Source of the DNA: a virus
Direction: 5' to 3' (one strand)
DNA: 64,000 bases
Virus record (IMG/VR): IMGVR_UViG_3300046779_001269
Coordinates: 1 to 64,000 of that record
Shown: positions 1-64,000 of the stretch, piece after piece
How positions within the stretch are numbered: the stretch's first letter is position 1
Layout of the letters: every line of letters begins with the position of its first letter
Notes under the pieces: generated by a model
Databases searched by the model: none
Told to the model about the DNA's origin: nothing
What the model saw: the letters and a program-made list of their open reading frames with translations, nothing else
Translations under genes and position numbers: made by a program

Positions 1-393
1 TGGTGTCTCTGGACGGGTAGTGCAAAACTCACAGGTTGAATCGGAGCACTTATCGTCTAGCCATACATTTTTGATTTCGTTGTAGTGTGCGTCATATTCT
101 TCCGAATATTTCACTGGATCACCTGCAAGACAGGTCACCTTGTACGGTGGTCCGTAGTAAGGTGTGTTCCATGGATCAAGTGGTGGGTATACTCTGTTTC
201 TGTCCCAAGGATACGGATTCGGTGCAGGCAACGGCATGACATTCTTTAGTTTCTCGGACATGAGTTCGACCTCTAGGTCCCGAATGTAGAGTTCCAGTAA
301 TTGGTTGTAAATGAGCGCCGTAAGGTCATTGAATATGACCTCACTCGGCTCATAGTGTGCGGATGACCAGATATATTGTGTTGATGTTGTCAT
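1..393 (-). CDS. hypothetical protein (Pro-rich middle, Cys cluster), runs off the window edge; not in ORF track
   Basis: Manual translation MTTSTQYIWSSAHYEPSEVIF...; GGAGG Shine-Dalgarno upstream; open to position 1. Confidence 0.7.
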   Translation of the reverse strand, partial: MTTSTQYIWSSAHYEPSEVIFNDLTALIYNQLLELYIRDLEVELMSEKLKNVMPLPAPNPYPWDRNRVYPPLDPWNTPYYGPPYKVTCLAGDPVKYSEEYDAHYNEIKNVWLDDKCSDSTCEFCTTRPETP

Positions 394-417
394 TGGAATC
401 CTCCGGAAGCGCTTGAG

Positions 418-573
418 TTAATACATGTTGAATCTTTTTGGTTGGCCGCATCTCTCGCATTGGCAAATATATGCGAAGCCAATTGCTGCACCTGATTCGT
501 TGACATTAGCTTTGTGTATAATCTTCCAGCGGTGCCAGCAGCCATAGATGATAAAGTCAATTAGTTTGAACAT
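418..573 (-). CDS. small hypothetical protein with Cys/His zinc-ribbon-like motif (51 aa)
   Basis: Manual translation MFKLIDFIIYGCWHRWK...YICQCERCGQPKRFNMY. Confidence 0.55.
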   Translation of the reverse strand: MFKLIDFIIYGCWHRWKIIHKANVNESGAAIGFAYICQCERCGQPKRFNMY

Positions 574-715
574 CCTTGTCCTTGTTCATATGAAAGTATT
601 TGTACATTTTCACGGCAAAAGCAAAAGATGCTGGGCAATGGTCCATGTCTGGAAGTGCCTCACCATAAATCTCTTTCATTCGTTCATAGTGTTCTACAAT
701 TTCTTGGTCAGTCAT
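557..715 (-). CDS. small hypothetical protein (52 aa)
   Basis: Manual translation MTDQEIVEHYERMKEIYGEALPD...; packs directly after 718..1188. Confidence 0.6.
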   Translation of the reverse strand: MTDQEIVEHYERMKEIYGEALPDMDHCPASFAFAVKMYKYFHMNKDKDVQTN

Positions 716-717
716 GT

Positions 718-1188
718 TTATACACCAAGGTCAAAGTTTTGCATAAAGTATCTTTGCCACAATTCATGTAATATTTTCATTACATCTTCCTCGTTCATAG
801 TGTGGTCTGAATCAATACGGTCTTCTAGTTGTAAGAATTCCCATTCTTCAGCTTCTACATCATACCATGCATAGATACAGACTTCTTCCTTTGGACGGTG
901 AATAATCATGTTCCATGCAGTGTCGTGTTCAGGAAACATGAATTCTTCCTGTAGTGCATCTTTGTGAATAAAGATAGCATAAGATTCCATTTTGGTGTTA
1001 CCACCTTCGGTATATCGGTACTCACCATTTTCATCTTCATCTTCAAGGTCACCGTATCCGTCAAATATAATCTTGACTTCTGGAATGTCGGAGATATCTT
1101 CACCTCTCACCAATTCATCACGGTCAATCCTGGCATCTTCCATAAAGACTTGTAGAATCTCGCAATAAAGTTCATAATCATAATCCAT
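718..1188 (-). CDS. acidic hypothetical protein
   Basis: ORF in tightly packed minus-strand gene string. Confidence 0.75.
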   Translation of the reverse strand: MDYDYELYCEILQVFMEDARIDRDELVRGEDISDIPEVKIIFDGYGDLEDEDENGEYRYTEGGNTKMESYAIFIHKDALQEEFMFPEHDTAWNMIIHRPKEEVCIYAWYDVEAEEWEFLQLEDRIDSDHTMNEEDVMKILHELWQRYFMQNFDLGV

Positions 1189-1189
1189 T

Positions 1190-1480
1190 TTACAGCCCTT
1201 CGATGGTAGACCAGGTTTTCAGTTTCTCTCGTTTGTTTTGGCGAGCAATGTTTACTTGTTCATCTGAGATTATACACTTTTCCACCATAATGTCAACCAT
1301 TGCAAGGAGGTCTCCCACTTCTTCCTCTAGACTTTCCTTGTTGGTCTTTAGACTAACAGGATGCTGTGATTCGAAACCGAAACGGAAGATTTTAGAAATT
1401 GCTTGGGTAACTTCTGCACATTCTTCCTGTGCAATGCAAAAGACCTCTTTGGTTTGATTATCCATTACTAATGTGCTCAT
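1190..1480 (-). CDS. MazG-like nucleotide pyrophosphohydrolase
   Basis: EECAEV...LEEEVGDLL (EExxE...EExGD) MazG motif. Confidence 0.8.
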   Translation of the reverse strand: MSTLVMDNQTKEVFCIAQEECAEVTQAISKIFRFGFESQHPVSLKTNKESLEEEVGDLLAMVDIMVEKCIISDEQVNIARQNKREKLKTWSTIEGL

Positions 1481-1691
1481 TCAATAGTGTGGGTGCTGAA
1501 CCGCATCCTTTAACAAAATCTTCTGCCAGATTTTCGGCATCCGTTTCATTTCGCAATGTTGTTCTTTGAATTGGTTTATTGCCAATATACATCGCAACTT
1601 CCCAAACATCAAAAGTTGAATTGTAAGACCTCTTCAACCTAGTAACTGTGGCCTTGCGGTCACCCTCATAGTATTCTGAATAAATTTCCAT
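1458..1691 (-). CDS. hypothetical protein
   Basis: ORF with GGAG SD; packed between neighbours. Confidence 0.7.
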   Translation of the reverse strand: MEIYSEYYEGDRKATVTRLKRSYNSTFDVWEVAMYIGNKPIQRTTLRNETDAENLAEDFVKGCGSAPTLLNEHISNG

Positions 1692-1701
1692 TTTTTACTC
1701 C

Positions 1702-3837
1702 TTACGAAATCAATCCAATAAAACGATTCAACACAACACGACTTGTGATTTTGTTTGCAGTATACCTACTGAATGCTGAAACCATACCACGAGTGGTTGC
1801 ATTTTCTTTGAACTCTAGTTCTTCTTCATCATCAGTATCTAGGCCATTTGACCGTAACAAATAATAGTCATCAAAACCGGTACTTGTCACAACAGCATAG
1901 TTTTCTTTTCTGAATGTCTCTTTGATATCAGTATCATCTGTTTTATCAGGATAGAAATAAGTGAATCGGTTTGAAATGTCTTTCGATTCACAAACAAAGA
2001 AACCAATCACATGTGAGTTGGTGCGTTTCTTCAACAAACGAATGAAACAATCAGTCTGTGCCATCAACATACTAGAATAGTAAAGGTTCGCCTTACGGTT
2101 TCTTTCAAACACTTCTTCGTTCCTAGTTTTAGGATCACGGATGACCATATGTGTAAATGCAGCCTTTGTAGGATAATGTTGACTGTCATACATATCAAAC
2201 AAACAACTACCTTCACCATCAGTTAGAAAAACGGTGTTCACAATTTGCAAACGATTCTTCTTCTGGAAGTCAGGTACAATTTCCATGGCACCAATAACAC
2301 ACTCATTCAATGGTGTACCACTCATACGCAAGAACCATGGAGTCAACGAACGACCCAAACATTCTTTTGTAATACCACCAAACTTCATCATTGCAGCTGC
2401 ACCAGTGATAAATTCATTTGCTGTCATTCTACTAGACAACAAATTAACCATACCAAACTCACCACAGTATAAATCACCAAGCTTTGCTGCTGGTTTGTAG
2501 AGAAATTCTCTATCACTAGATTCAATGAAACAATAAACTTCGTATGGAATGTTAACCTTCTTACAGAACATCACCAGGTTCAACAGTTGTTTCACTGTAT
2601 TACCAATGTGTCGTGACATAGAACCTGACCAATCCAAGAACATTACAAGTCCATGTGATTGTCCGTGAGGTACAACAGTAATTTTCTTAAACAAATCTTC
2701 ATTGAAATTGAATGAATAGATTTTACTCAGGTCTAAATCACCAGTTTTTGCTGTTGAAGCACGTTTCATTTGGTCGGCATTCTTGCGGAGTTCAAATTCT
2801 TTCACAAGATACGACACAACCTTTGCGGATTCACGGCGATAATTGATAAAATCTTGCCGATTGATTGTAAAACCTTCAACCTCACACATCGCATAAAGTT
2901 TTTTGTAGTCAACAACGCCTTTTTTGATGTCATATTCAGGTACATTCACATAAACATACTTGGATTGACCTTTATCAAACAGTTGTTGTTCATTTTCCTT
3001 GTATGCTTCATCAGTAAACGAACGAATTGGCTCTGGAGGTTTCTCGTGTTTTTCTTTACGACCAGCTCCTTGTGTGCCTACACTACCACCAACTTCATCT
3101 TTGGTCTGTTTTTCTTCTTCACCTTCATTTTCTTCACTATCACCTGAAGAATCTCCACCTTCACCTTCACGAGCATCAACGGTAATGTCTGCTGGTTGTT
3201 CACCTTCGCTCTCATTTTCATTGGTTCCATCACCGTCATCATCAGTTAAGACAGCAACTGTTAATGTTTTTACTTCTTCTTCATCTTCCATGTTCATAAA
3301 ATCACAAATTTTCTTTGTAACTTCAATCACATCTTCATAGGTTTCAGTTGATTCTACTTCAGAAAGCAGTTCACGCTCTTTATCGGAGAATTTAATAGTC
3401 AATCCTGCACCAATTTTACAATGCAAGTTGATTCTATCAACAAAATTATATGTGTTTAGGTCTTTTCCTTCTGTGCCAAAGAAGTTTTTGTTGTACAGTT
3501 CATCATAAGCACGAAAGAATGGTGCTTTGATACCAGGATATTTGTTTTTAATCTTGCGTTCAATGCGTGAATCTTCAACAATGTTCACCACATTCATATT
3601 AATTTTTTCGGCAATGGCTTTTTTCATGCCATCATATGGTGTGTATAGTGCATGGCCAACTTCGTGACCCATAAACAAGTCATAAACATCTTTGGAAATC
3701 TTATTGTCCAAGATTGGCACAGTCAACACACGAGTTTCAATGTTAAAACTTGCTGTTTGTACTCTGTCTTGTTGAATACGTAAGTCTTCCGTAGCCATCA
3801 ATTTGGCCAATAGTGATTTTGTTTCAAGTAAACTCAT
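1702..3837 (-). CDS. CobT-like protein: N-terminal HExxH metallopeptidase-like domain, acidic linker, C-terminal vWA domain
   Basis: HEVGH; MIDAS motifs DWSGS, GTPL, LTDGE; usual partner of MoxR/CobS AAA+ ATPase in T4-like phages. Confidence 0.8.
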   Translation of the reverse strand: MSLLETKSLLAKLMATEDLRIQQDRVQTASFNIETRVLTVPILDNKISKDVYDLFMGHEVGHALYTPYDGMKKAIAEKINMNVVNIVEDSRIERKIKNKYPGIKAPFFRAYDELYNKNFFGTEGKDLNTYNFVDRINLHCKIGAGLTIKFSDKERELLSEVESTETYEDVIEVTKKICDFMNMEDEEEVKTLTVAVLTDDDGDGTNENESEGEQPADITVDAREGEGGDSSGDSEENEGEEEKQTKDEVGGSVGTQGAGRKEKHEKPPEPIRSFTDEAYKENEQQLFDKGQSKYVYVNVPEYDIKKGVVDYKKLYAMCEVEGFTINRQDFINYRRESAKVVSYLVKEFELRKNADQMKRASTAKTGDLDLSKIYSFNFNEDLFKKITVVPHGQSHGLVMFLDWSGSMSRHIGNTVKQLLNLVMFCKKVNIPYEVYCFIESSDREFLYKPAAKLGDLYCGEFGMVNLLSSRMTANEFITGAAAMMKFGGITKECLGRSLTPWFLRMSGTPLNECVIGAMEIVPDFQKKNRLQIVNTVFLTDGEGSCLFDMYDSQHYPTKAAFTHMVIRDPKTRNEEVFERNRKANLYYSSMLMAQTDCFIRLLKKRTNSHVIGFFVCESKDISNRFTYFYPDKTDDTDIKETFRKENYAVVTSTGFDDYYLLRSNGLDTDDEEELEFKENATTRGMVSAFSRYTANKITSRVVLNRFIGLIS

Positions 3838-4127
3838 TATTTTTTCTCAGTAATTATAAGAACATTGCCTGTAGGCGTTTGTTCCACTTCCATATTCAAC
3901 ACCGTGCCTTCACTCCAACCTTTTAACATGAGCAATTCATCAGGAAAAGTTAAAATTGCATCGCCTGTGCCATCATTCGCTTCTTCAATGCTAGTTGACC
4001 AAGTTTTTTCATAATTTTCTAAGTCATTTTCCCATTGAGACATGATTGCCCAGCGTTTGGTTGCTTGCCAAACAGGTTCCCAATCAAGATTCGTAGATTT
4101 TTGCTCTGTGTTTTGGTTTTCGTTCAT
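3837..4127 (-). CDS. AbrB/MazE-like (swapped-hairpin) domain protein
   Basis: GDAILTFPDELLMLKGWSEGTVLNME resembles the AbrB/SpoVT pattern. Confidence 0.5.
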   Translation of the reverse strand: MNENQNTEQKSTNLDWEPVWQATKRWAIMSQWENDLENYEKTWSTSIEEANDGTGDAILTFPDELLMLKGWSEGTVLNMEVEQTPTGNVLIITEKK

Positions 4128-4221
4128 ATTTTACCTCATTTTTATGAGCCTGTACAGGCTTGATTGGTGTCCGACACACTGGTCGTTTCAATTCTACAAC
4201 AAAATTAATTTTCCTTTTCAT
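4084..4221 (-). CDS. small basic protein (45 aa), not in ORF track
   Basis: Manual translation MKRKINFVVELKRPVCRTPIKPVQAHKNEVKYERKPKHRAKIYES; starts right after the stop of 4223..4552. Confidence 0.55.
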   Translation of the reverse strand: MKRKINFVVELKRPVCRTPIKPVQAHKNEVKYERKPKHRAKIYES

Positions 4222-4222
4222 T

Positions 4223-4552
4223 TTAACGCCTCATACTTGAGATTTCCACTGCTTCCTCTTTCTTAAACACAGGAACAGCGTTTGATTTGTGCAAAGTTGC
4301 AATACCGAGCACTTTATCGCCAGTGTATACTTTCGGTTCTGCTTTAGTTGCAGCTACATTACCGGTATTTAATGACGGAAAGTGCTTAGTTTCACGGCCG
4401 GCAGGTGCCGACAGTTTATAAGTGAATTTTTGTGGAGTGGATTGTATGACTTTGGTTGGTTTGTGTGAATCCAACCATTTTTGATATTGCTCACGCTCGG
4501 CTTTTGGTGCAAGCTTGCGCTTTGACTTAGGTGTGCGAGTATAAATCATCAT
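4223..4552 (-). CDS. conserved T4-like phage hypothetical protein
   Basis: C-terminal YTGxxxxGIATLHKSNAVPV motif typical of T4-like phages; directly downstream of a promoter. Confidence 0.75.
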   Translation of the reverse strand: MMIYTRTPKSKRKLAPKAEREQYQKWLDSHKPTKVIQSTPQKFTYKLSAPAGRETKHFPSLNTGNVAATKAEPKVYTGDKVLGIATLHKSNAVPVFKKEEAVEISSMRR

Positions 4553-4574
4553 AACAAATCTCCTGTATGTGTAT

Positions 4575-4627
4575 ATTATAACATAATCAGGAGATTTGTC
4601 AATTGTTGTGTTGTTTACCTACAACAC
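4575..4627 (-). promoter_or_regulatory. sigma70-type promoter with upstream TGTTG-N8-CAACA palindrome
   Basis: TTGACA (4597-4602), 16 bp, extended TGnTATAAT (4575-4580); GTGTTGT-N6-ACAACAC at 4608-4627. Confidence 0.75.
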
Positions 4628-4633
4628 TAGGAA

Positions 4634-4828
4634 TTAGTAGAATTGTTTTACTTTTCGGCGAGCAGGTTTTTCATAATATAGCTCTTCGTCCTGCATCATT
4701 CTATCATAATCGTAATTGGTCAACTTTTTTGACGGATCATGTTTACCACTACGCTTGCGTTTTTGTGAATATTCATAATCATCATTATAATCCGCATTTT
4801 TACGGAACTTAGCCACAAACTTCGACAC
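4634..4828 (-). CDS. small charged hypothetical protein
   Basis: ORF with AGGAG SD and GTG start. Confidence 0.65.
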   Translation of the reverse strand: MSKFVAKFRKNADYNDDYEYSQKRKRSGKHDPSKKLTNYDYDRMMQDEELYYEKPARRKVKQFY

Positions 4829-4837
4829 TACTACTCC

Positions 4838-5209
4838 TTAATCAATAACTTGAAATGTAATTCCTCTAATTCTTGTTTCTGGCATGTTATGCATATCATG
4901 CTTAGAAACATATGTTATAACTGCTTGAGGATAAAACAGTTTAACGGCCTTCAATAAGTTACAATCTGTGCCATCAGCATCATTGTATCTTATTATCTCG
5001 TCAACACATTTAAAACCTTGTAACAATTCTTGTCTTTCATCATAACGATTAAAAAGTGTACCTGTTTTCAAATGTGTTGCTATATCAGAACTCAAACCGA
5101 CAATTAACCAGTCACCTTGAGCTCTACATTTTTGTAGAAATCTTAAATCTTCAACTCTCAAAATATCATAATCACCTGATGTAACGACTATTCTATCTTT
5201 TGGTATCAT
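4838..5209 (-). CDS. TagD/RfaE-like cytidylyltransferase fold, degenerate HxGH motif
   Basis: VVTSGDYDIL...GDWLIVGLSSD...ER.E.L...KCVDEI; HxGH replaced by RVED. Confidence 0.7.
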   Translation of the reverse strand: MIPKDRIVVTSGDYDILRVEDLRFLQKCRAQGDWLIVGLSSDIATHLKTGTLFNRYDERQELLQGFKCVDEIIRYNDADGTDCNLLKAVKLFYPQAVITYVSKHDMHNMPETRIRGITFQVID

Positions 5210-5631
5210 GGTAATAGATTCGGAAATGCCTCTTTAACAAATTTGTATGTTAGACCTTTTACATGCAAATCTTTTTGGAATATTCCCAAAATGACTTCTG
5301 CTTCTCTTGGCTCTATTGATTCCAACATTTGAACCAATATCTCATTTCTTCGTTTATCGTCCAACCTCTCTGCTGTAGGATCACCCTCTCTAAACATATA
5401 CAACCTACGCAGTTGTGAGTTTAAACTATCGTGTGTAATTCCTGGTAACATGTCCGTTGGAATTTTATAATTTTCTGGAAGTTCTTTTACCTTCCATTGA
5501 AAATCTGGATGATATGTTAACTGTAAAACATCTACCAAAACTTTTGAAAGGTTGCGTTCAATAACACCCATTCTTGCTTCTTTGGTTTTTGCTTCCTCAA
5601 ACTCATCAAAAATTTCATACAAAGCCTTCAT
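5206..5631 (-). CDS. conserved T4-like hypothetical protein
   Basis: ORF typical of the rnh neighbourhood; C-terminal VKEAFP. Confidence 0.75.
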   Translation of the reverse strand: MKALYEIFDEFEEAKTKEARMGVIERNLSKVLVDVLQLTYHPDFQWKVKELPENYKIPTDMLPGITHDSLNSQLRRLYMFREGDPTAERLDDKRRNEILVQMLESIEPREAEVILGIFQKDLHVKGLTYKFVKEAFPNLLP

Positions 5632-6494
5632 TAAAATTCTCCAATTACATCCATAAGATTTTTCAGTTTATTAGCAATGAAATAATCCAAAATCTTGCCT
5701 TTGGGTGCAGGTTTGGTTTCATCATAGGTATTTATGATTTTACTCTGTATGTCACTTGGGATATTTCTCAAGTCAATCAGTGTACTATTACGGGAATAAC
5801 CAATTTTGGCTTCTTCATCATATTGTGTAATATCTTCATTTAGGTATTTTTCCATTCTACCTTCTGTCATGCGTTTCTGTCTAATGTCACGCACGAATGT
5901 ATCTCCAGGTGACATGATGTTTGGAATGCCATCGCCTGCATCACCACCAATGATTTTCATTTTCAATTCATGTAATGGATTGTCCGACACAATAAATTTC
6001 TTTTGTGTTGGATTGTATTGTTTAACTTTGAAACGACTGGCTTCATTGTATTGTTGCAATTGCAGAAAATCGCCATCACTGGAAATGATTAGAATGTCCT
6101 CATGCATGATGTGACGAGGCACAAGTGTACCAATAATGTCATCAGCTTCAGCACCTTCAACATCAATCACTTTGTATGGGAAATTGTCTTTGAGTTCTTG
6201 TTTAAACTTCGACAACATATCAAAGATGAGGTGCCAGTCTAAGTCCGACTTTGCACGGTTTTTCTTTCGTCCAGCTTTGTAGTGTGGAAAGAATTCTCTA
6301 CGCCAATATTTGCGGTTATCAGCACAGAGTACAACTTCACCATAATCTTTTCGGAAGTTTTTTAGGTGTGTTCTGATAATGTTTAAGACCATGTGACGAA
6401 TCAGGTCTTCTTCTAATTTCAATTTAGGTCTTGCGTTGGCAATTTGTGCCATGAGGCCTGCCAGTAACACTTGGTTCAAATCAACGAGAATCAT
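5631..6494 (-). CDS. rnh: T4-type RNase H / 5'-3' exonuclease
   Basis: ILVD, YWRR..FPHYKAGR, EADDIIG, SSDGDF.QL, GDAGDGIPN motifs. Confidence 0.92.
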   Translation of the reverse strand: MILVDLNQVLLAGLMAQIANARPKLKLEEDLIRHMVLNIIRTHLKNFRKDYGEVVLCADNRKYWRREFFPHYKAGRKKNRAKSDLDWHLIFDMLSKFKQELKDNFPYKVIDVEGAEADDIIGTLVPRHIMHEDILIISSDGDFLQLQQYNEASRFKVKQYNPTQKKFIVSDNPLHELKMKIIGGDAGDGIPNIMSPGDTFVRDIRQKRMTEGRMEKYLNEDITQYDEEAKIGYSRNSTLIDLRNIPSDIQSKIINTYDETKPAPKGKILDYFIANKLKNLMDVIGEF

Positions 6495-6518
6495 AATATC
6501 TTTCAATAGTTTTACATA

Positions 6519-6863
6519 TTATACTGTATAACTGTTCCATTTGGCAAACACATCATCCACCAATCGGTGTGATGTGGTGGTTTTCCTGCTAACCATTCCA
6601 TACCAATCTTCTTTAATCATCCTGCTGATGTATTCACGAGGTTCAACTAAAACGCCTTGGAATTTATCCAGGTCTGTTATTTCATCTTCTTCGTTCAATC
6701 TGAAAAGGATAATATCGTATGAATCTCCGGCCAAACCGACATCCAACTTTTCACCCATTTCTTTGTACTTTGCCACTTCTAATTTTACCTGACTTTCATC
6801 TTCCGGATGTGGCACAAAAAAGATGGTATCATAATCTACGATTTCCCGTAAAGCTTCTAACAT
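6519..6863 (-). CDS. hypothetical protein
   Basis: ORF in operon. Confidence 0.7.
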   Translation of the reverse strand: MLEALREIVDYDTIFFVPHPEDESQVKLEVAKYKEMGEKLDVGLAGDSYDIILFRLNEEDEITDLDKFQGVLVEPREYISRMIKEDWYGMVSRKTTTSHRLVDDVFAKWNSYTV

Positions 6864-7270
6864 TGTAATCCCTTAATGTGTGATTTTCTCACTCTTACCA
6901 TAATCCAGGTATTGTAATACTCATCACTTTCTAACGCACCATTAACGAACTGTTCTTTTGCTTCAAGATAACCACACTCACCTTTGGATTTGCACAAGTG
7001 TATAATCTCTCGCTTGAAAAGTTCCCTGCCGTGCATTATAACATCTTTTTTCAGTTCCTCGTTGGATCCGTAGTAAGTTTGCCAGTCCGAGGAAACCTTG
7101 TGTTTCTTTTTCTTGCCTTTTACTACTTTTGTCTTAGAGCTGTAGAAGAATTTCTTACCAATGTATTTTTTGTTATTGGTTAGATTGGTGATTAGGTAAA
7201 CAAAACCATAATTCTCACCAATCTGTTCCTCTGTGAAGTCTTTATTATCGTATAACCAGTTTATTCCCAT
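6857..7270 (-). CDS. GIY-YIG nuclease-family protein
   Basis: GFVYLITNLTNNKKYIGKK; YYGS; YYN. Confidence 0.8.
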   Translation of the reverse strand: MGINWLYDNKDFTEEQIGENYGFVYLITNLTNNKKYIGKKFFYSSKTKVVKGKKKKHKVSSDWQTYYGSNEELKKDVIMHGRELFKREIIHLCKSKGECGYLEAKEQFVNGALESDEYYNTWIMVRVRKSHIKGLQC

Positions 7271-7446
7271 TTAAAATCATCTTCATCCAAATCATCATCC
7301 TCTATATAGTCTTCGGTGATTTCTTCAATGGGTTCACCGCAAAACGGACAATGTTCTGGCAATTCAGATGATACAAGTTGCTCAACATAAGCAACTTCAT
7401 AACTAGATTCACAATTTAGGCATTCAGCCGTAACTAACTTTGACAT
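7261..7446 (-). CDS. small zinc-ribbon protein
   Basis: CLNC...CPFCG, acidic tail. Confidence 0.7.
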   Translation of the reverse strand: MSKLVTAECLNCESSYEVAYVEQLVSSELPEHCPFCGEPIEEITEDYIEDDDLDEDDFKWE

Positions 7447-7455
7447 AAGGTCTCC

Positions 7456-8442
7456 TTAATGAGCCCAAACATCACCCCATGTTCCTTGTTGAGCACCTTT
7501 TGCATAATCGGTGGCACGATTCTCGAAGAAGTTGGTATGAGTTGGAGCATTAATCATTTCCTCAACCCATGGAAGAGGATTTCTTTTTACTTTAAAGATA
7601 CCCTTCATACCAAGACCAATCAATCGGCGGTCAGCAATGTAACGAATGTATTTCTTAACATCTTCACTAGTTAAGTCTTCCATTTTGTTTACACCAAAAG
7701 CCAAATCAATAAACTTATCTTCAAGTTCAACCATCTTTTCCGCAATAGTGTAGATGCTGCTCTTCAATTCATCGTTCCAGATTTCAGGGTTCTCGTTTAT
7801 ATATGTTTTAAACAATTTCATCATGTTCTCGGCGTGCATCGTTTCATCAACGATAGACCAAGTAACAATCTGACCCATACCCTTCATCTTACCATGTCGT
7901 GGGAAATTCAACAACATAATAAATGAACTGAACAGTTGCATACCTTCTGTGAAGGCAGAGAATACAGCAATGTGACGAGCTGTATTTTCCTTTGTGCCGT
8001 TCTTAGATGATAAGTCTAACACATAGTCGTGTTTGTCTTTCATTTCTTGGTATTCCAAGAATTCTGTGTATGTCGTTTCTGGTAAACCAAGCGTTTCAAT
8101 CAAATGACTGTATGCAGCAATGTGTAAGGCTTCACGAGCAGCGAAGCCCATCAACATCATTCTGATTTCCGGTTGCGGAAAGTAAGGTAGATAATTCCTA
8201 ACATACCCACCCGCCACATCAATGTCTCCTTGAGTGAAGAACCTAAAGATGTGAGTGAGAAACTTCTTTTCATCATTTGTTAATTTCCTTTTCCAATCTT
8301 TTTCATCTTCAAGCATTGGAACTTCTGTGTGAAGCCAATGTGATTGTTCATGTTTAAGCCAAGCATCATATGCCCAAGCATAATTGAATGGTTTAAAATT
8401 ACTTCTTTCGTCCGTAACTCTTGAATTTGCTTTTTTAATCAT
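7456..8442 (-). CDS. nrdB: ribonucleotide reductase class Ia beta subunit
   Basis: EALHIAAY, EGMQLFSSF, DETMH di-iron ligands; NFFE tail. Confidence 0.95.
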   Translation of the reverse strand: MIKKANSRVTDERSNFKPFNYAWAYDAWLKHEQSHWLHTEVPMLEDEKDWKRKLTNDEKKFLTHIFRFFTQGDIDVAGGYVRNYLPYFPQPEIRMMLMGFAAREALHIAAYSHLIETLGLPETTYTEFLEYQEMKDKHDYVLDLSSKNGTKENTARHIAVFSAFTEGMQLFSSFIMLLNFPRHGKMKGMGQIVTWSIVDETMHAENMMKLFKTYINENPEIWNDELKSSIYTIAEKMVELEDKFIDLAFGVNKMEDLTSEDVKKYIRYIADRRLIGLGMKGIFKVKRNPLPWVEEMINAPTHTNFFENRATDYAKGAQQGTWGDVWAH

Positions 8443-8686
8443 TCAGCCAGTCCTCTAATTGTTTTAATGATTGCATACCGACCAATCGTTTCATTTCTGT
8501 GTTGCCGTCCAACATAACAAGTGTGGGCACACCACGAATGCCATAATCTATGGCAATTTCATTGTTTTCATCAATATCAACCACTTCGATTGGAATATTT
8601 GTACTAACATTTTCTAAATTTTTTGCTAACATCTTACATGGTCCACACCAAGATGCGGTAAATCTCAATACTCTCTTGTCGCTCAT
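8435..8686 (-). CDS. trxA: thioredoxin
   Basis: WCGPC; GVPT. Confidence 0.92.
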   Translation of the reverse strand: MSDKRVLRFTASWCGPCKMLAKNLENVSTNIPIEVVDIDENNEIAIDYGIRGVPTLVMLDGNTEMKRLVGMQSLKQLEDWLND

Positions 8687-8805
8687 TTCTTTTCTTCCTT
8701 CTTTTCAATTGGGGGTGGAAAGTGTGGTTCAATCACATAATGATTTGCGCCCCACCATCCTAATGCTGATAAAAATCCAATTATAATATATTCTACTACT
8801 AACAT
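8683..8805 (-). CDS. small single-TM protein (40 aa), not in ORF track
   Basis: MLVVEYIIIGFLSALGWWGANHYVIEPHFPPPIEKKEEKK; overlaps both neighbours' start/stop codons. Confidence 0.6.
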   Translation of the reverse strand: MLVVEYIIIGFLSALGWWGANHYVIEPHFPPPIEKKEEKK

Positions 8806-9443
8806 CAAGCCTCCATCAATCTATTAACAAAATCCAATAATAGTTGATGTTGTTCACCGTTGTGATACTTATTCTTCATCCAACTATATTGTTCATACCA
8901 ATGTGGTTGACTTTCTGGATGACATCCAATTAAACCAACACGGCCTTGTATTATTGCCATTGGATCATCATTCTTATATTTGGCAATAATATCATAATAA
9001 CCAGGACCAAATGCACAACCATCGTAGAAGAACATTTCTTTTTCTTCACCCAACCAATCAACCTTTAGATTCTTTGCATGTGGCCTACGAGTGTCTGTAT
9101 TTGGTCTAGTGATGTATTGTTCTACGTCAACATTATGTAAAATATTAAAATAATCACGGCCAGCCCAATAAGCACCCATGCAAATTCCCAAATAACGGCC
9201 GCCATTACGAATAAAATCATAAATGCGGTTGCGATTATTTTTAAGCAAAGAATCAAAGCTGTCGCTGTCACCCAGACCACCAGGGAAAGCAACAATATCG
9301 ACATTATCAAAGAAATCATCTTCTAACTCATGCTTGGTGAAAATTTTGAAATTGTAATGGTCACCAAGTGCCTTGATAATGCCGTTGCCTGATTGCACCG
9401 AACACTTTGGTTGGTGCAGGAACAATGCTATAGTTGGTTTCAT
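8805..9443 (-). CDS. BPL_N / class I glutamine amidotransferase-like protein
   Basis: FPGG, GGRYLGICMGAY, HPE catalytic-triad motifs. Confidence 0.8.
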   Translation of the reverse strand: MKPTIALFLHQPKCSVQSGNGIIKALGDHYNFKIFTKHELEDDFFDNVDIVAFPGGLGDSDSFDSLLKNNRNRIYDFIRNGGRYLGICMGAYWAGRDYFNILHNVDVEQYITRPNTDTRRPHAKNLKVDWLGEEKEMFFYDGCAFGPGYYDIIAKYKNDDPMAIIQGRVGLIGCHPESQPHWYEQYSWMKNKYHNGEQHQLLLDFVNRLMEA

Positions 9444-11233
9444 TAACCCTCACAAGCAATACAATCATTACCTTGTGCAATTTGTGTCATATCAAGTTCT
9501 TTAATTACTTCACGTTCAATACGCTTAGACACTTTATCTGCCTTAGCAAGTTTCTCACTACGGCAATAGTATAGTGTTTTCAAACCTTGTTTCCATGCCA
9601 AGAAATGTACCGCATGAACATACTTGATGTGACTATCTGGACGGAAGAACACATTTAGTGATTGTGCTTGGTCAATATATTGTTGACGGTCAGCTGCGTG
9701 TTCAATCACCCATCGTTGGTCAATTTCCATAGATGTTTTGAATACATCCTTAGTATCATCGTCCATCCAAGTCAAGTGTTGAACTGAACCATCGTTAGCA
9801 ATGATAGAAGACCAAACATCATCGGCCCAACCTTCAGAATGTTTCTCAGATTCTTTCTGGATGATTTTATCCAAATATTTGTTCTTGTTTAGAAATGCTC
9901 CAGATAGAGTATCCTGACGGTATGCATTAGCACGCCAAGGCTCGACACTAGGGCTAGTATTTCCCAAAATGATAGACGAAGAAGCATTTGGAGCAACAGC
10001 CATAAGATGACTGAAACGGAAGCCAGTGCCCATGGCATCGGGTGCTTCACCACGTTCCAAACCGAGTTGAAGATTTGCATCATCCAATCCTTTTCTTATT
10101 GTTTTGAAGATGTTGTTGTTGACTGACTTTGCAACGGCTGATTCAAAGGCCACATTCTTTCGCTGCAGATAAGCATGGAAACCCAAAGCGCCAACGCCAA
10201 TAGAACGTTCACGGCTAGCAGAATACTTGGCACGAGAGATACTGTCAGGAGCATTATCAATAAAATACTGTAGGACGTTATCAAGCATTTCTGCCACGTC
10301 CCGTAGAAAAAGTGCATCATTCTTCCACTCATCATAGGTCTCCAAGTTTAGTGATGATAAACAACAAACAGCTGTGCGTTCCTCGTTTGTTGGTAAAATA
10401 ATTTCGGAACATAGATTTGATTGATGTACTTTCAATCCTCTTTCTTTCAACCACCAAGGCAACATACGATTGCTTGTATCAATGAAGTGCATGTATGGTT
10501 CACCTGTGTGCATACGCAAGTCGATTAGTTTTTCCCACAACATCTTTGCTGATACAGTTTCACGAACTTCACCACTGTTTGGATCAATTAATTTCCAATC
10601 ATCGTTTGCTTGTGGATCCAACATACAGCGTTCAATGATTTCCATAAACGCATCAGGAATATTTACACCATGATGAAGATTCAAACAACGCATGTTTGGA
10701 TCACCAGTTGGTTTTCTCATTTCAAGGAAGGGAATAATATCAGGATGGTTAATGTCCAAATAAGCAGCATAACTGCCCCTACGGGTACGGCCTTGACGAT
10801 AAGCCAAAGAGCTGGCATCGTACATTTTAAGGTGCGGTAATACGCCAGTCGATTTGTCGTCTGCCGAACGAATACCAAAGCCAATGCCGACACCGCCACC
10901 AAGCATACTAAGCCAATTAGTTTCACTAAGATTATCAACTAAACCCTCCGCTGTGTCTTCAATAAAATTCAAGAAGCAAGAAATGGGCATACCACGCTTG
11001 CTACGACCATAAGAAAGAATTGGTGTAGAATAACTGAGCCAATGTTTAGAAGAATAATCATATAAACGTTGAGCGTGTGCAGCATCTGTACCGAATGCTG
11101 ATGATACATACGCAAATCTTTGTTGTGGTGATGTTTCATCGTCACGCATGTACGATTCTTTTAATCGTTTGATGCCCAACTCATCAAATAGTTTGTCTCT
11201 CTCCAAATCTATTTTAATTCCCATATATTCCAT
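9443..11233 (-). CDS. nrdA: ribonucleotide reductase class Ia alpha subunit (no ATP cone)
   Basis: SNLCSEI, APNASSS, KTLYY, C-terminal CIACEG. Confidence 0.95.
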   Translation of the reverse strand: MEYMGIKIDLERDKLFDELGIKRLKESYMRDDETSPQQRFAYVSSAFGTDAAHAQRLYDYSSKHWLSYSTPILSYGRSKRGMPISCFLNFIEDTAEGLVDNLSETNWLSMLGGGVGIGFGIRSADDKSTGVLPHLKMYDASSLAYRQGRTRRGSYAAYLDINHPDIIPFLEMRKPTGDPNMRCLNLHHGVNIPDAFMEIIERCMLDPQANDDWKLIDPNSGEVRETVSAKMLWEKLIDLRMHTGEPYMHFIDTSNRMLPWWLKERGLKVHQSNLCSEIILPTNEERTAVCCLSSLNLETYDEWKNDALFLRDVAEMLDNVLQYFIDNAPDSISRAKYSASRERSIGVGALGFHAYLQRKNVAFESAVAKSVNNNIFKTIRKGLDDANLQLGLERGEAPDAMGTGFRFSHLMAVAPNASSSIILGNTSPSVEPWRANAYRQDTLSGAFLNKNKYLDKIIQKESEKHSEGWADDVWSSIIANDGSVQHLTWMDDDTKDVFKTSMEIDQRWVIEHAADRQQYIDQAQSLNVFFRPDSHIKYVHAVHFLAWKQGLKTLYYCRSEKLAKADKVSKRIEREVIKELDMTQIAQGNDCIACEG

Positions 11234-11244
11234 ATTTTTCCTTA

Positions 11245-11604
11245 TTATTTTTTCAGAATACTCTTAATGTCTGGTGGCGTCCACCCTTCTGGTTTGAGTA
11301 CTTTACCATCTTCTCTTTTTTCTACTTTGCCACTTGCACTGATTTTGGCCAAGTTACTACGAGCAACTTCGTCCCATACTTCTTGTTGTGGAATACCAAG
11401 TGTGTGTTCTAAACCTTCAATAACCCATTTCAAGTCGGCACAAGCATCAGCAATTTCTACCATATCACGATTGCCGAAAGCAAACATCAATTCTTTATAT
11501 TCTTCAATAATTAGAGCCATGTATAGATTTGCCTGAGCTCCAAAATCTTTTGCATTTTGGTCACATGCATACATGAATTTTGCTACATCGTCCCTACTAT
11601 TCAT
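11245..11604 (-). CDS. MazG/PRA-PH-like NTP pyrophosphohydrolase
   Basis: IEEYKE...DACAD...VARSNLAK...REDGKVLKP. Confidence 0.8.
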   Translation of the reverse strand: MNSRDDVAKFMYACDQNAKDFGAQANLYMALIIEEYKELMFAFGNRDMVEIADACADLKWVIEGLEHTLGIPQQEVWDEVARSNLAKISASGKVEKREDGKVLKPEGWTPPDIKSILKK

Positions 11605-12244
11605 TTACAAACTCCTTAATCATGGGAAATATTGGCTCAATTGCATTTGCACAAGCTATTGCAATTTCTTGGTGTTCTTTTTGTGTTCCGTTAGCTGAAC
11701 GGAGTTGTATATAGTGAACCCAAGAACGCAATGTTCCGTTCATGTACATGCGTGATTTTGTCATGCCTTCGGGTAGAACAGAGCGTGCTTGTTCTTTAGC
11801 AATACCTTTGTCCAATGCAAATTGATATGCGTCCTGTGCGGTGCGTTGTACAATCAGTTGATAGTTTTCCCACCATGCCTCCAAAGCCTGATTATCATTC
11901 TTAATAGAATTTTGACGATTCTTATTGTCTTGTAATCTAGCTTCACGGGTCTCAAAACCTAATTGTGATGCATCCGCATATCGTTGACTAAATTCTTGAA
12001 AAGAGAATGAACGGTGTCTTAGAATTTGTCTTGCGATATCACGGGTTGTATCAATTTCCAAACACACGGAAACCATCTCCAATGGACTCCAGTGTTGATT
12101 CTTAATCAGATATCTAACCAACTTTTCCGCTGTCTCGGTGTTGTCCTGATTGGTTGGATTTGAAACCCTTGCACAGTATGCTATTTGTTCCAGGAGGTTG
12201 CGACCTTCAGGGTCTTGCGAATAATTAATTAATTTCACTTTCAT
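11597..12244 (-). CDS. thyX: FAD-dependent thymidylate synthase
   Basis: HWSPLE, RQILRHRSFSFQEFSQRY. Confidence 0.95.
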   Translation of the reverse strand: MKVKLINYSQDPEGRNLLEQIAYCARVSNPTNQDNTETAEKLVRYLIKNQHWSPLEMVSVCLEIDTTRDIARQILRHRSFSFQEFSQRYADASQLGFETREARLQDNKNRQNSIKNDNQALEAWWENYQLIVQRTAQDAYQFALDKGIAKEQARSVLPEGMTKSRMYMNGTLRSWVHYIQLRSANGTQKEHQEIAIACANAIEPIFPMIKEFVNE

Positions 12245-12245
12245 A

Positions 12246-13265
12246 TTATACTTTCTTCCAGTTAACGAATTCCATCTTGGCTCTCAGATTTACGAATGTA
12301 TTTTTACTTATAAAATCTTGAATTTCGTCTGGTGAGAAACCATTCAAAATCATTTCATTGATATCTTTTTCTACAATCATTTCAGGCCAAATAACTACAT
12401 TATAATGTTCCTCGATGGCTTTTTCAAGCTGTTTACAAATGTCTTTATTACGAGGTTCATTATCATATACCAATACCAACTTAGACTTATCAATCAATCT
12501 TGATGCGGCTTGTAGATTAGAGTCCGCAGTCGCTACGGCATTCTCCAAGAACATCGAATCAATAGGTCCTTCTGTGACATAGACCATTTTATCCTCATCA
12601 TCCAAAACGACCCTGTCCATTCCAAAGAGTTTGTAATTATCTTTGTCAATCTTTACCGTAATGTAACGGAGTTTAGATTCTCCCAATGCACGACCTTGGA
12701 ATGCCACTAAATTTTTATCTTCATCGTAGAATGGTATCACTAATCGTGGATCATCTTCTTTGAGGCCGTCTTTTTCAATCTTCATATCTTCCACAAATTT
12801 CTTAAAGTCTTCCGCATAGAAAAGACTTGCGTGGAAAGTTTCGGGAATTTGGCGTTTTAACACATACTGTTTTGCGTAGTGTTCCTCGTCTAAACTTGCA
12901 ATAGATGGTAAATTAATCTTCTCTTTAAACACAGGTTTCTCTTTGAATTCCTCAAAGTCTGGTTTCTCACGTTTGGATGTTGCATTGTCGGCATTCTTGT
13001 ACCGTTCCAATGCATACTCTTTACACAGAGTTTCATCCACTTTTTCCAGGAAATTGTAAAAGTTTGTGGATGCACCACAATTGTGGCACATATAAAAGTA
13101 GTTGTTCTTTTTTGCAAAAACATACCCACGAGCTTTGGTTTTATTTTTGCTAGAGTCGCCACAGAGAGGACACCTGAAATTATACAGGTCGGTCTTCTTC
13201 TGTGTGAATTTTTGAAGTTTGGGGGATACCCTCAGTAAGAAGGTACGGTCAATATAAACAGACAT
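12246..13265 (-). CDS. 61: DNA primase (gp61)
   Basis: CPLCGDS...CHNC zinc finger; EGPIDS; DNEPRN TOPRIM motifs. Confidence 0.93.
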   Translation of the reverse strand: MSVYIDRTFLLRVSPKLQKFTQKKTDLYNFRCPLCGDSSKNKTKARGYVFAKKNNYFYMCHNCGASTNFYNFLEKVDETLCKEYALERYKNADNATSKREKPDFEEFKEKPVFKEKINLPSIASLDEEHYAKQYVLKRQIPETFHASLFYAEDFKKFVEDMKIEKDGLKEDDPRLVIPFYDEDKNLVAFQGRALGESKLRYITVKIDKDNYKLFGMDRVVLDDEDKMVYVTEGPIDSMFLENAVATADSNLQAASRLIDKSKLVLVYDNEPRNKDICKQLEKAIEEHYNVVIWPEMIVEKDINEMILNGFSPDEIQDFISKNTFVNLRAKMEFVNWKKV

Positions 13266-13280
13266 AACAAAAATAACAAA

Positions 13281-13715
13281 TTAGTTTAACAATTTCGTTA
13301 TTATATCAAATTTTATGTGGGAAAACAACCACGCTAAAACTACTATACCACCGGCAGCCATCCATTTCCATTCCAGGATTTTTTTCAATTCGGAATCTTC
13401 TTTCTTGTTGTGCTCGGCAATATCTCTACGCAGGTTTTCAATTTGTTCCATAATCCTGCGTTCTGTGAGTTCCAGTTTATCGGTAAAGTTTCTGTCTACC
13501 GTTGTTATTCTGGAATGTAACTCTTTAATGTCACTCACAGTATCTTTTTTTCGTTCGTCCATATCATCGTAGATTTGATTGACCAATCGGTCTTGATTAT
13601 CCATTAGTTTTTCAATAACCTTGTCCATCTTATCACACAAAGAAGTGATGGTGGCAACCTGAGTTTTCAGGACACCAACATCAACTTGTAATTGTGTGTA
13701 TTCTTGGTCAATCAT
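13281..13715 (-). CDS. coiled-coil protein with C-terminal TM segment
   Basis: Heptad-like region then KWMAAGGIVVLAWLF; start chosen at MIDQE. Confidence 0.7.
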   Translation of the reverse strand: MIDQEYTQLQVDVGVLKTQVATITSLCDKMDKVIEKLMDNQDRLVNQIYDDMDERKKDTVSDIKELHSRITTVDRNFTDKLELTERRIMEQIENLRRDIAEHNKKEDSELKKILEWKWMAAGGIVVLAWLFSHIKFDIITKLLN

Positions 13716-13720
13716 GGTTA

Positions 13721-13927
13721 TTATTTCTTGTCTGCTTTGTCCGGTATTTTTGTACCTTCTAGTTTTTTGTGGACTTTTATTGTTTTGCATGTTTGTTGTG
13801 GTTTACCATCTTTGCCGACAAGAACTTTACCGTCCTTACCAGTTTTATCGACACAGACTTGTTTTTCTTCAGCTGCAAAAACGGATGTTGCAACCAACAA
13901 TGCTATCAACGCAATAATCTTTTTCAT
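13721..13927 (-). CDS. small secreted protein with two Cys
   Basis: Signal peptide MKKIIALIALLVATSVFA; internal GKDGK repeat. Confidence 0.7.
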   Translation of the reverse strand: MKKIIALIALLVATSVFAAEEKQVCVDKTGKDGKVLVGKDGKPQQTCKTIKVHKKLEGTKIPDKADKK

Positions 13928-13929
13928 TT

Positions 13930-14148
13930 TTAATCCTTCTTTGTAAATTTTTCAGAGGCGGTGAAGCCCAACCCCGCAATCACAATGTACATCATAGAAT
14001 CTAATGTATGAACACTTACAGAATATTCTGTATATAGTTCAGTCAAAAAAGCGACAGCACATAATACAAATGCAAGAAGTGTGACAACTCGCTTGCTGCT
14101 CACACTTCCATTTGTGCCATCACCTAATAAACTATTTAACCATTTCAT
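13930..14148 (-). CDS. 2-TM membrane protein, holin candidate
   Basis: SSKR followed by two hydrophobic helices; within lysis cluster. Confidence 0.55.
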   Translation of the reverse strand: MKWLNSLLGDGTNGSVSSKRVVTLLAFVLCAVAFLTELYTEYSVSVHTLDSMMYIVIAGLGFTASEKFTKKD

Positions 14149-14609
14149 TTTTCAGGATGTGGTGGTTGAACAGGTGCTTCTTTACCACCGAAACCTGCAA
14201 CAACTTGTGTTGATACTGGAATTGGAGGTTGTGTAGTCATTTGACCGAAAGTTGCAGTTGGAATTGCAGCTTGTGTTGGTGCAGGATTTGACACCACCAC
14301 TGGAGTAGGAGGTCTTTCCCATCCTTTGTTTGCAGCTTGTAATGCAGCTTTCTGTGCATCTTTGTCACCACCAGCCAACATAATACCTGATAGAGTACCA
14401 GTTAAGAATGTTGCGATAGGTACAATCAGTTCAAAGAACTTTTGGTCGATTGGTGAAATAGCATTCAATGGTTGTGTCACAAAGATAAGTGAGTACAATA
14501 CCACGAATACGATACCAGTCAATGTCAATGATAAACAGATACCAATAAAGAATTTCAGACGAGCCATTAATTGCTCTTCTGTGTATAAGAAGTCGTTATT
14601 ATTTTCCAC
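14145..14609 (-). CDS. 2-TM membrane protein with Pro/Thr-rich tail (holin-like?)
   Basis: Two TM helices; GTG start with AAGGAG SD. Confidence 0.6.
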   Translation of the reverse strand: MENNNDFLYTEEQLMARLKFFIGICLSLTLTGIVFVVLYSLIFVTQPLNAISPIDQKFFELIVPIATFLTGTLSGIMLAGGDKDAQKAALQAANKGWERPPTPVVVSNPAPTQAAIPTATFGQMTTQPPIPVSTQVVAGFGGKEAPVQPPHPEK

Positions 14610-14883
14610 AGGTTGCTCCTTGTGCAGCAGGCGCTGGAGTAGTTGTTTGAGTTTGTCCATCTTTTGGGGGTCCTTGTCTAGGGTCACGTTGACCTTTGAA
14701 GATGTGCTCAGGGCATGTTCTAGTCACATCACACAAAGGCATTTTACAAATATCCTTGTCCCAATTTGCTGGGTCTTGACACGGATATCTAAATCTATCA
14801 CCACTGAAAACTGCCAAACCTAATGGCAACAGTAGTAACAGAAATAACCATTTTACTAATTTTAAGTCGTTATGTCCAGACAT
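14599..14883 (-). CDS. exported Cys-containing protein
   Basis: Hydrophobic N-terminus; RYPCQDP...C...C...CP. Confidence 0.65.
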   Translation of the reverse strand: MSGHNDLKLVKWLFLLLLLPLGLAVFSGDRFRYPCQDPANWDKDICKMPLCDVTRTCPEHIFKGQRDPRQGPPKDGQTQTTTPAPAAQGATCGK

Positions 14884-14884
14884 A

Positions 14885-15499
14885 TCAACCTCCAAATACG
14901 TGTAGTGCGTGTTCGTAGTGTTTGATACGGTCTTCTAGTCCTATTGTACCACCATTTATTCGTTTTGTCATGGTAACAATGTCACCGGCATCGGCATATT
15001 GGTTTAATTTGGTTGTTTCCCAGAACCAGCAAGCAGATTGTGCAGCACCTTCAAATGTTTGCATGTATTCTGATGCTTCTTCTGGAGTAATACCAAGTGA
15101 TGCGGCAAACCAAGTGTAGTTTTCTTTACCTGTAACTTGGATCAATCCACGACCACAGTATTTCCATCCATCACCAGATTCTTCTGGTCCGTTACCCATG
15201 CGTGAGGCATAGACACGGTTAGCAATCTTTTCTGGTTTGTTTGCGTACTGTGCAGCTAACTCATCTGTTGGAAAATACTTTGGAAATACTTTGCGTAGAC
15301 TTGCTGCTTTGTAGTTTAAGTTTTCAGCCAACCAAACGAAGTTGCCAGATTCGTGAGCACATTGTGCCAAGAATGAAGCCATGCGTTTTGGTGTGTTGAT
15401 TTCATAATCCGGCAACAACTGAATCAAGGCATTGTGCCATTGATTGATGTATGGATTTTTGGGAAGTAATTGTTTTAGTTGTTCTTTTGTTAATTCCAT
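14885..15499 (-). CDS. glycoside hydrolase family 19 endolysin
   Basis: FLAQCAHES, ENLNY, GRGLIQVTG, INGG motifs. Confidence 0.9.
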   Translation of the reverse strand: MELTKEQLKQLLPKNPYINQWHNALIQLLPDYEINTPKRMASFLAQCAHESGNFVWLAENLNYKAASLRKVFPKYFPTDELAAQYANKPEKIANRVYASRMGNGPEESGDGWKYCGRGLIQVTGKENYTWFAASLGITPEEASEYMQTFEGAAQSACWFWETTKLNQYADAGDIVTMTKRINGGTIGLEDRIKHYEHALHVFGG

Positions 15500-15783
15500 T
15501 ATTTCACACTTTCAAATATGCGTTTCTGAACTTGATACCATTCAATCCAAGCATCATTTTTCACAGCACATTCGTAGTATGACGAATAATTAAGAATAAC
15601 ATTACCGGCCACATCACTCAATTTGGCATCTTCTTTTAGTTTTAATAATTGTGGACAGGGTTGCATAGAGTATTTAGGTGGTTCGGGAAACTTTGCAGTC
15701 ACCGGAACAGTAGTGGAACAACCAGTTAGTATGAAGAATACCAGAATAAGAGCCAATACCATATAGGTTCTTGTTATGTTCAT
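15499..15783 (-). CDS. outer-membrane lipoprotein spanin (Rz1-like)
   Basis: Lipobox LTGC, Pro-rich segment, next to endolysin. Confidence 0.75.
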   Translation of the reverse strand: MNITRTYMVLALILVFFILTGCSTTVPVTAKFPEPPKYSMQPCPQLLKLKEDAKLSDVAGNVILNYSSYYECAVKNDAWIEWYQVQKRIFESVK

Positions 15784-16214
15784 TTTGGTGCCTCCGCAGC
15801 ATCATTCAATGCTTTGATAAACTCTTTAGGAATGATACATTGATTGTCGTACTTGGTTACTTCACGGTCGACATATTGTTTTATGAGAACCTGTTTCTCA
15901 ACAATCTTTGTTTTCGTTTCTTGTGTCTTATTGTCTATCTTGGTATTTGCTTCTTTGGATTCCTGTTCGGCCTTTGCAACCTTGGCTTCCATTTCGTGTA
16001 CACGGTCTAACCATGCATTATTGTCATATATTGCACCTGACATGAATGTGCCAATCACAATTGCAGCAACAGACCCCAATTGAATTGGAGTCTTGTACAT
16101 GTATACAAAAGGAACGGGAATATATTTAATTAGATACGTTGCAAGGTAACCAATTACACCTGCAAGTAGAATGCCATAAAAAATCCAATCAGGTAACCAT
16201 TTCAAAATCCACAT
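15780..16214 (-). CDS. inner-membrane spanin (Rz-like)
   Basis: N-terminal TM helices, periplasmic coiled coil, C-terminal Cys. Confidence 0.7.
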   Translation of the reverse strand: MWILKWLPDWIFYGILLAGVIGYLATYLIKYIPVPFVYMYKTPIQLGSVAAIVIGTFMSGAIYDNNAWLDRVHEMEAKVAKAEQESKEANTKIDNKTQETKTKIVEKQVLIKQYVDREVTKYDNQCIIPKEFIKALNDAAEAPK

Positions 16215-16215
16215 T

Positions 16216-16587
16216 TTACACCTTTGGTTGTTTTCTTCTCAATAAACCTTTTAATACGGGATTGCGTTTCTTTGAAACACCCGGTTCTCTCTGTGAAACT
16301 GGCAAACGAGAATCGCCAGTACCAGCAACACCTGCAACAGAGTTGGTTGGTGCAGCTGAAAATTCTTCACCAATACTATCTCTTGCTTTTTCGTAACTCT
16401 GTGCTTTAGCTTCGGCAGCACCACCATGACCAAACATTCTTTCACGAGCAGATTGTTCGTGATTTTCTCTGGCTTTGTCTGTCAAGTGTGCTTTTTGGCG
16501 AGCAACCTCGGCCGCATCTCTGGACTTTGTTGCTTCAGGTCCAAGTAATGATTCAATGTACTCGGTATAAGACTTAAAAGATTTCAT
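16216..16587 (-). CDS. putative internal head protein
   Basis: N-terminus MKSFKSYTEYIE resembles T4 capsid-targeting sequence. Confidence 0.55.
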   Translation of the reverse strand: MKSFKSYTEYIESLLGPEATKSRDAAEVARQKAHLTDKARENHEQSARERMFGHGGAAEAKAQSYEKARDSIGEEFSAAPTNSVAGVAGTGDSRLPVSQREPGVSKKRNPVLKGLLRRKQPKV

Positions 16588-17315
16588 CAGCAATTCCACT
16601 TTCTCAATGATTTATTAATACGTGAATCTGGATCATTTGCTGTTTTTGCTGAAGTCAAACGTTTCTTCATGCCAGTCATTCTAGCACAAAATGATTTACG
16701 GCGATTTGCTGCTTTAGAACCTGGTTTCAACTTAGATGGTTTTGTTGTAACAGCTGTTTGTAGTTTTGAACCTGGGTTTTCTCTACGATAACTAGCAACA
16801 CCTTTGGCATTCAAACCACCTTCTGGATTCTTACCTTCTTTGCGTTGCCATGCAGCAGTTTCTTCCAGTTCAACTTCTTCATTTTTACTAGACATGTAAC
16901 CGGAAGCTGTTTCGATATAATCAGCAGCCAATGTTACTTTAGATTGTACCCACGCAGGCACTTGCATTTTGGAATCTTTGACTACATCACGCATCATATT
17001 AATGGATCTTTCCATTTGATCCAGTTGATTCATAATCATACTACCTTCATCATCCAATTCTTTACCCATGGCAATGGCAACATGATTTTCATCTAGTTCA
17101 CTATCTTCACTTACGGATCTCCAACCACCGCCCATAGATTTGTATTTTTTGGATGCCCATGCGTTGGCGTATGCGGAAGGATAAACATCAAACTTAGATT
17201 TCGCCAAAGCTTTTGCTCTTGCCCACTTTTCTGGACTTGTTGGCTTATTTTTTTCTTCCAAGTATTCTGTATCCTCGGTAGTGGTTTCCATAAAAAATTG
17301 TTTGAAGGTTTTCAT
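16587..17315 (-). CDS. putative internal head protein, modular and basic
   Basis: MKTFKQFFME N-terminus; modules (YPSAYAN; AAWQRKEGKNPEGGLN...RRKSFCARM) separated by Glu-rich linkers. Confidence 0.6.
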   Translation of the reverse strand: MKTFKQFFMETTTEDTEYLEEKNKPTSPEKWARAKALAKSKFDVYPSAYANAWASKKYKSMGGGWRSVSEDSELDENHVAIAMGKELDDEGSMIMNQLDQMERSINMMRDVVKDSKMQVPAWVQSKVTLAADYIETASGYMSSKNEEVELEETAAWQRKEGKNPEGGLNAKGVASYRRENPGSKLQTAVTTKPSKLKPGSKAANRRKSFCARMTGMKKRLTSAKTANDPDSRINKSLRKWNC

Positions 17316-17663
17316 TTATTTTGTCCTAACAAATATTGGTTTGCCTTTTCTTTCGGGATTAGGATCTTCTCTGCGTTTTCTTTGTGCAGCTGATGCTCTT
17401 CCTTCTTTACCCAAAGCATGTGCTTTTGCTTGCGGTAGACACTTTGGTTTTCCTTCACCTGGGTCACGAGCACAATCACCCTTTATGTTACCCTTTGTGT
17501 CCATTCTCACCCATTTTTGGGCAAACCACTTGCGTAAATCTTCTTGTACTTCCACTTCTTCTTTTTTACAGCTACCTGGAGAAAATGGTTTTTTTCCTGG
17601 AACAGGTTTGTATTCAGGCCAGCATCGTCCTGCTTCATTCATAAACTGTTTAAAAGTTTTCAT
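17316..17663 (-). CDS. putative internal head protein
   Basis: MKTFKQFMNE N-terminus; EDLRKWF..KWV module. Confidence 0.6.
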   Translation of the reverse strand: MKTFKQFMNEAGRCWPEYKPVPGKKPFSPGSCKKEEVEVQEDLRKWFAQKWVRMDTKGNIKGDCARDPGEGKPKCLPQAKAHALGKEGRASAAQRKRREDPNPERKGKPIFVRTK

Positions 17664-18046
17664 ATCTTTTTTAGTATCTCTAATATGTCATCATTTAATG
17701 GTATGTCACTTGTGTGGATATTTTTTCCCTTAATGCCATAAATCATATCTGGCATAATATTCAGATAAGACAGGAAAGATTTCAGTATATCATAATCTCT
17801 TTCATCAATCTTATAGAACAAGATTCTTGCAGTAGCTTCAGTACCAAAAACATTGTTCAATAATATGATGTGGTTTAATATTAAACGCTCCTTTAGTGAC
17901 TTGGTCACTTTGTATCTTCTGAATAATCTCTTTAGATACTTCGTGCGTTTAATATCTCCTTCAAATTCTGACATAATGCAATGTGGTGAACTATAACACT
18001 TCATCGCATACATTACAAAATTATCTTCATTCAAGTTGTCAAACAT
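17660..18046 (-). CDS. conserved T4-like hypothetical protein
   Basis: RLILNHII.L.NVFG motif. Confidence 0.75.
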   Translation of the reverse strand: MFDNLNEDNFVMYAMKCYSSPHCIMSEFEGDIKRTKYLKRLFRRYKVTKSLKERLILNHIILLNNVFGTEATARILFYKIDERDYDILKSFLSYLNIMPDMIYGIKGKNIHTSDIPLNDDILEILKKI

Positions 18047-18052
18047 ATTATA

Positions 18053-18074
18053 GAAGGGGGTGATTAACCCCCTG
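18053..18074 (-). terminator. hairpin / probable intrinsic terminator
   Basis: AGGGGG-TTAATCA-CCCCCT followed by a short T-rich tract. Confidence 0.5.
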
Positions 18075-18078
18075 TAAA

Positions 18079-18966
18079 TTAAGCGTCAGGTAATGTAATG
18101 TCGTCTGAACCGTCACCAGTTACTTGATTTAGAGCAACCAATGTTTCATACTGAACACGACCAGCACGGCCACCAGAACCAACTGTGCGTAAGTTCCAAC
18201 CTTTGTTAGCACGAGCAGATGTGTTACCATCACCGTCACCACCTAGACCTTTAACTGCGATTGCAGTAGCACCAACACCAGCATTGATGATGAAGTATTG
18301 GTCGTTGTTGCCTGTACCTGTCAAGTTCATCAATCCTGTTGCACCAGCTGTTGCGGCATTTGCAGAAGTGTTGTACAACTTGAATGTGTTAGTTGTTTTA
18401 TCACCAACATAGTAAACTGTTCCATCAGTAAGACCAGTGATAGAAGTACCGCCTGCATTTTCATATGTCAATGCAGCAGTATTTGCTTGACCGTGAGCAG
18501 CATAAGTGATAATATCGTCTGTTGTGTTAACACCAGATGTTGCCACTGTCAAAACTGGAACTTGAACTGCAACAGTAGGTACTGTTTCGTAAGAAGAACC
18601 AACGTTTGTTACTGTGATTGCTGTAACTACGCCACCAGCAATTGTTGCTGTTGCAGCTGCGCCAGAACCACCGCCACCTGAGAAGGTGACACCTGGTGCT
18701 TCTACATAACCAGAACCGGCACCTTCAATCGACACGCCTGTGACATTATCACCACCAGCATGTGCTTCTGTGCCGTCTATCATGAATAGACCAATTGTTT
18801 GTCCTGTTGTGTAAACATCAGGTGTAGTATTTCCATACAACAAAGCGACATTGGCTGCAGTTGGCATTGCAGAATTTTGTTCTACGGATAGTGTATTGAA
18901 AACTGTTGAGTTAACTGCCCAGTATGGTGCGTTAGCTGCGTTGTCGTTATTTCCCCAAGATGACAT
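18079..18966 (-). CDS. virion structural protein (Gly/Ala/Thr-rich, beta-rich)
   Basis: GSGY..AP.V.FSGGGGSGA.ATA repeats; C-terminal GRAGRVQYETLVA. Confidence 0.7.
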   Translation of the reverse strand: MSSWGNNDNAANAPYWAVNSTVFNTLSVEQNSAMPTAANVALLYGNTTPDVYTTGQTIGLFMIDGTEAHAGGDNVTGVSIEGAGSGYVEAPGVTFSGGGGSGAAATATIAGGVVTAITVTNVGSSYETVPTVAVQVPVLTVATSGVNTTDDIITYAAHGQANTAALTYENAGGTSITGLTDGTVYYVGDKTTNTFKLYNTSANAATAGATGLMNLTGTGNNDQYFIINAGVGATAIAVKGLGGDGDGNTSARANKGWNLRTVGSGGRAGRVQYETLVALNQVTGDGSDDITLPDA

Positions 18967-19010
18967 TTATATTCTCCTTTTAACCGAGGGTTATCTTACT
19001 ATTTATTGTT

Positions 19011-20129
19011 TTATTTCTTTTCGTTTTTCGTTGGATCAGGCTGACCCGGACGGACTCTCATAATAGGATCAATTTCAACGGTGTCCCTAGATTGGCCGGT
19101 TAAAGTTGTTCCACCAGACAAAACTGCTGCTGCCTGTATTTTAGATTTACTTGGCTCGGCATCTTTGTCCATCTTATTGACTTTTGGTTTTTTACCATAA
19201 GTTTCAATTGATTTATCATCCTTTTCAAAATCATACATGTCCTCTTTCATATTAAATTTCTTATAAAGAGACTTAATGATTCTTGCAGATTTGGATCTTT
19301 CCGCACCACATGAACAGGATTCTTCTTTGACTGGAGTTGTTTGTTGTTTCTCTCTGGCTTCACGAGATTGGTCTTTCAACTCACGTTCTTGTTTTGCCTT
19401 TTGTAGAGCTTTGGCCATTCGTAGTGCAGCAGAACCTTCTTGTAATGGTGTGCCTTCAACTTCAACAGAATCGGCTGTGTATTTTCCACCTTCGGAAGGA
19501 TCAACGCCTTTAGGTAATCCAATCACATTTCTTTTCAAAGTTCTACTAACAACTTTGGCCATACCTTTGCTGCGTTTTTGTTTGACGGCTTTTGATGTAG
19601 TTCCAGTCTTATCATATTTCTGTGCATGTGCTTTTTTGAAATATGAATGTTGTAATTCTACTGAAATTTCAAAAATTCGTTCGACCTCTTCTTTGATATT
19701 GGCAATAGTATCATAATCGTCCATTGTCAACATGCCTTTATCACGGATGTTGATTAATCGTTCCACCACACGATGTAAGTCCATATCAGACTTGATATCT
19801 TCACGAGCCAATTCCAAAACACGAATCAACAATGGAATGTCAAATGTAACTGTGTCTTTCTTGTCAACTTCTTCATTTGTTGTTCTATCTGCTGCGTGGT
19901 CTGATTTCCATTTCAAAAATTGACCAGATTTGGCATGACTGATGCGTGTATCTTTTGTCACATATCTAGGATCAATGCCTCGTGACAACAAATAACGTTT
20001 CAGTAATCCAGATTCTGATTCTGAAATGCCGGCCTTTGCTGACCAAGGATCCATTGGATTAGTGCCAAAAGTTGGTTTACTTTCGACACCTTTCACAATA
20101 GATTTTAATTTCTGTGCTCTAGAACTCAT
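19011..20129 (-). CDS. putative internal head protein
   Basis: Charged modular protein, DIPLLIRVLELARED module, Glu-rich linkers. Confidence 0.55.
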   Translation of the reverse strand: MSSRAQKLKSIVKGVESKPTFGTNPMDPWSAKAGISESESGLLKRYLLSRGIDPRYVTKDTRISHAKSGQFLKWKSDHAADRTTNEEVDKKDTVTFDIPLLIRVLELAREDIKSDMDLHRVVERLINIRDKGMLTMDDYDTIANIKEEVERIFEISVELQHSYFKKAHAQKYDKTGTTSKAVKQKRSKGMAKVVSRTLKRNVIGLPKGVDPSEGGKYTADSVEVEGTPLQEGSAALRMAKALQKAKQERELKDQSREAREKQQTTPVKEESCSCGAERSKSARIIKSLYKKFNMKEDMYDFEKDDKSIETYGKKPKVNKMDKDAEPSKSKIQAAAVLSGGTTLTGQSRDTVEIDPIMRVRPGQPDPTKNEKK

Positions 20130-20256
20130 TTTTTTTCCTTAAGATTCAACTTAATTCTTTTCATTGCTTTGCTGGCCATATCTTTCGCTCTGGACATTGG
20201 TGTATAAGAAAATGGTGAATCATCTTGTCCAGGAGATAGTGTTTTGCCTTCAGTTT

Positions 20257-21318
20257 TCAATTCTTTTTTTTTTCTTCTGGTTCATCTTTTTGTTTGCTGC
20301 CACCATAACGTGTGCCTTGCTTAACACCAGAACCACCTGATGGTTTAGGACCAGATTTAACGCTGTCTTTGGCAGCCTTAACCATATCGTCCCAACCTTC
20401 CTCAAAAGTTTCTTCGGATACAGCATGCTCTGGTAAGCGACCTTTTGGGCCTGCAACTCCACCTTTTGCTTGGCGTGCTTTAAGTTGTTGTTTAATGTAA
20501 CTCGGTGCAGCTTTAGCTGGTCTATGCAAATCGTTGTGGTGTGGGTTGGCACCAAGTCCGCCAGTTCCACCATTTTCACGAGCACGGGCAATTTCAAGTG
20601 GACTCATGGCTTCATCAACAGTTTCAACTTCTTCTTTTTTCATCTTTGCACGGAGAATACGAAAATCTTGTGCGTCAATTTTTTTGTTGTGATTCTTATC
20701 AATCTCGTGTTGGTTGCCTTTTAGTGCCTCATCAACGGATTCGATATCTTCTTTACGCAAGATTTTGAAGTCTTGTGCATCAATCTTGTTGTTTTTGTTT
20801 TTGTCAATCTTGTGTTGGTCGCCTTTTAATGCTTCGTCAACAGTTTCAGATTCTTCTTTGGTCAACTTGTCAGTTGCCTTTGCAATACCACTTATTCGTT
20901 TGGCAGCCATATCACCGGCCTTGGCGCCAGTTGCCCACTTCTTATTTGCAATAGAATCACCAATAGCAAAACCATGAACAGCAGTGTCTTTGGATGCTTT
21001 CTTGATGTATGAACCTAGTGTTGACTTTTTCAATTCGTCAATCTGTTCAACTTCTTCATTTTTTGGTGAACCATCAGCCTTTTTGTGTGACTTGTAACCT
21101 TTGTTTTTCATTGACCATGCCAATGCAAAAGGGTTATCAATCTTTTTATATTTCTTCATGGCCTTAACAGTACCTTCAAATCCTGGAGGTGCAACCTCAG
21201 AAACTTGTTCTTCACTGATAACTTGTGGTTGTGTTTTTTCTTCAACAACAGGTTTCTTTTCTATTACTGAACTTACAGCATCAATCAGTGACTTGCTTGC
21301 ATTATTTTTTGTGAACAT
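20257..21318 (-). CDS. putative internal head / core protein with internal repeats
   Basis: Repeated E.VDEA and ALKG.QH.IDKN.N.KIDAQDF.ILR units. Confidence 0.65.
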   Translation of the reverse strand: MFTKNNASKSLIDAVSSVIEKKPVVEEKTQPQVISEEQVSEVAPPGFEGTVKAMKKYKKIDNPFALAWSMKNKGYKSHKKADGSPKNEEVEQIDELKKSTLGSYIKKASKDTAVHGFAIGDSIANKKWATGAKAGDMAAKRISGIAKATDKLTKEESETVDEALKGDQHKIDKNKNNKIDAQDFKILRKEDIESVDEALKGNQHEIDKNHNKKIDAQDFRILRAKMKKEEVETVDEAMSPLEIARARENGGTGGLGANPHHNDLHRPAKAAPSYIKQQLKARQAKGGVAGPKGRLPEHAVSEETFEEGWDDMVKAAKDSVKSGPKPSGGSGVKQGTRYGGSKQKDEPEEKKKN

Positions 21319-23101
21319 TTATTGCTCCTTTTTTATATTTCTTATAGAGTGATGTATTTGTTTCTCGCTCTTGGTCTGCCAGAGTTTGCAATGGTTCTTT
21401 TTTGTCGGCACCACCAAGACCTGTCATTCCCGAATCGGCATCATCAATATATTCTTTGATGTTCTTACGGAAACTACCGAATTCTTTTTGTTCTCTATAT
21501 GTAACATCACCCATACCGGACATTGCATATACTGTTCCTTGTTGTCTTGTGTCGAACTCTGGACCAATACCATGAGCCTTCACTGAACCAGAAGGAGCAT
21601 TTTGAAACCTAGACTTTTTCAGTCTTTCTGTTTCTTTGTCTTTGCTGAAGTTGGAGACTTTTGGCGCTTGGTTGATTTTGAGGGTTGGTCCTTCTTCGTT
21701 GTAGGTTCTGAAGGTGTAACCACCGGTTCGCTTGGCATCTCCGCCTTTAATGTCGTCTGGCTTTCCACTTTGTCTTGAGTCTTTGTCAAGGTCTCCTGGA
21801 CCAGCGGCGTTGAGGAAGGCGTTGTACTTTCCTTTGACTGTGATGGCTTGAATAGACTTAGAATCTTGTTTAACATTTGCATTTTCCTTAAAATAATGTT
21901 TGAAAGTTTCATTGATATTTAACTTACCACGGTTTTCTAACCAAGCAAATGATGTTTCATTTATTTGTTTAGTGTCGATAAATTTATTGATGTTTTGGTA
22001 AGTCTGTGTGATATCTTCTTCAATAGTTTCATAGTTACCTGTATTATCAAAGTCAATAAAACTATCAAAGTTTTGTAAGTAAGATTCTCTGGTTGTTTGT
22101 GCAAGGTTCCACTTTTCTTGACGTATAGATTCGGAAATCATTTTGGTCAATTTCTCGTTTCTGGTCTTGCTTGCTTCATTTGTTGTATTGACAAACACCA
22201 TTAGTGTATTATACCCAAGTTCTTCCAGTTCTTCTTTAATTGTTAGAATTCTTGAGTGGTCATCCGCAGGTCCATTTATAATCAATGGTCCACGATTTCT
22301 GATGGCTTCTCTACGGAAGTCGTTGGTTTTTTCAGACAATTTTTGTTTGTCCATTAGGTAGTCAAATGCCTGTACAGTATTCAATTCAACTGCACGAGAT
22401 TCAGCAATAGCTTCACGGATAACAATATCTTTTCCGGAACCTGGACCACCAGTTACAAAGATTGCTTTGAACAATCCACGGTCAACATTTTCGTGTAGAC
22501 CCATACCCTTACGAGTATCGTGCATCAATTCTTTTGCATGTGTGTCTGATAGATGGTGTGGAACACCATGTCTGAAAGATTTGATATCTTTGTTTTTGGC
22601 ATGTTCACGCATTTTTGTACCTGACATACCAGTTGTTCCTTCAGCATCAGGATCACGGTGTCCAGCAGAGTGTACATGAATTTTTTTGAAGTTAAACAAT
22701 GAACCTTCATGTTTTCCATTATATTTGTGCAACTTGTCTTTCATTTCATGCACACGGTCGGAACCAACCACCATGTGTAGATGCGTTACACCCTTTTTGT
22801 ACAATTTTGCAGCATGATGTAAAAATGTTGGATGTTCCTTAGAAGAAGCCTCAAAGTGTGTACCTGGAGAATATCTTTTCAGGTGTCTCAACTTTTGTGA
22901 AGCTGAAAGTGGATTCTTCTTAGAATCTTGTGAGTGTGATGTTACCACGGAATGAGATGCGTGGTATTTCTTTGCAATTTCTTTAACTTTGTCGATTAAC
23001 TTTAGGTGACCTGTCGTGGGAGGATTCATACGACCAAAGGTCATAACATGGTGATGTTCACCTTGTTTTTGTTCTTCGACCAACTCTAAAAAAGATTTCA
23101 T
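21302..23101 (-). CDS. fusion of HIGH-type nucleotidyltransferase and P-loop (zeta-toxin/Pnk-like) kinase
   Basis: TFGRMNPPTTGH, VVGSDR, MSGTKMR; then FKAIFVTGGPGSGKD; MKSFLELVEE N-terminus. Confidence 0.75.
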   Translation of the reverse strand: MKSFLELVEEQKQGEHHHVMTFGRMNPPTTGHLKLIDKVKEIAKKYHASHSVVTSHSQDSKKNPLSASQKLRHLKRYSPGTHFEASSKEHPTFLHHAAKLYKKGVTHLHMVVGSDRVHEMKDKLHKYNGKHEGSLFNFKKIHVHSAGHRDPDAEGTTGMSGTKMREHAKNKDIKSFRHGVPHHLSDTHAKELMHDTRKGMGLHENVDRGLFKAIFVTGGPGSGKDIVIREAIAESRAVELNTVQAFDYLMDKQKLSEKTNDFRREAIRNRGPLIINGPADDHSRILTIKEELEELGYNTLMVFVNTTNEASKTRNEKLTKMISESIRQEKWNLAQTTRESYLQNFDSFIDFDNTGNYETIEEDITQTYQNINKFIDTKQINETSFAWLENRGKLNINETFKHYFKENANVKQDSKSIQAITVKGKYNAFLNAAGPGDLDKDSRQSGKPDDIKGGDAKRTGGYTFRTYNEEGPTLKINQAPKVSNFSKDKETERLKKSRFQNAPSGSVKAHGIGPEFDTRQQGTVYAMSGMGDVTYREQKEFGSFRKNIKEYIDDADSGMTGLGGADKKEPLQTLADQERETNTSLYKKYKKGAINVHKK

Positions 23102-24315
23102 TTTCTTACTTTTAACAAATTTTGTTTTGCAAATTCTGCACGATTGACCAATTTAGTAGGTTCTTCTTTGCCGTTATGTGTATGGCTGACAACGAAACCT
23201 TCTGGTTTGGACTTCTTACCGGAGATATGATGTTGGTAATGTCCTTCGTGTGTCTCTAAAGATTTAACTAAAGCATTCTTGGCTTGATGTAAGTGGTGGT
23301 GCATTGCAAACAAATTGCCATAGTGTTCTTTATGTTTTTCAACATGGGCAATCTGTTTATGACCTTCACCAGTTTTTTCAGCCTTAGCTTTATCGGTTTT
23401 TACTTTAGATGCTTGTTTTTCGTGTACATCTTTTAGGTGTTCTTTGAAACCCTTAACACTTGGAACTTCATCATGTCTAACAGTCTTGTTTATGTATGTT
23501 GACAGGTGGCCAGCTTCTCCACCATGTTTGTGGTGAACAGAATCATACATTTTGTGACCGTGTGTGTCATGTATTTCTTTGGCTGCAGCCATGTGTTTCT
23601 GGAAGTGGTGTTCATTCTCATCGGAATGTTTAACTTTACTGGTGTCGTGTTCTGCACCGTGCCAGTGTACATCTGGATGTTCTTTGAAGTGACTTGTATC
23701 TGGGTGGTGTGAAACATGCATATTATGGATGTCTGTACCATGATACTGTGAGTGTACAACCACACCAACTTTAGACTTTTTAATCTTTTCCGCTTCTTTT
23801 CCGTGGGCGGTATAGGTGATTGTGTTCGGTGTAAAAGAAACTTTGTGTGCCTTGGTGGCTTCAGAAATGATTGCAGATTCGTGTAATGTCTTAGTTTCTG
23901 CATGGTGCATCAAGTCACCTTGGTAAACTCCGTGTTTGGGAGTAACTTTTGGTAGGTGTTTTAACGCATGTTTCAAAGTTTTTGCAAGACCTGGAGCGTG
24001 CCCGTGGTTCTTATCAATGTCTTTTTCAGTGTGGTTAATCTTAGGATTCTTATTGAAAGCAGACTTGGTTGCAACGAAGAACTTGCCAGTTTTTGGGTGG
24101 TGACCGAAAACAATAGATGGTGAACCATCGTATTTCATTGTCAGGTTACTACTCTTGTGGCCAGAAGTCATATGTGCATGTGCTTTTTGTAAAGCACCAT
24201 ATGCATGTTCAAATCCGGCGTGGCCGTGCATTAAAGGACGGTCTTCTGCATGGTGAATATGTTTTAGTTTTTCACCTTCAGATTCTTCCTTCAGAAAAGA
24301 ATTAAAAGTTTTCAT
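23098..24315 (-). CDS. His-rich protein with RNA/DNA-ligase-like nucleotidyltransferase motifs
   Basis: KYDG (I), YQGD (III), EGFVV (IV), KLV (V); MKTFNSFLKEE N-terminus. Confidence 0.6.
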   Translation of the reverse strand: MKTFNSFLKEESEGEKLKHIHHAEDRPLMHGHAGFEHAYGALQKAHAHMTSGHKSSNLTMKYDGSPSIVFGHHPKTGKFFVATKSAFNKNPKINHTEKDIDKNHGHAPGLAKTLKHALKHLPKVTPKHGVYQGDLMHHAETKTLHESAIISEATKAHKVSFTPNTITYTAHGKEAEKIKKSKVGVVVHSQYHGTDIHNMHVSHHPDTSHFKEHPDVHWHGAEHDTSKVKHSDENEHHFQKHMAAAKEIHDTHGHKMYDSVHHKHGGEAGHLSTYINKTVRHDEVPSVKGFKEHLKDVHEKQASKVKTDKAKAEKTGEGHKQIAHVEKHKEHYGNLFAMHHHLHQAKNALVKSLETHEGHYQHHISGKKSKPEGFVVSHTHNGKEEPTKLVNRAEFAKQNLLKVRK

Positions 24316-24363
24316 TGATTGTTTTACCTCTAGAATTGCAACGCACTTTGGTTGCCGTAGAAG

Positions 24364-24371
24364 TATTTATA
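24364..24371 (-). promoter_or_regulatory. T4-type late promoter
   Basis: TATAAATA about 50 nt upstream of 23098..24315. Confidence 0.75.
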
Positions 24372-24383
24372 TAACTTGTGGAA

Positions 24384-25094
24384 TTATGGTCCGAAATGAG
24401 CGCCATCGACATTCAACCAATAGGTTTTTGTCGTTCCTTTACCATCAATCAGATAAAAAGGCATGGTGTGGATGAGTCCACGGCTAGAATTGTGATATAT
24501 CAATTCTTTGGGACCACGGTCTAATGACCATGCAAAGTGTGATGTTCCTGTGTCTCCACCAACAAATATCTCACAATCCAATATATGGTATATGTTTTCC
24601 ATAAAGTCGGTACTGTAGGAGAATTTCTGTGGATTTATGTTTTGTGGAATGTCCTTGATACAGATTATTCGTTCATACTCGTCATATTCTTGGCTGGAAT
24701 AGTTGTCTAGTATGTTCTGAAAGACCTCTGTTGGCCAATTTCTGTATGTGTTATATGGTGCATCCAGTACAGGAAAAACACAAATCTTTTTCTTCATTGG
24801 AGTATCATTCTTTATGGAAACATTGTCTCCAATCATATCACGAAAATCCCAAAGATTGACATTCCTCCACATCAAGTCTTGATTACCTGGTATTGGTGAG
24901 AAGAAGTCTGTCGTTTTCATCAGATATTCAAAAAACTTAACACAATAATCTGCTGAATTGATTGACCCAGCTTTCATATAGAATTTTGTTCCTGGTCTGG
25001 TCTTTCTCAAATGTTGAATCACATTAATGACACCAATCATGTCTCCATTGCGTAAAGGACCACCAAAGACACCTACACCAACATCTATAATCAT
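24384..25094 (-). CDS. GT-B (GT9/heptosyltransferase-like) glycosyltransferase
   Basis: GD near N-terminus, FVGGDTGTSHFA near C-terminus. Confidence 0.65.
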   Translation of the reverse strand: MIIDVGVGVFGGPLRNGDMIGVINVIQHLRKTRPGTKFYMKAGSINSADYCVKFFEYLMKTTDFFSPIPGNQDLMWRNVNLWDFRDMIGDNVSIKNDTPMKKKICVFPVLDAPYNTYRNWPTEVFQNILDNYSSQEYDEYERIICIKDIPQNINPQKFSYSTDFMENIYHILDCEIFVGGDTGTSHFAWSLDRGPKELIYHNSSRGLIHTMPFYLIDGKGTTKTYWLNVDGAHFGP

Positions 25095-25840
25095 AGATAG
25101 TTCTCCAAGTCTTTGGCGTGAACCAACTTGGCTTTACGGTCCAAATAAAAGTGTTTCTCAAATACCTGATTGATGTTCTTACCATTGTCCCAACTAACAT
25201 CATTACCAACTCGATATTCTGGTTTCCAATCTTCTGCTTTCCATACCACAAAAGATTCTTTGTCTAATAGGTCTGACAATATACCAACACCGGTAAAGTT
25301 TGTGATGAATGGTTTTGGTGAATTTTTAATGAAGTAACAGTTTTCTAAAATGGTCCTGTTATAATCTATAAATTCAAAACCTTTAAGGTGTGACAATATA
25401 TTGGTTTCTCGTCTATCATCAATATCTCCTACATTCCAACGGTCACCAACCAAGTATGTGTCTGGTATAGGTTCACCAATATCAGGAAATTTTAACACCA
25501 ATTTATCGTTCACTTCAAACTCATGACCATAATGGTCTTTGAAGAAATTTTCATATCGACAAGTTTCTGTTGGTCTATTTGGATTGTTTTTATCTTCTTT
25601 ATACCAACTACTCAATTGTTTGATTTCACCATACATGAACAATTCATCATCGAAGAATACTTCATCACATATAACTTCTTGGTATAAAAGAAACTCTTTC
25701 AAGCCTTTGAACTTTGTCATTTCCTTTTTAACAATAAGTGTCAGTGGTTCGGAACCAATAGATTGTCTGATGCCAGATACAACAGGCATACCGTTTAAAA
25801 AGTCACCGAGATTTGCGGTAGAATTAAGATATACTTTCAT
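25091..25840 (-). CDS. putative glycosyltransferase (GT9-like)
   Basis: LGDFLN...FITNFTG; inside glycan cluster. Confidence 0.5.
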   Translation of the reverse strand: MKVYLNSTANLGDFLNGMPVVSGIRQSIGSEPLTLIVKKEMTKFKGLKEFLLYQEVICDEVFFDDELFMYGEIKQLSSWYKEDKNNPNRPTETCRYENFFKDHYGHEFEVNDKLVLKFPDIGEPIPDTYLVGDRWNVGDIDDRRETNILSHLKGFEFIDYNRTILENCYFIKNSPKPFITNFTGVGILSDLLDKESFVVWKAEDWKPEYRVGNDVSWDNGKNINQVFEKHFYLDRKAKLVHAKDLENYL

Positions 25841-26627
25841 TATAATTCCTAAAAACACAGAACCAATCCGAATCTGAAATAGGATGTATCTCAAACAATT
25901 CGGGATTACCCAAACAAGACATTAACATCAATGTTTGGTCATCATCTACTAAACCATTATTCAACAATGTGTCCAAGTGATGGTGTATCATTGCTTCCAT
26001 TTTTGGCCAATTGTCTTTGTGTGCAATAAAATGTGGACCAGTAATGTATACTGTATTATTGAATATTGCATTTTCAATCAAATCACCAGCTTCAAACTTC
26101 CTCAAACTGAAGAAATGAATCTTGTCTTTGTCGAAATTGTATGACCACTTATTGAATTTGCCGGCATCTTCTGGTGTTCTACAATAACCAAAATCAATCC
26201 ATGCAATCATTTCATTTTCTAAAATGTTTTGGTGAATGGCATGTTTCACAAAAGACGATTTCAAAGCATTCACCAAAACATAATCGGCATTCCAGTATTC
26301 TGGACTTTTGATTTGTGATGGATTAATTCTACTTTGAAATTCTTGACTACTTTGTATTTCTTGTATTCTTTGGCGCAATTCACCAAATGAGTTATGAAAA
26401 TCAACACTAATCACAGTTGTCTTTTTATCACCACGCAAATCCAAAACCTTTTGTTTCAAATCTTCGGTGGTGAAAACGACCATATCATTATCAAGTTTAG
26501 CCATATGACCAAATCTTTCAAAGTATGTGTCGGTAGTTCTTTCAATGTAATGTGGAAAACCTTTGTCTGGTGTCCATGATCCTCGACCTATGTCAAAGAA
26601 TGCTGTAACAATACTAATATCACTCAT
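25824..26627 (-). CDS. HtrL/YibB (WlaTC) family protein
   Basis: IVTAFFDIGRG, AWIDFGY, DDDQT motifs. Confidence 0.8.
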   Translation of the reverse strand: MSDISIVTAFFDIGRGSWTPDKGFPHYIERTTDTYFERFGHMAKLDNDMVVFTTEDLKQKVLDLRGDKKTTVISVDFHNSFGELRQRIQEIQSSQEFQSRINPSQIKSPEYWNADYVLVNALKSSFVKHAIHQNILENEMIAWIDFGYCRTPEDAGKFNKWSYNFDKDKIHFFSLRKFEAGDLIENAIFNNTVYITGPHFIAHKDNWPKMEAMIHHHLDTLLNNGLVDDDQTLMLMSCLGNPELFEIHPISDSDWFCVFRNYNESIS

Positions 26628-27372
26628 TCCAATAATACCTCTTGTAATTATTAATAATTTCTATTTCTGGTGGTTGATTTGCCACGAAACTGTCATAGTC
26701 AAAACCAGGTGCATGATTATGTGTATCTGTCAAATGTGGATTAATAGAATACTCTTTACCGCACAAGTAATAGTAAACAACCATGAAACAGTCTATCCAA
26801 CCAAATGTTGCATATTCTTCTTTCATAATTCTGTCACCATTTATTCTAAACCAATGTGTAACATCATCATAATATTCTAAAAATGTTTTTGCATTGTATA
26901 TAGAACCACCTCCACCACCATAATGAATGTTTTTTGGTCGTTTGCCACTAAACTGTTCAATTTCATCCAACAACGATGGTGGCAATTCATTGCCGACCGT
27001 TATGTTATGACAAGCCATTTGCCAATTTGGATTGACTGTAACTGGTTTCAATAACCAAACATCATCTTCAGCCATCATCATATGTTCTATTCTATTTACG
27101 GAATAGGACAGATAACAAGCTTCTCTGAACCTATCTAAAAATTCCAAAACGGAATCAATTTCATAACCATATGGTTGTTGTGGACCACCAAGTTTTTTAT
27201 TGTAGTACACATAATTAATTTTTTTCTGTATAGCAAAATCAGCAAAAGATAATGCATTATCAGAACCCAAAAGATATACTTCTGGTTTATAAAATTGTAA
27301 TATATTGTTTACCACATTCTCTGTGGATGTTCTTTTGTTGGAACCAATATGAAAAAAGGAAATATTAGACAC
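26620..27372 (-). CDS. putative GT-A glycosyltransferase
   Basis: EDD (DxD-like) motif; YGGGGGSI. Confidence 0.55.
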   Translation of the reverse strand: MSNISFFHIGSNKRTSTENVVNNILQFYKPEVYLLGSDNALSFADFAIQKKINYVYYNKKLGGPQQPYGYEIDSVLEFLDRFREACYLSYSVNRIEHMMMAEDDVWLLKPVTVNPNWQMACHNITVGNELPPSLLDEIEQFSGKRPKNIHYGGGGGSIYNAKTFLEYYDDVTHWFRINGDRIMKEEYATFGWIDCFMVVYYYLCGKEYSINPHLTDTHNHAPGFDYDSFVANQPPEIEIINNYKRYYWNE

Positions 27373-27892
27373 GTTGCAATACTGTTAAACCATTATTGTT
27401 TGTACGGCGTTCAATCATTTTCCATTCTGGATGTGAACTTAGAAATTCATCAATCGCAGCCCAAATACCACGACCACCAAATTCACCATTAACTGCATAT
27501 GTTGTTGTGTCGTGGAAACCAATGTACTTCTTGGCTTTATCGGCATGAAGTTCTAGTTCCTTTTTGACCTGTTCATAAATGTGTAGACTGTCAACAAATA
27601 ACATGTCACATTCTGGAATTACAACCTCTCTTGTGTCTGCCACATGTAGTGTCACTCTACGACCAGCATTTTTACATTCTTCAAAAAACTCTGGTACACC
27701 AGGAAGAGGTTTATACTCATAACTGTGCAGTTCAATATCGTTGCGTAAGAATGCTCTGGTTGATTGTGCCCAGCCTACACCAAGTTCAACAACAACATCA
27801 CATTCTGATGATAGTTGTGCTAGTAATGGCAAATGTTCATGTATATCAGTATCTTTATCACATGCTTCTTGGAAGATTTGTTCAAAGTTCAT
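27365..27892 (-). CDS. class I SAM-dependent methyltransferase (Methyltransf_24-like)
   Basis: VELGV..., DMLFVDSLH.YE, FHDT. Confidence 0.8.
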   Translation of the reverse strand: MNFEQIFQEACDKDTDIHEHLPLLAQLSSECDVVVELGVGWAQSTRAFLRNDIELHSYEYKPLPGVPEFFEECKNAGRRVTLHVADTREVVIPECDMLFVDSLHIYEQVKKELELHADKAKKYIGFHDTTTYAVNGEFGGRGIWAAIDEFLSSHPEWKMIERRTNNNGLTVLQRV

Positions 27893-28907
27893 TTTTTAAT
27901 CCTTTTACTGTATGTTCTACTACTTTTTTCATTTGTTCTCTAACTGTCATCTTTTTCTTCCAACCTAACGAACGCATATAATCACCACAGATTAGATAAC
28001 GCATATCGTGTCCTGGTCGTTCAATATTTGGATCAGTCAGTTTGTATTCTAGTGGCACATTCATGCACTCGGCAATCATCATTGCAATTTCCAAGTTGTC
28101 AAATTCTTCGTCACTTGAAATGTTAAACTTTGGACATTTTCCACCAGTATGATTTGCTGGCCATGTAATCTCTTTCAAGTTCAAAAGAAACAATAGAGCG
28201 TCAGCAACATCACGAGCATGTAGGTAACTTCTACTACCAATCATATTGGTTTTACTGTCGTAATGTATATTAATCAGTTCTTTGTTTAGTATTTTCTTGA
28301 TAGTCATGGGTACATATTTCTCTGTACTCTGTCTTTCACCAAATACATTCATTGTGTGTGTGATATAAAGTGGAATGTTGTATGTGTTGTGATAAGCCAC
28401 ACACATTTCTTCTGCTGCAGCTTTTGATGCTGAGTATGGATTCGTTGCATTGTAACGGTCATATTCTTTGAACGGCACATCAGTGACAGACGAACCAAAC
28501 ACTTCATCGGTTGAGAAATATATCATTCTCTCAAGGTTTGGTAATGTTCGTGCATACTCCAATAAGTTAACTGTACCGATAACATTATCTTGTACGAATT
28601 CCATGGGGAATTTAATTGAACGAGTTACGTGTGAAGCAGCAGCCATGTGAATGATGATATCAATATGTCCAATTTTATCTTTGACATAATCATTCAATTC
28701 TGCTTTCAGGTCATGGTGTACAACCTTAACTCTTTTGCGAGTTTCGACATCCACTTCTTTTAGTATTTCTTGTAGTCGATTCAAGTCACCAGAAAAATCT
28801 AAACGGTCTAAACTGACGATTTCATAATCAGTATTCAACAAAAAGTAGTGTACAACATGGTGTGCAATGAAACCTGCACCACCAGTAATTAAGATTCTTT
28901 TTTTCAT
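27882..28907 (-). CDS. rfbB: NDP-glucose 4,6-dehydratase (RfbB/RmlB-like)
   Basis: ITGGAGFI, AAASHV, STDEVFG, YSASK, RPGHD.RY. Confidence 0.88.
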   Translation of the reverse strand: MKKRILITGGAGFIAHHVVHYFLLNTDYEIVSLDRLDFSGDLNRLQEILKEVDVETRKRVKVVHHDLKAELNDYVKDKIGHIDIIIHMAAASHVTRSIKFPMEFVQDNVIGTVNLLEYARTLPNLERMIYFSTDEVFGSSVTDVPFKEYDRYNATNPYSASKAAAEEMCVAYHNTYNIPLYITHTMNVFGERQSTEKYVPMTIKKILNKELINIHYDSKTNMIGSRSYLHARDVADALLFLLNLKEITWPANHTGGKCPKFNISSDEEFDNLEIAMMIAECMNVPLEYKLTDPNIERPGHDMRYLICGDYMRSLGWKKKMTVREQMKKVVEHTVKGLKNEL

Positions 28908-28908
28908 A

Positions 28909-29766
28909 TCAAGTTCTGTAAATAAAATAATTATTAGGATCTTCCAAATCGTATTTCTTCATCACATCATTTCGCCATTGTGGTACTCTATCATACTGGT
29001 GTACCATACAAAACTTCTTACCTGTTGAAGTGTAAACGATTCCATCTTTATATGTAGGTTCTGCTTCCAACAAATTAGGTCTGAAAGAATCTATCTTAGA
29101 AGGATCAACTGTTGTGCCTGCATGACAAGCCCAACCTTCGTGTTGTTTGGCAAAGTAAACAATATCACTATAAGGTTTTGTATGCATTAGAATATTAAAT
29201 GTGCCTTGGTCTAATGCTGGTGGATTTCCAATCGCCAACATAAAGTTGTGTAGAAATAGGTCTGCAAGATATGCAGGATCACCACCAAGAACACCCACAT
29301 TAAAGATTTCTTTGTCTTTGAATGCTTCGTATAGAGAAGTGATACCACGGAAGGTATCAATCAAATTTTGATTACCCCATGATTCATCTTTGTATTTTAA
29401 AGATTCGGAACCTGCAACAATCTTTTTACCCATTAGATTGTTTTCCATCCACTCGAATGGATCGGCCTGAAAATAAACATCCTTCAGGTCTGTCATCACA
29501 ACATAATCATAATCATCTTTAACTGATGATAGATAATTGTAAACAGTCAACCATCTTTGAATGTGAATTGGAACATTTAATGGTTGCATATCAACCAATT
29601 TAAAGTTGTGTTTGATTAGTTCTTCTTTAGTTTCTGGTGTTGTCTGACCAACAATCATCACCTTATCACATTCAATGCCACTTTCTTCAATGGAAAGTAC
29701 CCAAGGTTTTAGTTGATTGTAATTGTAACCACTGAAACCACCAACTATTAATTTCTTTTTTGCCAT
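28909..29766 (-). CDS. putative GT-A glycosyltransferase
   Basis: TDLKDVYFQ.DPF, DQG.FN, HQYDR. Confidence 0.65.
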   Translation of the reverse strand: MAKKKLIVGGFSGYNYNQLKPWVLSIEESGIECDKVMIVGQTTPETKEELIKHNFKLVDMQPLNVPIHIQRWLTVYNYLSSVKDDYDYVVMTDLKDVYFQADPFEWMENNLMGKKIVAGSESLKYKDESWGNQNLIDTFRGITSLYEAFKDKEIFNVGVLGGDPAYLADLFLHNFMLAIGNPPALDQGTFNILMHTKPYSDIVYFAKQHEGWACHAGTTVDPSKIDSFRPNLLEAEPTYKDGIVYTSTGKKFCMVHQYDRVPQWRNDVMKKYDLEDPNNYFIYRT

Positions 29767-30461
29767 GGTAATTCTCCATTATATTTTTCATTCATAACTT
29801 TGTTGCCATAATTAAAGAATTCTGGTTTAACAGAACCTTCATTTCCAGCCACTCTATAATTCACACTGTATTCACCAGTACATTCATACCTAGGAAAATG
29901 TTGAGATAATACTTGTAACCAAACTCTATCTTGTCCCCAACCGCCGTGCCAAACTTGTGCTAATTTTATCGCAACTTCTGTTTTAAGGCAATAACAATTC
30001 GTATCAATGTGGTTATAATCACCAGAAAATACTGGCCATTTACCTAAAGATTCACAGTCATCATAACACAAGAAATTGCCGTCTTTGTCATGTATCTTAC
30101 GGAGTGAATAGGACCAGTCCAGGTTGTTTTCTTCTATGGTTTGTATGCAAGACAGTACATGATGTGATTCCATTGCACAATCTTGATCCAGGTAAAGAAC
30201 ATATGGTGTGTCTATAAGATGAGTAAATGCGGCATAGACACGGTGACCATAGAAACCATTTGCACCAACATTTATTGGCAAATAACAAACATGTAGATTG
30301 GTACAACCTGCATATTCATCTACGATTGGTTTTACTTTACCTCTGTATTTGTCACCATCACATACAACATAAACTTTTGTTTGGTTTTGAGATAGTGCAG
30401 TTTTCAAAGCATCATGCAACTCCGGAGAACCCGTAGTTGGTATAATCACAGTCGCCTTCAT
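29748..30461 (-). CDS. GT2-family glycosyltransferase
   Basis: VIIPT, VVCDG, YLDQD. Confidence 0.8.
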   Translation of the reverse strand: MKATVIIPTTGSPELHDALKTALSQNQTKVYVVCDGDKYRGKVKPIVDEYAGCTNLHVCYLPINVGANGFYGHRVYAAFTHLIDTPYVLYLDQDCAMESHHVLSCIQTIEENNLDWSYSLRKIHDKDGNFLCYDDCESLGKWPVFSGDYNHIDTNCYCLKTEVAIKLAQVWHGGWGQDRVWLQVLSQHFPRYECTGEYSVNYRVAGNEGSVKPEFFNYGNKVMNEKYNGELPWQKRN

Positions 30462-30462
30462 A

Positions 30463-30732
30463 TCATCCTCTAGTCAGTTTCTTAATCTTATCTATTTGCT
30501 TTTCTAATGCAGGTTTACGATTGGGCCAATATATGTATTCTTTGTCTCCAGTATCACGGAGTTTTTCCAAGAATGGAATGATTAGATTTTCCAAATCTTC
30601 AAGTCTTTTTTCATATTCAACAGAAGTTTCGTCTTTGGCAATTTCTGCGTGGCGTTTGATTCTTTCTTCATATTCTTCTGCTGATATGGCAGAGAATCCA
30701 AAATCATCATCACTATCAATTGTATGTTTCAT
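30463..30732 (-). CDS. hypothetical protein
   Basis: DDFGFSA...YIYWPNR. Confidence 0.7.
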   Translation of the reverse strand: MKHTIDSDDDFGFSAISAEEYEERIKRHAEIAKDETSVEYEKRLEDLENLIIPFLEKLRDTGDKEYIYWPNRKPALEKQIDKIKKLTRG

Positions 30733-30734
30733 AA

Positions 30735-31826
30735 TTATAAGTAAGAGTAATCACACATCATACGGGTTGGATAACCATCACCACCTTGCGTATCACGTAT
30801 GTTTAGTTTAAGAATGTAGTGACCTGTTTCAATTTCCATGTCAATACGTTTGCCTGTTCCCGATTTACCACCATAGTAAACGGTACAAGATTTTGGTGTT
30901 GCGGCTTCTTCCATATACTTTTCATCAACTTCATAAACTTCCGTTTTGCCAGTTAATTTGTGTACAATCGTGTATCCATGACCAACACCAGATTTCAGAA
31001 AGTCTTTTAAATCTTTCTTTTGTTTGGCAGACATTGTTTTCCAAATATCTTCAACATAACCCTTTTTCAGTTTTCCATTATAAATGTCACAGAATAGTGC
31101 ATCATTAATGTTGAACATATCTAAAATTTTTAGTCCATCTTTATTTGTAATTCTACCAGTTTTGATTTCTGCTGGAGAAAGAACTGTACGAACACCAGAG
31201 TTGAAGAATGTAACTGTACCACCAGTTTTCAAACTCAAATAAATCTCTTTCTTCTTATCACAAATCAAAGTAATATCAGTAACAACGGGACCCAAATTGT
31301 TATTCAATACTTGAATTTTGGATGATATCAAAACTTTTGGTGAGAATATGAATGGTCGTTTATTGTTTAGTTCACCAACCATTTTAACTTCTAATGATTT
31401 GCACTTGTCTAATTTATGTAACTTAACAATGTCCGCAACAGCATCGGCCAGTTTTGGGTCAGTGATTGTTCCACCTTCCCACCAGGTTTGAATTGCCTCA
31501 GCAAGTTGGCCTTCATAAAGATTTCCCTTGTTTTGCACACCACGACCACCGGCAGAACCCGAACCAAACTTCATTGTTATTTTGGTGACTTTGGTTTCTC
31601 TTTTGATTTTTGCTAAGTCGATATCAGTTTGTAAATCTCTGGTGACATTAATCTTACCAATTGATTTCGGATCAATATTGATTGGAGTTGGCACCTTACT
31701 AAACTTATTTTTTAAATATGCAAAGACATTGATTATTTCATCAATCTTAGCCTTGTCACCTTTCAAGGTCTGTTTAATTTCTGTTGCAGTTGTTGGGAAA
31801 AAAGTATAAGCCAATTTGCTCTCCAA
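30735..31826 (-). CDS. putative PD-(D/E)xK nuclease-fold protein
   Basis: G..YE...TDI.L...YLSLK spacing. Confidence 0.45.
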   Translation of the reverse strand: MESKLAYTFFPTTATEIKQTLKGDKAKIDEIINVFAYLKNKFSKVPTPINIDPKSIGKINVTRDLQTDIDLAKIKRETKVTKITMKFGSGSAGGRGVQNKGNLYEGQLAEAIQTWWEGGTITDPKLADAVADIVKLHKLDKCKSLEVKMVGELNNKRPFIFSPKVLISSKIQVLNNNLGPVVTDITLICDKKKEIYLSLKTGGTVTFFNSGVRTVLSPAEIKTGRITNKDGLKILDMFNINDALFCDIYNGKLKKGYVEDIWKTMSAKQKKDLKDFLKSGVGHGYTIVHKLTGKTEVYEVDEKYMEEAATPKSCTVYYGGKSGTGKRIDMEIETGHYILKLNIRDTQGGDGYPTRMMCDYSYL

Positions 31827-31841
31827 TAAAGATACACATAT

Positions 31842-32948
31842 TTATCTAATAATCTGTATCTCTTTACCTGAGGTCCAAATCTCAAGTTCATTTCTCAAAC
31901 GACCTTCATTATGAAGTGTTGCATACCGATTGACGGCTTTGTTTCTCCACCACTCAACAAGGTTTGCCAGTTTGTGTTTTTCATAGTTTTCACCAGGAAT
32001 AAGAACATCGGTCTTACAGTTCACATAATCGACCATATTCTTAAACCCATAGTCACTGATGTAATACCGTTTCTGTTCAGTTAGACCTTTGGCCTTTTCA
32101 ATAGTCTTATTGAATGCTTCACCTTCTTTGGTGCCTTTGAGTGCTGCTTTGGTCAAAGAAATAATTTTCATGGAGATTTTGAGTTTCTTACTAGATGCCT
32201 CTTCGTCAACCAGTGGACCAGTAATTGCTTGAACATAATCACGGAGTTCCGAATAGGGTTTACCGTGCATCATAGGCAAAAAGTCTGAGTCTGTCAAGCC
32301 TTTGTATCTGATATATGGTTTCATACCATCATACTGAGATACTGTCTTAGAACTTCCGTATAAACTGGTAGTTTCAAACAAACACAGATTCATACCATAC
32401 TTCTTGTTCACAATCTCACGGACTTCATGTGAAGTACAGATTGCAGCCAACAGTTTACCACCAAGGTAATTGTAACCGAATGGTTGTGCAGGTACAATCA
32501 CAAAACCCATCATTGCAGAGTTATTGAATCGTTTACCCCACTCTGGTTGTTGCGTAAACACTTGTCCAAGCATTTCATTGCGAGGTTTGCAGTTGATTAC
32601 AGGTGAACCAAGACGAATGAACCCCACATACTTTCCGGTGGTTTTCTCTTTGACTGCCAACTTAACATTACGACCGACAGGTGCAATGTTTACATGTGAC
32701 GATGTAATGTCAAGTAAGGTTTCCCATGTCGATGTTGGTATTTCACACACCTCAAAATCCATGTCTTTTGGATGCATCGTAAAATCTTGGAATAGTTCAT
32801 CTTCGATTGGAAATAGTGGGTTAGTTGGAATATCGGCCAGAGAATTTAACTTCTGGTCACGCATGTACTCATCAATACGGTCAAAATTACCAAAGTAATC
32901 TTCAAATGCCTTGGCACAATGCAAGGCTTCATCAAAACTCAATTTCAT
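31842..32948 (-). CDS. DUF4338/DruA-like protein (paralog 1)
   Basis: IVPAQPFGYNYLGGKLLA, TTSLYG, SQYDG. Confidence 0.6.
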   Translation of the reverse strand: MKLSFDEALHCAKAFEDYFGNFDRIDEYMRDQKLNSLADIPTNPLFPIEDELFQDFTMHPKDMDFEVCEIPTSTWETLLDITSSHVNIAPVGRNVKLAVKEKTTGKYVGFIRLGSPVINCKPRNEMLGQVFTQQPEWGKRFNNSAMMGFVIVPAQPFGYNYLGGKLLAAICTSHEVREIVNKKYGMNLCLFETTSLYGSSKTVSQYDGMKPYIRYKGLTDSDFLPMMHGKPYSELRDYVQAITGPLVDEEASSKKLKISMKIISLTKAALKGTKEGEAFNKTIEKAKGLTEQKRYYISDYGFKNMVDYVNCKTDVLIPGENYEKHKLANLVEWWRNKAVNRYATLHNEGRLRNELEIWTSGKEIQIIR

Positions 32949-34336
32949 ACTTTAAATCCATCAAACGATTTCTTTTGTGGTTTTTCTCTGTTACCAAATG
33001 TATTTAATGGCTTGTCCTGACCAGCGTCAGTCAAACCATCTTGACCTGATTGTTCAATATCATACAGTCTCATCTTTGCTCTGTCAATACCTAGTGTGAA
33101 TCGTTTGTAATAACCTGGGTCATTGTAACGATTCTTCAACTGTTTGACCATAATCTGTCCCATTTCTTCTAGTTCTTCGGATGAAATGAGAGCAAACATC
33201 AAGTCTGCGGTTGCTGGCAAACCAAAAGATTCACTTGTGTCCTCCAACCCAGGATCGGATGAACTATATCCGCTTCGTGTAGTTTGTGTAGCAGAAACGA
33301 CTGGTACTCCGAACTCAACTGCAAGACCTCGCAATTCTTCTGCGATTGCTTTGACATAGGTATAACTATTAATGTTGGCTCCGGCTTTGATTCTAGAGCT
33401 ACAGCAAATATTAAGATAATCAATGAAAATAATATCAGGTACAAAAGACTTTTTAAGGTTAAGTTCATTAAGTAAAGTCCTAAAGTGCGTAGCTGAGGCA
33501 GATGCAGTTGGGTATTCTTTGATGATAAGTTTTCCCACAGTCTTTTCACGGAGTTTTTGAATTCGTTTATCATATAATTCCTTGGACAAATTTGTCAATT
33601 CGTCCATAGTCACATTCAACAAGTTTGCATCTATGCGTTCGGCGATTCTTTCTTCCGACATTTCCATTGTGATATACAAAACATTTTTGCCTTGTGACAT
33701 ACAGCCAGCGGCCACATGACACATAAACAGAGACTTACCCACACCAGTCCCAGCCAAAGCAATGTTAAGTGTTTTAGCAGGTAGTCCACCTTTTGTAATC
33801 TTGTTAAAGAACTCCAAGTCAAATGGGATTCTTTCTTCATGTCTGTGATAGAAGTCGAATCGGTCATCTGAATTCTCCAAATAATCGTGGCCAACTGAAC
33901 TGTCAAAAGATATGGCTAACGCATCCGATAATAATTTTGGGATTGCACCCTTGTCGTTAGTCTTGTCTTTGCCGTCAAGGATAGAAATTGAGCCAAGAAC
34001 AGCATTGTATATTGCTTTTTCTTGGCAGAATTGTTCGGTTTTATCAGTGAGCCAGTCAAGTTTAGACACCTCCGATTTAGATGAAACAATCTCTTTGAGA
34101 TTAGATTCACACTGTTCCACTTCTTCATCTGTGAGATTTCGTTGCTCTTTGATGGCCAATCCAATTGCTTCAATAGTCGGTGTGCTATTGTAGTCCTGAA
34201 CGAACTTGGACACCTCTGTAAATATAGTGCGGTCAACTCTGTCCGTGAAATACTCACTTTTGAGAAAGGGTAGGACTTTGCGTAGGTATTCTTCATTGTA
34301 AATCAGATTCTTTAGAATCGTCTGTTCCAGTTTCAT
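32945..34336 (-). CDS. 41: replicative DNA helicase (gp41)
   Basis: AGTGVGKS Walker A, IDYLN, SESFGLPATAD, KQLKNRY. Confidence 0.95.
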   Translation of the reverse strand: MKLEQTILKNLIYNEEYLRKVLPFLKSEYFTDRVDRTIFTEVSKFVQDYNSTPTIEAIGLAIKEQRNLTDEEVEQCESNLKEIVSSKSEVSKLDWLTDKTEQFCQEKAIYNAVLGSISILDGKDKTNDKGAIPKLLSDALAISFDSSVGHDYLENSDDRFDFYHRHEERIPFDLEFFNKITKGGLPAKTLNIALAGTGVGKSLFMCHVAAGCMSQGKNVLYITMEMSEERIAERIDANLLNVTMDELTNLSKELYDKRIQKLREKTVGKLIIKEYPTASASATHFRTLLNELNLKKSFVPDIIFIDYLNICCSSRIKAGANINSYTYVKAIAEELRGLAVEFGVPVVSATQTTRSGYSSSDPGLEDTSESFGLPATADLMFALISSEELEEMGQIMVKQLKNRYNDPGYYKRFTLGIDRAKMRLYDIEQSGQDGLTDAGQDKPLNTFGNREKPQKKSFDGFKV

Positions 34337-34622
34337 CAATAATTTCCTGTTCAATATTGTTGGACATTAATTGTACCAACAGGTCACCAATGTAGTTCTT
34401 AAAGTCGGCATCTTTCTCCAACTTGTTTGGTTTCATAACTGGTGATTCTATCACATCATAAGCAAAAAGTAAATAGACCTGTTCACCTTCTTCTTTAAAT
34501 TTAACTTTACCATATTTGTAAACGGTATCTTTATATGTACCGGTTAAAAACCTGATATGCACACCTTCATTAGAATCTTTCGGATAAATGAAGCAATAAT
34601 CAATACCTTCAATCAACTCCAT
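34293..34622 (-). CDS. gp40-like head vertex assembly chaperone
   Basis: Synteny between uvsX and 41, matching size. Confidence 0.5.
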   Translation of the reverse strand: MELIEGIDYCFIYPKDSNEGVHIRFLTGTYKDTVYKYGKVKFKEEGEQVYLLFAYDVIESPVMKPNKLEKDADFKNYIGDLLVQLMSNNIEQEIIDETGTDDSKESDLQ

Positions 34623-35679
34623 TTGTTGTCTCCACATCAAATGTTTCTTCAATATCGTCCGCAAGAATTTCTGTTGATGCTACACGATACTTGCTCTCAA
34701 CAAATTGTTGGAATGATTTGTTCTTTAGGATTGGCAACCAGAATGCTGATGTATTGGTTTCTTTTTCACGGTATTTCTTTTCTTCTACCACACCATCTTC
34801 ATCAACACGCTGATACCAACCATTAGATGGTTTGATTACGTGTTTAGATTCAAGTGCAAGGTCAAGTAAGCCAGACCACTTGCTAATGCCACCGTCATGC
34901 AATACAGTAACAGGGATTTTAGATTTTTCACGGACATATCTTGATTTTTCCACATTGATAACAAAGTTGTAACCAACAATTTCAGTACCTTCTTTTTCTT
35001 GTTGACGACCGATAATGAAAATATTATCAGCAGAGTAATATGAACCAGTACCACCACCAACGATATCTTTGGGGAACATACCGATTTCTTTGTATGTGTG
35101 ATTGACAACAATCATTGGAATGTCTTTCAAAGACAAGTGTGGTGTTACCATACGGAACAAAGACTTCACTTGTTTAGCACGAGACATATCAGCAACTGAT
35201 TTTCCATCCAATGCATCATCAACTTCTTTCTTTGATGCCAAGTTACCAATAGAATCAATAACGATAATCAATCTGTCACCACGTTCGAGATTGGTCAACT
35301 GTGCCATCACATCGAACTTCAACTGCTCAATATCTGTAAGAGGAGTATGCAAAACACGATTTGTATCAATACCGAATGAGTCAAAATAGGACTGAGGAGT
35401 ACCAAACTCAGAATCGTAGAATAAAAGCGCAGCATCTTCATATTTGTCCATGTATGATTTGGCCATCAATAGAGAGAATGCTGTCTTAAAGTGTTTGGAT
35501 GGTCCTGCCCACATTGTAAGACCTGGTGTTAGACCACCATCTAGTTTACCTGACAGTGCAATGTTAACTGCTGGTACTGCCGTTGGAATCATGTCCTTAT
35601 CTGTAAAGAACTTTGATTTGGATAGAATAGCAGATTCTTTGATGCTACTATTCTTTTTAATTTTGTCAAGAATGCTCAT
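34609..35679 (-). CDS. uvsX: RecA-like recombinase
   Basis: AGPSKHFKT, YDSEFG, DSIGNLAS. Confidence 0.95.
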   Translation of the reverse strand: MSILDKIKKNSSIKESAILSKSKFFTDKDMIPTAVPAVNIALSGKLDGGLTPGLTMWAGPSKHFKTAFSLLMAKSYMDKYEDAALLFYDSEFGTPQSYFDSFGIDTNRVLHTPLTDIEQLKFDVMAQLTNLERGDRLIIVIDSIGNLASKKEVDDALDGKSVADMSRAKQVKSLFRMVTPHLSLKDIPMIVVNHTYKEIGMFPKDIVGGGTGSYYSADNIFIIGRQQEKEGTEIVGYNFVINVEKSRYVREKSKIPVTVLHDGGISKWSGLLDLALESKHVIKPSNGWYQRVDEDGVVEEKKYREKETNTSAFWLPILKNKSFQQFVESKYRVASTEILADDIEETFDVETTNGVD

Positions 35680-36803
35680 TTATTTTCCTTTTCACGAAAC
35701 GAATATGGTTCATCATAGTCATACTTAGGTTCAAGTCTCTTACTTGTTATTGCTGGCATAGTTTCGCCAGTTATTTCATCAAGCACAATTACATTTTCTT
35801 TTTCAATTTCAATGGTATTGTGTTTTGTTTCTTCTTCGGTTAATACTACCTCTTCCACCTTTTCAGGTATGTAAGGCATTGGTTTCAAATTCTCAAAGTG
35901 TTTAAATGGTTGTTTCAGATATGCATGTTTATCTGTATCTTTGGCTGCATCGACCATCAAATCATACATTTCATCTTGTGTGATGTTTACTTCAGGTTCT
36001 GTAACCAGTTCTGTTGGTTGACCTTTCATAAAATCGTCCCAAGTTTTGCTTCGTACAGGTTTTTTCTCTGTCATTGACATATTGGCTGCAATCAATAACA
36101 ATACTGCCAACGGATCAAATACAACCATAATCAACATAATGACAAGGCGAACGGCCTTATCAATAATGTCTGCTTCACCAGAACCGTATACTAGTTCGGC
36201 CACGTATTTAATTGGACCGAAATCGCTTTCCACTTTCTGTAACTCATTCTGTAACGGGAACTTTTCTTCAGTGAGTTGAGAAATTGTTTTCTGGTAGGCT
36301 TCGTTCTCAACCTGTATTCGACTGCGTTCCTTTTGTTGCGACCTTCGTATGACCACGGAGTTAGCGATACCTTTTTCATCGCTGCTGCGGCCCATAGTTT
36401 GGTCGACCATCTCATCCATCTGTTTAATAATCTTGCGGTTATCATCTAAATTTCCTTTTGCAACTCTAATCTTTTCGTCAAGTAATTGCACCTTGGCCGC
36501 CAATGGTGCTGTGTCAGCAGAATGTTCCAAGTGTGCCTTGGACAAATAACCAAAGATACCCATACTGGTAATCAACATCAGAATGACTGATGCTGCCGTT
36601 AGGTATACTCTCATACCGATATGTGCTTGTTTCCAGTTTCTATACAACCAAGATACCGTTACAAGTTTGGCACCTTCAAGTACCGAACCCATAATGATAA
36701 TTGGCCAGAATGAACCTGGAAAGATTGCTGCCAATCCAATAACTGAATAGTAAGCTGCAACACCAGACAAAGCCAGTGCTGTCAGAAATGTTAATAGTGT
36801 CAT
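35676..36803 (-). CDS. multi-TM coiled-coil membrane protein
   Basis: Three N-terminal TMs, ITSMGIFGYLSKAH, coiled coil, VFDPLAV TM. Confidence 0.7.
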   Translation of the reverse strand: MTLLTFLTALALSGVAAYYSVIGLAAIFPGSFWPIIIMGSVLEGAKLVTVSWLYRNWKQAHIGMRVYLTAASVILMLITSMGIFGYLSKAHLEHSADTAPLAAKVQLLDEKIRVAKGNLDDNRKIIKQMDEMVDQTMGRSSDEKGIANSVVIRRSQQKERSRIQVENEAYQKTISQLTEEKFPLQNELQKVESDFGPIKYVAELVYGSGEADIIDKAVRLVIMLIMVVFDPLAVLLLIAANMSMTEKKPVRSKTWDDFMKGQPTELVTEPEVNITQDEMYDLMVDAAKDTDKHAYLKQPFKHFENLKPMPYIPEKVEEVVLTEEETKHNTIEIEKENVIVLDEITGETMPAITSKRLEPKYDYDEPYSFREKENK

Positions 36804-39334
36804 CCGAAAAAGTCTTCCAAAGAATTAGTTTTTTCTGTTTTCCAACCCATACAGTTTAGAATAACCTTAATTGGTTCCAGAAACGCTTTATCGAATTGTA
36901 CATCATAATCAATAACCTCGTCAAGCCCAAATTCTTTAGGAATTCTGGATGGGAAAGATACCACATCTTCTTTGAAATGATTTGGTAGTTTCAGATAGGT
37001 GAATTTAATCTTTTCACCTTCTTGTATTTTTGGGTATTTCTTTTCCAAACCCATCAGTTTTAGATGGTGGTTATACATGATGGCACCACGCACATGGATT
37101 GGTGTGCCTTTTTTGTACAATGTTACCGAATCGGAATAATTATTTAAGCCATTCAGTCCACGAGGAAAAGATATTTCTTCTGGTGGTAATGTTTTAAATT
37201 CTTTTCTAAATTCGGCAATAAAGTCCTGCACATCAGATTCGGTACCAGTCATCATCAACTTAACAGATTTCCACATCTTTTCACGGATGGCCGATGGTGT
37301 TGAAGATTTAATCATTTCCAAACCCATGACTTTAATCTTAGGTTCGGCATATTGCACACCTTCGTTGTTATACACATTTAGAATATAACGCTTCTTGGCA
37401 GTCCATACACCTTTGTCGGACAAACCTTCTCGTTTCATTTGCATCTTTTGAGCATAAGCGTTAACATATTGAGCAAGTTCAGTGTAAGCCTTATCAATAA
37501 AAGGTTGAAGTTTATCCTCGCAGATTTTATCCATGATGGTGATAATCCGAGAAGTATCAGATTGGTCTTGAACAAACTTGTCCATAAGAGGACCAAGCTT
37601 AAGATAGATTGAGTCAGTATCGGACGCAATAACATAATCAACTCCTTCTGTACCAACCAATTTGTTCATGTATTCATTTATTTTGCCTTCAATCCAACGA
37701 ATCGAGAGTTGGCCTGCTGTAGTGACTCCAAGAGCCATGCGTAGGTCATAAAACCTAAAATACTGGCTTCCCAAAGCACCGTAGGCGGAATTAAGTGATA
37801 CCTTCTTTGCGAGTTGTAGGTTGTCGTATCTTGCGATTCGTTTTTCAATGTCGTATTTTTTGCTTGTGTCTTTTTCATTTTCATACTCCTGTTTTGCCTG
37901 AAGCATCAACTTCTTAAACTTCTTACGGTCTTCGTACATTTCTTCCATCATCTTAGGTAAGAAACCTTGCATGTCGGTACGGAAGAATTGGCCATTTGGT
38001 GTAATGGTCACACCATCCAGATTTGACAAGTCAACGGTCTTAGACAACAATTTATCAACACTTACACCTTGTGAAAGAATATCACGCATTTCTTGTGTGT
38101 AATTTTCTGGTTCAATCAATGTTTCTGGACTGATGTTGTATTGCATCATCAAGTGGGGATACAAACTGTTCAAGTCAAACGATGCAACCCATTTGTGAGC
38201 ACCAACTTGTGGTTCTTTTACATATGCACCTTCAAATGCCGAATCTTTATCCTGCACTTCACGAGGTGGTACAATGATGCCTTTGTTGAACAAATAGGAA
38301 TAAGTCATTGAATCCCACATACGGGTCTGTGCAAACACATCTTCATAGTTACACTTGGTATCATAGGCCAAGGTGAGTGCCAGTTCCAACAACTTCAACT
38401 TATCTTCCAACTTCAAAATCAACTTAACGTCTTTGATGTTGTATTCAATAAATTTCTGATAGTTCAAACGATACAGTTGGTGTAGGTTATCATACTCATC
38501 ATATGAAATCTTACCTTCACCGAGTTCTACTTGTGCAATATTATCCAAACGATAAGATTCTTGTGACTTACCACCTGGCGCATACCATTTGTAGAGTTCA
38601 ATATAATCAAGTGATTCAACACCAACAAAACCATACGCAATCATCTGTCGACCATTAATAATAGTCTTGCGTTCTGTAATGAAATTCCATGGTGACAACT
38701 TCTTGGCCAAATCTTCACCAAGAATTTTACGAAAACGATTTACAAGATAGGGAATATCAAAGAACTTGGTGTTCCAGCCGGTGATAACATCGGGACATTT
38801 TTGAATCCATAGTTCCAAGAATTGTTTGCAAAGTGAATATTCATCTTTACACTTGACATAAATCTCATCACCTTGAGTAACATAATCACCACAACCAAAC
38901 ACATATGTTGCACCGTTCAGATAGGTAATTGCAATGGCTGTAATTGGTTCGTTGGCTTGATATGGATCAGGGAAACCATTTTCTGAACCAACCTCAATAT
39001 CGACAATGCCGATAGAGATTTTTTCCATGTCCCATTCAATCATATCTGGATGTTGGTCTGCAATAAATGCATACGCATATCTGGTGTTGCCGTAAATCTT
39101 AGGCATACCAGGAATACCATCATACTTTTTGAAGAAGTCTTTTGCTTCGTTGATATCGTCAAACTTTTTGCGTTCTAACGGTGTGCCATCCAAAGATTTG
39201 TATTGGGTAGGTTTCTTTGTTGGTATGTATAAAGATGGTGAGTAGTCAATACGCTGTTTGACACGCTTACCATCCATAAAACCACGGTAAAGAATACCAT
39301 TGCCAAAGTTTTGGACATTAGTATAAAAATCCAT
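36800..39334 (-). CDS. 43: family B DNA polymerase (gp43), uninterrupted
   Basis: DIEV exonuclease, SFDLNSLYP, KVSLNSAYG, SDTDS. Confidence 0.97.
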   Translation of the reverse strand: MDFYTNVQNFGNGILYRGFMDGKRVKQRIDYSPSLYIPTKKPTQYKSLDGTPLERKKFDDINEAKDFFKKYDGIPGMPKIYGNTRYAYAFIADQHPDMIEWDMEKISIGIVDIEVGSENGFPDPYQANEPITAIAITYLNGATYVFGCGDYVTQGDEIYVKCKDEYSLCKQFLELWIQKCPDVITGWNTKFFDIPYLVNRFRKILGEDLAKKLSPWNFITERKTIINGRQMIAYGFVGVESLDYIELYKWYAPGGKSQESYRLDNIAQVELGEGKISYDEYDNLHQLYRLNYQKFIEYNIKDVKLILKLEDKLKLLELALTLAYDTKCNYEDVFAQTRMWDSMTYSYLFNKGIIVPPREVQDKDSAFEGAYVKEPQVGAHKWVASFDLNSLYPHLMMQYNISPETLIEPENYTQEMRDILSQGVSVDKLLSKTVDLSNLDGVTITPNGQFFRTDMQGFLPKMMEEMYEDRKKFKKLMLQAKQEYENEKDTSKKYDIEKRIARYDNLQLAKKVSLNSAYGALGSQYFRFYDLRMALGVTTAGQLSIRWIEGKINEYMNKLVGTEGVDYVIASDTDSIYLKLGPLMDKFVQDQSDTSRIITIMDKICEDKLQPFIDKAYTELAQYVNAYAQKMQMKREGLSDKGVWTAKKRYILNVYNNEGVQYAEPKIKVMGLEMIKSSTPSAIREKMWKSVKLMMTGTESDVQDFIAEFRKEFKTLPPEEISFPRGLNGLNNYSDSVTLYKKGTPIHVRGAIMYNHHLKLMGLEKKYPKIQEGEKIKFTYLKLPNHFKEDVVSFPSRIPKEFGLDEVIDYDVQFDKAFLEPIKVILNCMGWKTEKTNSLEDFFG

Positions 39335-39337
39335 TAA

Positions 39338-39643
39338 TTAACCTGTGATGATTTGTGGAGAACCTTCACCGGAGAACATGCGTTTGTATTCTTCAATGAG
39401 TGGTGCGTCTGGTTCATATGAATATACCACATGTAAAGGTTCCAAAACTATTGTCGATACCTTATCCACATTTGTTAGTGCTGGAAATGGTTGAAAACCC
39501 ATGGACGGTTGGCCACCGGCGAGTTGTGAGGGAAACATTCTTAGGGTAACTGATCCGGTCATCTGGATGCGACCTTCTTTTGTGAGGGAGTGTTGACCGA
39601 TGATTTCTTCGCCGGTAACTAGTTTAAGTGCCATGACTTGCAT
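39338..39643 (-). CDS. small Sm-like hypothetical protein
   Basis: LKLVTGEEIIG pattern, upstream of gene 43. Confidence 0.6.
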   Translation of the reverse strand: MQVMALKLVTGEEIIGQHSLTKEGRIQMTGSVTLRMFPSQLAGGQPSMGFQPFPALTNVDKVSTIVLEPLHVVYSYEPDAPLIEEYKRMFSGEGSPQIITG

Positions 39644-39663
39644 ATTGATCCTTATCAAAAATT

Positions 39664-39671
39664 CATAAATA
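39664..39671 (+). promoter_or_regulatory. late-promoter-like element for the plus-strand island
   Basis: CATAAATA upstream of 39758. Confidence 0.5.
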
Positions 39672-39757
39672 GTAGTAGATTATATATGATTTTGTCTGGA
39701 CATGCAAGATGTCCGTGCGTTGTTTACCATATCTGACAACATCATTTTCCCTGAACC

Positions 39758-40525
39758 ATGGATCCATTCACATTATTTGCGCTTGCAAACGGTGCGGTTT
39801 CGGCTGTAAAAGCCGGTTGCAAGCTGTATAAAGATATTAAAGGTGCGGCCGGTGAGGTCAAAGACGTTCTCAAAGACCTTGATGAACAGTTCAAAAAACT
39901 TCACCCACCGGAAAAACCTGCGACTGTTGAACAAAAGAAACAGTTTATTGAGGAAAAGGAACGAATCAAGAAATTGAATCAATCTGATCCTGGGGATGCC
40001 TACGACCAGATTGCGGAACAACTTTCTGTTTATTTTGAAAATTATGCCAAGTGTATTGCCATCTTTGAACAAGAAGAAGCAAGAGCACAAGAAGTTTATG
40101 ATGGTGAAGCATCAATCGGTAAACGTGCTTTGCAACGGGTTGTTATGCGTAAAAAGTTGGAACATATGGGTGTTGAACTTCGTGAGTTATTAGTTTATCA
40201 ATCGCCACCAGAACTTGGTGCATTGTACAGTGATGTTTCTGCGATGATGGAAAAAATCACCAAAGAACAGACAGCTGCGATTGCTAAAAAAATGAAACAG
40301 GAACAGATTGATGCTGTTAGAAGAAAAAAGAGATTGCAGAGATTAAGAATAGAAATTGCTTGGGGTATAAGTGTTCTTGTTATGGTGGCTACAATTAGTT
40401 TATCGTTTGTAATGGTGGTTGAAGATAGAATCAGAAAATATCCACATCTAGGTGATGGTTGGATTCCAAAGACAGAAGAACAACGCAGAATAGACGCTTT
40501 ACCTAAACGATACATAGGAAGATAA
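39758..40525 (+). CDS. coiled-coil protein with C-terminal TM
   Basis: MDP..L.A.A..AV N-terminus; TM near C-terminus. Confidence 0.75.
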   Translation: MDPFTLFALANGAVSAVKAGCKLYKDIKGAAGEVKDVLKDLDEQFKKLHPPEKPATVEQKKQFIEEKERIKKLNQSDPGDAYDQIAEQLSVYFENYAKCIAIFEQEEARAQEVYDGEASIGKRALQRVVMRKKLEHMGVELRELLVYQSPPELGALYSDVSAMMEKITKEQTAAIAKKMKQEQIDAVRRKKRLQRLRIEIAWGISVLVMVATISLSFVMVVEDRIRKYPHLGDGWIPKTEEQRRIDALPKRYIGR

Positions 40526-40668
40526 TGTTAAAAGAAATAACAGATTGGTTATTAAGGCAAGGTATACTTTTCGCAACACTATTGATTAACTTATTATCCG
40601 CAGGCATCACAGTCTTGTTGTATTTGATAATTGCATTGGCTGTGTCTTGGTGGAATAAAAACACATGA
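40525..40668 (+). CDS. small membrane protein (47 aa), not in ORF track
   Basis: MLKEITDWLLRQGILFATLLINLLSAGITVLLYLIIALAVSWWNKNT; TAATG and ATGA overlaps with neighbours. Confidence 0.6.
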   Translation: MLKEITDWLLRQGILFATLLINLLSAGITVLLYLIIALAVSWWNKNT

Positions 40669-41306
40669 AAAAACTGATTACATTAATTGCTTTACTGTTG
40701 TCGTTGAATTGTTTTGCAACCGAGATTACTGCCAAAAGTTGGATTGTATCCTCAAACGGACAAACTTTGCGTGGAGAAAATACTACGGAAGTTAGGTCAA
40801 TCGCAAGTATTACAAAACTGGTGACCGTCATGGTCTATGTGGATGCATACAAAAGTGTTACATCCAAAAAGTACCAGGAACTCATCCAACGAACTCTAAT
40901 CTCATCTGACAACCACGCTGCGAATCGTTTGTGTAATGACTACCCAGGTGGTCGGAGTGATTGTATTTTTATGATGAATTTGAAGGCAAGGGAACTAGGT
41001 TTGACCCAGACCAAGTTTGTGGACCCAACCGGACTATCTGTGTTTAATATCAGTAATGCGGAAGAATTAGTTAAGATTGTGGAGGCTGCCAGTAAGTATC
41101 CTGAGATTGTGAAAGCATCCAACACAAAAAATAGAAACACCAATCCTTTGATTGGTAAACATCACTTCACGGTAAGTAAAACTGGATTTATAAATGCTGC
41201 TGGTGGTTGTATCGTTGCAATGACCGACCAGAAAATTGTGGTGATTCTAGGAAGTAAGAACACTCACACTAGAATACCTGAACTAGAAAAGTTATTGAAG
41301 ATATAA
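40665..41306 (+). CDS. peptidase S11 (D-Ala-D-Ala carboxy/endopeptidase, PBP7-like)
   Basis: Signal peptide; SITK (SxxK), SDN (SxN), KTG. Confidence 0.88.
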   Translation: MKKLITLIALLLSLNCFATEITAKSWIVSSNGQTLRGENTTEVRSIASITKLVTVMVYVDAYKSVTSKKYQELIQRTLISSDNHAANRLCNDYPGGRSDCIFMMNLKARELGLTQTKFVDPTGLSVFNISNAEELVKIVEAASKYPEIVKASNTKNRNTNPLIGKHHFTVSKTGFINAAGGCIVAMTDQKIVVILGSKNTHTRIPELEKLLKI

Positions 41307-41504
41307 TTATTCCGAGAAATCAGGTTTCATAATAACCTTCTCGTCAAATTCTCTTTTGATTCGTTCAAACTCGTCATCTTCAGCACGAGCATCATCTTTT
41401 TGTTGTGGTGTTTTCTTACGAAATATGGCATCATAGTTATCACCAAAAGTTTTTTGGTCTACACTAAATGGCCTTGGACTAGAACCTTTACCACCATCTG
41501 ACAT
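41307..41504 (-). CDS. small hypothetical protein
   Basis: MSDGGKGSSPRP...NYDAIF. Confidence 0.65.
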   Translation of the reverse strand: MSDGGKGSSPRPFSVDQKTFGDNYDAIFRKKTPQQKDDARAEDDEFERIKREFDEKVIMKPDFSE

Positions 41505-41505
41505 A

Positions 41506-41745
41506 TTACTCTCCGTAAATTAGTACAACGTGTTCAATTCTAAGGACATAATGTTCACCAGATTTGATTGCGCCATTCCAATTTAGTAAAACAATATCAC
41601 CAACAGAAACTTCGTCAACATCAGGACCAATTGCAATAACTTTTGCACGGTCTGCTTCTTCTGTGCTTCTGAGTACAATTCCTGAAGCAGTTGTTGTTTC
41701 TGCTGGAATACGTTCTACAATAATCTTGTCATGTAATGGGCGCAT
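41506..41745 (-). CDS. groES: co-chaperonin GroES-like
   Basis: RPLHDKIIV, TTASGIVL, VIAIGP, V.VGD; start at MRPLHD. Confidence 0.88.
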   Translation of the reverse strand: MRPLHDKIIVERIPAETTTASGIVLRSTEEADRAKVIAIGPDVDEVSVGDIVLLNWNGAIKSGEHYVLRIEHVVLIYGE

Positions 41746-41761
41746 AATGTCCTTAATAAAA

Positions 41762-41838
41762 TGGTTGCAGTGGCTGGACTCGCACCAACGACCTCCGAGG
41801 GTATGAACCTGGTGAGATAGCTTCTTCTCTACACTGCT
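41762..41838 (-). tRNA. tRNA-Met(CAT), initiator-like
   Basis: CAT anticodon, 1:72 mismatch, CCA; atypical T-loop TGCGAGT. Confidence 0.7.
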
Positions 41839-41843
41839 ACAAA

Positions 41844-41908
41844 TGGAGCGGGAAACAAGATTCTCACTTGTATATTGGGTGGACCCCAACATTGTTAAAA
41901 ACTCCCGC
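41844..41908 (-). ncRNA. D-armless tRNA-Gly-like RNA
   Basis: GCGGGAG/TTCCCGC-TCCA acceptor, TCC-containing hairpin, T-like arm, no D stem. Confidence 0.55.
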
Positions 41909-42014
41909 ATATACTCTATATAGAAACACACTAACCGTTATACAAAGCCTTCTGTATAACACGGAGGAATAAATTCCTGCTTATCCGTTAAACTGTCATT
42001 AATGTGTTTTTATA

Positions 42015-42088
42015 TGGAGCGGGATAAGAGAATCGAACTCTTAACCGAAGATTGGAAATCTGCTGTTTTACCATTAAACTAATCCCGC
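42015..42088 (-). tRNA. tRNA-Gly(TCC)
   Basis: Cloverleaf with CCA. Confidence 0.9.
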
Positions 42089-42092
42089 ATAT

Positions 42093-42962
42093 TGGCGCAC
42101 TGAGATTACATGCTGCCCATTGACACCTCATTCATTATAGTAAGCCTTGCGAGCCTACCTTCGCATGATATCCACCACAACTGTATTGCTACATATTGCA
42201 GTCTGTCAACAACATCGCCGTTTTGAAAGTCAGGCACTAGACTTGTCGCCATAAACTACTCTACGCTTTCTACCCCGTTGACCTTGCGAGCCATTCACAG
42301 TCGCTAAACCGTTACGAAACTTCTTGCATAAACTATCGTCACCTTGCGAGCTTCAATAGACTTGATTGTGTTACCACTCAAGTATTAGATGTTTTTCATC
42401 TATGACCGTGTCAGTCTTTGCGTTTTATTGTTAGAAGGAGTCGAACCTTCAGTCTATTTCTTGAAATGAAATTGGCCTACCATTAGCCTATAACTGAACC
42501 TACTGCGATGTGCTGACACAGTTGCTGCATACTCTTTTGGAATACACAATACAACACACCACGTACCTTTTGTCTTGCGAACTACTCAGTCGTCTTTCAC
42601 GATTAGTGTGACCCCGCCGATTTCTCGACAGCCCCAGTAACCATTCAAACTGCATACGAGCCCTTGACTGCAACATCTCGGACAAATACGCTACCCTTTC
42701 TCATACTGACTGGCAAGTTAGTGTTGTTGTGAGACTCAGCACCACCTGTTAGTTCTCTGTCTGCCTGTCTTACCCTCACGGGAACATAAACAGACATTCT
42801 TTCCACAACTCTTGCTTCCTCATTACATCCACCCGTCTTATAAGTGAACGACACCTCACGGTGTTGAGCAGGCTTGTTTAGATAGACTATTTCTAGCGGA
42901 GTTATGTAGGCATACCTCCTTTGGGTGACTCACGCCACTTATCTTAATGATGCTAAACCACC
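42093..42962 (-). ncRNA. large structured ncRNA, GOLLD-like (~870 nt)
   Basis: No credible ORF, own promoter, three CTCGCAAGG GNRA-type hairpin loops, embedded tRNA-like arm set, located inside a tRNA array. Confidence 0.6.
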
Positions 42963-42984
42963 ATTTGTTTTTCAACATGTATGT

Positions 42985-43038
42985 ATTGTATCAGAACCGA
43001 AGTGTCTTGTCAACACTTATTGTGGTATATTTACAACA
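42985..43038 (-). promoter_or_regulatory. sigma70 promoter plus near-palindrome, driving the large ncRNA
   Basis: TTGACA (43008-43013), 17 bp, TACAAT (42985-42990); TGTGG-N8-CAACA at 43021-43038. Confidence 0.75.
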
Positions 43039-43078
43039 CACACATAAAATTTTTATTTGTAGAGTTAATACAAAAATC

Positions 43079-43152
43079 TGGTGCCCCTAGAGAGAATCGA
43101 ACTCCCGTCCTCGGATTACAAAACCGATGTTCTACCATTTAACTACAGGGGC
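43079..43152 (-). tRNA. tRNA-Thr(TGT)
   Basis: Cloverleaf with CCA. Confidence 0.9.
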
Positions 43153-43157
43153 AAATT

Positions 43158-43231
43158 TGGAGCGGGTAGCGAGAATCGAACTCGCAAATAAACCTTGGCA
43201 AGGTTTCAGGTTACCTTTACATCATACCCGC
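43158..43231 (-). tRNA. tRNA-Gly(GCC)
   Basis: Cloverleaf with CCA. Confidence 0.88.
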
Positions 43232-43240
43232 AATTTGTTT

Positions 43241-43269
43241 ATTATATATGCTTTACAATCACTTGTCAA
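43241..43269 (-). promoter_or_regulatory. sigma70 promoter
   Basis: TTGACA, 17 bp, TATAAT. Confidence 0.75.
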
Positions 43270-43290
43270 GCACTCCTAGAAAATATTTTT

Positions 43291-43376
43291 TGGTGCGGGT
43301 AGCCGGACTCGAACCAGCACGCCATAAGGCGGGAGATTTTAAGTCTCCTGTGTACTACCAATTTCACCATACCCGC
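43291..43376 (-). tRNA. tRNA-Leu(TAA)
   Basis: Cloverleaf with long variable arm and CCA. Confidence 0.9.
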
Positions 43377-43379
43377 ACA

Positions 43380-43952
43380 TTACATTGTTGGTCCGTTTCC
43401 GTTTTTGAAACCGACTTCACCACCTTCATCTTTGATTCGTTTGATAACATCTTCAAAAAGAATAGGACGAAAATCTGTTTGTTCAACGCAAACACAATGA
43501 TATCTCACATCAACCTTAGAATTTTTAACACCTGTCATCACACGACCAGTATGAAGGTGACCGTGAATGTTAGTACCAAAACGACCAAGACTGGCTTCGT
43601 GAATTGGAATATGTGAAAGAATCATTCCGTTCATTACATGATATGCACGAAGTTCACGGAAGTGTTCTCTATATTCTTCATCACGGAAGATATCATGGTT
43701 ACCACGAATAAGAACCTTATCGCCGTTAAGTCTATGCATAATGCTAAGTGCTTTACGGTTGATAACTACATCACCAAGGTGATATACTTTATCATTTGGT
43801 CTTACTGTTTCGTTCCAACGCTTTACCATTTCCTCATCCATTTCAGCAGGATCAGTCCATGGTCTAATCTTTTGACCTGTGGTCGAATCGGTGAACCTAC
43901 ACACACCAGCATGGCCAAAGTGTGTATCACTTACAAGAAATACTGCTGGCAT
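43380..43952 (-). CDS. calcineurin-like metallophosphoesterase
   Basis: SDTHFGH, HLGD, GNHD, SH, HGHLH. Confidence 0.9.
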   Translation of the reverse strand: MPAVFLVSDTHFGHAGVCRFTDSTTGQKIRPWTDPAEMDEEMVKRWNETVRPNDKVYHLGDVVINRKALSIMHRLNGDKVLIRGNHDIFRDEEYREHFRELRAYHVMNGMILSHIPIHEASLGRFGTNIHGHLHTGRVMTGVKNSKVDVRYHCVCVEQTDFRPILFEDVIKRIKDEGGEVGFKNGNGPTM

Positions 43953-43968
43953 AATGTCTCCTAAAAAA

Positions 43969-44043
43969 TGGTCCGGCGTGCAGGAATCGAACCCACATTA
44001 AAAGGGTAGAAGCCTTCTGTATTATCCATTATACTAACGCCAG
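43969..44043 (-). tRNA. tRNA-Arg(TCT)
   Basis: Cloverleaf with CCA. Confidence 0.9.
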
Positions 44044-44049
44044 AATGTT

Positions 44050-44126
44050 TGGTGCCCTAGGAGGGACTCGAACCCTCAGAACCTGGTTTCTAAGACCAGT
44101 ACGTATACCAATTCCGTCACCAGGGC
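44050..44126 (-). tRNA. tRNA-Leu(TAG), short variable loop
   Basis: Cloverleaf with CCA, no long variable arm. Confidence 0.85.
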
Positions 44127-44298
44127 AAAAAATAAATAATCTTATGTCAGAATTCAAATCAGCAGAACCTAATCTTTGGCGATATGCCGCAACTCAACCG
44201 TATAAAGATACTAAATCTTTTTCGTGTGAGAAGGATTTTACACTTTCCTTTCCAAAAAGGCAAGTGGTTCCGTTTGAACGAACTGAAATAAAACAACT

Positions 44299-44372
44299 TG
44301 GTGCTCCAAGAAAGAATCGAACTTTCATTTAATCCTTACCATGGATTTGTTCTGCCATTAAACTATAGGAGC
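44299..44372 (-). tRNA. tRNA-Thr(GGT)
   Basis: Cloverleaf with CCA. Confidence 0.88.
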
Positions 44373-44376
44373 AAAG

Positions 44377-44451
44377 TGGTGGGTCATCAGAGAATCAAAC
44401 TCTGTTCTTCCGGTTAAGAGCCGGTTGCTTCATCACTTAAGCTTATAACCC
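44377..44451 (-). tRNA. tRNA-Lys(CTT)
   Basis: Cloverleaf with CCA; T-loop TTTGATT. Confidence 0.82.
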
Positions 44452-44566
44452 ATATAGAAACACACTGTACCTCTGCCGTGATTACGCCGATATCTAACGC
44501 ATCTGCGGACAACATATGATTACTTTTCTAGAATTTTCATCTTTTCAGATATAATGTGTTTTTATA

Positions 44567-44643
44567 TGGTACCCAAGGTGGGATTCGAGCCCACAAAAAC
44601 ATGTGTTTGAGACATGCACGTTTACCTATTTCGTCACTTGGGC
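44567..44643 (-). tRNA. tRNA-Leu(CAA), short variable loop
   Basis: Cloverleaf with CCA, no long variable arm. Confidence 0.8.
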
Positions 44644-44646
44644 ATT

Positions 44647-44722
44647 TGGTGCAACCTACAGGAATCGAACCTGTTTCAACGGCTCTTCAGACCGCCGCTA
44701 TGACCACATCAGCTAAAGTTGC
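44647..44722 (-). tRNA. tRNA-Phe(GAA)
   Basis: Cloverleaf with CCA. Confidence 0.88.
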
Positions 44723-44930
44723 ATATTGAATTTGTAAGTTGTGCCACCATCGTTATTGACACCATTCACCCAAGTATATAAAGCCGGCTGGGACTCGGTA
44801 CGTTATTACAGTTACTCATCCAACGTGTCTATATTTTGTACAGAGGTTTTGCGCCTCCCGTTGTTTACCTCCTCTTTGGCTGGCCAGCTACTTGAATCGG
44901 TGACTTTCACTTACTAACACTTACAAAAAT

Positions 44931-45005
44931 TGGTGCATCGTGAGAGGATTGAACTCCCGACCTTCGCCTTGTAAGGGCGCAGCTCTACCGCTGAGCTAAC
45001 GATGC
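44931..45005 (-). tRNA. tRNA-Val(TAC)
   Basis: Cloverleaf with CCA. Confidence 0.9.
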
Positions 45006-45015
45006 AAATTTACTT

Positions 45016-45090
45016 TGGGGAGACATACGAGAATCGAACTCGTGATAACGGAATCACAACCCGTGGTTTTACCACTAAACTAATGTCTCC
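45016..45090 (-). tRNA. tRNA-His(GTG)
   Basis: Cloverleaf, G-1:C73 pair, CCA. Confidence 0.9.
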
Positions 45091-45123
45091 CCAAAGCAAA
45101 CTTAATTACTTTGGGGGTCTGTA

Positions 45124-45612
45124 TTAACCTGCAATAGCTTCTTGCTCTGCCAGAATTCTTTTCAATCTGTCAGCACAGAAACTTGCAGCAGGCGCATCTG
45201 GTTTAACCATAGGTGTCATGTTACATGTACCTTTGATATAACCAATCGCTTGTTGCACAACACAAGAACTGCCGTGCATATCATCTTTGTTCAAGTCTAG
45301 GTGAACTTCAACATGATAATCTTCTAACACTTCAGCCAATGATTGGAACAATTCTGATACCTTATATACTTCTGTCATCAGACGCATAGCAGGTTTACTT
45401 TTCTTGTGGTCATAATCTAATTCACGGTCAACATAACCGAAAATTTTACAACCATGACGGCCATCAATATGAACTACGACAGCCAATGCATAATCAGCAT
45501 ACCAAACGCCGTTAACACGGATACGTTCAGAGTCAGCACCCAAATAAACTTTCGTATCTGGTCCTTGATTTGCAAGGAATTGTTTGACTTCTTGTATGTC
45601 GAAATTTCTCAT
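45124..45612 (-). CDS. YkuK/DUF458 family RNase H-like protein
   Basis: VYLGADS, RLMTEV..., EVHLDLN, KPDAPAASFCAD. Confidence 0.8.
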   Translation of the reverse strand: MRNFDIQEVKQFLANQGPDTKVYLGADSERIRVNGVWYADYALAVVVHIDGRHGCKIFGYVDRELDYDHKKSKPAMRLMTEVYKVSELFQSLAEVLEDYHVEVHLDLNKDDMHGSSCVVQQAIGYIKGTCNMTPMVKPDAPAASFCADRLKRILAEQEAIAG

Positions 45613-45634
45613 ATCAATCACCTTTCTATAAAAT

Positions 45635-45708
45635 TGGCTCCCCGCCAGGGAATCGAACCCCGTCCAAAAGTTTTGGAGACTCTTGTGCTACCGGAACACT
45701 TGCGGGAA
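45635..45708 (-). tRNA. tRNA-Trp(CCA)
   Basis: Cloverleaf with CCA. Confidence 0.88.
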
Positions 45709-45715
45709 ATAAACT

Positions 45716-45789
45716 TGGTACCTTGTACAAGAATCGAACTTGTGTCTACCGGTTATCAGCCGGGTGCTCTGCCATTGAGCTAACGAGGT
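45716..45789 (-). tRNA. tRNA-Ile(GAT)
   Basis: Cloverleaf with CCA. Confidence 0.88.
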
Positions 45790-46034
45790 AAAATGCTCTG
45801 ACATCCTGCGGCGGTAATTATACTTCTCAAGTCTTTCATCGTCATTTGACACATACAGGCATGACCCATACACATCATCGGATTACTTAACCATCACAGA
45901 AGCCTCCACCCGCTTCCCGACCAGGACCGTTATCGCATTGCTAGCGGCCTTTCGGTTTAAAGACTACCACCCGTGTATATCATTACACTTCTCATCCTGC
46001 GGGTCACAGTAGTGGTTGACGAGACCACACGTTC

Positions 46035-46109
46035 TGGAGGGCAATGAGAGAATCAAACTCCCGTTTCAAGGTTCGTAGCCTCGTGTATTATTCACTATAC
46101 GAATCGCCC
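46035..46109 (-). tRNA. tRNA-Arg(ACG)
   Basis: Cloverleaf with CCA. Confidence 0.82.
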
Positions 46110-46115
46110 ATAAAT

Positions 46116-46191
46116 TGGTGCAGCCAAAGGACTCGAACCTTTGCGGGAAACTAGTATACAGCGGACATGCCGCCTACCCCTCCATTACTGC
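46116..46191 (-). ncRNA. tRNA-like RNA: acceptor, T arm and CCA, but no canonical D/anticodon arms
   Basis: GCAGT.../...GGCTGC-ACCA; CAAAGG-TTCGAGT-CCTTTG. Confidence 0.6.
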
Positions 46192-46197
46192 ATATCT

Positions 46198-46272
46198 TGG
46201 TGGTTCAGGTGAGAATCGAACTCACACAAGGCACCGTATGAAGATGCTGCACTGCCACTATGCTACTGAACC
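46198..46272 (-). tRNA. tRNA-Met(CAT), elongator-like
   Basis: Cloverleaf with CCA. Confidence 0.82.
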
Positions 46273-46278
46273 GAAATT

Positions 46279-46353
46279 TGGTGGAGGCCGAGGAAATCGA
46301 ATCCTTCTAGACATTCTCCTTGCAAGGGAGAACCGCAGCCCACTGCTGCCCCC
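46279..46353 (-). tRNA. tRNA-Ala(TGC), atypical D arm
   Basis: G3:U70, TGC anticodon, D hairpin with 4-nt loop. Confidence 0.75.
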
Positions 46354-46402
46354 AAATAACTTACTACTTATCTCATTGTACGCCGCAAGTTAAGGCGAGA
46401 TA

Positions 46403-46478
46403 TGGTCTCCGTAGAGGGATTTGAACCCCCACTGCTTGGTCCCAAACCAAGAGCGCTACCAGGTTACGCTATACGGAG
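46403..46478 (-). tRNA. tRNA-Pro(TGG)
   Basis: Cloverleaf with CCA. Confidence 0.9.
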
Positions 46479-46483
46479 AAAAT

Positions 46484-46559
46484 TGGCTCCCTAGGTATGG
46501 ATCGAACATACGACATCCTGATTAACAGTCAGGCGCAACTACCGCTGTGCTACTAGGGA
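46484..46559 (-). tRNA. tRNA-Asn(GTT)
   Basis: Cloverleaf with CCA. Confidence 0.9.
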
Positions 46560-46644
46560 ATAAAATCTTGAAAGTTCCGATATCACCCATCGTCACTAAC
46601 AACCGTTGAGTAACCATGCATCAAAACAAGATTACTATTTGCCT

Positions 46645-46719
46645 TGGCGCCCCGTAGGGGAATCGAACCCCTGTCTTCCGATGGACAGTCGGATATAATG
46701 GCCGTTATATTAACGGGGC
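46645..46719 (-). tRNA. tRNA-Asp(GTC)
   Basis: Cloverleaf with CCA. Confidence 0.88.
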
Positions 46720-46724
46720 ATAAT

Positions 46725-46809
46725 TGGTGGAGACGGTGTGAGTCGAACACACAGTGCCAGAGGCGGCGGATTTACAGTCCACTGGGGTTACCAATTTTCC
46801 TACATCTCC
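46725..46809 (-). tRNA. tRNA-Tyr(GTA)
   Basis: Cloverleaf with long variable arm and CCA. Confidence 0.9.
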
Positions 46810-46818
46810 ATAATTGTT

Positions 46819-46893
46819 TGGTAGGTCCACAGAGAATCGAACTCTGATTTACTGGTTAAAAGCCAGTTACTTTAGCCGTTAAGTTATGAACCC
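46819..46893 (-). tRNA. tRNA-Lys(TTT)
   Basis: Cloverleaf with CCA. Confidence 0.88.
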
Positions 46894-47018
46894 ATTTACC
46901 ATTTGTTTTACTGACGCACTATTTGCTATGTTTCACCGGAGTAGCGGCCGCATTACCGTTTCTTAACATAGTTACATAAGGCTTGTACATGCTTCTGAGC
47001 TTACATCAGCAAAACAAA

Positions 47019-47093
47019 TGGTACACGATACGAGAATCGAACTCGTCTTTCCGCCTTGAAAGGGCAGCGTCCTAACCGATAGACGAATCGTGC
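47019..47093 (-). tRNA. tRNA-Glu(TTC)
   Basis: Cloverleaf with CCA. Confidence 0.9.
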
Positions 47094-47111
47094 ATTTATT
47101 AACTCTACAAA

Positions 47112-47186
47112 TTTTTAAAGAACAAGTGTGTATTGTATCACAACCACATCTTTTGTCAACCATTGTGTTGCAAAATTACAACACAA
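47112..47186 (-). promoter_or_regulatory. sigma70 promoter, palindrome and boxA-like element
   Basis: TTGACA (47154-47159), 16 bp, TGnTACAAT; TTGTGTTG-N8-CAACACAA (47163-47186); TGTTCTTTAAAAA downstream. Confidence 0.75.
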
Positions 47187-47188
47187 CT

Positions 47189-47262
47189 TGGAGTAGGTGA
47201 CAGGAATCGAACCTGTTTCCATGGGTTTGCAATCCAGTGCCTGTCCAACTGGCTCCACCTAC
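47189..47262 (-). tRNA. tRNA-Cys(GCA)
   Basis: Cloverleaf, U73, CCA. Confidence 0.88.
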
Positions 47263-47268
47263 ATTGTT

Positions 47269-47360
47269 TGGTACCAGCGGTGAGAATCGAACTCACTCAA
47301 GAACGCTAATCTGGCGCTAAAAGGTGTATAAGACCTCTCTGACTACCAAGTCTCGCTGGC
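47269..47360 (-). tRNA. atypical tRNA with TAT anticodon (nominally Ile), long variable arm, mini D loop
   Basis: GCCAGCG/CGCTGGT acceptor; GACT-TGGT-AGTC; GAGGT-CTTATAC-ACCTT; ~24-nt variable region. Confidence 0.65.
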
Positions 47361-47363
47361 ATT

Positions 47364-47451
47364 TGGCGGAGAGTATCGGATTCGAACCGATGCGCCGATT
47401 TCTCAACGACAGTTTAGCAAACTGCTGGTTTAACCACTCACCCAACTCTCC
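47364..47451 (-). tRNA. tRNA-Ser(GCT)
   Basis: Cloverleaf with long variable arm and CCA. Confidence 0.9.
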
Positions 47452-47458
47452 ATAAATT

Positions 47459-47550
47459 TGGCGGAAAGCAGAGGAGTCGAACCCCATCCCATTTCTGAGA
47501 ACCTAGTTTTCAAGGCTAGTCGCCGGACCATCCCAGCTGCATTACTTTCC
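47459..47550 (-). tRNA. tRNA-Ser(TGA), extra nucleotides before the D stem
   Basis: Cloverleaf with long variable arm, G73, CCA. Confidence 0.8.
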
Positions 47551-47684
47551 ATTAATTACCATATAGAAGCACGCTACGGAATCGAACCGCCGTGCTAGCC
47601 TGCTCCCCAAAGCGATGATACATCTTTAACCCAGAACCTCAGGAGCTACCTGATTTGTTAAAGATATACTAGCGCACTTCTATA

Positions 47685-47758
47685 TGGCACCCCCACTTGG
47701 AATCAAACCAAGACTAACAAGTTCAAAGCCTGTTGTGCTATCACTACACCATGGAGGA
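47685..47758 (-). tRNA. tRNA-Gln(TTG)
   Basis: Cloverleaf with CCA. Confidence 0.82.
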
Positions 47759-47778
47759 ACAATTATTAACTCTACAAA

Positions 47779-47851
47779 TTTTTAAAGAACAAGATGTGTA
47801 TTGTAACAGAATCAAAGAATCTGGCAACTACACTGTTGTTTTGAAACAACA
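47779..47851 (-). promoter_or_regulatory. sigma70 promoter, palindrome and boxA-like element
   Basis: TTGCCA (47822-47827), 16 bp, TGnTACAAT (47800-47805); TGTTG-N8-CAACA (47834-47851); TGTTCTTTAAAAA. Confidence 0.7.
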
Positions 47852-47854
47852 AAC

Positions 47855-47893
47855 AAAAAACCCTAGTAGATTTCTCTTACTAGGGTCTTGTGT
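47855..47893 (-). terminator. intrinsic terminator (attenuator hairpin) at the head of the tRNA array
   Basis: ACCCTAGTA-AGAGAAATC-TACTAGGGT followed by TTTTTGTTTG. Confidence 0.85.
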
Positions 47894-47918
47894 TTGGAGT
47901 CTTTTTAGAACTTTTTTA

Positions 47919-48035
47919 TTATCCGTCCCATCCTTCATCTACACAAAACCCGAGCGACCATGAGCCATTATCGGCACTATTAATTGTGCGATACTCTGGC
48001 TGCAATGTAAAGGGTTTATGGGATATGAGAGACAC
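47919..48035 (-). CDS. putative attenuator leader peptide (38 aa), not in ORF track
   Basis: GTG start, MSLISHKPFTLQPEYRTINSADNGSWSLGFCVDEGWDG, TAATAA stop; lies between promoter and terminator. Confidence 0.65.
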   Translation of the reverse strand: MSLISHKPFTLQPEYRTINSADNGSWSLGFCVDEGWDG

Positions 48036-48066
48036 TTTTTTCTTTCTAAAAATTAAATATGTTTGT

Positions 48067-48095
48067 ATTATATAGTAAACTTGGAGCCTTGGCAA
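48067..48095 (-). promoter_or_regulatory. sigma70 promoter for the leader/tRNA array
   Basis: TTGCCA, 17 bp, TATAAT. Confidence 0.75.
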
Positions 48096-48119
48096 GCGGT
48101 TTTTAAAAATATTTTTTAA

Positions 48120-48623
48120 TTATTTCCACCTAATTGGCTCGGAAACCACGGGTAAATTTGGATTTTTGAAGCCGTGGAAGACTTCCCACAGACATTCTTG
48201 TACAGCAAACTTGGTCAAAAGACCTGATTCACGACCATGAGCATCTATTTCCCATGGATGTTCCCAATAATCTACCTTGTCAGAATCTATGCGTTTACCT
48301 CTCCACATGGACAGGTCATCATTCGTTTCGCCACAGATTAATTGTTTGACATGCACCATTTCATGTGCAAGTGTGGAGAGTATGGTGGATGCACCTAGAC
48401 CAGGATGGACCTCAATTAGAAACTGTCGAGGTTGATTTCTTGTATTGTAACCTTCCGCACCACATGAACCATAATTTTCCAACTTAGCATCAAAACGAAC
48501 AATCGTGGTACAATTATTTCTGATTCTGGAATTTGTTATCAATTCTTTGGCGAAAAATTCGGTTGCCCGTACAATGTAAGGCTTAAAGTATTTGTCAGGA
48601 CAGTTGTAGACTTTTACTTGCAT
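48120..48623 (-). CDS. HExxH zinc metallopeptidase-like protein
   Basis: TLAHEMVHVKQ...PWEIDA. Confidence 0.8.
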   Translation of the reverse strand: MQVKVYNCPDKYFKPYIVRATEFFAKELITNSRIRNNCTTIVRFDAKLENYGSCGAEGYNTRNQPRQFLIEVHPGLGASTILSTLAHEMVHVKQLICGETNDDLSMWRGKRIDSDKVDYWEHPWEIDAHGRESGLLTKFAVQECLWEVFHGFKNPNLPVVSEPIRWK

Positions 48624-48631
48624 AAGCCTAT

Positions 48632-49060
48632 TTAGATTTGCTCTACTTTCACTCCTGCTTTTTCCAAGAATTGTATGCCAGCTTCACTACGGTAAGTGTT
48701 GCGATAGTAAACAGAATTGATACCAGATTGGTAAACCAATTTGGCACAGTCCAAACAAGGTGCGTGAGTAACGAACAAAGTAGAATCAAGGCCAGATTCG
48801 TTTGACTTTGCCAACTTAGCGATTGCATTTGTTTCAGCATGAAGTACCTCCGGTTTAGTTTCTAATATAACAACTCTTGTTTTGTCGGTCCATTCAGTTT
48901 CACAATTGTTGTCCCAACCGGATGGCATTCCATTGTATCCAATAGAAATAATGCGGTCATCTTTTACGATAACCGCACCAACTTGTAGTCGTCTGGCTGT
49001 AGAACATTCTGCGAATGTCTCAGCCATCTTCATATATGCATCACGAAATTTTTGTTTCAT
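48632..49060 (-). CDS. cd: dCMP deaminase
   Basis: GYNG, HAE, PCLDC. Confidence 0.92.
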   Translation of the reverse strand: MKQKFRDAYMKMAETFAECSTARRLQVGAVIVKDDRIISIGYNGMPSGWDNNCETEWTDKTRVVILETKPEVLHAETNAIAKLAKSNESGLDSTLFVTHAPCLDCAKLVYQSGINSVYYRNTYRSEAGIQFLEKAGVKVEQI

Positions 49061-49209
49061 CAATCAAAGTCTACTGGATAATAATCGTGTTTACCTACAC
49101 CACATTCTGGGCAACCAACTTCTTCTGGTAGCGATTGCCAATCAGATTCTTTCATTGTGTGACCACAAACGATACACACATAATCTCTTTCTTGATTTTG
49201 ATTTTCCAT
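49060..49209 (-). CDS. rubredoxin (49 aa), not in ORF track
   Basis: YVCIVCGH...LPEEVGCPECGVGK. Confidence 0.85.
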   Translation of the reverse strand: MENQNQERDYVCIVCGHTMKESDWQSLPEEVGCPECGVGKHDYYPVDFD

Positions 49210-49658
49210 TATTGTACCTCTTGTAACATTCTTTGATATGCTGTTGCGTGTCGTTCTTCAACTTTGGCCAATGCCGCAAAACGCTTTTCTGCCAACTCCA
49301 AAACTTTTCTGAATTGTTCAGCATGTTCTTTAGATTCATCAATCTGTTCCTGGAACTCAGTAACAGCAGTATGACCTTCTTGCGCTGCTTGTTCCTTAAA
49401 AGTAGGATACATGTGTGTGAACTCATGTGTCTCACCTTCGATAGCCAACTCCAAACACTTGCGTGTGTTTGGTTTACCAATCAACAATTCTAGGTGACCC
49501 CAGGCATGTTTGATTTCTTGGTCTGCTGTATGTTCAAAGTGTTTTGCAACTTCTTCGTAACCTTCTTCACGAGCCAACTTGGCAAAATAACGGTATTTGA
49601 TGTGTGCCATTGACTCACCTGCCAATGCACTCTCAAGGTTTTTAATTGTAACCGACAT
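49209..49658 (-). CDS. rubrerythrin (ferritin-like domain)
   Basis: NL..ALAGESMA, EIKHA, EGETHE, ESKEHA. Confidence 0.88.
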   Translation of the reverse strand: MSVTIKNLESALAGESMAHIKYRYFAKLAREEGYEEVAKHFEHTADQEIKHAWGHLELLIGKPNTRKCLELAIEGETHEFTHMYPTFKEQAAQEGHTAVTEFQEQIDESKEHAEQFRKVLELAEKRFAALAKVEERHATAYQRMLQEVQ

Positions 49659-49758
49659 AATTTCCTTTCAATAGTTAAGTAACCTCATGGATTACTTATC
49701 ATAGTATATCACTATTATGATAGAAAATCTAATTGAAAATTTCTATCATCGTAATAGT

Positions 49759-49835
49759 TGGTGCGCCCACTAGGACTTGAACCTAGGACCAATGGATTAT
49801 GAGTCCACTGCTCTGACCAACTGAGCTATAGGCGC
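49759..49835 (-). tRNA. tRNA with CAT anticodon, probably Ile2 (lysidine type)
   Basis: Cloverleaf with CCA; CTCATAA loop; two other CAT tRNAs already present. Confidence 0.8.
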
Positions 49836-50392
49836 ATGAATGTTTCATATATGTTCTGTTGTTTGGTGATTGCCATATCAACAAAGGCAAGGTTGTCAAA
49901 CATTCGGTCATCATAGTATGCACGAATAGTTCCTTTTGTTGCCTGAACTGTCGCTTCTTTTTCACCATAACCAACTGTAACAACAGTCATACCATTTTTC
50001 TTGGCAATGTGTTGCATTACTTGGTTCTCAGATAGACATTGTGTGTAAAGTGTTCTGACACCTTTCATCATTGCCCATGTTGAACCACGAATGAATAGTT
50101 CTTGTCCTAGTCCTTGTCCACGATAATCTGGTGAAACAGTAAATCCCATTTCAGCTATATCACCATCTATTGAAACATGAACAGAAGCAACAACTTTATC
50201 TTTCTTCTCAACGATAAACCACATGTTCACAATACCAAAATCATAAAACGATTTGGTCAAATAATCTTGAACATTATCATCAGTAGCACTATAACCGAAC
50301 CTCAGGTATCGGTCGTGACCAACAATATCAGTCAAGAAATGGTCAAAGAGTTTACCTTCATCCGACTCATACATTATTTTGCGTGGAATCAT
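49826..50392 (-). CDS. GNAT-family acetyltransferase
   Basis: RYLRFG; V.PDYRGQGLG acetyl-CoA motif; EN..M..IAKK.G. Confidence 0.85.
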   Translation of the reverse strand: MIPRKIMYESDEGKLFDHFLTDIVGHDRYLRFGYSATDDNVQDYLTKSFYDFGIVNMWFIVEKKDKVVASVHVSIDGDIAEMGFTVSPDYRGQGLGQELFIRGSTWAMMKGVRTLYTQCLSENQVMQHIAKKNGMTVVTVGYGEKEATVQATKGTIRAYYDDRMFDNLAFVDMAITKQQNIYETFMRL

Positions 50393-50577
50393 TTTACTTT
50401 TACCATCGAATCTTTGCGGAGGTAATACAACTGTTGTGTCCTGTCATGTGAAGGTTCATGCTTACATACGGCCAAAAACTCCACACCATCAATCTCTTTA
50501 GATTCCCAGTGAGGAAATGTATAGTAAATTTCTTTTGAAGAAATAACCTGCAATTTAATTGGATTAAGTTTTTTCAT
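50389..50577 (-). CDS. small hypothetical protein
   Basis: Start at MKKLNP right after a promoter. Confidence 0.6.
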   Translation of the reverse strand: MKKLNPIKLQVISSKEIYYTFPHWESKEIDGVEFLAVCKHEPSHDRTQQLYYLRKDSMVKVK

Positions 50578-50586
50578 AATGACACC

Positions 50587-50622
50587 ATTATACAATAAAA
50601 AAAGGGGTCTGTCAAGACCCCT
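50587..50622 (-). promoter_or_regulatory. intrinsic terminator overlapping a consensus sigma70 promoter
   Basis: AGGGGTC-TTGACA-GACCCCT-TTTTTT; loop TTGACA, 17 bp, TATAAT (50587-50592). Confidence 0.8.
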
Positions 50623-50626
50623 AGGA

Positions 50627-50710
50627 TTATCTACCTTTGATACCAGGACTTTGCCTGTATCGTTTGATGGCAGCAATCGCCTCTAGTATGTTAGAAAGAA
50701 ATTGCTTCAT
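50627..50710 (-). CDS. very small protein (27 aa) coupled to hsp20
   Basis: MKQFLSNILEAIAAIKRYRQSPGIKGR; ATGA overlap. Confidence 0.45.
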   Translation of the reverse strand: MKQFLSNILEAIAAIKRYRQSPGIKGR

Positions 50711-51138
50711 TTAACGGCAATTTTTTTGATAACATCTTGGGTCTTTACCAAGTTTTGCAACCAAATCTTCAGCATACCATTTGCCAATTCGGCATTATCA
50801 ATTTCAACTTTGTCGTTGATTTTGAATTCACGAGTGAAGTTACGGTTTGCAATACCTTTGAAAATGAAGTTCTCTGCTGGTTCTTCATCTTTAGCAACAC
50901 CTTTGACAACAAGTTTGTTACCTTCTAAAGTAACTTCAATGTCAGACTTTGCAAAACCTGCAACAGCCATTTCAATGACATATTTGTTTTCGTTTACTTG
51001 TTTGATGTTGTATGGGGGATACGACATTGCCTTTGTTGCTGTCTTTGACATTTCTTGGAGGTCTTTGAAAACCTCATCAAAGCCAATTGTGAAAGGGTCG
51101 AATTTACGGAAATCCAATGAAGGAAATAGTTGTGTCAT
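50707..51138 (-). CDS. small heat shock protein (Hsp20/IbpA-like)
   Basis: YPPYNI, EMAVAGF, GIANRNF, A.L.NGML. Confidence 0.93.
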   Translation of the reverse strand: MTQLFPSLDFRKFDPFTIGFDEVFKDLQEMSKTATKAMSYPPYNIKQVNENKYVIEMAVAGFAKSDIEVTLEGNKLVVKGVAKDEEPAENFIFKGIANRNFTREFKINDKVEIDNAELANGMLKIWLQNLVKTQDVIKKIAVK

Positions 51139-51292
51139 GCTTTTTCTCCTGTTAAAGCGAGTAAGTTAAAGTGGTACCCCGAAGGCATACCGATAAAGGC
51201 TGGTTACGGGTTCCAGCGTCACCCTATCGTTGTGACCGCTTTATACGCTCCTAAGGTAGGTGGAGACCTTTTCCCATCCCGATGGGACTGAG

Positions 51293-51321
51293 ATTATAAC
51301 AATATTTATATCACAAGTCAA
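51293..51321 (-). promoter_or_regulatory. overlapping sigma70 and T4 late promoters upstream of hsp20
   Basis: TTGACT, 17 bp, TATAAT; TATAAATA at 51303-51310. Confidence 0.7.
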
Positions 51322-51342
51322 GTATTTTGTGGTTTTTTACCA

Positions 51343-51585
51343 TTATTGATTGTTATGTGAAGCTCCATAACTTGGATGACGATAATCATTTATTCCAATA
51401 GAATCATCTTCCGGTTTCTTTTTGGTTGGTTTACTACCGGCTTTATCTCTCAAATCCAAAGCTTTAGCTGATACTGGATCAGACTTACGTAGTTTTTCCC
51501 TGTCTTCCAAATCCTGCATATGTCTACGGAATGCTTCTTTGTCGAAGCTTGCTTCGGCGACAAATTCTTTGAAACTTTTTGCCAT
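51343..51585 (-). CDS. small putative internal head protein
   Basis: MAKSFKEFVAE closely matches the T4 capsid-targeting sequence. Confidence 0.6.
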   Translation of the reverse strand: MAKSFKEFVAEASFDKEAFRRHMQDLEDREKLRKSDPVSAKALDLRDKAGSKPTKKKPEDDSIGINDYRHPSYGASHNNQ

Positions 51586-51587
51586 TT

Positions 51588-51995
51588 TTATTCTTTCTTT
51601 ATCTTAGCTCCGATATTGTACTTGGGTACAAGTTGCCACTGGTCTTTCTCCTTGTGTGACAATATCTTAATTTGTGACAGGAAGATAGGTTCCGGTGTCT
51701 GGGTTTGTTCTTTGTTGACAATCTTCAACAGGCCCCAATCTTCCAATAGATTCACAATGGCATTTCTACGTGCCAAATCATTCTCTGTAATGTCGGTAGG
51801 TTTACCGTCTAATGCGAATAGTTCTTTGAAATGTACCACATAGTATTGTCCACGCTTGTGGAGAATGTGGCAAGATTGAAATAGTGTATTGTCCTTCTTG
51901 GATGCAACACCAATACGTGTTAATGTTTCACGCACTTTCAAAAAATCATCTTGTTCTTTCAATGTAACTTCTACTAAATCTTTAACATCAATCAT
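51588..51995 (-). CDS. regA: translational repressor RegA
   Basis: DFLKVRETLTRIG, QSCHILHK.G.YY.VHFKE. Confidence 0.95.
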   Translation of the reverse strand: MIDVKDLVEVTLKEQDDFLKVRETLTRIGVASKKDNTLFQSCHILHKRGQYYVVHFKELFALDGKPTDITENDLARRNAIVNLLEDWGLLKIVNKEQTQTPEPIFLSQIKILSHKEKDQWQLVPKYNIGAKIKKE

Positions 51996-52378
51996 TTCAC
52001 TCCGCCTTTGTCTGTTCTTTTTCTTATTTCAGCGATTTGTTCATCAGTAAGTATACGGAGTGCATCTCTTGCCTTTTGGTCAGAATAACCAAAAAAGAGT
52101 TTTACACACTCAATATCTTTATCCTTATTGGCTTTCTGCCACGGAGCAAACTTCCGTTTCATAGGCCTGATGGTATTTAGAAGATACTGATATTGCATGT
52201 CTTTATCAACACTTGGTATCTTGTTAACTTCATTTACATAAAGAACACAATCCATGTGATAGGACAATGCACGATTGACTACAAATGGAGTATAGTCTTT
52301 GTAGTCTGATTCGTCATGTAGAACAGATTTACCGGTCTGGAGAATAGACGGAATAATCTCTTTGAATAAATCTGGCAT
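51992..52378 (-). CDS. 62: clamp loader small subunit (gp62)
   Basis: Y.PF.VNRALS; synteny. Confidence 0.88.
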   Translation of the reverse strand: MPDLFKEIIPSILQTGKSVLHDESDYKDYTPFVVNRALSYHMDCVLYVNEVNKIPSVDKDMQYQYLLNTIRPMKRKFAPWQKANKDKDIECVKLFFGYSDQKARDALRILTDEQIAEIRKRTDKGGVK

Positions 52379-53310
52379 TATTTGAACTCACATTCCACCA
52401 TAATTTCTGTGAGACAAGCAATCAAATTGATTTCATGGTCAGCCACAAATGCTGCTTGATATTGATACTTAGCAAGAATAAGAACCAATTGCGGAACAGA
52501 AACAGGTTTCAACTGTTCATACAGGCCATCATACAAACCACGGAAGATGCGTGACTGGTCATTGTCCAGGTTGTTTGTTACCCACTTACGGCAAGAAGCA
52601 AAGTCTTTGTCTTTAAGTGCCTTGAATAATTCACCTAACTGAACATCAGAAACTGCCGCAAGGATGCCTTTGTCAATAGTACCAGAAACGCTATAACGCT
52701 GCAACTCATTAAGAATCCTACGATTGTCAGGAAAATGTTTAGTGATGACCGCAGCGACCACTTCTTTGTCATAAGTAACACCCTCATCATTCAGTATACC
52801 ACAAACACGGTGGAAAAATTGTGATGCCATCTTGGCTTTAGAACCATTGGCCTTGAAGTCAATAACTGTGCATCTGGAATGCAATGGATCAATGATCCTG
52901 TTCTTGAAGTTACAGGTGAAGATGAATGAACAGTTTGATGCAAATTCTTCAATTCCTGCACGAAGGATCGCTTGTGCATTAGGTGTTAGATAGTCTGCCT
53001 CATCTAGGATGACAACCTTGCGACCGCCACTAAGAGACATTGAACTAGCATAGTTCTTAATCTTAACACGAACGGCGTCAACACCGTTTTCATCTGAACC
53101 GTTAATAATGATGTAATCGCAACCTACTTCTTCACACAATGCACGTGCAACTGTGGTCTTACCGACACCAGCTGTACCACACAGAAGTAGGTTGGGAATC
53201 TCTTTACGGTTTACAAATTCCTGAAATGTCTTTTTAAGTGCATCAGGAAGGATACAATCTTCAATAGTTTGGGGACGATACTTCTCTACCCACAACATGT
53301 GTTCGCTCAT
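52378..53310 (-). CDS. 44: clamp loader large subunit (gp44)
   Basis: WVEKYRP, GTAGVGKT, DEAD, SRC. Confidence 0.95.
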   Translation of the reverse strand: MSEHMLWVEKYRPQTIEDCILPDALKKTFQEFVNRKEIPNLLLCGTAGVGKTTVARALCEEVGCDYIIINGSDENGVDAVRVKIKNYASSMSLSGGRKVVILDEADYLTPNAQAILRAGIEEFASNCSFIFTCNFKNRIIDPLHSRCTVIDFKANGSKAKMASQFFHRVCGILNDEGVTYDKEVVAAVITKHFPDNRRILNELQRYSVSGTIDKGILAAVSDVQLGELFKALKDKDFASCRKWVTNNLDNDQSRIFRGLYDGLYEQLKPVSVPQLVLILAKYQYQAAFVADHEINLIACLTEIMVECEFK

Positions 53311-53342
53311 TCAAATTCTCCATAATATAAAATAACATTGTA

Positions 53343-53690
53343 TCAGATTTTACGCCAAGTGTCATTCTCTTTGACGTATAGTTTACCATCAGGACCAGGT
53401 ACGATATTCACTTTAACATTTTTCTCTGTTCCTGGTTTGTATTGTGGACCAAATCCAATAACATAAGGATTGCCATTGATAGTGTATGATGGTTTAGGAA
53501 TTTCTTCACCATATGTTGCATGTAACTGCAAGACAGGTTTACCCTCAAGTTGTTTCTCCAACTCTGCTGTTGGCAACTCATCTTGTTTGTAGACAATTCT
53601 TTCTTTTGCCTCTTGGTATCCTTTGACACCAACACCAATTAGGCCAATAAGGCCTAATGTCTTTGCAAAACTTCTTCTGCCGGGATCCAT
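53343..53690 (-). CDS. hypothetical protein with twin-arginine-like N-terminus
   Basis: GRRSFAKTLGLIGLIGVG. Confidence 0.65.
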   Translation of the reverse strand: MDPGRRSFAKTLGLIGLIGVGVKGYQEAKERIVYKQDELPTAELEKQLEGKPVLQLHATYGEEIPKPSYTINGNPYVIGFGPQYKPGTEKNVKVNIVPGPDGKLYVKENDTWRKI

Positions 53691-53965
53691 TACTTGACCT
53701 CTGACATACTTTCGTACAAGGCTTCAAACTCTTTTGATTCAGCAACTTCAGTTTGGAATGAATTGTTGAACTGAACTTTTGCCATGCGTTTGAGAATCTT
53801 CTTAGGAATTTTCAATTCGTCATATGCAACATTAACAATATCTGCCATTGCTTCTGTATTTGTTTTGTTACGGTTCATATACATGACCATTTCATCAATA
53901 TAACCTTTTAGTTGTTTGAGTTGGTCATCATCGAAAGAACCGAATAGTGTATTTACTTTAGTCAT
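53690..53965 (-). CDS. dsbA: dsDNA-binding protein (T4 DsbA-like)
   Basis: Size and pattern (DI...A.DEL.I..K...R.......E.E..E...LY). Confidence 0.6.
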   Translation of the reverse strand: MTKVNTLFGSFDDDQLKQLKGYIDEMVMYMNRNKTNTEAMADIVNVAYDELKIPKKILKRMAKVQFNNSFQTEVAESKEFEALYESMSEVK

Positions 53966-53967
53966 AA

Positions 53968-54642
53968 TTAATTTCCAAACTTAGAATCTTTGGCTTCGAT
54001 TGCAATAAAGTATTGCATGTCACCAGTTTTGTTTTTGAATGATGCAAGACCAGCTTTTGAGATTTCAATCCCATAACTGTCAGGAATCATCTTGAAGTTT
54101 TCTGTCAAGAATACTGCCTTGAATGTCTTGTTTTCTTTATCGTCACCGAGTGTTGTTGTGTTTGTGTGTGCCGAATCATCTTTGGCATCAAATACTGTAA
54201 CAGAGACTTGTGTTCCGTCAGATTCAAATGCGATGTTAGGTGAACCCAATACAGCAGCATTCTTTAGAACTTGTGACAAATCTTCCTGTGACAAAGATAA
54301 AGAACCATCAACAGATGGCAACTTCAACTCTTTATCTGGTGGAGATACAATCATGTTCTTTGCGGTAGTACGATACTTGGTCTTTGAACGACCATTTTTG
54401 AAGATGATGTTGTTGTTATCAAAATCCAATTCAGTATCTTTACCAAGAGAATGTACTGACAAGAACTGATTCAAGTCATAGATACAAAAGTCTTGTGGGA
54501 AAGTATCTTTCAAAGTGGCCGTTGCGAGAACGGTCTTTGTCGAAGAAATGGTTTTAATTGTATTGCCTGCTTTGAATTCTAAACCAGAATTAATTCCAGC
54601 AAAGTTTTTCAGAACATTCAATGTTTCGTTAGATAGTTTCAT
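53968..54642 (-). CDS. 45: sliding clamp (gp45)
   Basis: MKLS.ETL..LKNFA.IN, F.IYDLN.FL. Confidence 0.93.
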   Translation of the reverse strand: MKLSNETLNVLKNFAGINSGLEFKAGNTIKTISSTKTVLATATLKDTFPQDFCIYDLNQFLSVHSLGKDTELDFDNNNIIFKNGRSKTKYRTTAKNMIVSPPDKELKLPSVDGSLSLSQEDLSQVLKNAAVLGSPNIAFESDGTQVSVTVFDAKDDSAHTNTTTLGDDKENKTFKAVFLTENFKMIPDSYGIEISKAGLASFKNKTGDMQYFIAIEAKDSKFGN

Positions 54643-54652
54643 AATATACTCC

Positions 54653-55303
54653 TTATTTCAATTCACTCATTATACTTGAACCATATGTGGTTGCAAGCTT
54701 TTTAATCAAATTATTTTTCAAATCTTCCAGACTTCCATTATTGTCGATGGTGTGGTCAATTCGGCCACCAACCCAACTCCATTCTGAAGGATGTATTCCA
54801 GATTTGTTCATAAAATCAATTGCTTTCAAGTCACCACGATGTGCCCTAGATGCAACATCATACCAATGTGGTTTAACACCTCTTTGTATTTCAATTAGGC
54901 AACCATTCATGTTATGTACAAATTCAATTTCATTTCGAAAACGAACATCCGTAATAACAAAATTTTCTTTTGGATTTTGTTCGATGTATTTTTTTAGTTT
55001 GATGACCCAAAAGTCATGGTGAAATACATTTCTACCAACTTCTGTGCCCATTAATTGTAGTGCTAGTCTTGGTGTGAATTCACGACCAAACTCTTTAGTC
55101 CAAAATGCATCTGGTTGTTCACGCCATTCACGGGATTTTTCTGTGTCACCTTCTAACAAGTGACGAGGCCAATCGAACATTTCAGCAGCAACATCCTTAA
55201 CACCTTTGGCAAAAGACACAGGAGTAAATCCCATGTCTTTTAGAATGTCACCTGCGGTGCCTTTACCTGAACCGATGAATCCAAGTAAACCAACAATCAT
55301 CAC
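54653..55303 (-). CDS. deoxynucleoside monophosphate kinase (gp1-like)
   Basis: G.IGSGK, LQ.MGTE..R, ITDVRF.NE, H.SE. Confidence 0.88.
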   Translation of the reverse strand: MMIVGLLGFIGSGKGTAGDILKDMGFTPVSFAKGVKDVAAEMFDWPRHLLEGDTEKSREWREQPDAFWTKEFGREFTPRLALQLMGTEVGRNVFHHDFWVIKLKKYIEQNPKENFVITDVRFRNEIEFVHNMNGCLIEIQRGVKPHWYDVASRAHRGDLKAIDFMNKSGIHPSEWSWVGGRIDHTIDNNGSLEDLKNNLIKKLATTYGSSIMSELK

Positions 55304-56109
55304 ATTTCTCCAACGTAATTCGCTACTGCTGGCATGTCACCACGGAAGTGATATGTGCCGATGTGGTCTGCTTTCATCCATGGACACAACCAGATTTTAC
55401 CACCAATGTTTCTCCACCATTGGCAGAACATATAATCTTCTGAAAGATATCGTTCAGAAACTTTGTCAATAACAGTATCAAAGTATGCGTGAATGTATCT
55501 TGTGCCGTCAAAGTTTGCTTGACCAACATGGTCTGGTTTGTAACGAAGTTCTGGATATGCCTTCTCAAATGCACCAAAAACTTCACGCTTGACCAACATG
55601 TAACCTGTACCAATTTCCATAACTTCTAGTGGTTCAGTTACAGAGAATTGTGCGGTGCCTTTAACTGGATTAAACACATAGTCACCAGTTACAGTTTCCA
55701 ATTTTTGTGGATCAATGTCTGGATTCTTTTCTAGAGCACGCTTAACTGATTTCCACTTAATTGCTTTCTTGGGATATGGACCACCGATGATATCTTTGTC
55801 GAGAGCCAACAAAGCGATTACATCTTGTGGATTAAAATGAATGTCGGAATCTAGGAACAAAAGATGTGTACAATCCGAACGGTGCAAGAATTCATCCACA
55901 AGGTAATTTCTTGCACGAGTAATTAGTGATTCGTTAAATAGAAACGAAAATTTAACTGAGATGCCATACTGCATACACAGTGCTTGTAAGTCCAAACATG
56001 CCTTAGCATATAGGCCGTGATTTTGTCCGCCATACATTGGCGTAGCTACAAATAGACTTTTCTTTTGTAGTTCTTCTTTTTTTACCGATATTTCCATTTT
56101 TTTCTCCAA
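55300..56109 (-). CDS. GT-A fold glycosyltransferase-like protein
   Basis: ATPMYGG, NESLITRARN, LLFLDSDI, YLSEDY.FC. Confidence 0.65.
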   Translation of the reverse strand: MEKKMEISVKKEELQKKSLFVATPMYGGQNHGLYAKACLDLQALCMQYGISVKFSFLFNESLITRARNYLVDEFLHRSDCTHLLFLDSDIHFNPQDVIALLALDKDIIGGPYPKKAIKWKSVKRALEKNPDIDPQKLETVTGDYVFNPVKGTAQFSVTEPLEVMEIGTGYMLVKREVFGAFEKAYPELRYKPDHVGQANFDGTRYIHAYFDTVIDKVSERYLSEDYMFCQWWRNIGGKIWLCPWMKADHIGTYHFRGDMPAVANYVGEM

Positions 56110-56119
56110 TGTATAAACG

Positions 56120-56155
56120 AAAAAAGAGGAGTACCGCTAAAAAACGGTCTCCTCT
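56120..56155 (-). terminator. intrinsic terminator
   Basis: AGAGGAG-ACCG...CGGT-A-CTCCTCT-TTTTT. Confidence 0.75.
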
Positions 56156-56173
56156 AATTTTGATGCTTAGTGA

Positions 56174-56440
56174 TTAAGCAATTTTATGTCCTGCTGACAA
56201 TGCTGCACGAACCATTGCTTTGGTTGGCTTACCCAAGCGGTAAGAAGCAACTTTAGAACCATCACCACGAGTTTTGGTGTTAGTATAGATGACATGGCCT
56301 TCTTGGCGCAATTCATCAATACGGGCAGACACGTTGGTAATACCAAATCGTGATTGTGCCTGAGCGACTGTCAAGGTGTTGTAACCTTCTGTCTTGCTCA
56401 AATAGTTCAAAATCTTTTGTTTAGCGGATACTTTAGTCAT
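56174..56440 (-). CDS. winged helix-turn-helix DNA-binding protein
   Basis: KILNYL...LT...A...FGI..VSARI.ELR..G..I; monocistronic between promoter and terminator. Confidence 0.75.
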   Translation of the reverse strand: MTKVSAKQKILNYLSKTEGYNTLTVAQAQSRFGITNVSARIDELRQEGHVIYTNTKTRGDGSKVASYRLGKPTKAMVRAALSAGHKIA

Positions 56441-56493
56441 ATCAATCTCCAATAACGAGTTAAAAATAAAATCTTGCTTGTGCAAGTGTCACT

Positions 56494-56522
56494 ATTATAC
56501 TATTATATAGTGACCTTGTCAA
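56494..56522 (-). promoter_or_regulatory. sigma70 promoter
   Basis: TTGACA, 17 bp, TATAAT. Confidence 0.75.
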
Positions 56523-56539
56523 GCATCTTTGTGGTAATC

Positions 56540-57595
56540 TTATATTTTATTACCATGAATATCTACCACACCAAACTCCTTTGGATTACCATTGTCGAGT
56601 GGATTAGGTGATATATCTTGTGCCAAGAAACCCTTGAATTTCAATGGATGTACTGCGAGAATATCATTCAAAGATACCTTGAAACCCAGTTTTTTAAGTA
56701 TAAACTGAATCTCTTTACAATCTTCTAAGATAAATTCATCAAATTTTAATTTCCATTCTTCACGTTGTGAGTAAATTGCAGGAGCTTCTTTTGGATTATC
56801 TTTAATCCAAGCATAAATCTCCACATCTTTACCACCATATGCTCTAGATAATTTCTTAGCATCATACAATGTGGTCTTTGGTGTTTTAATACCTGTAATA
56901 TAACCCAATTTACCTGTTTGTGCTAGACGAGCATCACCACCAAAAGGTATGTTGTGTTGTTCAGCAAATTCAATTGTTGAACGGTCACCACCATCAGTGT
57001 GGTAATTTCTAATTGTAGAAGATGTTGAGATGTGTTCTCTAAATTTCTTAAAAATTTGAGTCTGTACTTTTTTGGTTTTGTCTGAAGCTAAAATTGAAAT
57101 CAGATTTTTGATGTCTGTATCATCATTTCTAATTTCATTATTGGCAACAGATTCTTTTACCTGTTTAACAATGTCCAAAACGGTGTTTGGTAAAGAGGGA
57201 GTTCTGTGGTGATTTGATGTGGTGCGGTGAATACGCTCGTCCAAAGGTGAATCAAATTCAAGCACATCATAAATCATTGTTTCCCAACCTAATTGTTCGG
57301 CTGCTGCCTCACGATGGTAACCAGATAAACCAACGAAACGATCCTTATTGTTCGGATCAATTTTAATTGTTGGTGGACTACATGTATAAATGTAACCGTT
57401 TACTGAAAGAGAATCTCTCAAATCAGGAACACTGGATAAAACAACATCAAGTTGCCTTGGGTTGTTGGTTGGTGGATAAGAAACGACACCGTTTTTACCA
57501 CGCTTTAATACCACACGTTTTTTAAAGGTAACACCTTTTGGGTATTTTGGTGGTGATTGTTTTAAAGACTCTTGAACATCTAATAATGTTTTCAT
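56540..57595 (-). CDS. ParB/Srx-like N-terminal domain protein
   Basis: NPRQ...L.DSL...G...PP....LSGYHR..AA. Confidence 0.55.
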   Translation of the reverse strand: MKTLLDVQESLKQSPPKYPKGVTFKKRVVLKRGKNGVVSYPPTNNPRQLDVVLSSVPDLRDSLSVNGYIYTCSPPTIKIDPNNKDRFVGLSGYHREAAAEQLGWETMIYDVLEFDSPLDERIHRTTSNHHRTPSLPNTVLDIVKQVKESVANNEIRNDDTDIKNLISILASDKTKKVQTQIFKKFREHISTSSTIRNYHTDGGDRSTIEFAEQHNIPFGGDARLAQTGKLGYITGIKTPKTTLYDAKKLSRAYGGKDVEIYAWIKDNPKEAPAIYSQREEWKLKFDEFILEDCKEIQFILKKLGFKVSLNDILAVHPLKFKGFLAQDISPNPLDNGNPKEFGVVDIHGNKI

Positions 57596-57667
57596 GTAAC
57601 ACTCCTTATACTCGGAAACTTTCCGATAAGTTAAATAAAACACACAATCTACTGACTGTATGCAGAT

Positions 57668-58939
57668 TTATCTACCAACTTGTGGTAAATATTTTGCCTT
57701 TGTTTCTTCCCATGTTAAGAAAATTAAGTCATCATAGAATAGTGATTCATATGAAACATTATTTTTCTTTTTCAACATAGAAATGCGACCTTTGGCATAT
57801 TTGGTTTTCCAAATCTCCGTTAAGGCCTCAACACTGGTATCAAAGGACTTCACCAGTTTGTCTTCCGTTATTTCTTTACGAAGAAATTCCGGTGTATTAT
57901 TATATAGTGGAGAAAAGTATATTCCTCGTTGATGAGCACACTTTACCAATTCTTTTGGTATCTTCAACTTACTATATGCAAAGTGTAGTGTGCGATTTTT
58001 GTGGTCACGCTTGTATGGTAGACCATTGGGTTTCTTGGCCTCCCACCATTCAAAGTAATGGCGAGTGTGATTCTCTTTTACCCAATTGTATATTTTGTTG
58101 AGTATATCACGGTTAGGGTCAAAAGCCACTGAGCCACTACTAAATCCCATTTTAGTCCAGTGTTCGAGTCCATCATACTGAGATAACCCATTGGACTTTG
58201 TATTACCATATAAAGAAGTAGTAGTAACGCCAACAAGAATGTTATCATATTGTCTTCTCCAATCTTCCTGAACTGTGTCAGATAAACATAACAACGCCAA
58301 CAACTTACCACCCATGTAATTAAAACCGAGTGGTTGTAGTGGCACAATCGTAGAACCAATTGCAGTATGGTTAATCATATTGCCTGTTGTTTTAATATCT
58401 TTAGGCCAACCAATAAACTTATCTCTAGGTGTCAAATCCAAAAAGTCTGAACTGATACAGATAACACCCAAGAATTTACCAGTAACTTCATCTAGTACAG
58501 TGTAGAATAAATTTCGTCCAATATTGGAGTTGTTCTTCATTGTAGATGAGAATGTACGCAATGTATTCCATTTTTCTGCCAATGGTCCATTAGACAAAAT
58601 CATCTTTGGTTTCAAATTGGCATAGTCATCTGGTGATTGTGGCATCCAAATGTTATCTTTAATATCTGCAATTACTTTTTCCGTTGTCAAATCAACCAAC
58701 TGTGTTTCATTACCGAATAAGGTGGTAATCTCACGAGTAGGAAACTTTTCGTGTACCTCACACCATTTTTGGTACAAGGTATACTCACGAACATCCATCT
58801 GTGATTTGATTGTCAGGTCTGCAATAATTTCCTGACGCAATTGTTCCGTATCAATGTGTTCAAATCGCTCTGGTTCATTTCCAATCTGCCAGAGTCTCCA
58901 TTGTTCATCAATATCAGGGATTTGTTTTTTGGTTGACAT
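57668..58939 (-). CDS. DUF4338/DruA-like protein (paralog 2)
   Basis: IVPLQPLGFNYMGGKLLA, TTSLYG, SQYDG shared with 31842..32948. Confidence 0.6.
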   Translation of the reverse strand: MSTKKQIPDIDEQWRLWQIGNEPERFEHIDTEQLRQEIIADLTIKSQMDVREYTLYQKWCEVHEKFPTREITTLFGNETQLVDLTTEKVIADIKDNIWMPQSPDDYANLKPKMILSNGPLAEKWNTLRTFSSTMKNNSNIGRNLFYTVLDEVTGKFLGVICISSDFLDLTPRDKFIGWPKDIKTTGNMINHTAIGSTIVPLQPLGFNYMGGKLLALLCLSDTVQEDWRRQYDNILVGVTTTSLYGNTKSNGLSQYDGLEHWTKMGFSSGSVAFDPNRDILNKIYNWVKENHTRHYFEWWEAKKPNGLPYKRDHKNRTLHFAYSKLKIPKELVKCAHQRGIYFSPLYNNTPEFLRKEITEDKLVKSFDTSVEALTEIWKTKYAKGRISMLKKKNNVSYESLFYDDLIFLTWEETKAKYLPQVGR

Positions 58940-59558
58940 TCTGTATTTGTTGCTTCATAAATTTTGGATTAAAGTATTTTTTATACATTTTCTCCACTTT
59001 TTTCATACCAGACTTTAATGCAAGTGGTTTACAACGAGTAGTATACACTATTCCGTTCAAATGGTCAAGCTCATGTTGGAATACCCTGGCGGTTAAACCG
59101 TGGTATTCTGCCTGACGCACTTGGCCTGTGAAGTCCTGGTATTCCACTTTAATTTTTGCCGGTCTGGTAATGGCAAGAGTCAATAGTGGGAATGAAACAC
59201 AATTCTCTTTCATGTGTGCTTCGCCTTCGGAAGAAATAATTTTTGGATTGAAATAGGCAACATAATTTTCTTCACTGCCCATAACAAATACACGGTAATT
59301 AAAACCGCATTGAATGGCTGATAGACCTAGACCCTTATATTTTTTCAACGATTCTACCATAGTTGACGCAAATTCATTTGGATCAACTGGTGGATTTGCA
59401 AAGTCAAACTCTGGTGCAACTTGACTGAAGTTTTCTTCAGTTGGTGGTGCAAGAGGAAATGTTTTTACTTCCTTTTCTTCAACGGTCGTAAGTTTCTTTG
59501 TATCGTATAGAACAATTTTATCTTCATCTATATCTGTAATATCATTTTGTGTATTCAT
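58914..59558 (-). CDS. def: peptide deformylase
   Basis: GLGLSAIQ, ENCVS (EGCLS variant), QHELDH. Confidence 0.88.
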   Translation of the reverse strand: MNTQNDITDIDEDKIVLYDTKKLTTVEEKEVKTFPLAPPTEENFSQVAPEFDFANPPVDPNEFASTMVESLKKYKGLGLSAIQCGFNYRVFVMGSEENYVAYFNPKIISSEGEAHMKENCVSFPLLTLAITRPAKIKVEYQDFTGQVRQAEYHGLTARVFQHELDHLNGIVYTTRCKPLALKSGMKKVEKMYKKYFNPKFMKQQIQNVNQKTNP

Positions 59559-61273
59559 TTTGCAATCCTACTAAAGTTTCCTTTTTTCTCAAACTTAATG
59601 ACCGAACGGAACTTATCGAACAGCTGGTCGCCTTTGTGGGAAATAACAAACACATTCGTATCAGTTCCCATTTCATTAATCAATTTCAAAAATTCTTCTG
59701 TGCCTACTGTGTCTAGTGATGAATCAAACACTTCATCCAAAATCAATAGGTTTGTATTAGTACTATTCTTTAACTTTGCAATCTGTCTCCATGTGAATAG
59801 GAGTGCCAAGTCAATACGCATCTTCTCACCTTCGGAGAAATTGGCATAAGAGAACTCATCACGGTGTCTACTCTTAATTGTTTCTTCAAAGTTTTCGTTG
59901 ATATTGAAGTTAACAAAAAAGTCCATGGCAGATAAATACTTGTTTATCAATTTGTTCATAATTGGTAGATACTGTTTAATAATTCTGGACTTAATACCAC
60001 CATCTTTCAACAATGTACCGGCATACTCCAAATACTGTTTCTCTACCAATAATGTTTGATATCCTTGTTCGCTTTGTTCTAGTGCTTTTTTCAGCGTTGT
60101 TAATCGCTCATTATCTTGCACACTGGTCTCCACTTTAGTGGAGAGTTCCGCAATTTCTTCATTCAACTTTGTAACATAATCATTGATTGCAGAGATTGTG
60201 GCATTATTCTTTGTAATCTCACTTTGATGATCCGTAATATGTTCCAATAGTTTGGTTAACTTATCAATCTCATTGTTGACCTTTGTGAGCTCTGCCTCAA
60301 CTTCTTCAAGATTCTTTTTCTGTGTGCCAATTTTATCATTCTTTTCTTGTACTTGAGTTGACTTCCATTCTTCTGTAATGGCTTGTTTACAGGTAGGACA
60401 GTCATGGTTTGTTTCATAAAATTCAATATCTTTCTCATGTCGTTTGATATTGGTCTGAATCTTGCCTTGGACTTGGAATAAACCTTTAGACTTCTTATCT
60501 AACTTACTCTTATTGTCACCAACTTTACTTTGTAAAACAACAATATGTTTGTTGATAAGTGAGTTGTCATCGTTTAATTTAGTTGACTGTATCTTAGAGG
60601 TGGCAATCTGTTCAACCTTCTTAGCAATCTCCGCATCATTATGCTTCTTGTGTTCTTCAATAGACTCCAATTGCATTTTGATTTTTTCTTCGAGCAAAGT
60701 TATATCATATTTGACCTTGGTCAAACTATCTTTATTGCTTGAGAGTTTGTCTTTGACGCCACTATGCATAGTGGAAAAGATTTGAATGTCCAATAAGTCC
60801 TCAATGATTGCTCTGCGGTCAGCAGCAGACAATTGCATAAAAGGAACAAAGGATGCTGAACCAAGGATGACAACCTGCGTGAAGGACTTGTAATTTAATT
60901 TGAGGATGTTTTCCTCTAGTACCTTTTGGTAGTCTTTCGCAGCTGCATCCTGGTTCAGCAGAACATTGTTGCAGTAAATCTCAAACTTATTTGGTTTGAT
61001 ACCACGAACAATCTTGTATTTTTTAGTACCAATTTCAAACTCTACCTCAACCAAACAATCTTTTTGATTGATAGAATTTATCAGTTGTGGTTTATTTATC
61101 TTCCGAAACGGTTTACCGAATAATGCAAAGCACAATGCATCCAAAACTGTGGATTTGCCAGCACCATTCTGACCAATAATTAATGTATTGGTTGATTTGG
61201 TAAAATTAATTTCAGTGAAATGTGCTCCGGTGGAGATAAAGTTTTTCCACCTTACTTTTTGAAATAAAATCAT
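59555..61273 (-). CDS. 46: recombination endonuclease ATPase subunit (gp46, Rad50-like)
   Basis: GQNGAGKS, CPTC hook, FSEGE, LDEVFD. Confidence 0.95.
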   Translation of the reverse strand: MILFQKVRWKNFISTGAHFTEINFTKSTNTLIIGQNGAGKSTVLDALCFALFGKPFRKINKPQLINSINQKDCLVEVEFEIGTKKYKIVRGIKPNKFEIYCNNVLLNQDAAAKDYQKVLEENILKLNYKSFTQVVILGSASFVPFMQLSAADRRAIIEDLLDIQIFSTMHSGVKDKLSSNKDSLTKVKYDITLLEEKIKMQLESIEEHKKHNDAEIAKKVEQIATSKIQSTKLNDDNSLINKHIVVLQSKVGDNKSKLDKKSKGLFQVQGKIQTNIKRHEKDIEFYETNHDCPTCKQAITEEWKSTQVQEKNDKIGTQKKNLEEVEAELTKVNNEIDKLTKLLEHITDHQSEITKNNATISAINDYVTKLNEEIAELSTKVETSVQDNERLTTLKKALEQSEQGYQTLLVEKQYLEYAGTLLKDGGIKSRIIKQYLPIMNKLINKYLSAMDFFVNFNINENFEETIKSRHRDEFSYANFSEGEKMRIDLALLFTWRQIAKLKNSTNTNLLILDEVFDSSLDTVGTEEFLKLINEMGTDTNVFVISHKGDQLFDKFRSVIKFEKKGNFSRIAK

Positions 61274-62346
61274 GTTTCAGTATTCAATGCCTCTACGTAG
61301 AGTTCTTTCAATAATGTTTTCAACTTAGTATTATCTATGTTTTCTTCTGTGATGCCATCAACATATTTGTTTAGAATAGTAATGGTATCTTCTGCTTGGT
61401 CAACATCATCATCAGTAATGTCAGCCAACTCAGTAAAATCTTCAGCAATAGTAATGTCTGCTGGGTTTACATTATACAAGTTATTCATAAACTTGTCAAA
61501 CAAATATGGATTGGTTTTATTCAATACAACCACTTTGACATAGGTATTGGCATATGGTTTCAAATCTTTGCCATCAATCTCTTTGATTGTTTCTGCCTTG
61601 TCATCATAGATGATTCGGTGAAACATCACGTTGGGATTTTGTACAAAGGTAAGGTCCCCGTTATCCAAATCAAATAAATGGAAACCACGAGGGTCGTTAT
61701 AATCCTGCCAAGTAAGTTCGTATGGGTTACCAAGGTAGTGTACACCATCAATACTAGACTTGTGATGATAATGACCACTAAATGTAGCGGCAAATTTACG
61801 AAATATTGCACGGTCTAATCCTTCTTGTGATTGCATACCACGATGCATGGCGAAACCAGATATCTCCAAGTGACCCATACAAATGGTTGCTGAAGTATTT
61901 TTAATTTCTTCCATCGAACGTTCATAGTTTTCGGCACAAATCCAAGGTAACATACAAACATCGGCAGTTGTGTTTGCATAATCCAAGTGTATTGTCTGTG
62001 GCGTATCAATAACATTGATGTTATCGTATTCACGCAATACCAAATCAATGGAGTTTACATCGTTGGTATTCTTAAAGTATGTGTCATGGTTACCAGCCAA
62101 CATGTGAACTGTGATGTTCATATTGGCCAGTTTATCAAAGAACATTTCTTTGGAACGCTTGAGTGTGTAGAAGTTCATATACTTCCTACGGTCAAACGTA
62201 TCACCGAGAATCAACAATGTAGTAATCTTTTCTTCCACCAATTTGGGAAAGAAAGTTTCAGTGTAGAACTTCTCGTAATAATCTAAGAACTGTGGTGAAT
62301 CGTTGCGAGCACCAAAGTGTTGGTCAGTTATAATTGCTATTTTCAT
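61270..62346 (-). CDS. 47: recombination endonuclease nuclease subunit (gp47, Mre11-like)
   Basis: TDQHFG, GDTFD, GNHD, SGHYH. Confidence 0.95.
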   Translation of the reverse strand: MKIAIITDQHFGARNDSPQFLDYYEKFYTETFFPKLVEEKITTLLILGDTFDRRKYMNFYTLKRSKEMFFDKLANMNITVHMLAGNHDTYFKNTNDVNSIDLVLREYDNINVIDTPQTIHLDYANTTADVCMLPWICAENYERSMEEIKNTSATICMGHLEISGFAMHRGMQSQEGLDRAIFRKFAATFSGHYHHKSSIDGVHYLGNPYELTWQDYNDPRGFHLFDLDNGDLTFVQNPNVMFHRIIYDDKAETIKEIDGKDLKPYANTYVKVVVLNKTNPYLFDKFMNNLYNVNPADITIAEDFTELADITDDDVDQAEDTITILNKYVDGITEENIDNTKLKTLLKELYVEALNTET

Positions 62347-62361
62347 AAAACTATTATAACA

Positions 62362-62913
62362 TTATTCCATGAATTTTTCAATGCCTTCAGGCTTCTTTGC
62401 CGATTTTGCGTCTTTCTTTGCCTGTTTGGCACCTTCATAGTTCTCAATAAACTCTGCAATGTTATCATACAATGCAAATTGGTTCGTTGTACCATCTTCA
62501 CCTTCTAACATTTCAAACTCATCCAGAATACCAATCTGTTCTGTGGCTTTATACTTCACATACAGTTGTTTCTTTTCTTTCTGTATGCGTCTTAGAAAGG
62601 CGTAGTAAATGATTTGTGTGAAGTATGCAAATGGATTCTTTGACTTGGTAGGATCAAAGTTGTTAAAGTACATCAAACAGTTTTCGATACCATCCGAAAT
62701 CATTTCATCACGGTAAGTATAGTTAATAAAGTTTGGCTTGTGTGATAGACCTTCGGCAATTTTCATCCAACATTCACCGATGTAATTCGGTATCTTGGGT
62801 TCTGGTTTGCCGTTCTTCTTTGCCTCTTCGCAGGCAGACTTGTAATCTACCAGAGCTTTGAGAAAGTCTGCATTATTAACATATTCTTTGGGTTTTTTAG
62901 TCGGTTGGTTCAT
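62362..62913 (-). CDS. 55: late sigma factor (gp55)
   Basis: YVNN..F, IAEGLS..PNF.NY, NPFAYFTQI...AF.RRI.KE. Confidence 0.95.
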   Translation of the reverse strand: MNQPTKKPKEYVNNADFLKALVDYKSACEEAKKNGKPEPKIPNYIGECWMKIAEGLSHKPNFINYTYRDEMISDGIENCLMYFNNFDPTKSKNPFAYFTQIIYYAFLRRIQKEKKQLYVKYKATEQIGILDEFEMLEGEDGTTNQFALYDNIAEFIENYEGAKQAKKDAKSAKKPEGIEKFME

Positions 62914-62996
62914 AATTTATTCAAGTTTACCATAAAAAGTTGTTGACAAAGGGCTTGACATGTGATACAGTCCACGGTGTAGCCCGGTTGATGATG

Positions 62997-63374
62997 TTAA
63001 TGGAATTTAATTCCTTTATTATCTTCTAGTTCAGCTAAGGCCTCCATCATATCTTGGATATCTTCCTTATCTTTCTCTTTAGATTCTTTCAAAGCTTTAT
63101 TCATTTGCTTTACGGCATTAGTATAATATTCTTCGAAATCTTCATTCGGTTCCATAGTGCAAAGTATCTCAGAGTTTTTAATAACTACTGATTTTTCTTT
63201 CATAATGGCTAATGGTAACCAATGCTCCATCACAAGGTTTTGGTTACGCAATTCAAACATCATTGGATTGGTAAGTTCCACTTCACCATTGGGTTGGTCA
63301 CCCATATCATGTTTATAGAAAACATTACTGATAACATCCAAACCGTCTTTGAATCTTACAATTTTAACTGTCAT
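62997..63374 (-). CDS. hypothetical Sm-like protein
   Basis: KIVRFKDG.DVI pattern; position between uvsW and 55. Confidence 0.6.
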   Translation of the reverse strand: MTVKIVRFKDGLDVISNVFYKHDMGDQPNGEVELTNPMMFELRNQNLVMEHWLPLAIMKEKSVVIKNSEILCTMEPNEDFEEYYTNAVKQMNKALKESKEKDKEDIQDMMEALAELEDNKGIKFH

Positions 63375-64000
63375 TTTTTAAGTCCTATATTGTAAATTTT
63401 AAAAGTGAACTTCTCCTCAGTATATATCTTTACTCTTTCCACGAAGTGACGCAATGTAAAGTTCATGTGTTTTTTGTGTCTGAGGTCGTCTGCGATATCG
63501 TAGAGTGTTGCAACTTCTTTGCCTTCCGATTTGCGAAGACCTCGTCCAATAGATTGAAGATTGCGAACTCGTGACTTTGACGGAGATGCGAAAACAATAT
63601 TATGCAAGTTGCGAATATTAATTCCAGTAGAATAAGTGCCATAAGAAGCCACAATAATTGCGTCATTTTCCTTTTCCATGATTGCACGAACCTTTTCTCG
63701 GTCTTCAGTGTCCACGCCTCCGTGGACGAAATAAACATTTCTGCCGTTAAGTTTTTCGGCAGTATTAATCATATCATACAATACAGTACCATGTTTTTCT
63801 ACTTGTTGGAACAATACCAGTGAGTTTTTATCCATACTCAATGCCAAATTGCGTATGAATTTATTGCGAGATTCGCATTTAATCAGGTATTCCATTTCTT
63901 CCTGATATGTCCATTTGGTACTATCTTCACAAACATCATCAGGATGTTTCAATATCAGACACTTGATATCAAATGCTGTTACTTTACCTTGTTCAATAAG
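63371..64000 (-). CDS. uvsW: DNA helicase UvsW, C-terminal part (5' end outside window)
   Basis: STGINI.NLH, QSIGRGLR, YDIADD. Confidence 0.92.
   Translation of the reverse strand, partial: LIEQGKVTAFDIKCLILKHPDDVCEDSTKWTYQEEMEYLIKCESRNKFIRNLALSMDKNSLVLFQQVEKHGTVLYDMINTAEKLNGRNVYFVHGGVDTEDREKVRAIMEKENDAIIVASYGTYSTGINIRNLHNIVFASPSKSRVRNLQSIGRGLRKSEGKEVATLYDIADDLRHKKHMNFTLRHFVERVKIYTEEKFTFKIYNIGLKK

Follow-up and report, generated by a model that had tools for sequence, protein, structure and literature searches.

Stem-closed RNA modules anchored on tRNA CCA ends in the tRNA array of an uncultured freshwater phage

The tRNA array of an uncultured freshwater phage contains four elements, el1 to el4, whose closing helices of 18–22 bp start at the discriminator or CCA of the tRNA located directly upstream. 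All four were found in a window of 64,000 nucleotides, the whole stretch of DNA that was analysed, which belongs to a genome of 176 kb. Elements of this kind recur in many other phage tRNA arrays, where the stem encloses hundreds of different interiors (cargos) that were exchanged recently, and these stem-closed RNA modules represent a phage-specific class that is absent from Rfam. We favour, with moderate confidence, the reading that they are small RNAs clamped by a stem, transcribed together with tRNAs and excised with them. They would thus be modules at the RNA level and not DNA repeats, and their cargos would be exchanged by arm homology.

Elements in the window

All 28 tRNAs detected by ARAGORN in the window are encoded on the minus strand, so that the motifs listed in a first-pass annotation of this DNA are minus-strand reads; the elements were folded on that strand (Table 1). 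The arms of el1, el2 and el3 are of one kind, named type A, while el4 represents a separate type B. The type A arm motif occurs in the 176-kb genome solely as the six arms of el1–el3, and the 9-mer of the 5' arm is present in the window in seven copies versus 2.15 expected. The array also contains a gene for a DUF458 RNase H-like nuclease.

Table 1. Positions of the elements and associated features (window coordinates unless indicated otherwise)
Feature	Position	Strand	Evidence or remark
el1, type A cassette	41913–42020	-	fold z -5.7; 3' of tRNA-Gly(UCC)
el1 closing helix	42020–41998 paired with 41935–41913	-	starts at acceptor end/CCA
el1 A.C mismatch	42010/41923	-	
tRNA-Gly(UCC)	42015–42088	-	ARAGORN and Rfam; CCA opens el1 helix
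Predicted promoter ahead of GOLLD, tRNA-Gly and el1	42985–43013	-	promoter scan
tRNA-Lys(CUU)-like gene	44380–44451	-	Rfam tRNA, 50 bits; missed by ARAGORN
el2, type A cassette	44450–44569	-	CCA...UGG helix; fold z -2.7
tRNA-Leu(CAA)	44567–44643	-	ARAGORN and Rfam; CCA opens el2 helix
Weak 6–7 bp hairpin, claimed 'mini version'	46369–46402	-	not accepted as member
el4, type B RNA, ~123 nt	46897–47023	-	fold z -5.1; 3' of tRNA-Glu(UUC)
tRNA-Glu(UUC)	47019–47093	-	ARAGORN and Rfam; upstream of el4
Sigma-70-like predicted promoter ahead of tRNA-Glu and el4	47132–47159	-	promoter scan
el3, type A variant	47557–47689	-	fold z -5.6; arm pattern match; 3' of tRNA-Gln(UUG)
T-loop-like hairpin within el3, adjoining 3' arm	47576–47590	-	read from sequence
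tRNA-Gln(UUG)	47685–47758	-	ARAGORN and Rfam; upstream of el3
Predicted promoter ahead of tRNA-Gln and el3	47800–47827	-	promoter scan
Type A-like hairpin of tmRNA intervening sequence	143628–143720 (genome)		

The annotation had described three elements with common arms around unrelated structured interiors, and the folds and the genome-wide count of arms bear this out. It had also proposed that in three cases the stem pairs the CCA of the tRNA with a downstream TGG. The helix does include the CCA, but the 3' arm of el1 ends in UAG, not UGG, so that C75 faces A and pairing picks up again in the acceptor 3' strand. The interior of el1 consists of two hairpins, and an ortholog with the same cargo was identified in a related locus (L134). 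Element el2 spans the whole gap from the CCA of tRNA-Leu(CAA) (44567–44569) to G1G2 of the next tRNA (44451–44450). The GG at the latter position had been suggested to be a tRNA 5' end and indeed belongs to the tRNA-Lys(CUU)-like gene, whose G1G2 pair with the CC of the preceding CCA. Two orthologs of el2 (L118 and L128) keep a mostly unpaired stretch of ~40 nt and a covarying hairpin. Element el3 departs from the type A norm in having G-C at position 7 and compensated changes in the inner arm. The T-arm-like hairpin noticed earlier in this element was located next to its 3' arm; it is not matched by the Rfam tRNA model.

Element el4, previously regarded as a fourth member of the same family, has the same design and a stable fold but is a separate conserved RNA and not a type A variant. 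Its 21-bp CCA-anchored closing helix lies above a three-way junction. In an alignment of 35 relatives, paired cells make up 98.6% and compensatory pairs number 11; in pairing percentage, compensatory pairs and covariation score alike, none of 500 shuffles attains the observed value. The proposed 'mini version' had to be dropped (z -0.55), as 50 of 200 shuffles fold equally well. The predicted promoters ahead of the tRNAs score 10–11 of 12 matches, and the scan of el1–el4 revealed neither promoters nor terminators inside any of them.

Occurrence of the modules and properties of the closing helix

A survey of phage contigs revealed at least 118 type A and at least 119 type B loci in uncultured phage contigs; counts of sequences do not equal numbers of independent evolutionary events. 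Among 185,579 prokaryote genomes, type A was detected in two short MAG contigs only, and type B was likewise nearly absent. Type A elements were present in 29 of 33 arrays with at least 15 tRNAs, which were chosen without reference to the arms. Tandem type A copies without intervening tRNAs were observed in two loci, L096 and L157. A search of Rfam 15 gave no match to el1–el4 at E≤1, and none to the three tandem elements of L096 at E≤5. For 16 related loci, the 150 best-scoring Rfam matches (25 others scored lower) were all to tRNA, GOLLD and tmRNA, apart from one weak antisense-tRNA match to Plastid-ycf2. The elements were rejected as candidate tRNAs, since none of 310 is overlapped by an ARAGORN tRNA and the Rfam tRNA model misses the cargos with T-loops.

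CCA-anchored helices are far more frequent in related arrays than expected by chance: among 3901 tRNAs ending in CCA, 340 carry one that has 14 bp or more and encloses 30–220 nt, versus 12 and 19 in two controls. Among the 174 type A elements with exact arms, 120 overlap the CCA of an ARAGORN tRNA, and 49 have a tRNA 5' end within 0–1 nt downstream. Since type A loci were retrieved with exact arm patterns, the conservation of arms is partly an ascertainment effect; looser searches reveal diverged arms. The type A helix is 18–20 bp long when counted from C74. Independent arm families of unrelated sequence possess helices of 19–22 bp with a peak at 20, and a length of about two turns (18–22 bp) is thus common to type A, type B and the other families.

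Lack of covariation in the arms had been named in the annotation as part of what would refute its reading; the arms do covary. Pairing at positions 6, 10, 11, 13, 14 and 17 exceeds that in all 1000 shuffles; position 6 is AU in 192 cases and UA in 32, all four Watson-Crick types occur at position 17, and arms of divergent type A variants are compensated at multiple positions. Outside position 7, wobbles read on the tRNA-sense strand are G.U in 259 cases and A.C in 12 (the unfiltered set was examined as well). Together, the covariation and the G.U wobbles indicate that selection acts on the closing helix as RNA, in the transcript of the tRNA-sense strand. Pairing of the upstream tRNA discriminator is also above that of shuffles, 3 of 2000 of which reach the observed value.

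Cargo diversity and alternative readings

The cargos of 310 type A elements form at least 142 clusters (Chao1 ~295). Three unrelated cargos were seen in contigs whose flanks are 99.5–100% identical, with the breaks located at the inner arm ends. One tRNA pair may hold 6–8 nt or any of ten or more different cargos, an identical cargo may stand behind different tRNAs, and the copies within a single genome differ in interior. The observation made in the first-pass annotation is confirmed. Its interpretation is supported in part: the cargo clusters and swaps strongly favour a scaffold with variable cargo, which probably releases small RNAs and might gate tRNA 3' maturation. Comparison of orthologs across contigs points to selection on the cargo. 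These preserve length, unpaired motifs and compensatory pairs (13 of 32 pairs in cargo cluster 0), and a T-loop motif occurs in 33 of 231 cargos, or about one in seven, which represents a ~15-fold enrichment over the 2.2 found in shuffles.

These features make it unlikely that the elements are passive processing spacers or insulators, which would separate and fold neighbouring tRNAs or give nucleases an entry site, with an interior of neutral filler and no functional RNA released. Such spacers would agree with the far higher conservation of arms than of interiors, with the sufficiency of 6–8 nt in many slots, and with the tmRNA intervening sequences, which are discarded by definition (PMC11915505). 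Folding of the cargo by itself is just modestly more stable than that of shuffles (mean z -0.66; z > 0 in 41 of 141), so that some interiors may be filler. Yet z falls below -2 for 21 of the 141 cargos, where ~3 are expected, and filler should have shrunk to the 6–8 nt that suffice. The maintenance of length, unpaired motifs and compensatory pairs, as well as the T-loop enrichment, also speak against neutrality.

The precision of cargo replacement at the arm boundaries and the occurrence of the same cargo after different tRNAs could also be expected of mobile or recombining DNA, MITE-like or attC-like, with the arms read as terminal inverted repeats and RNA folding being incidental. The inverted arms around a variable centre of 60–140 bp, the tandem copies and the DUF458 nuclease gene fit this picture as well. 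It is nevertheless improbable: there are no target-site duplications, the wobbles outside position 7 are those of transcribed-strand RNA, the pairing includes the tRNA's own discriminator, and all 174 exact-arm copies are inside tRNA arrays in tRNA orientation. Copies of one genome have no shared interior, unlike MITEs, and the array of phage DLP6 also possesses DUF458, yet no such stems. An element derived from a MITE or IS is made unlikely by the lack of direct repeats at the flanks, which are an inverted CCA...UGG, and by the 142 unrelated interiors. Against an integron attC speak the arms, unlike the GTTRRRY core-site consensus, and the wobbles.

It is equally improbable that the constant stem is primarily a protein-binding handle, similar to that of Y RNA for Ro60 or of CRISPR repeats for Cas6, which would present many cargos to one phage or host protein and make excision secondary. 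The conserved non-Watson-Crick positions 7 (A.C in 155 of 231) and 15 (U.G in 152 of 231), spaced 8 bp, the inner arm sequence kept even in diverged type A variants, and the tRNA-like T-loop cargos reminiscent of bacterial Y RNAs would suit a handle, but ~30% of type A copies are Watson-Crick at position 7 and the unrelated arm families have in common with type A only length and CCA anchoring. A bacterial Y RNA (YrlA) bound by Ro60 is unlikely, since no TROVE domain was found in the 176-kb genome and no Y RNA match in Rfam.

Possible release of the modules and comparison with known systems

According to the reading favoured here, excisable stem-clamped RNAs, the modules would be transcribed together with tRNAs from promoters located upstream. 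The helix of ~20 bp, whose 5' strand opens at the discriminator and CCA of the preceding tRNA and whose 3' strand stops at the next tRNA or a few nucleotides short of it, would align the ends of the module exactly with those of the tRNAs. Once the 3' end of the upstream tRNA is matured and RNase P has cut at the downstream tRNA, a blunt, stem-clamped, exonuclease-resistant small RNA with a structured cargo would be freed. The modules are probably released by the tRNA-processing machinery. The first cut could be made by an enzyme acting on two-turn helices, such as host RNase III at rRNA processing stalks. No RNase III gene was found in the phage genome, and it is the helix length of ~20 bp that suggests that RNase III may be involved. 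On the other side, a helix that sequesters the CCA and is stacked on the acceptor stem would be expected to impede, rather than assist, the action of RNase P at the upstream tRNA. At the DNA level, near-identical arms and flanking tRNAs would serve as homology for exchange, which would result in precise cargo replacement between phages and keep the arms uniform.

Circularly permuted (two-piece) tmRNA genes were reportedly described by Keiler et al. in 2000 and by Sharkady and Williams in 2004. The phage studied here encodes its own two-piece tmRNA (Rfam 141.6 and 123.3 bits), and the intervening sequence between the CCA and the coding piece is a type A-like hairpin bearing a T-loop; relatives exhibit the same design. 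This segment is lacking in mature tmRNA and is removed by tRNA-processing enzymes (PMC11915505, PMC3985003). The similarity consists in a hairpin that directly follows a gene-encoded CCA and whose other boundary is a 5' end of the RNase P type. The window elements, however, lie between two separate tRNAs and not between halves of one molecule, the position between acceptor-piece CCA and coding-piece 5' end being occupied by the tmRNA hairpin only. They also constitute a large family in which cargos are exchanged, a behaviour not known from tmRNA intervening sequences.

Other non-tRNA small RNAs located directly 3' of a tRNA in T4-type tRNA clusters are species 1 and 2 of T4 (rnaC and rnaD), and rnaC also has a T-arm adjoining its 3' end. 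As folded here, both differ in having no CCA-anchored closing helix of ~20 bp, and they show neither shared arms nor cargo swapping; BLAST of el1 against the phage collection gave no match, hence none to the T4 RNAs. To our knowledge, the function of species 1 and 2 is still unknown, and the modules offer a handle on the old question of the role of non-tRNA stable RNAs in these clusters. RNase III stalks of 16S and 23S rRNA and of phage T7 R1.1-type sites are helices of about two turns, sometimes with a central non-Watson-Crick defect. They likewise form from the flanks of a stable RNA in a polycistronic stable-RNA transcript, whereas the phage helix, a putative RNase III site, is built on the tRNA CCA end and is shorter (19–21 bp).

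The PeSL of T4-like phages are promoter-plus-terminator units flanking ORFs (PMC2839356, PMC4122927). They, too, are short and conserved, lie at the borders of exchanged modules and serve as sites of recombination in T4-type genomes, but the elements reported here have inverted arms forming one RNA helix, a non-coding cargo and no promoter or terminator. The 3'ETS-leuZ sponge of E. coli is a regulatory RNA from a tRNA precursor spacer (PMC5222698). Its release by tRNA-processing nucleases resembles the excision proposed here; it is, however, an individual sponge that depends on Hfq and carries a terminator, lacking a CCA-anchored helix and a cassette family.

The tRNA arrays of phages are mostly interpreted as a supply of tRNAs that serves codon usage or counters host defence, while the spacers between the tRNA genes receive no attention. 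In the arrays examined here, these spacers contain structured RNAs of a very large family that has not been catalogued and whose members share a ~20-bp handle on the tRNA CCA. Replacement of interiors between near-identical phages is the usual signature of loci involved in host–phage conflict. If functional, the cargos would add a previously unrecognised source of small phage RNAs, and the modules would amount to a natural 'plug-and-excise' device for expression, which would need universal tRNA-processing enzymes only and could be borrowed to express defined small RNAs in bacteria. A more speculative reading, which we put forward only tentatively, is that the type A stem serves phages as a universal 'socket' for RNA cassettes: more than 300 kinds of small structured RNAs would be plugged behind tRNAs, expressed and excised by the tRNA-processing enzymes of the host, and used in phage–host conflict. 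Such a system would parallel, in RNA, the integron cassettes or PeSL modules, with a large library of fast turnover. Some of its members, which carry a T-loop, would mimic part of a tRNA. As decoys or inhibitors, the members might act on defence nucleases that target tRNAs, on enzymes that modify or process tRNA, or on other RNA-guided defences.

CCA-anchored spacers of the tRNA array

The window derives from a complete 176-kb genome of an uncultured virus with T4-type replication genes. All 28 tRNAs called by ARAGORN are located on the minus strand, between 41.7 and 49.8 kb. Read on this strand, each of four stem-closed spacers (el1 to el4) begins immediately after the encoded CCA of a tRNA and was folded by RNAfold with a long closing helix. 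Comparison with related loci established a sense-strand RNA helix built on the CCA, element ends flush with tRNA ends, conservation of the enclosed interiors (cargo), and cassette exchange. The pairing of the tRNA's own CCA with a downstream UGG, reported for three cases in the first-pass annotation, was found in el2, el3, and el4; the GG of el2 indeed belongs to the following tRNA, as its nucleotides 1-2. The helix of el1 has an A opposite C75 and continues with base pairs in the acceptor 3' strand.

The arm motif of el1 to el3 (type A) is confined to these elements within the 176-kb genome. The fourth element, el4, has the CCA-anchored design as proposed, but is a separate conserved RNA (type B) and not a member of the el1-el3 family. 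The 34-nt hairpin regarded earlier as a mini version is ordinary in comparison with shuffles (z -0.55). No significant CCA-anchored helix was revealed in four other long spacers of the window.

Features of the phage genome and its tRNA array (window coordinates unless stated otherwise; z for el1 to el4, RNAfold against dinucleotide shuffles)
Feature	Position	Strand	Remarks
el1	41913-42020	minus	type A; z -5.7
el2	44450-44569	minus	type A; z -2.7
el3	47557-47689	minus	type A; z -5.6
el4	46897-47023	minus	type B; z -5.1
34-nt hairpin	46369-46402		
Other long spacers	46560-46644, 44127-44298, 45790-46034, 44723-44930		
tRNA-sized structured spacers	46110-46197, 46273-46368, 41844-41908	minus	uncalled by ARAGORN; tRNA-like by eye only
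tRNA-sized structured spacer	47463-47550	minus	uncalled by ARAGORN; weak Rfam match, tRNA-Sec-like, 32 bits
tRNA-Lys(CUU)-like gene	44380-44451	minus	added by Rfam to the ARAGORN set
DUF458/YkuK RNase H-like ORF	45124-45621	minus	between tRNAs; PF04308, E 2e-14
Promoter-leader units	47094-47188, 47760-47850, 43000-43078	minus	shared leader after sigma-70-like promoter, 10-12/12 matches
GOLLD RNA	42097-42562	minus	RF02032, 194 bits (gathering score 150)
tRNA-Glu-like domain in GOLLD	42426-42497		
Promoter upstream of GOLLD	42985-43013		
GroES/Cpn10-like ORF	41506-41745; also 11755-12003 of L327 (Stenotrophomonas phage DLP6)	minus (window)	
Two-piece (permuted) tmRNA gene	143420-143813 of the phage genome (G000), outside the window; equals 154-535 of locus L328	minus	Rfam: beta_tmRNA RF01850, 141.6 bits; tmRNA_permuted RF04321, 123.3 bits

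Covariation and strand of the closing helices

The type A dataset comprised 310 elements, 231 of them distinct, each read in the direction of the neighbouring tRNAs. Their consensus is (A)CCAUAUAAAAACACAUUN ... N'AGUGUGUUUCUAUAUGG(U), and the helix extends from the discriminator to approximately position 17, mostly over 18-21 bp. Among 174 exact-arm copies, the first CA is shared with the CCA of an ARAGORN tRNA in 120, and a tRNA 5' end lies 0-1 nt downstream in 49. Absence of arm covariation, together with a lack of discrete RNAs, had been named beforehand as refuting the proposal; the variable arm positions do covary. Namely, position 6 is AU in 192 and UA in 32 elements, position 14 is AU in 204 and UA in 21, position 13 occurs as CG, UG, or UA, and all four Watson-Crick types are present at position 17. 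Pairing at positions 6, 10, 11, 13, 14, and 17 exceeded 1000 of 1000 partner shuffles. Copies retrieved by cargo rather than by arms carry several compensated arm changes together, so the near-invariance of the arms is partly due to the way the loci were fetched. A conserved helix defect is present near the middle of the stem: position 7 is A.C in 155 of the 231 distinct elements, G-C in 40, and A-U in 31, with no G.U in the exact-arm set. U.G is kept at position 15 in 152/231.

Outside position 7, the wobbles on the tRNA-sense strand comprise 259 G.U/U.G cells versus 12 A.C/C.A cells, an asymmetry still seen without any stem filter. Since such wobbles would be A.C mismatches on the opposite strand, it is on the transcribed strand that the helix is under selection, which is what an RNA would show. 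Pairing of the 3' tail with the upstream tRNA discriminator is slightly but significantly above that in shuffles (79% versus 74%; equalled by 3 of 2000). No promoter-like or terminator-like sites were found inside any element, and each transcription unit has a strong sigma-70-like promoter upstream. The repeated promoter-leader units divide the array into several such units. A reading of the 5' arm as a late promoter of T4 type was considered and rejected: TATAAATA-like words are not enriched before ORFs, and the A run is missing in 40/231 elements.

Type B is one conserved RNA of about 123 nt located after tRNA-Glu, with a 21-bp closing helix, a three-way junction, and conserved unpaired stretches. 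An alignment of 35 distinct relatives has 98.6% of its cells paired, with compensatory change at 11 of 37 pairs; the percentage paired, the number of compensatory pairs, and the covariation score were each reached by 0 of 500 shuffles, and pairing fell to 30-50% when the alignment registers were slid. Another conserved CCA-anchored RNA, of 148-151 nt, follows tRNA-Glu in six related loci (L099, L149, L170, L022, L030, and L031); its first ten arm bases are those of type B, while the remaining stem and the cargo differ.

Among 3901 CCA-ending tRNAs, 340 are followed by 30-220 nt closed by a CCA-anchored helix of 14 bp or more, versus 12 and 19 in controls. This shows that the design extends beyond types A and B to other arm families unrelated in sequence. 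Counted from C74, the helices outside type A are mainly 19-22 bp long, most often 20 bp. The candidate third arm family 'CCAUAUGGGGGU' was discarded: it consists of the CCA of tRNA-Lys(CUU) and the tRNA-Lys(UUU) 5' strand, which form G.U pairs with the 3' arm of the element that follows. The array order tRNA-Lys(CUU), tRNA-Lys(UUU), type A element recurs in L091, L101, L104, L112, L113, and other loci. Here, the element's 3' arm can form G.U wobbles with CCA-UAU and the tRNA-Lys(UUU) 5' acceptor strand; the alternative helix would enclose the entire tRNA-Lys(UUU) and may be either chance or a switch.

Cargo exchange and distribution

As first suggested for el1 to el3, the shared arms surround unrelated interiors: the 310 type A interiors fell into 142 clusters, including 84 singletons, with a Chao1 richness of about 295. 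Cargos are unrelated within a genome, and orthologous cargos are conserved between contigs. Cargo cluster 0 keeps its length and has unpaired motifs that are invariant, with compensatory change in 13 of 32 pairs; el2 orthologs retain a largely unpaired stretch of about 40 nt. Folded alone, cargos exceed shuffles in stability only modestly on average (mean z -0.66; z < -2 in 21/141). The sole motif recurring between clusters is a tRNA T-loop (33/231 cargos versus 2.2 in shuffles), which often adjoins the 3' arm, also in el3. These cargos were not recognised by ARAGORN or Rfam as real or CCA-less tRNA genes. As for antisense targets, comparison of the four interiors with the phage genome gave no match of at least 15 nt apart from the shared arms.

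A given cargo is found behind different tRNAs depending on the contig, and one tRNA pair, such as Lys(UUU)-His, may be separated by a 6-8-nt spacer or by type A elements carrying at least ten different cargos. Three loci (L226, L321, and L302) have 400-nt flanks that are 99.5-100% identical, yet they contain three unrelated cargos. Their arms are essentially equal (L226 differs by one arm base) and identity stops at the inner arm ends. As read from these sequences, cargo replacement is recent and precise, with the arms as its boundaries. PeSL motifs, which have a role in ORF-module replacement in T4-like phages (PMC2839356, PMC4122927), delimit module swaps in a similar way.

The two-arm pattern of el1/el2 (65-95-nt gap) was present in at least 118 IMG/VR loci, and the 16-nt arm of el4 in at least 119. 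The loci analysed were mostly found by exact arms and are fragments, and the counts refer to sequences, not independent events. Of the arrays fetched via the phosphatase gene, i.e., independently of arm sequences, 33 have 15 tRNAs or more; type A was identified in 29 of these (1-5 elements each) and type B in 7. Among 185,579 prokaryote genomes, the two-arm pattern was detected in two short MAG contigs only, one of them from a Polynucleobacter bin. An Rfam search of the elements gave no match, and megablast and blastn against cultured phages revealed neither a relative nor an element. The arm motif is absent from BUCT-ZZ01, the cultured phage whose phosphatase is closest to that of the array (58% identity). 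The family was not found described in a literature search with scant coverage of subscription journals.

The tmRNA link, possible processing, and array neighbours

The phage tmRNA has the tag ANDEKFALAA, and its betaproteobacterial type hints at a betaproteobacterial host, for which Polynucleobacter and Limnohabitans are candidates. Its 93-nt intervening sequence, from the CCA of the acceptor piece to the GGG of the coding piece, is a type A-like hairpin with T-loop cargo. A homolog of this cargo occurs behind a tRNA, within canonical arms, in locus L191, and the intervening sequences of relatives' tmRNAs have the CCA-anchored design likewise. Such sequences are excised by tRNA-processing enzymes and missing from mature tmRNA (PMC11915505); RNase P and RNase Z were proposed for their removal (PMC3985003). 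The removal of such intervening sequences is the strongest, if indirect, ground for supposing that the inter-tRNA modules may also be excised. T4 rnaC and rnaD occupy a genomic niche like that of el1 to el4, and rnaC has a T-arm as in the T-loop cargos, but both lack the CCA-anchored helix.

Maturation of the upstream tRNA 3' end and the downstream tRNA 5' end would release the module. The convergence of unrelated arm families on about 20 bp suggests a reader of two-turn helices, e.g., host RNase III, which could cut as it does in rRNA stalks. Such a cut may be tuned by the central A.C defect, and the stem left afterwards would shield the released RNA. Genes for RNase III, Ro60, and RtcB were not found in the phage genome.

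The DUF458 ORF (family described in PMC3985635) is a conserved resident of the related arrays, flanked on either side by tRNAs no more than 150 nt away in 54 of 91 related loci, and its product is a candidate tRNA-array RNA nuclease. Homologs are present in arrays of cultured tRNA-rich phages such as Stenotrophomonas phage DLP6, with matches also in Vibrio nt-1-like phages. DUF458 is only weakly linked to the elements, since it also occurs in arrays without CCA-anchored stems; none were found in DLP6, where the gene lies inside the tRNA array. Co-occurrence of the gene with the elements is not informative, since nearly the whole clade has both and the loci are incomplete.

The GOLLD RNA probably reaches the upstream promoter. 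Its end is closely followed by tRNA-Gly and el1, and L094 is arranged alike (202 bits). The GroES/Cpn10-like ORF lies at the tRNA-array edge in the window as well as in Stenotrophomonas phage DLP6.

Follow-up and report, generated by a model that had tools for sequence, protein, structure and literature searches.

We have identified here, in the tRNA gene array of an uncultured phage, a full-length two-domain GOLLD RNA of ~870 nt, a member of a known family, whose linker carries a tRNA-like module. The DNA studied (hereafter the window) comprises positions 1-64,000 of the metagenome-derived IMG/VR virus record IMGVR_UViG_3300046779_001269, which is 176,024 bp long and complete by CheckV. The large genes of this phage are T4-like and include those for a DNA polymerase (~52% identity to cyanomyovirus ones), a gp44-type clamp loader, NrdA, a DnaB-like helicase and an SbcC-like nuclease. 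GOLLD RNA, reportedly the subject of work by Weinberg et al. in 2009, is encoded by phages and prophages, often within or beside tRNA clusters, and its expression rises in lytic growth. It is among the largest non-coding RNAs of bacteria and phages, and the RNA-only cages that it forms have been known since 2025. The element adds no new class, being a typical GOLLD member in a T4-like aquatic phage; the data on its tRNA mimic provide a testable lead on GOLLD function, not an answer. Taken as a whole, the explanation developed below is in our judgement very probably correct: a GOLLD gene of ~870-885 nt running from ~42978/42965 to ~42093, with proposed 3' processing, assembly into a cage and a tethered tRNA mimic.

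The original prediction had assigned the element to GOLLD from its size and context. That assignment is now carried by a match to the Rfam GOLLD model RF02032, which covers 42097-42562 on the minus strand over the full length of the model (positions 1-416 of 416) with a score of 194.2 bits (E 3e-53) against a gathering score of 150 bits, and which is the sole match to this model in the entire phage genome. An Infernal search with both the GOLLD and the ROOL models of Rfam had been proposed as the check, and it comes out in favor of GOLLD: ROOL was without a match at its gathering score anywhere in the window, and at E<=1 it had none within 41500-43600. A permissive scan with other large-RNA Rfam families likewise gave no match at E<=1 in the GOLLD region. 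All of the relatives examined pass the RF02032 cut-off (12/12, at 159-202 bits). The predicted size (~870 nt), limits (42093-42962) and position among phage tRNA genes also stand. The conserved RNA is ~870-880 nt long, and the limits lie no more than 3 nt from its conserved 5' start (~42965) and include the GCCA tail at its other end. The element is located between tRNA-Thr(UGU) (43079-43152, minus strand), the last gene upstream of the GOLLD promoter, and tRNA-Gly(UCC) (42015-42088, minus strand), which lies ~8 nt downstream of the Rfam match. Both neighbors are the same in the relative L088, and the tRNA-Gly is also the same in L005.

Of the 5' domain, the RF02032 model takes in just the last hairpin, ahead of the linker and the 3' domain, and the upstream 400 nt were therefore examined separately. 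To collect relatives, IMG/VR was scanned for patterns of conserved motifs from the 3' domain, with GUAAUCUCAG as anchor; this returned at least 120 GOLLD loci. Iterated nhmmer searches show that the upstream region is common in full length to at least 15 other IMG/VR GOLLDs and starts at 42964-42965. The resulting 5' domain (42563-42965, minus strand, ~403 nt) has nhmmer homology in 16 GOLLDs and contains covarying helices. Some twenty other GOLLDs among the loci listed match only its first 50-100 nt, and beyond this point the domain is unalignable by nhmmer to most other GOLLDs. The 5' domain is that of one particular GOLLD subfamily, for which the stoichiometry and cap geometry may differ from those of the solved examples.

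The secondary structure was derived from an alignment (A1) of 13 full-length members of ~870 nt with a mean column identity of 63%. RNAalifold finds 159 consensus pairs in A1, 111 of them with compensatory changes. Many covarying helices lie in the 5' half of the alignment, and the 3' domain helices (columns 648-970) likewise contain many compensatory pairs. RNAalifold also joins columns 49-51 to columns 886-888 by long-range pairing; this proposal was not adopted, the pairing being invariant and so uninformative. The folding energy of the single sequence is weakly better than that of shuffles (z -1.8), a measure that is uninformative for an RNA of this kind.

The part matched by RF02032 (42097-42562, minus strand) comprises the last 5' hairpin, the linker and the conserved 3' domain. 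The three CTCGCAAGG loops noted in the original prediction are all present and correspond to GCAA-tetraloop hairpins of the 3' domain, in which the tetraloop is closed by a C-G pair. This motif occurs exactly three times in the 64-kb window, each time inside the element, where 0.08 occurrences are expected; none of 100 shuffles reaches three. The first hairpin (CUCGCAAGG, 42342-42350, minus strand) aligns to the Rfam consensus ggcuCGCAAggcc. The second, with the same sequence (42282-42290, minus strand), also aligns to a tetraloop hairpin of the GOLLD consensus, and its helix covaries (columns 764-768 with 776-780). The third, again CUCGCAAGG (42145-42153, minus strand), is carried by the penultimate hairpin, on an insertion that the Rfam model lacks. 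The loop of the last GOLLD hairpin, GUAAUCUCAG (42100-42109, minus strand), is invariant in A1. The element resembles the GOLLD family not only in its full model match and its size of ~870 nt, within the ~700-900 nt typical of GOLLDs, but in its architecture, with a large, less conserved 5' domain (~400 nt) joined through a linker to the conserved 3' domain, in its invariant terminal loop and GCAA-tetraloop hairpins, and in its setting in a phage tRNA island. The published GOLLD bridge loops include L20, L21a, L21b and L11a. At a guess, a UUAGCG loop at ~42307-42302, with its GC dinucleotide, could be the self-kissing L21a.

The element has a consensus promoter of its own, as originally predicted. 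This sigma-70-type promoter (42985-43013, minus strand) consists of a -35 hexamer TTGACA (43013-43008), a 17-nt spacer and an extended -10 element TGnTACAAT, with the -10 hexamer TACAAT at 42990-42985, and matches the consensus at 11 of 12 positions. A scan for such promoters was not enriched overall (6 sites against 5.2 expected), and the support for the promoter is therefore its conservation: both hexamers and the TG are kept in the closest relatives L088 (95% identical) and L005 (86%), in which the spacer has diverged. The distant members L016 and L031 have upstream TTGACA-17-TAnAnT promoters of their own. Transcription from the promoter of the phage RNA is predicted to start near 42978, ~13 nt ahead of the conserved RNA, and would probably be supplemented by read-through from upstream tRNA promoters.

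The surrounding tRNA array extends over ~41.7-49.8 kb and contains 28 tRNA calls, including the linker module, every one of them on the minus strand. A perfect (12/12) sigma-70 promoter, TTGACA-17-TATAAT, lies inside the array at 43241-43269 (minus strand) between tRNA-Leu(UAA) and tRNA-Gly(GCC); the array therefore seems to be split into several short transcription units, each with a strong promoter. One of the calls, a tRNA-Ile(UAU) at 47269-47360 (minus strand), has an unusual geometry, being 92 nt long with its anticodon at position 31, and may be a miscall or a gene with an insertion. Also found within the array are small ORFs, all on the minus strand, for a calcineurin-like metallophosphoesterase (43380-43952), an RNaseH-like (PF04308) protein (45124-45621) and a GNAT acetyltransferase (49826-50392). 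Genes for RNA repair by an RNA ligase or a kinase-phosphatase were not seen near the tRNA array.

The RNA ends ...GTAATCTCAG-TGC-GCCA at 42093, in agreement with the predicted end ...GTAATCTCAGTGCGCCA, which stops about five bases ahead of the tRNA-Gly start (42088). The GCCA tail (42093-42096, minus strand) follows the last stem and is itself followed by AUAU and then the tRNA-Gly. Since there is no terminator-like site after the RNA on its own strand, and the tRNA-Gly lies only 8 nt past the Rfam match, the 3' end would be made by an RNase P cut at the adjacent tRNA-Gly. Other GOLLDs have a T-run after the last hairpin, and in these the hairpin and T-run probably terminate transcription themselves. 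A G-CCA after the last stem is also present in L088, L005 and L103, where it resembles the ends of the neighboring tRNA genes, and L103 keeps it though the downstream tRNA-Gly is absent. The GCCA end was considered as a tRNA-like feature of the family and rejected, since it is confined to the closest clade of the window RNA (5 of the 60 distinct 3' ends listed).

The tRNA-like module, which did not figure in the original prediction, occupies 42425-42498 (minus strand) in the GOLLD linker, at RF02032 positions ~62-140. It is called as a tRNA both by ARAGORN, as tRNA-Glu(UUC), and by the Rfam model RF00005, at 49.8 bits (gathering score 29). The D, anticodon and T arms are intact, the anticodon loop has 7 nt, and G18-G19, U33 and A37 are present. 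The acceptor stem has 4 pairs followed by T.T, C/A and A/A mismatches, and so falls short of the seven pairs of a tRNA; the module alone among the 28 tRNA calls in the window has 3 unpaired acceptor positions. It also has no CCA, whereas all of the free-standing tRNA genes in the window (27/27; 41762-49835, minus strand) encode a 3' CCA.

A second IMG/VR scan, for the module together with its GOLLD flanks and with an intact T-loop required, returned at least 119 loci; the matches listed contain 98 distinct inserts, of which 90 are called as tRNAs by ARAGORN. The same loci supplied 1283 distinct free-standing tRNAs for comparison with these 90 modules. Among the matches listed, the acceptor stem is fully paired in 10/90 modules against 1097/1283 free-standing tRNAs, CCA is encoded by 1/90 against 1134/1283 (88%), and the GC content is 40% against 53%. 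The p-values for comparisons of modules with free-standing tRNAs are nominal, as the sequences are related and an intact T-loop was needed in the second scan. The remainder of the module keeps its tRNA form. The D, anticodon and T arms covary in A1 (RNAalifold), and among the matches listed the anticodon loop has 7 nt in 82/90 modules, with U33 in 80/82 of these and A37 in 68/82. In the clade of the window RNA, 15/67 module-body columns are variable (22%) against 300/796 in the rest of the RNA (38%; p 0.012). Five GOLLDs with only ~80% overall identity have exactly the same mismatched acceptor stem. Judged from these sequence comparisons, the module is conserved and not decaying. Three members of the same subfamily (L083:3480-4298, L021:9000-9831 and L040:4293-5124) are without an intact module, L083 retaining only a T-arm-like hairpin of it; the module is therefore dispensable for GOLLD as such.

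Two helices tie the module into the fold of the larger RNA. In the first, the loop CCUAC of a 5'-domain hairpin (42906-42910, minus strand) pairs over a long range with the sequence GUAGG directly 5' of the module (42499-42503, minus strand). All positions of this 5-pair helix are paired in 13/13 A1 sequences, and 4/5 pairs have compensatory changes, as in the combinations GUGAU with AUCAC and GUGGG with CCCAU. In 500 shuffles no equally good pairing arose, and positions slid relative to one another were paired in 30-52% of cases. In the larger set, a 5-mer complementary to the loop is found in the first 14 linker bases of 86/86 sequences among the matches listed, and in 84 the offset is identical. 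The helix may form either within one chain or between chains. The second helix closes the linker, with a 5' strand UGUGUCAGC (42512-42520, minus strand) and a 3' strand G-A-CUGACACG (42407-42416, minus strand; RNAalifold columns 522-530 with 638-647). Several of its pairs covary, for example GC7/UA4/AU1/CG1. The 3' strand comes after a conserved A-rich segment, AAAACGCAAAGA, that aligns to the Rfam consensus AAAGCAAAAGUCU and forms the 3' flank of the module. A covarying partner for this flank was sought in A1, and nothing convincing was found; according to PMC12286853 the region forms the L20 kissing loop in the env-38 GOLLD. Because of the GUAGG/CCUAC helix and the closing helix, the module hangs on a short stalk off a closed junction, and the segment that would serve as its RNase P leader is base-paired.

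The anticodon of the module behaves differently from its body. The same module body carries UUC in the window RNA, UCU in L198, CUU in L143, UUU in L183 and L224, and GUU in L190 and L088. In pairs with bodies at least 90% identical, the anticodon differs in 12/19 module pairs against 4/288 free-tRNA pairs among the matches listed, related sequences being counted as independent, so that p-values here too are nominal. The triplets are biased to NUU, with GUU 24, CUU 14, UUU 13 and UCU 8 as the counts among the matches listed, and U36 is present in 65/82 modules against 447/1271 free tRNAs, again among the matches listed. Stop-codon readers also occur, as do Leu and Ser anticodons on bodies with a short variable arm, and loops of 6 and 8 nt. 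Since the triplet varies while the module body is frozen, the partner of the module most likely reads the anticodon or its loop. The natural variants UUC, UCU, CUU, UUU and GUU constitute a near-isogenic set with which this can be tested.

Published structures suggest where such a partner might be met. The env-38 GOLLD of 833 nt forms a 14-mer cage with D7 symmetry (PDB 9MEE; PMC12286853), and the Streptococcus agalactiae GOLLD is a 12-mer (PDB 9L0R, as cited in PMC12990946). By analogy with these examples, copies of the phage RNA would assemble by themselves to a closed cage made of RNA alone, with caps built from the 5' domains, rings built from the 3' domains, and linkers directed toward the lumen. 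Each chain would then contribute one module anticodon loop to the inside of the cage, and the anticodon switching points to readers of anticodon loops as likely partners in the cage interior. The phage RNA differs from the env-38 RNA in that the linker is 42 nt and disordered in the latter, but ~83 nt and apparently folded as a tRNA mimic in the former. It also differs from the solved GOLLDs in its 5' domain, of which only the first 50-100 nt are shared with most other GOLLDs.

On balance we lean toward reading the module as a tRNA mimic that is tethered permanently, and not as the precursor of a tRNA, because its acceptor stalk has 4 bp, it has no CCA, and its 5' flank is paired to a 5'-domain loop. 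A more specific proposal, which we put forward only tentatively, is that the module of this subfamily is a conserved but non-chargeable mimic with its anticodon under diversifying selection, and that it acts inside the cage either as a decoy or trap or in the docking of cargo. If this were so, the inner face of the shell would present about a dozen copies of one anticodon loop. A decoy of this kind might be aimed at, for example, an anticodon nuclease of anti-phage defence or a tRNA-modifying enzyme, and in the alternative role cargo would dock at the loops according to their anticodon. The preference for NUU (Asn- or Lys-like) anticodons and for U36-A37 would then reflect the host factor that is met.

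The proposed tethered mimic has counterparts among other tRNA-like structures. The tRNA-like domain of tmRNA and the 3' tRNA-like structures of plant viruses have a functional CCA acceptor end and are aminoacylated, and their anticodon is lacking or ignored. On this reading the module shares with these mimics a tRNA-shaped fold that works inside a bigger RNA and does not decode. It is otherwise their reverse, in that its acceptor end is degenerate, whereas its anticodon loop is conserved in form and carries a variable triplet.

The presence of tRNAs in GOLLD linkers has been noted before, together with the proposal that cages store tRNAs (PMC12286853, PMC12990946); one such case is a Mycolicibacterium GOLLD with a tRNA-Phe in linker J13/15 (Morgado et al., as reported in PMC12990946). 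The element in these RNAs is alike in being tRNA-shaped, in lying at the same place and in being predicted to face the cage interior. Where the papers discuss it, they treat it as a tRNA that may be stored and released: PMC12990946 proposes 'inhibited storage' for the Mycolicibacterium tRNA-Phe GOLLD, and PMC12286853 sketches a similar idea. Applied to the phage RNA, this would make the module a genuine tRNA-Glu(UUC), stored in the cage and set free by RNase P, 3' processing and CCA addition, and GOLLD a carrier for the timed release of tRNA. A score above the Rfam tRNA cut-off, the retained D, anticodon and T arms and the presence of G18-G19, U33 and A37 are all as would be expected of such a tRNA, and with its tRNA score and its U33 and A37 the module may be processed to a tRNA-like RNA of some kind. 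We nevertheless consider release as a functional tRNA-Glu unlikely. The acceptor stem is limited to four pairs and the mismatched stem is unchanged across GOLLDs only ~80% identical overall, CCA is not encoded where every free-standing tRNA gene of the array encodes it, and a covarying helix engages the 5' leader. The phage moreover already has a normal, free-standing tRNA-Glu(UUC) at 47019-47093 (minus strand). Stop-codon, Leu and Ser anticodons on bodies with a short variable arm, and anticodon loops of 6 or 8 nt, are likewise difficult to reconcile with a stock of working tRNAs. Unlike the stored tRNA of the papers, the module here and in at least 90 IMG/VR relatives is without CCA (1/90 encodes it) and has a weakened acceptor stem; its 5' flank is tied to the 5' domain, and its anticodon changes on a constant body.

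A second alternative is that the module is a tRNA pseudogene decaying in a tolerant linker and without a function of its own. The low GC content, the broken acceptor stem and the missing CCA are what such decay would leave behind, the loss or degradation of the module in L083, L021 and L040 is as expected of a dispensable remnant, and the GOLLD linker is known as a variable and disordered region. Against this, the module body is more conserved than the remaining RNA in the clade of the window RNA (p 0.012), its arms covary, and the loop length, U33 (at least 80/82) and A37 (68/82) are kept. At least 119 IMG/VR loci have the module at the same position between the same flanks, and change is concentrated on three nucleotides, a pattern unexpected of a decaying gene. 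We therefore regard a pseudogene as a poor explanation of the module, with a low probability of being correct.

The ORF-poor character of the segment, already part of the original prediction, is borne out by comparison: the longest ORF, of 69 aa, recurs in no relative but the 95%-identical L088, and none is conserved across the relatives. That the element is something other than GOLLD, whether ROOL or a new large RNA class, a spacer of a tRNA operon or a region coding for a small protein, is scarcely credible, as this reading is refuted by the full-length GOLLD match far over the cut-off, the lack of any match to ROOL or another large-RNA family at E<=1 in the region, the extensive covariation and the ORF comparison, and nothing speaks in its favor after testing. 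ROOL resembles the element in its phage setting near tRNAs, its large size and its cage with an internal linker, but is an unrelated family, and at E<=1 nothing in the region matches it in sequence or structure.

No cultured phage with a close relative of the RNA was found. A megablast search of the locus against 50,697 GenBank phages gave no match, and the only match in a sensitive blastn search of the GenBank phages, 198 nt at 68% identity, is to Sinorhizobium phage Phosso (PV764938.1, 33493-33691); the absence of a cultured near-relative follows from this match being both the only one and weak. It falls in an unannotated stretch of this 469-kb cultured phage, and 33493-33691 is probably an unannotated GOLLD. 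A further RNA gene was encountered beside one of the more distant members: the related viral contig L016 carries, at 8908-9279 (plus strand) and ~1.4 kb upstream of its GOLLD, a permuted two-piece tmRNA gene of the alphaproteobacterial type (80 bits).

Follow-up and report, generated by a model that had tools for sequence, protein, structure and literature searches.

Ribosome-mediated transcription attenuators are best known from the amino acid leaders trpL, hisL, pheL and leuL and from the multivalent leaders thrL, ilvL (ilvGMEDA) and ivbL, which carry codon runs for one to three amino acids and precede genes for biosynthetic enzymes. The pheM-pheST attenuator of E. coli reads one amino acid, is chromosomal and controls a synthetase, and T-box riboswitches bind one tRNA directly without translation. 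As to tRNA genes themselves, the trn operon of Anabaena PCC 7120 is a 26-gene array that is normally silent, is induced by translational stress and is controlled by TrcR, a ribbon-helix-helix repressor acting at promoter repeats (PMC8421152, PMC10272220); neither attenuation nor a leader is mentioned for it in PMC8421152. In phages, the tRNA-Tyr of T5 and SP15 counters the retron-Eco7 PtuAB system, an effect credited to a strong promoter (PMC11555353), and nuclease-resistant phage tRNAs owe their property to resistant anticodon loops (PMC10264068); no leader or attenuation is mentioned in these two papers. Why phages carry tRNAs, either as codon compensation or to counter host tRNA depletion, has been an open question for more than 50 years (PMC10264068).

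The window analysed here covers the initial 64 kb of a T4-like phage contig of 176 kb (G+C 38%), whose relatives are found mainly in freshwater metagenomes. Its family B polymerase is ~51-52% identical to cyanophage enzymes and its rubrerythrin shares 65-69% identity with proteins of Burkholderiales, the latter similarity being a hint that the host might be betaproteobacterial. On the minus strand, a dCMP deaminase gene and a gene for a 167-aa HExxH protein (48120-48623) are followed by a large tRNA array with a GOLLD RNA; the HExxH protein adjoins the tRNA array throughout the clade and has no Pfam match. At the head of this array lies a leader (Table 1) that we interpret, from sequence comparisons and with a probability of a little under 0.8, as a ribosome-mediated transcription attenuator that would read tRNA availability and gate the phage tRNA array.

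Table 1. Features of the leader and of the tRNA array in the window
Feature	Coordinates	Strand	Remarks
Leader promoter, sigma-70-type TTGCCA-17-TATAAT	48067..48095	-	Same position in relatives
Weak SD-like AGAAAG, 6 nt 5' of GTG	48042..48047	-	Often replaced in relatives by a leaderless ATG
38-codon leader ORF, GTG start	47919..48035	-	Predicted sensing part ~codons 2-25/26 (48032-47958)
Region 1 (putative anti-antiterminator)	48012..48035	-	Core codons 6-8; pairs with region 2 and distal ORF
Region 2 (putative antiterminator, 5' strand)	47941..47951	-	Codons 29-32
Region 3, common to antiterminator and terminator	47883..47893	-	Pairs with region 2
Intrinsic terminator hairpin 3:4 and U6 tract	47855..47885	-	-11.9 kcal/mol
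Internal promoter, 16-bp spacer, extended -10	47800..47827	-	Bypasses attenuator; absent in several relatives
boxA-like motif after internal promoter	47779..47790	-	Second copy at 47123
Putatively gated tRNA array	41762..47758	-	~29 tRNAs, all 20 amino acids; further internal promoters
GOLLD RNA within array	42097..42562	-	Rfam RF02032, 194 bits
tRNA with TAT anticodon, 4-nt D loop, long variable arm	47269..47360	-	Presence tracks leader ATA codon

Recomputing the anatomy given in the original prediction reproduced its coordinates and counts. These include the promoter, the ORF with 31 different codons among its 38 sense codons (19 amino acids plus the start, internal Met being absent), the 24 different codons for 18 amino acids among the first 26, the 11/11 pairing with one G-U between regions 2 and 3, and an intrinsic terminator with its stem at 47885-47861 and its U6 at 47860-47855. 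The first tRNA gene (Gln) begins ~103 nt past the terminator. Two elements were absent from that first reading, namely region 1, which would sequester region 2, and the boxA-like motifs that follow the internal promoters. Of the helices, it had noted 2:3 and 3:4 only, and the leader is now predicted to have the full four-region layout of an attenuator. Folding of the complete 216-nt leader (-67.5 kcal/mol, z -6.1) yields two parts, the terminator (3:4) and a 5' domain where helix 1:2 joins codons ~1-8 to region 2 and to the distal ORF. The alternative 2:3 duplex of the window reaches -18 kcal/mol (z about -4) and, among eight strong terminators of the genome, only that of the leader has such an upstream partner (z -3.7). 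An Rfam search over 47855-48095 returned no match at E<=1, blastn of the leader against cultured phages gave tRNA-Gln matches only, and no direct repeats of the TrcR type were evident by eye over the -10 box in the window sequence. Metatranscriptome contigs span the leader; their strand, ends and level are not readable and they may hold DNA, and they were therefore left out of account.

The original prediction had also pointed to other promoters 3' of the terminator, and an rrn-like promoter located there does bypass the switch. A second promoter with a 16-bp spacer is found at 47159, and an identical stretch containing the boxA-like motif follows each of the two (47790-47765 and 47123-47098, minus strand). 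The same motif precedes tRNA-Trp in the Xanthomonas phages X1 and BUDD. Its likeness, as we take it, to rrn boxA suggests that host Nus factors may act in antitermination of the untranslated array. Since a promoter and a boxA-like motif sit just past the terminator, the attenuator would add to a basal tRNA supply in this phage.

Within the array, default ARAGORN misses Ser(TGA) at 47463-47550, Ala(TGC) at 46279-46353 and Lys(CTT) at 44380-44451 (all minus), and its Glu call at 42425-42498 falls within GOLLD. Structured spacers separate several tRNAs (47554-47684, 46895-47015, 46110-46197, 44452-44566, 45790-46034 and 42563-43078, minus strand); none of them matches Rfam, and in several a long terminal helix closes the structure. 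Around 45500-45995, coverage by RNA contigs of relatives is deep. Elsewhere in the window, a terminator hairpin at 50622-50587 (minus) overlaps a consensus TTGACA-17-TATAAT promoter, and its counterpart in many relatives lies ~210-230 nt before a lone tRNA-Met.

Relatives of the locus were collected by using the upstream gene as an anchor together with a terminator pattern. A conserved short ORF with antiterminator/terminator pairing had been named as the feature to look for upstream of the tRNA arrays of related phages, and this is what was found: about 55 distinct leaders precede tRNA arrays in the order promoter, short ORF, helices 1:2, 2:3 and 3:4, then tRNAs. The feature itself is thus confirmed as real and conserved. 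The ORFs of the relatives have 20-43 codons and are diverged, and their stop lies 28-46 nt before the terminator stem. Among 31 representatives, 14 are leaderless, with the ATG 6 nt after the -10 box, and 15 are SD-led, with a start ~30 nt later; close relatives switch from one type to the other and keep the same frame. Of the two remaining frames, one is closed in 31/31 representatives and the other in 27/31 (a frame has a chance of ~0.13 to be open), and close pairs display 29 synonymous versus 30 non-synonymous changes in the leader ORF. Conservation of frame and start and this synonymous excess are indirect signs that the leader may be translated. Besides purifying selection, some residues are conserved in the clade (YR, D and W positions) and an internal promoter follows the terminator, as could be expected from an ORF that encodes a functional small protein or an arrest peptide, with a terminator that just ends upstream transcription and internal promoters that make the tRNAs. 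We find this explanation extremely unlikely, since the peptides encoded within this arrangement in Moby, X1, L429 and L141 are unrelated, the leader peptide has no match in Pfam or NCBIfam, and both a conserved 2:3 helix and tRNAs starting 8-22 nt past the terminator would be pointless.

The helices are conserved, too. Terminators before a lone tRNA-Met, which have no leader, served as negative control (n=18): helix 2:3 beats shuffles in 43/44 leaders versus 0/18 of these controls. An unfitted alignment of 2:3 has 80% of its cells paired (0/500 shuffles) and a covariation score reached by 2/500 shuffles; pairs with a two-sided change, taken alone, are not significant (reached by 88/500). In three relatives, a G-C to A-U swap in 2:3 took place while 3:4 was also kept. 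Region 2 pairs with the upstream region 1 (mostly codons 5-10) in 30/31 representatives, and a Trp codon is found 8-17 nt before region 2 in 24/30, at the edge of the modelled switching range. Finally, several relatives have their first tRNA 8-22 nt past the terminator, which leaves no room for a promoter, so readthrough must occur in them.

Some loci depart from this scheme. In L017, L025, L067, X1 and Moby, the leader start follows a T4-late-type TAAATA and there is no sigma-70 promoter. Five others (L061, L062, L391, L325 and L356) have a terminator before small tRNA sets with no separate leader and are possibly decayed attenuators. L079 has a 23-codon ORF ~150 nt before the terminator that precedes its tRNAs, and this ORF presumably resembles a PqqA precursor peptide. 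No such leader was seen in a T5-like or in a Phapecoctavirus tRNA array, the inspected regions of the T5-like ende, phiWec188, XaC1 and phiK7B1 have no leader-terminator unit, and those of DLP6 and Cr30 have no annotated tRNAs. A non-exhaustive scan of bacterial genomes with the terminator pattern found the leader-terminator-tRNA unit in none of the 80 loci listed.

The sensing range was delimited with a model of equilibrium folding under an imposed ribosome footprint. An A-site at codons 2-25 (to Trp26 if the 3' edge of the footprint is set at +9) leaves 2:3 free, whereas at codons 27-36 it blocks 2:3 and 3:4 forms. The claim that stalling at almost any earlier codon would free the antiterminator is therefore retained for codons ~2-25/26 and lost for the later ones. 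Sensing of all 20 amino acids is ruled out by this geometry, as region 2 contains Cys31 and Val32, and the ORF has no internal Met; in the window, these three would not be sensed and ~16-17 amino acids would be sampled. It had also been proposed that a ribosome reaching the stop masks the antiterminator. This is contradicted by the position of the stop codon, 30 nt past the start of region 2, where the footprint of the modelled ribosome no longer covers region 2. Termination would then rely on passage over codons 27-36, on steric hindrance or on re-forming of 1:2. Basal control at trp involves comparable timing, steric block or 1:2 re-forming. At equilibrium, naked RNA adopts 2:3 as long as region 4 is not yet transcribed (P 0.96), and 3:4 prevails once it is (0.99); since naked RNA also forms 2:3 transiently, the outcome of the switch depends on kinetics beyond the equilibrium model.

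The diversity of the leader codons stands out when compared with 26-codon windows of the phage's own genes, with P values of 0.003 for at least 18 amino acids and 0.004 for at least 24 codons. It is not upheld for codons against shuffled leader DNA (p=0.24; p=0.05 for amino acids), and is convincing only across the family and not from the window alone. Over 27 representatives, amino-acid richness exceeds that of same-length proteome windows in 25 cases (mean z 1.9) and that of shuffled DNA with a mean z of 1.7. Trp occurs in 26, Cys in 24 and His in 25 of the 27 leaders, versus 9, 6 and 12 expected, with the proviso that leaders share ancestry and are not independent, and Trp, Tyr, His and Gln mostly occur exactly once per leader. 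In the window, of the 26 tRNA species of the phage, 19 are addressed by codons 2-26 under standard wobble rules (13.5 under the null, P=0.0065); as a fraction, cognate codons show no enrichment (20/25 versus 22 expected). For five leader codons, the phage lacks a standard cognate, and four of these codons belong to helix 1. A sensor role of the C/G-ending codons found no support, several of the C-ending ones being in helix 1 and having no standard phage cognate tRNA; RNA structure may explain those C-ending codons of helix 1.

The best evidence for sensing, drawn here from gene content, is that the leaders appear to track their cargo. Small arrays carry narrow, matching leaders. For an array of Leu, Trp, Pro, Thr and Asn tRNAs (L067), 12/16 leader codons belong to that set, and its sister L060 has neither a Trp codon nor a Trp tRNA. 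A Pro-Trp-Cys-Pro-Pro block precedes tRNAs Trp, Pro and Cys in L429, and in L141 a leader rich in Leu and Arg precedes Arg and Leu tRNAs, and one rich in Asn precedes Asn tRNAs. When each lineage is represented by a single locus (8 leaders), the true leader-array pairing is the best of 40,320 permutations, with the own array as best fit for only 4/8 leaders and loci chosen after inspection. L387 and L017 have small arrays yet broad leaders. An ATA codon in the leader and a tRNA-Ile(UAU) in the array agree at 42/47 loci (20 both, 22 neither, 5 discordant; Fisher 2e-8); on the tree, this corresponds to 7-8 changes and about 4 independent pairs (2.5 the same way, 0 opposite), which is not significant. 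L346 and L348 are ends of a long gene and false positives, the former included in the cargo count and the latter in the ATA test, and both only weaken the signal. Co-occurrence with leader ATA suggests that the long-arm tRNA with a TAT anticodon could decode AUA. In L077, the long-arm TAT tRNA is truncated to 32 nt and ATA is still present in the leader.

Cultured phages offer examples as well. In Stenotrophomonas phage Moby (MN095772), a leaderless ORF of 27 codons that lacks annotation (L543:4862-5003) is followed by an annotated terminator ~12 nt from tRNA-Trp, with a 2:3 duplex predicted at -22 kcal/mol (z -4.0). Each of the 18 codons that precede region 2 matches an amino acid of the gated block, 14/15 of which are covered (joint p ~1e-5). 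The leader lacks Ile, Pro and Thr, and its Lys codon, AAG, fits the gated Lys(CTT) and not the Lys(TTT) located upstream. Sixteen Stenotrophomonas phage records share the unit with at least 98.9% identity; carriers comprise the Menderavirus phages Moby, Mendera, IME-SM1 and others, and the Xanthomonas phages X1 and BUDD. In X1 (L535:9101-9285) and BUDD (L542:1466-1645), a leaderless 39-codon ORF, also without annotation, is followed by a terminator, a boxA-like motif and a GOLLD-containing array of more than 30 tRNAs. The X1 leader encodes 19 amino acids and is not mentioned in the X1 paper. Compared with shuffles, the 2:3 signal of X1 is weaker (z -2.0) and that of BUDD does not beat them (z -0.1).

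This matching also bears on what the switch would respond to. Attenuators with an upstream ORF of the vmlR, bmrB and toiL type respond to antibiotics, and the phage leader could likewise be a general sensor of translation health, opened by any slowing of ribosomes (antibiotics, toxins of the ribosome or EF-Tu, host shut-off) and with an incidental codon mix. The switch is indeed blind to the cause of a stall, in the model any position within codons 2-25 will do for a stall, and translation antibiotics induce the Anabaena trn array (PMC8421152, PMC10272220). A general sensor needs neither cargo tracking nor rare codons, yet leaders track their own tRNAs in independent lineages and Trp, Cys and His are kept in most of them, which makes this explanation unlikely in our eyes. 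Translation of the ORF might also set a constant or stage-dependent readthrough that is not tuned to the tRNA state, for instance with leaderless ORFs behind T4-late-type promoters; indeed, late-type promoters drive the leader in some relatives and in Moby and X1, and internal promoters supply basal tRNA. We hold such a fixed-ratio or timing device to be very improbable, because cargo-matched codon panels and the fixed spacing from Trp to region 2 would be left unexplained.

For the attenuator that reads tRNA availability, we infer the following course. RNA polymerase would start at the 48095 promoter and a ribosome would translate the leader behind it. During normal decoding, the ribosome would pass over region 2, or leave and let 1:2 re-form; 3:4 would then form and transcription would stop before the first tRNA. 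If an aminoacyl-tRNA is scarce, the A-site would wait at any of codons ~2-25/26 and break 1:2, region 2 would be free to form 2:3 at the expense of the terminator base, and polymerase would read into the array. With one codon for most kinds of tRNA, the leader would work as an OR-gate over the tRNA pool, and the tRNA products would feed back on the signal. It is thus probable that the phage produces additional tRNAs only while decoding by ribosomes is slow. In the phage of the window, the attenuator would be a boost on top of the rrn-like internal promoters, and in relatives with tRNAs 8-22 nt past the terminator, readthrough would be the sole route to the first tRNAs. The original prediction of an attenuator with a broad codon panel is thus strongly supported by conservation, covariation and matching of leader and cargo, and is to be amended in the details of sensing range and stop.

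Candidate triggers are a host anticodon nuclease, infection-driven tRNA decay, phage codon demand and starvation. Such a device cannot tell an uncharged from a missing tRNA. As extra tRNA helps little when an amino acid is lacking, tRNA loss or overload would be the more sensible trigger. Counter-defence against anticodon nucleases is a possible purpose. The more ambitious reading of a widespread phage module, whose cargo-matched codon panel would detect anticodon-nuclease attack or other tRNA loss within one translation round and induce replacement tRNAs, as an inducible counter-defence evolved in several lineages, is a tentative one to which we lean somewhat less than to its contrary. If it were true, the leader would list the tRNAs that the hosts of the phage deplete, and would also imply that the long-arm UAU tRNA decodes AUA. 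More generally, if the leader senses tRNA, phages would keep watch on the pool and produce tRNAs as needed, and what phage tRNAs are for would become testable by reporter, in cultured phages. Besides, the leader could serve as a compact biosensor for anticodon-nuclease activity.

To conclude, the phage leader shares with the trp/his/thr/ilv attenuators a promoter and a short ORF before the regulated genes, mutually exclusive helices 1:2, 2:3 and 3:4 with region 2 within the ORF or at its end, an intrinsic terminator with a U-tract before the first regulated gene, and control codons that fit the supply of the operon (cargo matching, with 19/26 tRNA species in the window). It differs from them by a one-of-each panel of up to 20 amino acids in place of tandem codon runs, by tRNA genes and a GOLLD RNA in place of biosynthesis or synthetase genes, and by being phage-borne and often leaderless, unlike enterobacterial amino-acid leaders. 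With the structural features present and the tandem codons and enzyme operon lacking, it is a variant rather than a member of this class. The T-box also senses uncharged tRNA through a terminator/antiterminator choice, and the leader lacks a Stem I with specifier loop and T-box bulge as far as Rfam, which gave no match over it, can tell. Like the Anabaena trn operon, the phage locus would be a stress-induced tRNA array, but the former is controlled by a repressor and the latter would be gated by an attenuator; like the T5/SP15 and the nuclease-resistant phage tRNAs, its products would refill a depleted pool. The trp/thr-type mechanism is known, and neither tRNA genes as its target nor a panel with one codon of each kind is described in the literature searched, which covered few subscription journals and held no description of an attenuator of phage tRNA genes. 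The pheM-pheST attenuator likewise adjusts the supply side of charged tRNA, whereas in the phage the tRNAs themselves would be the regulated product. Classical attenuation, with its single amino acid and its enzyme genes, would be broadened by the phage leader into a gate that has many inputs, acts on tRNA genes and is subject to direct negative feedback.
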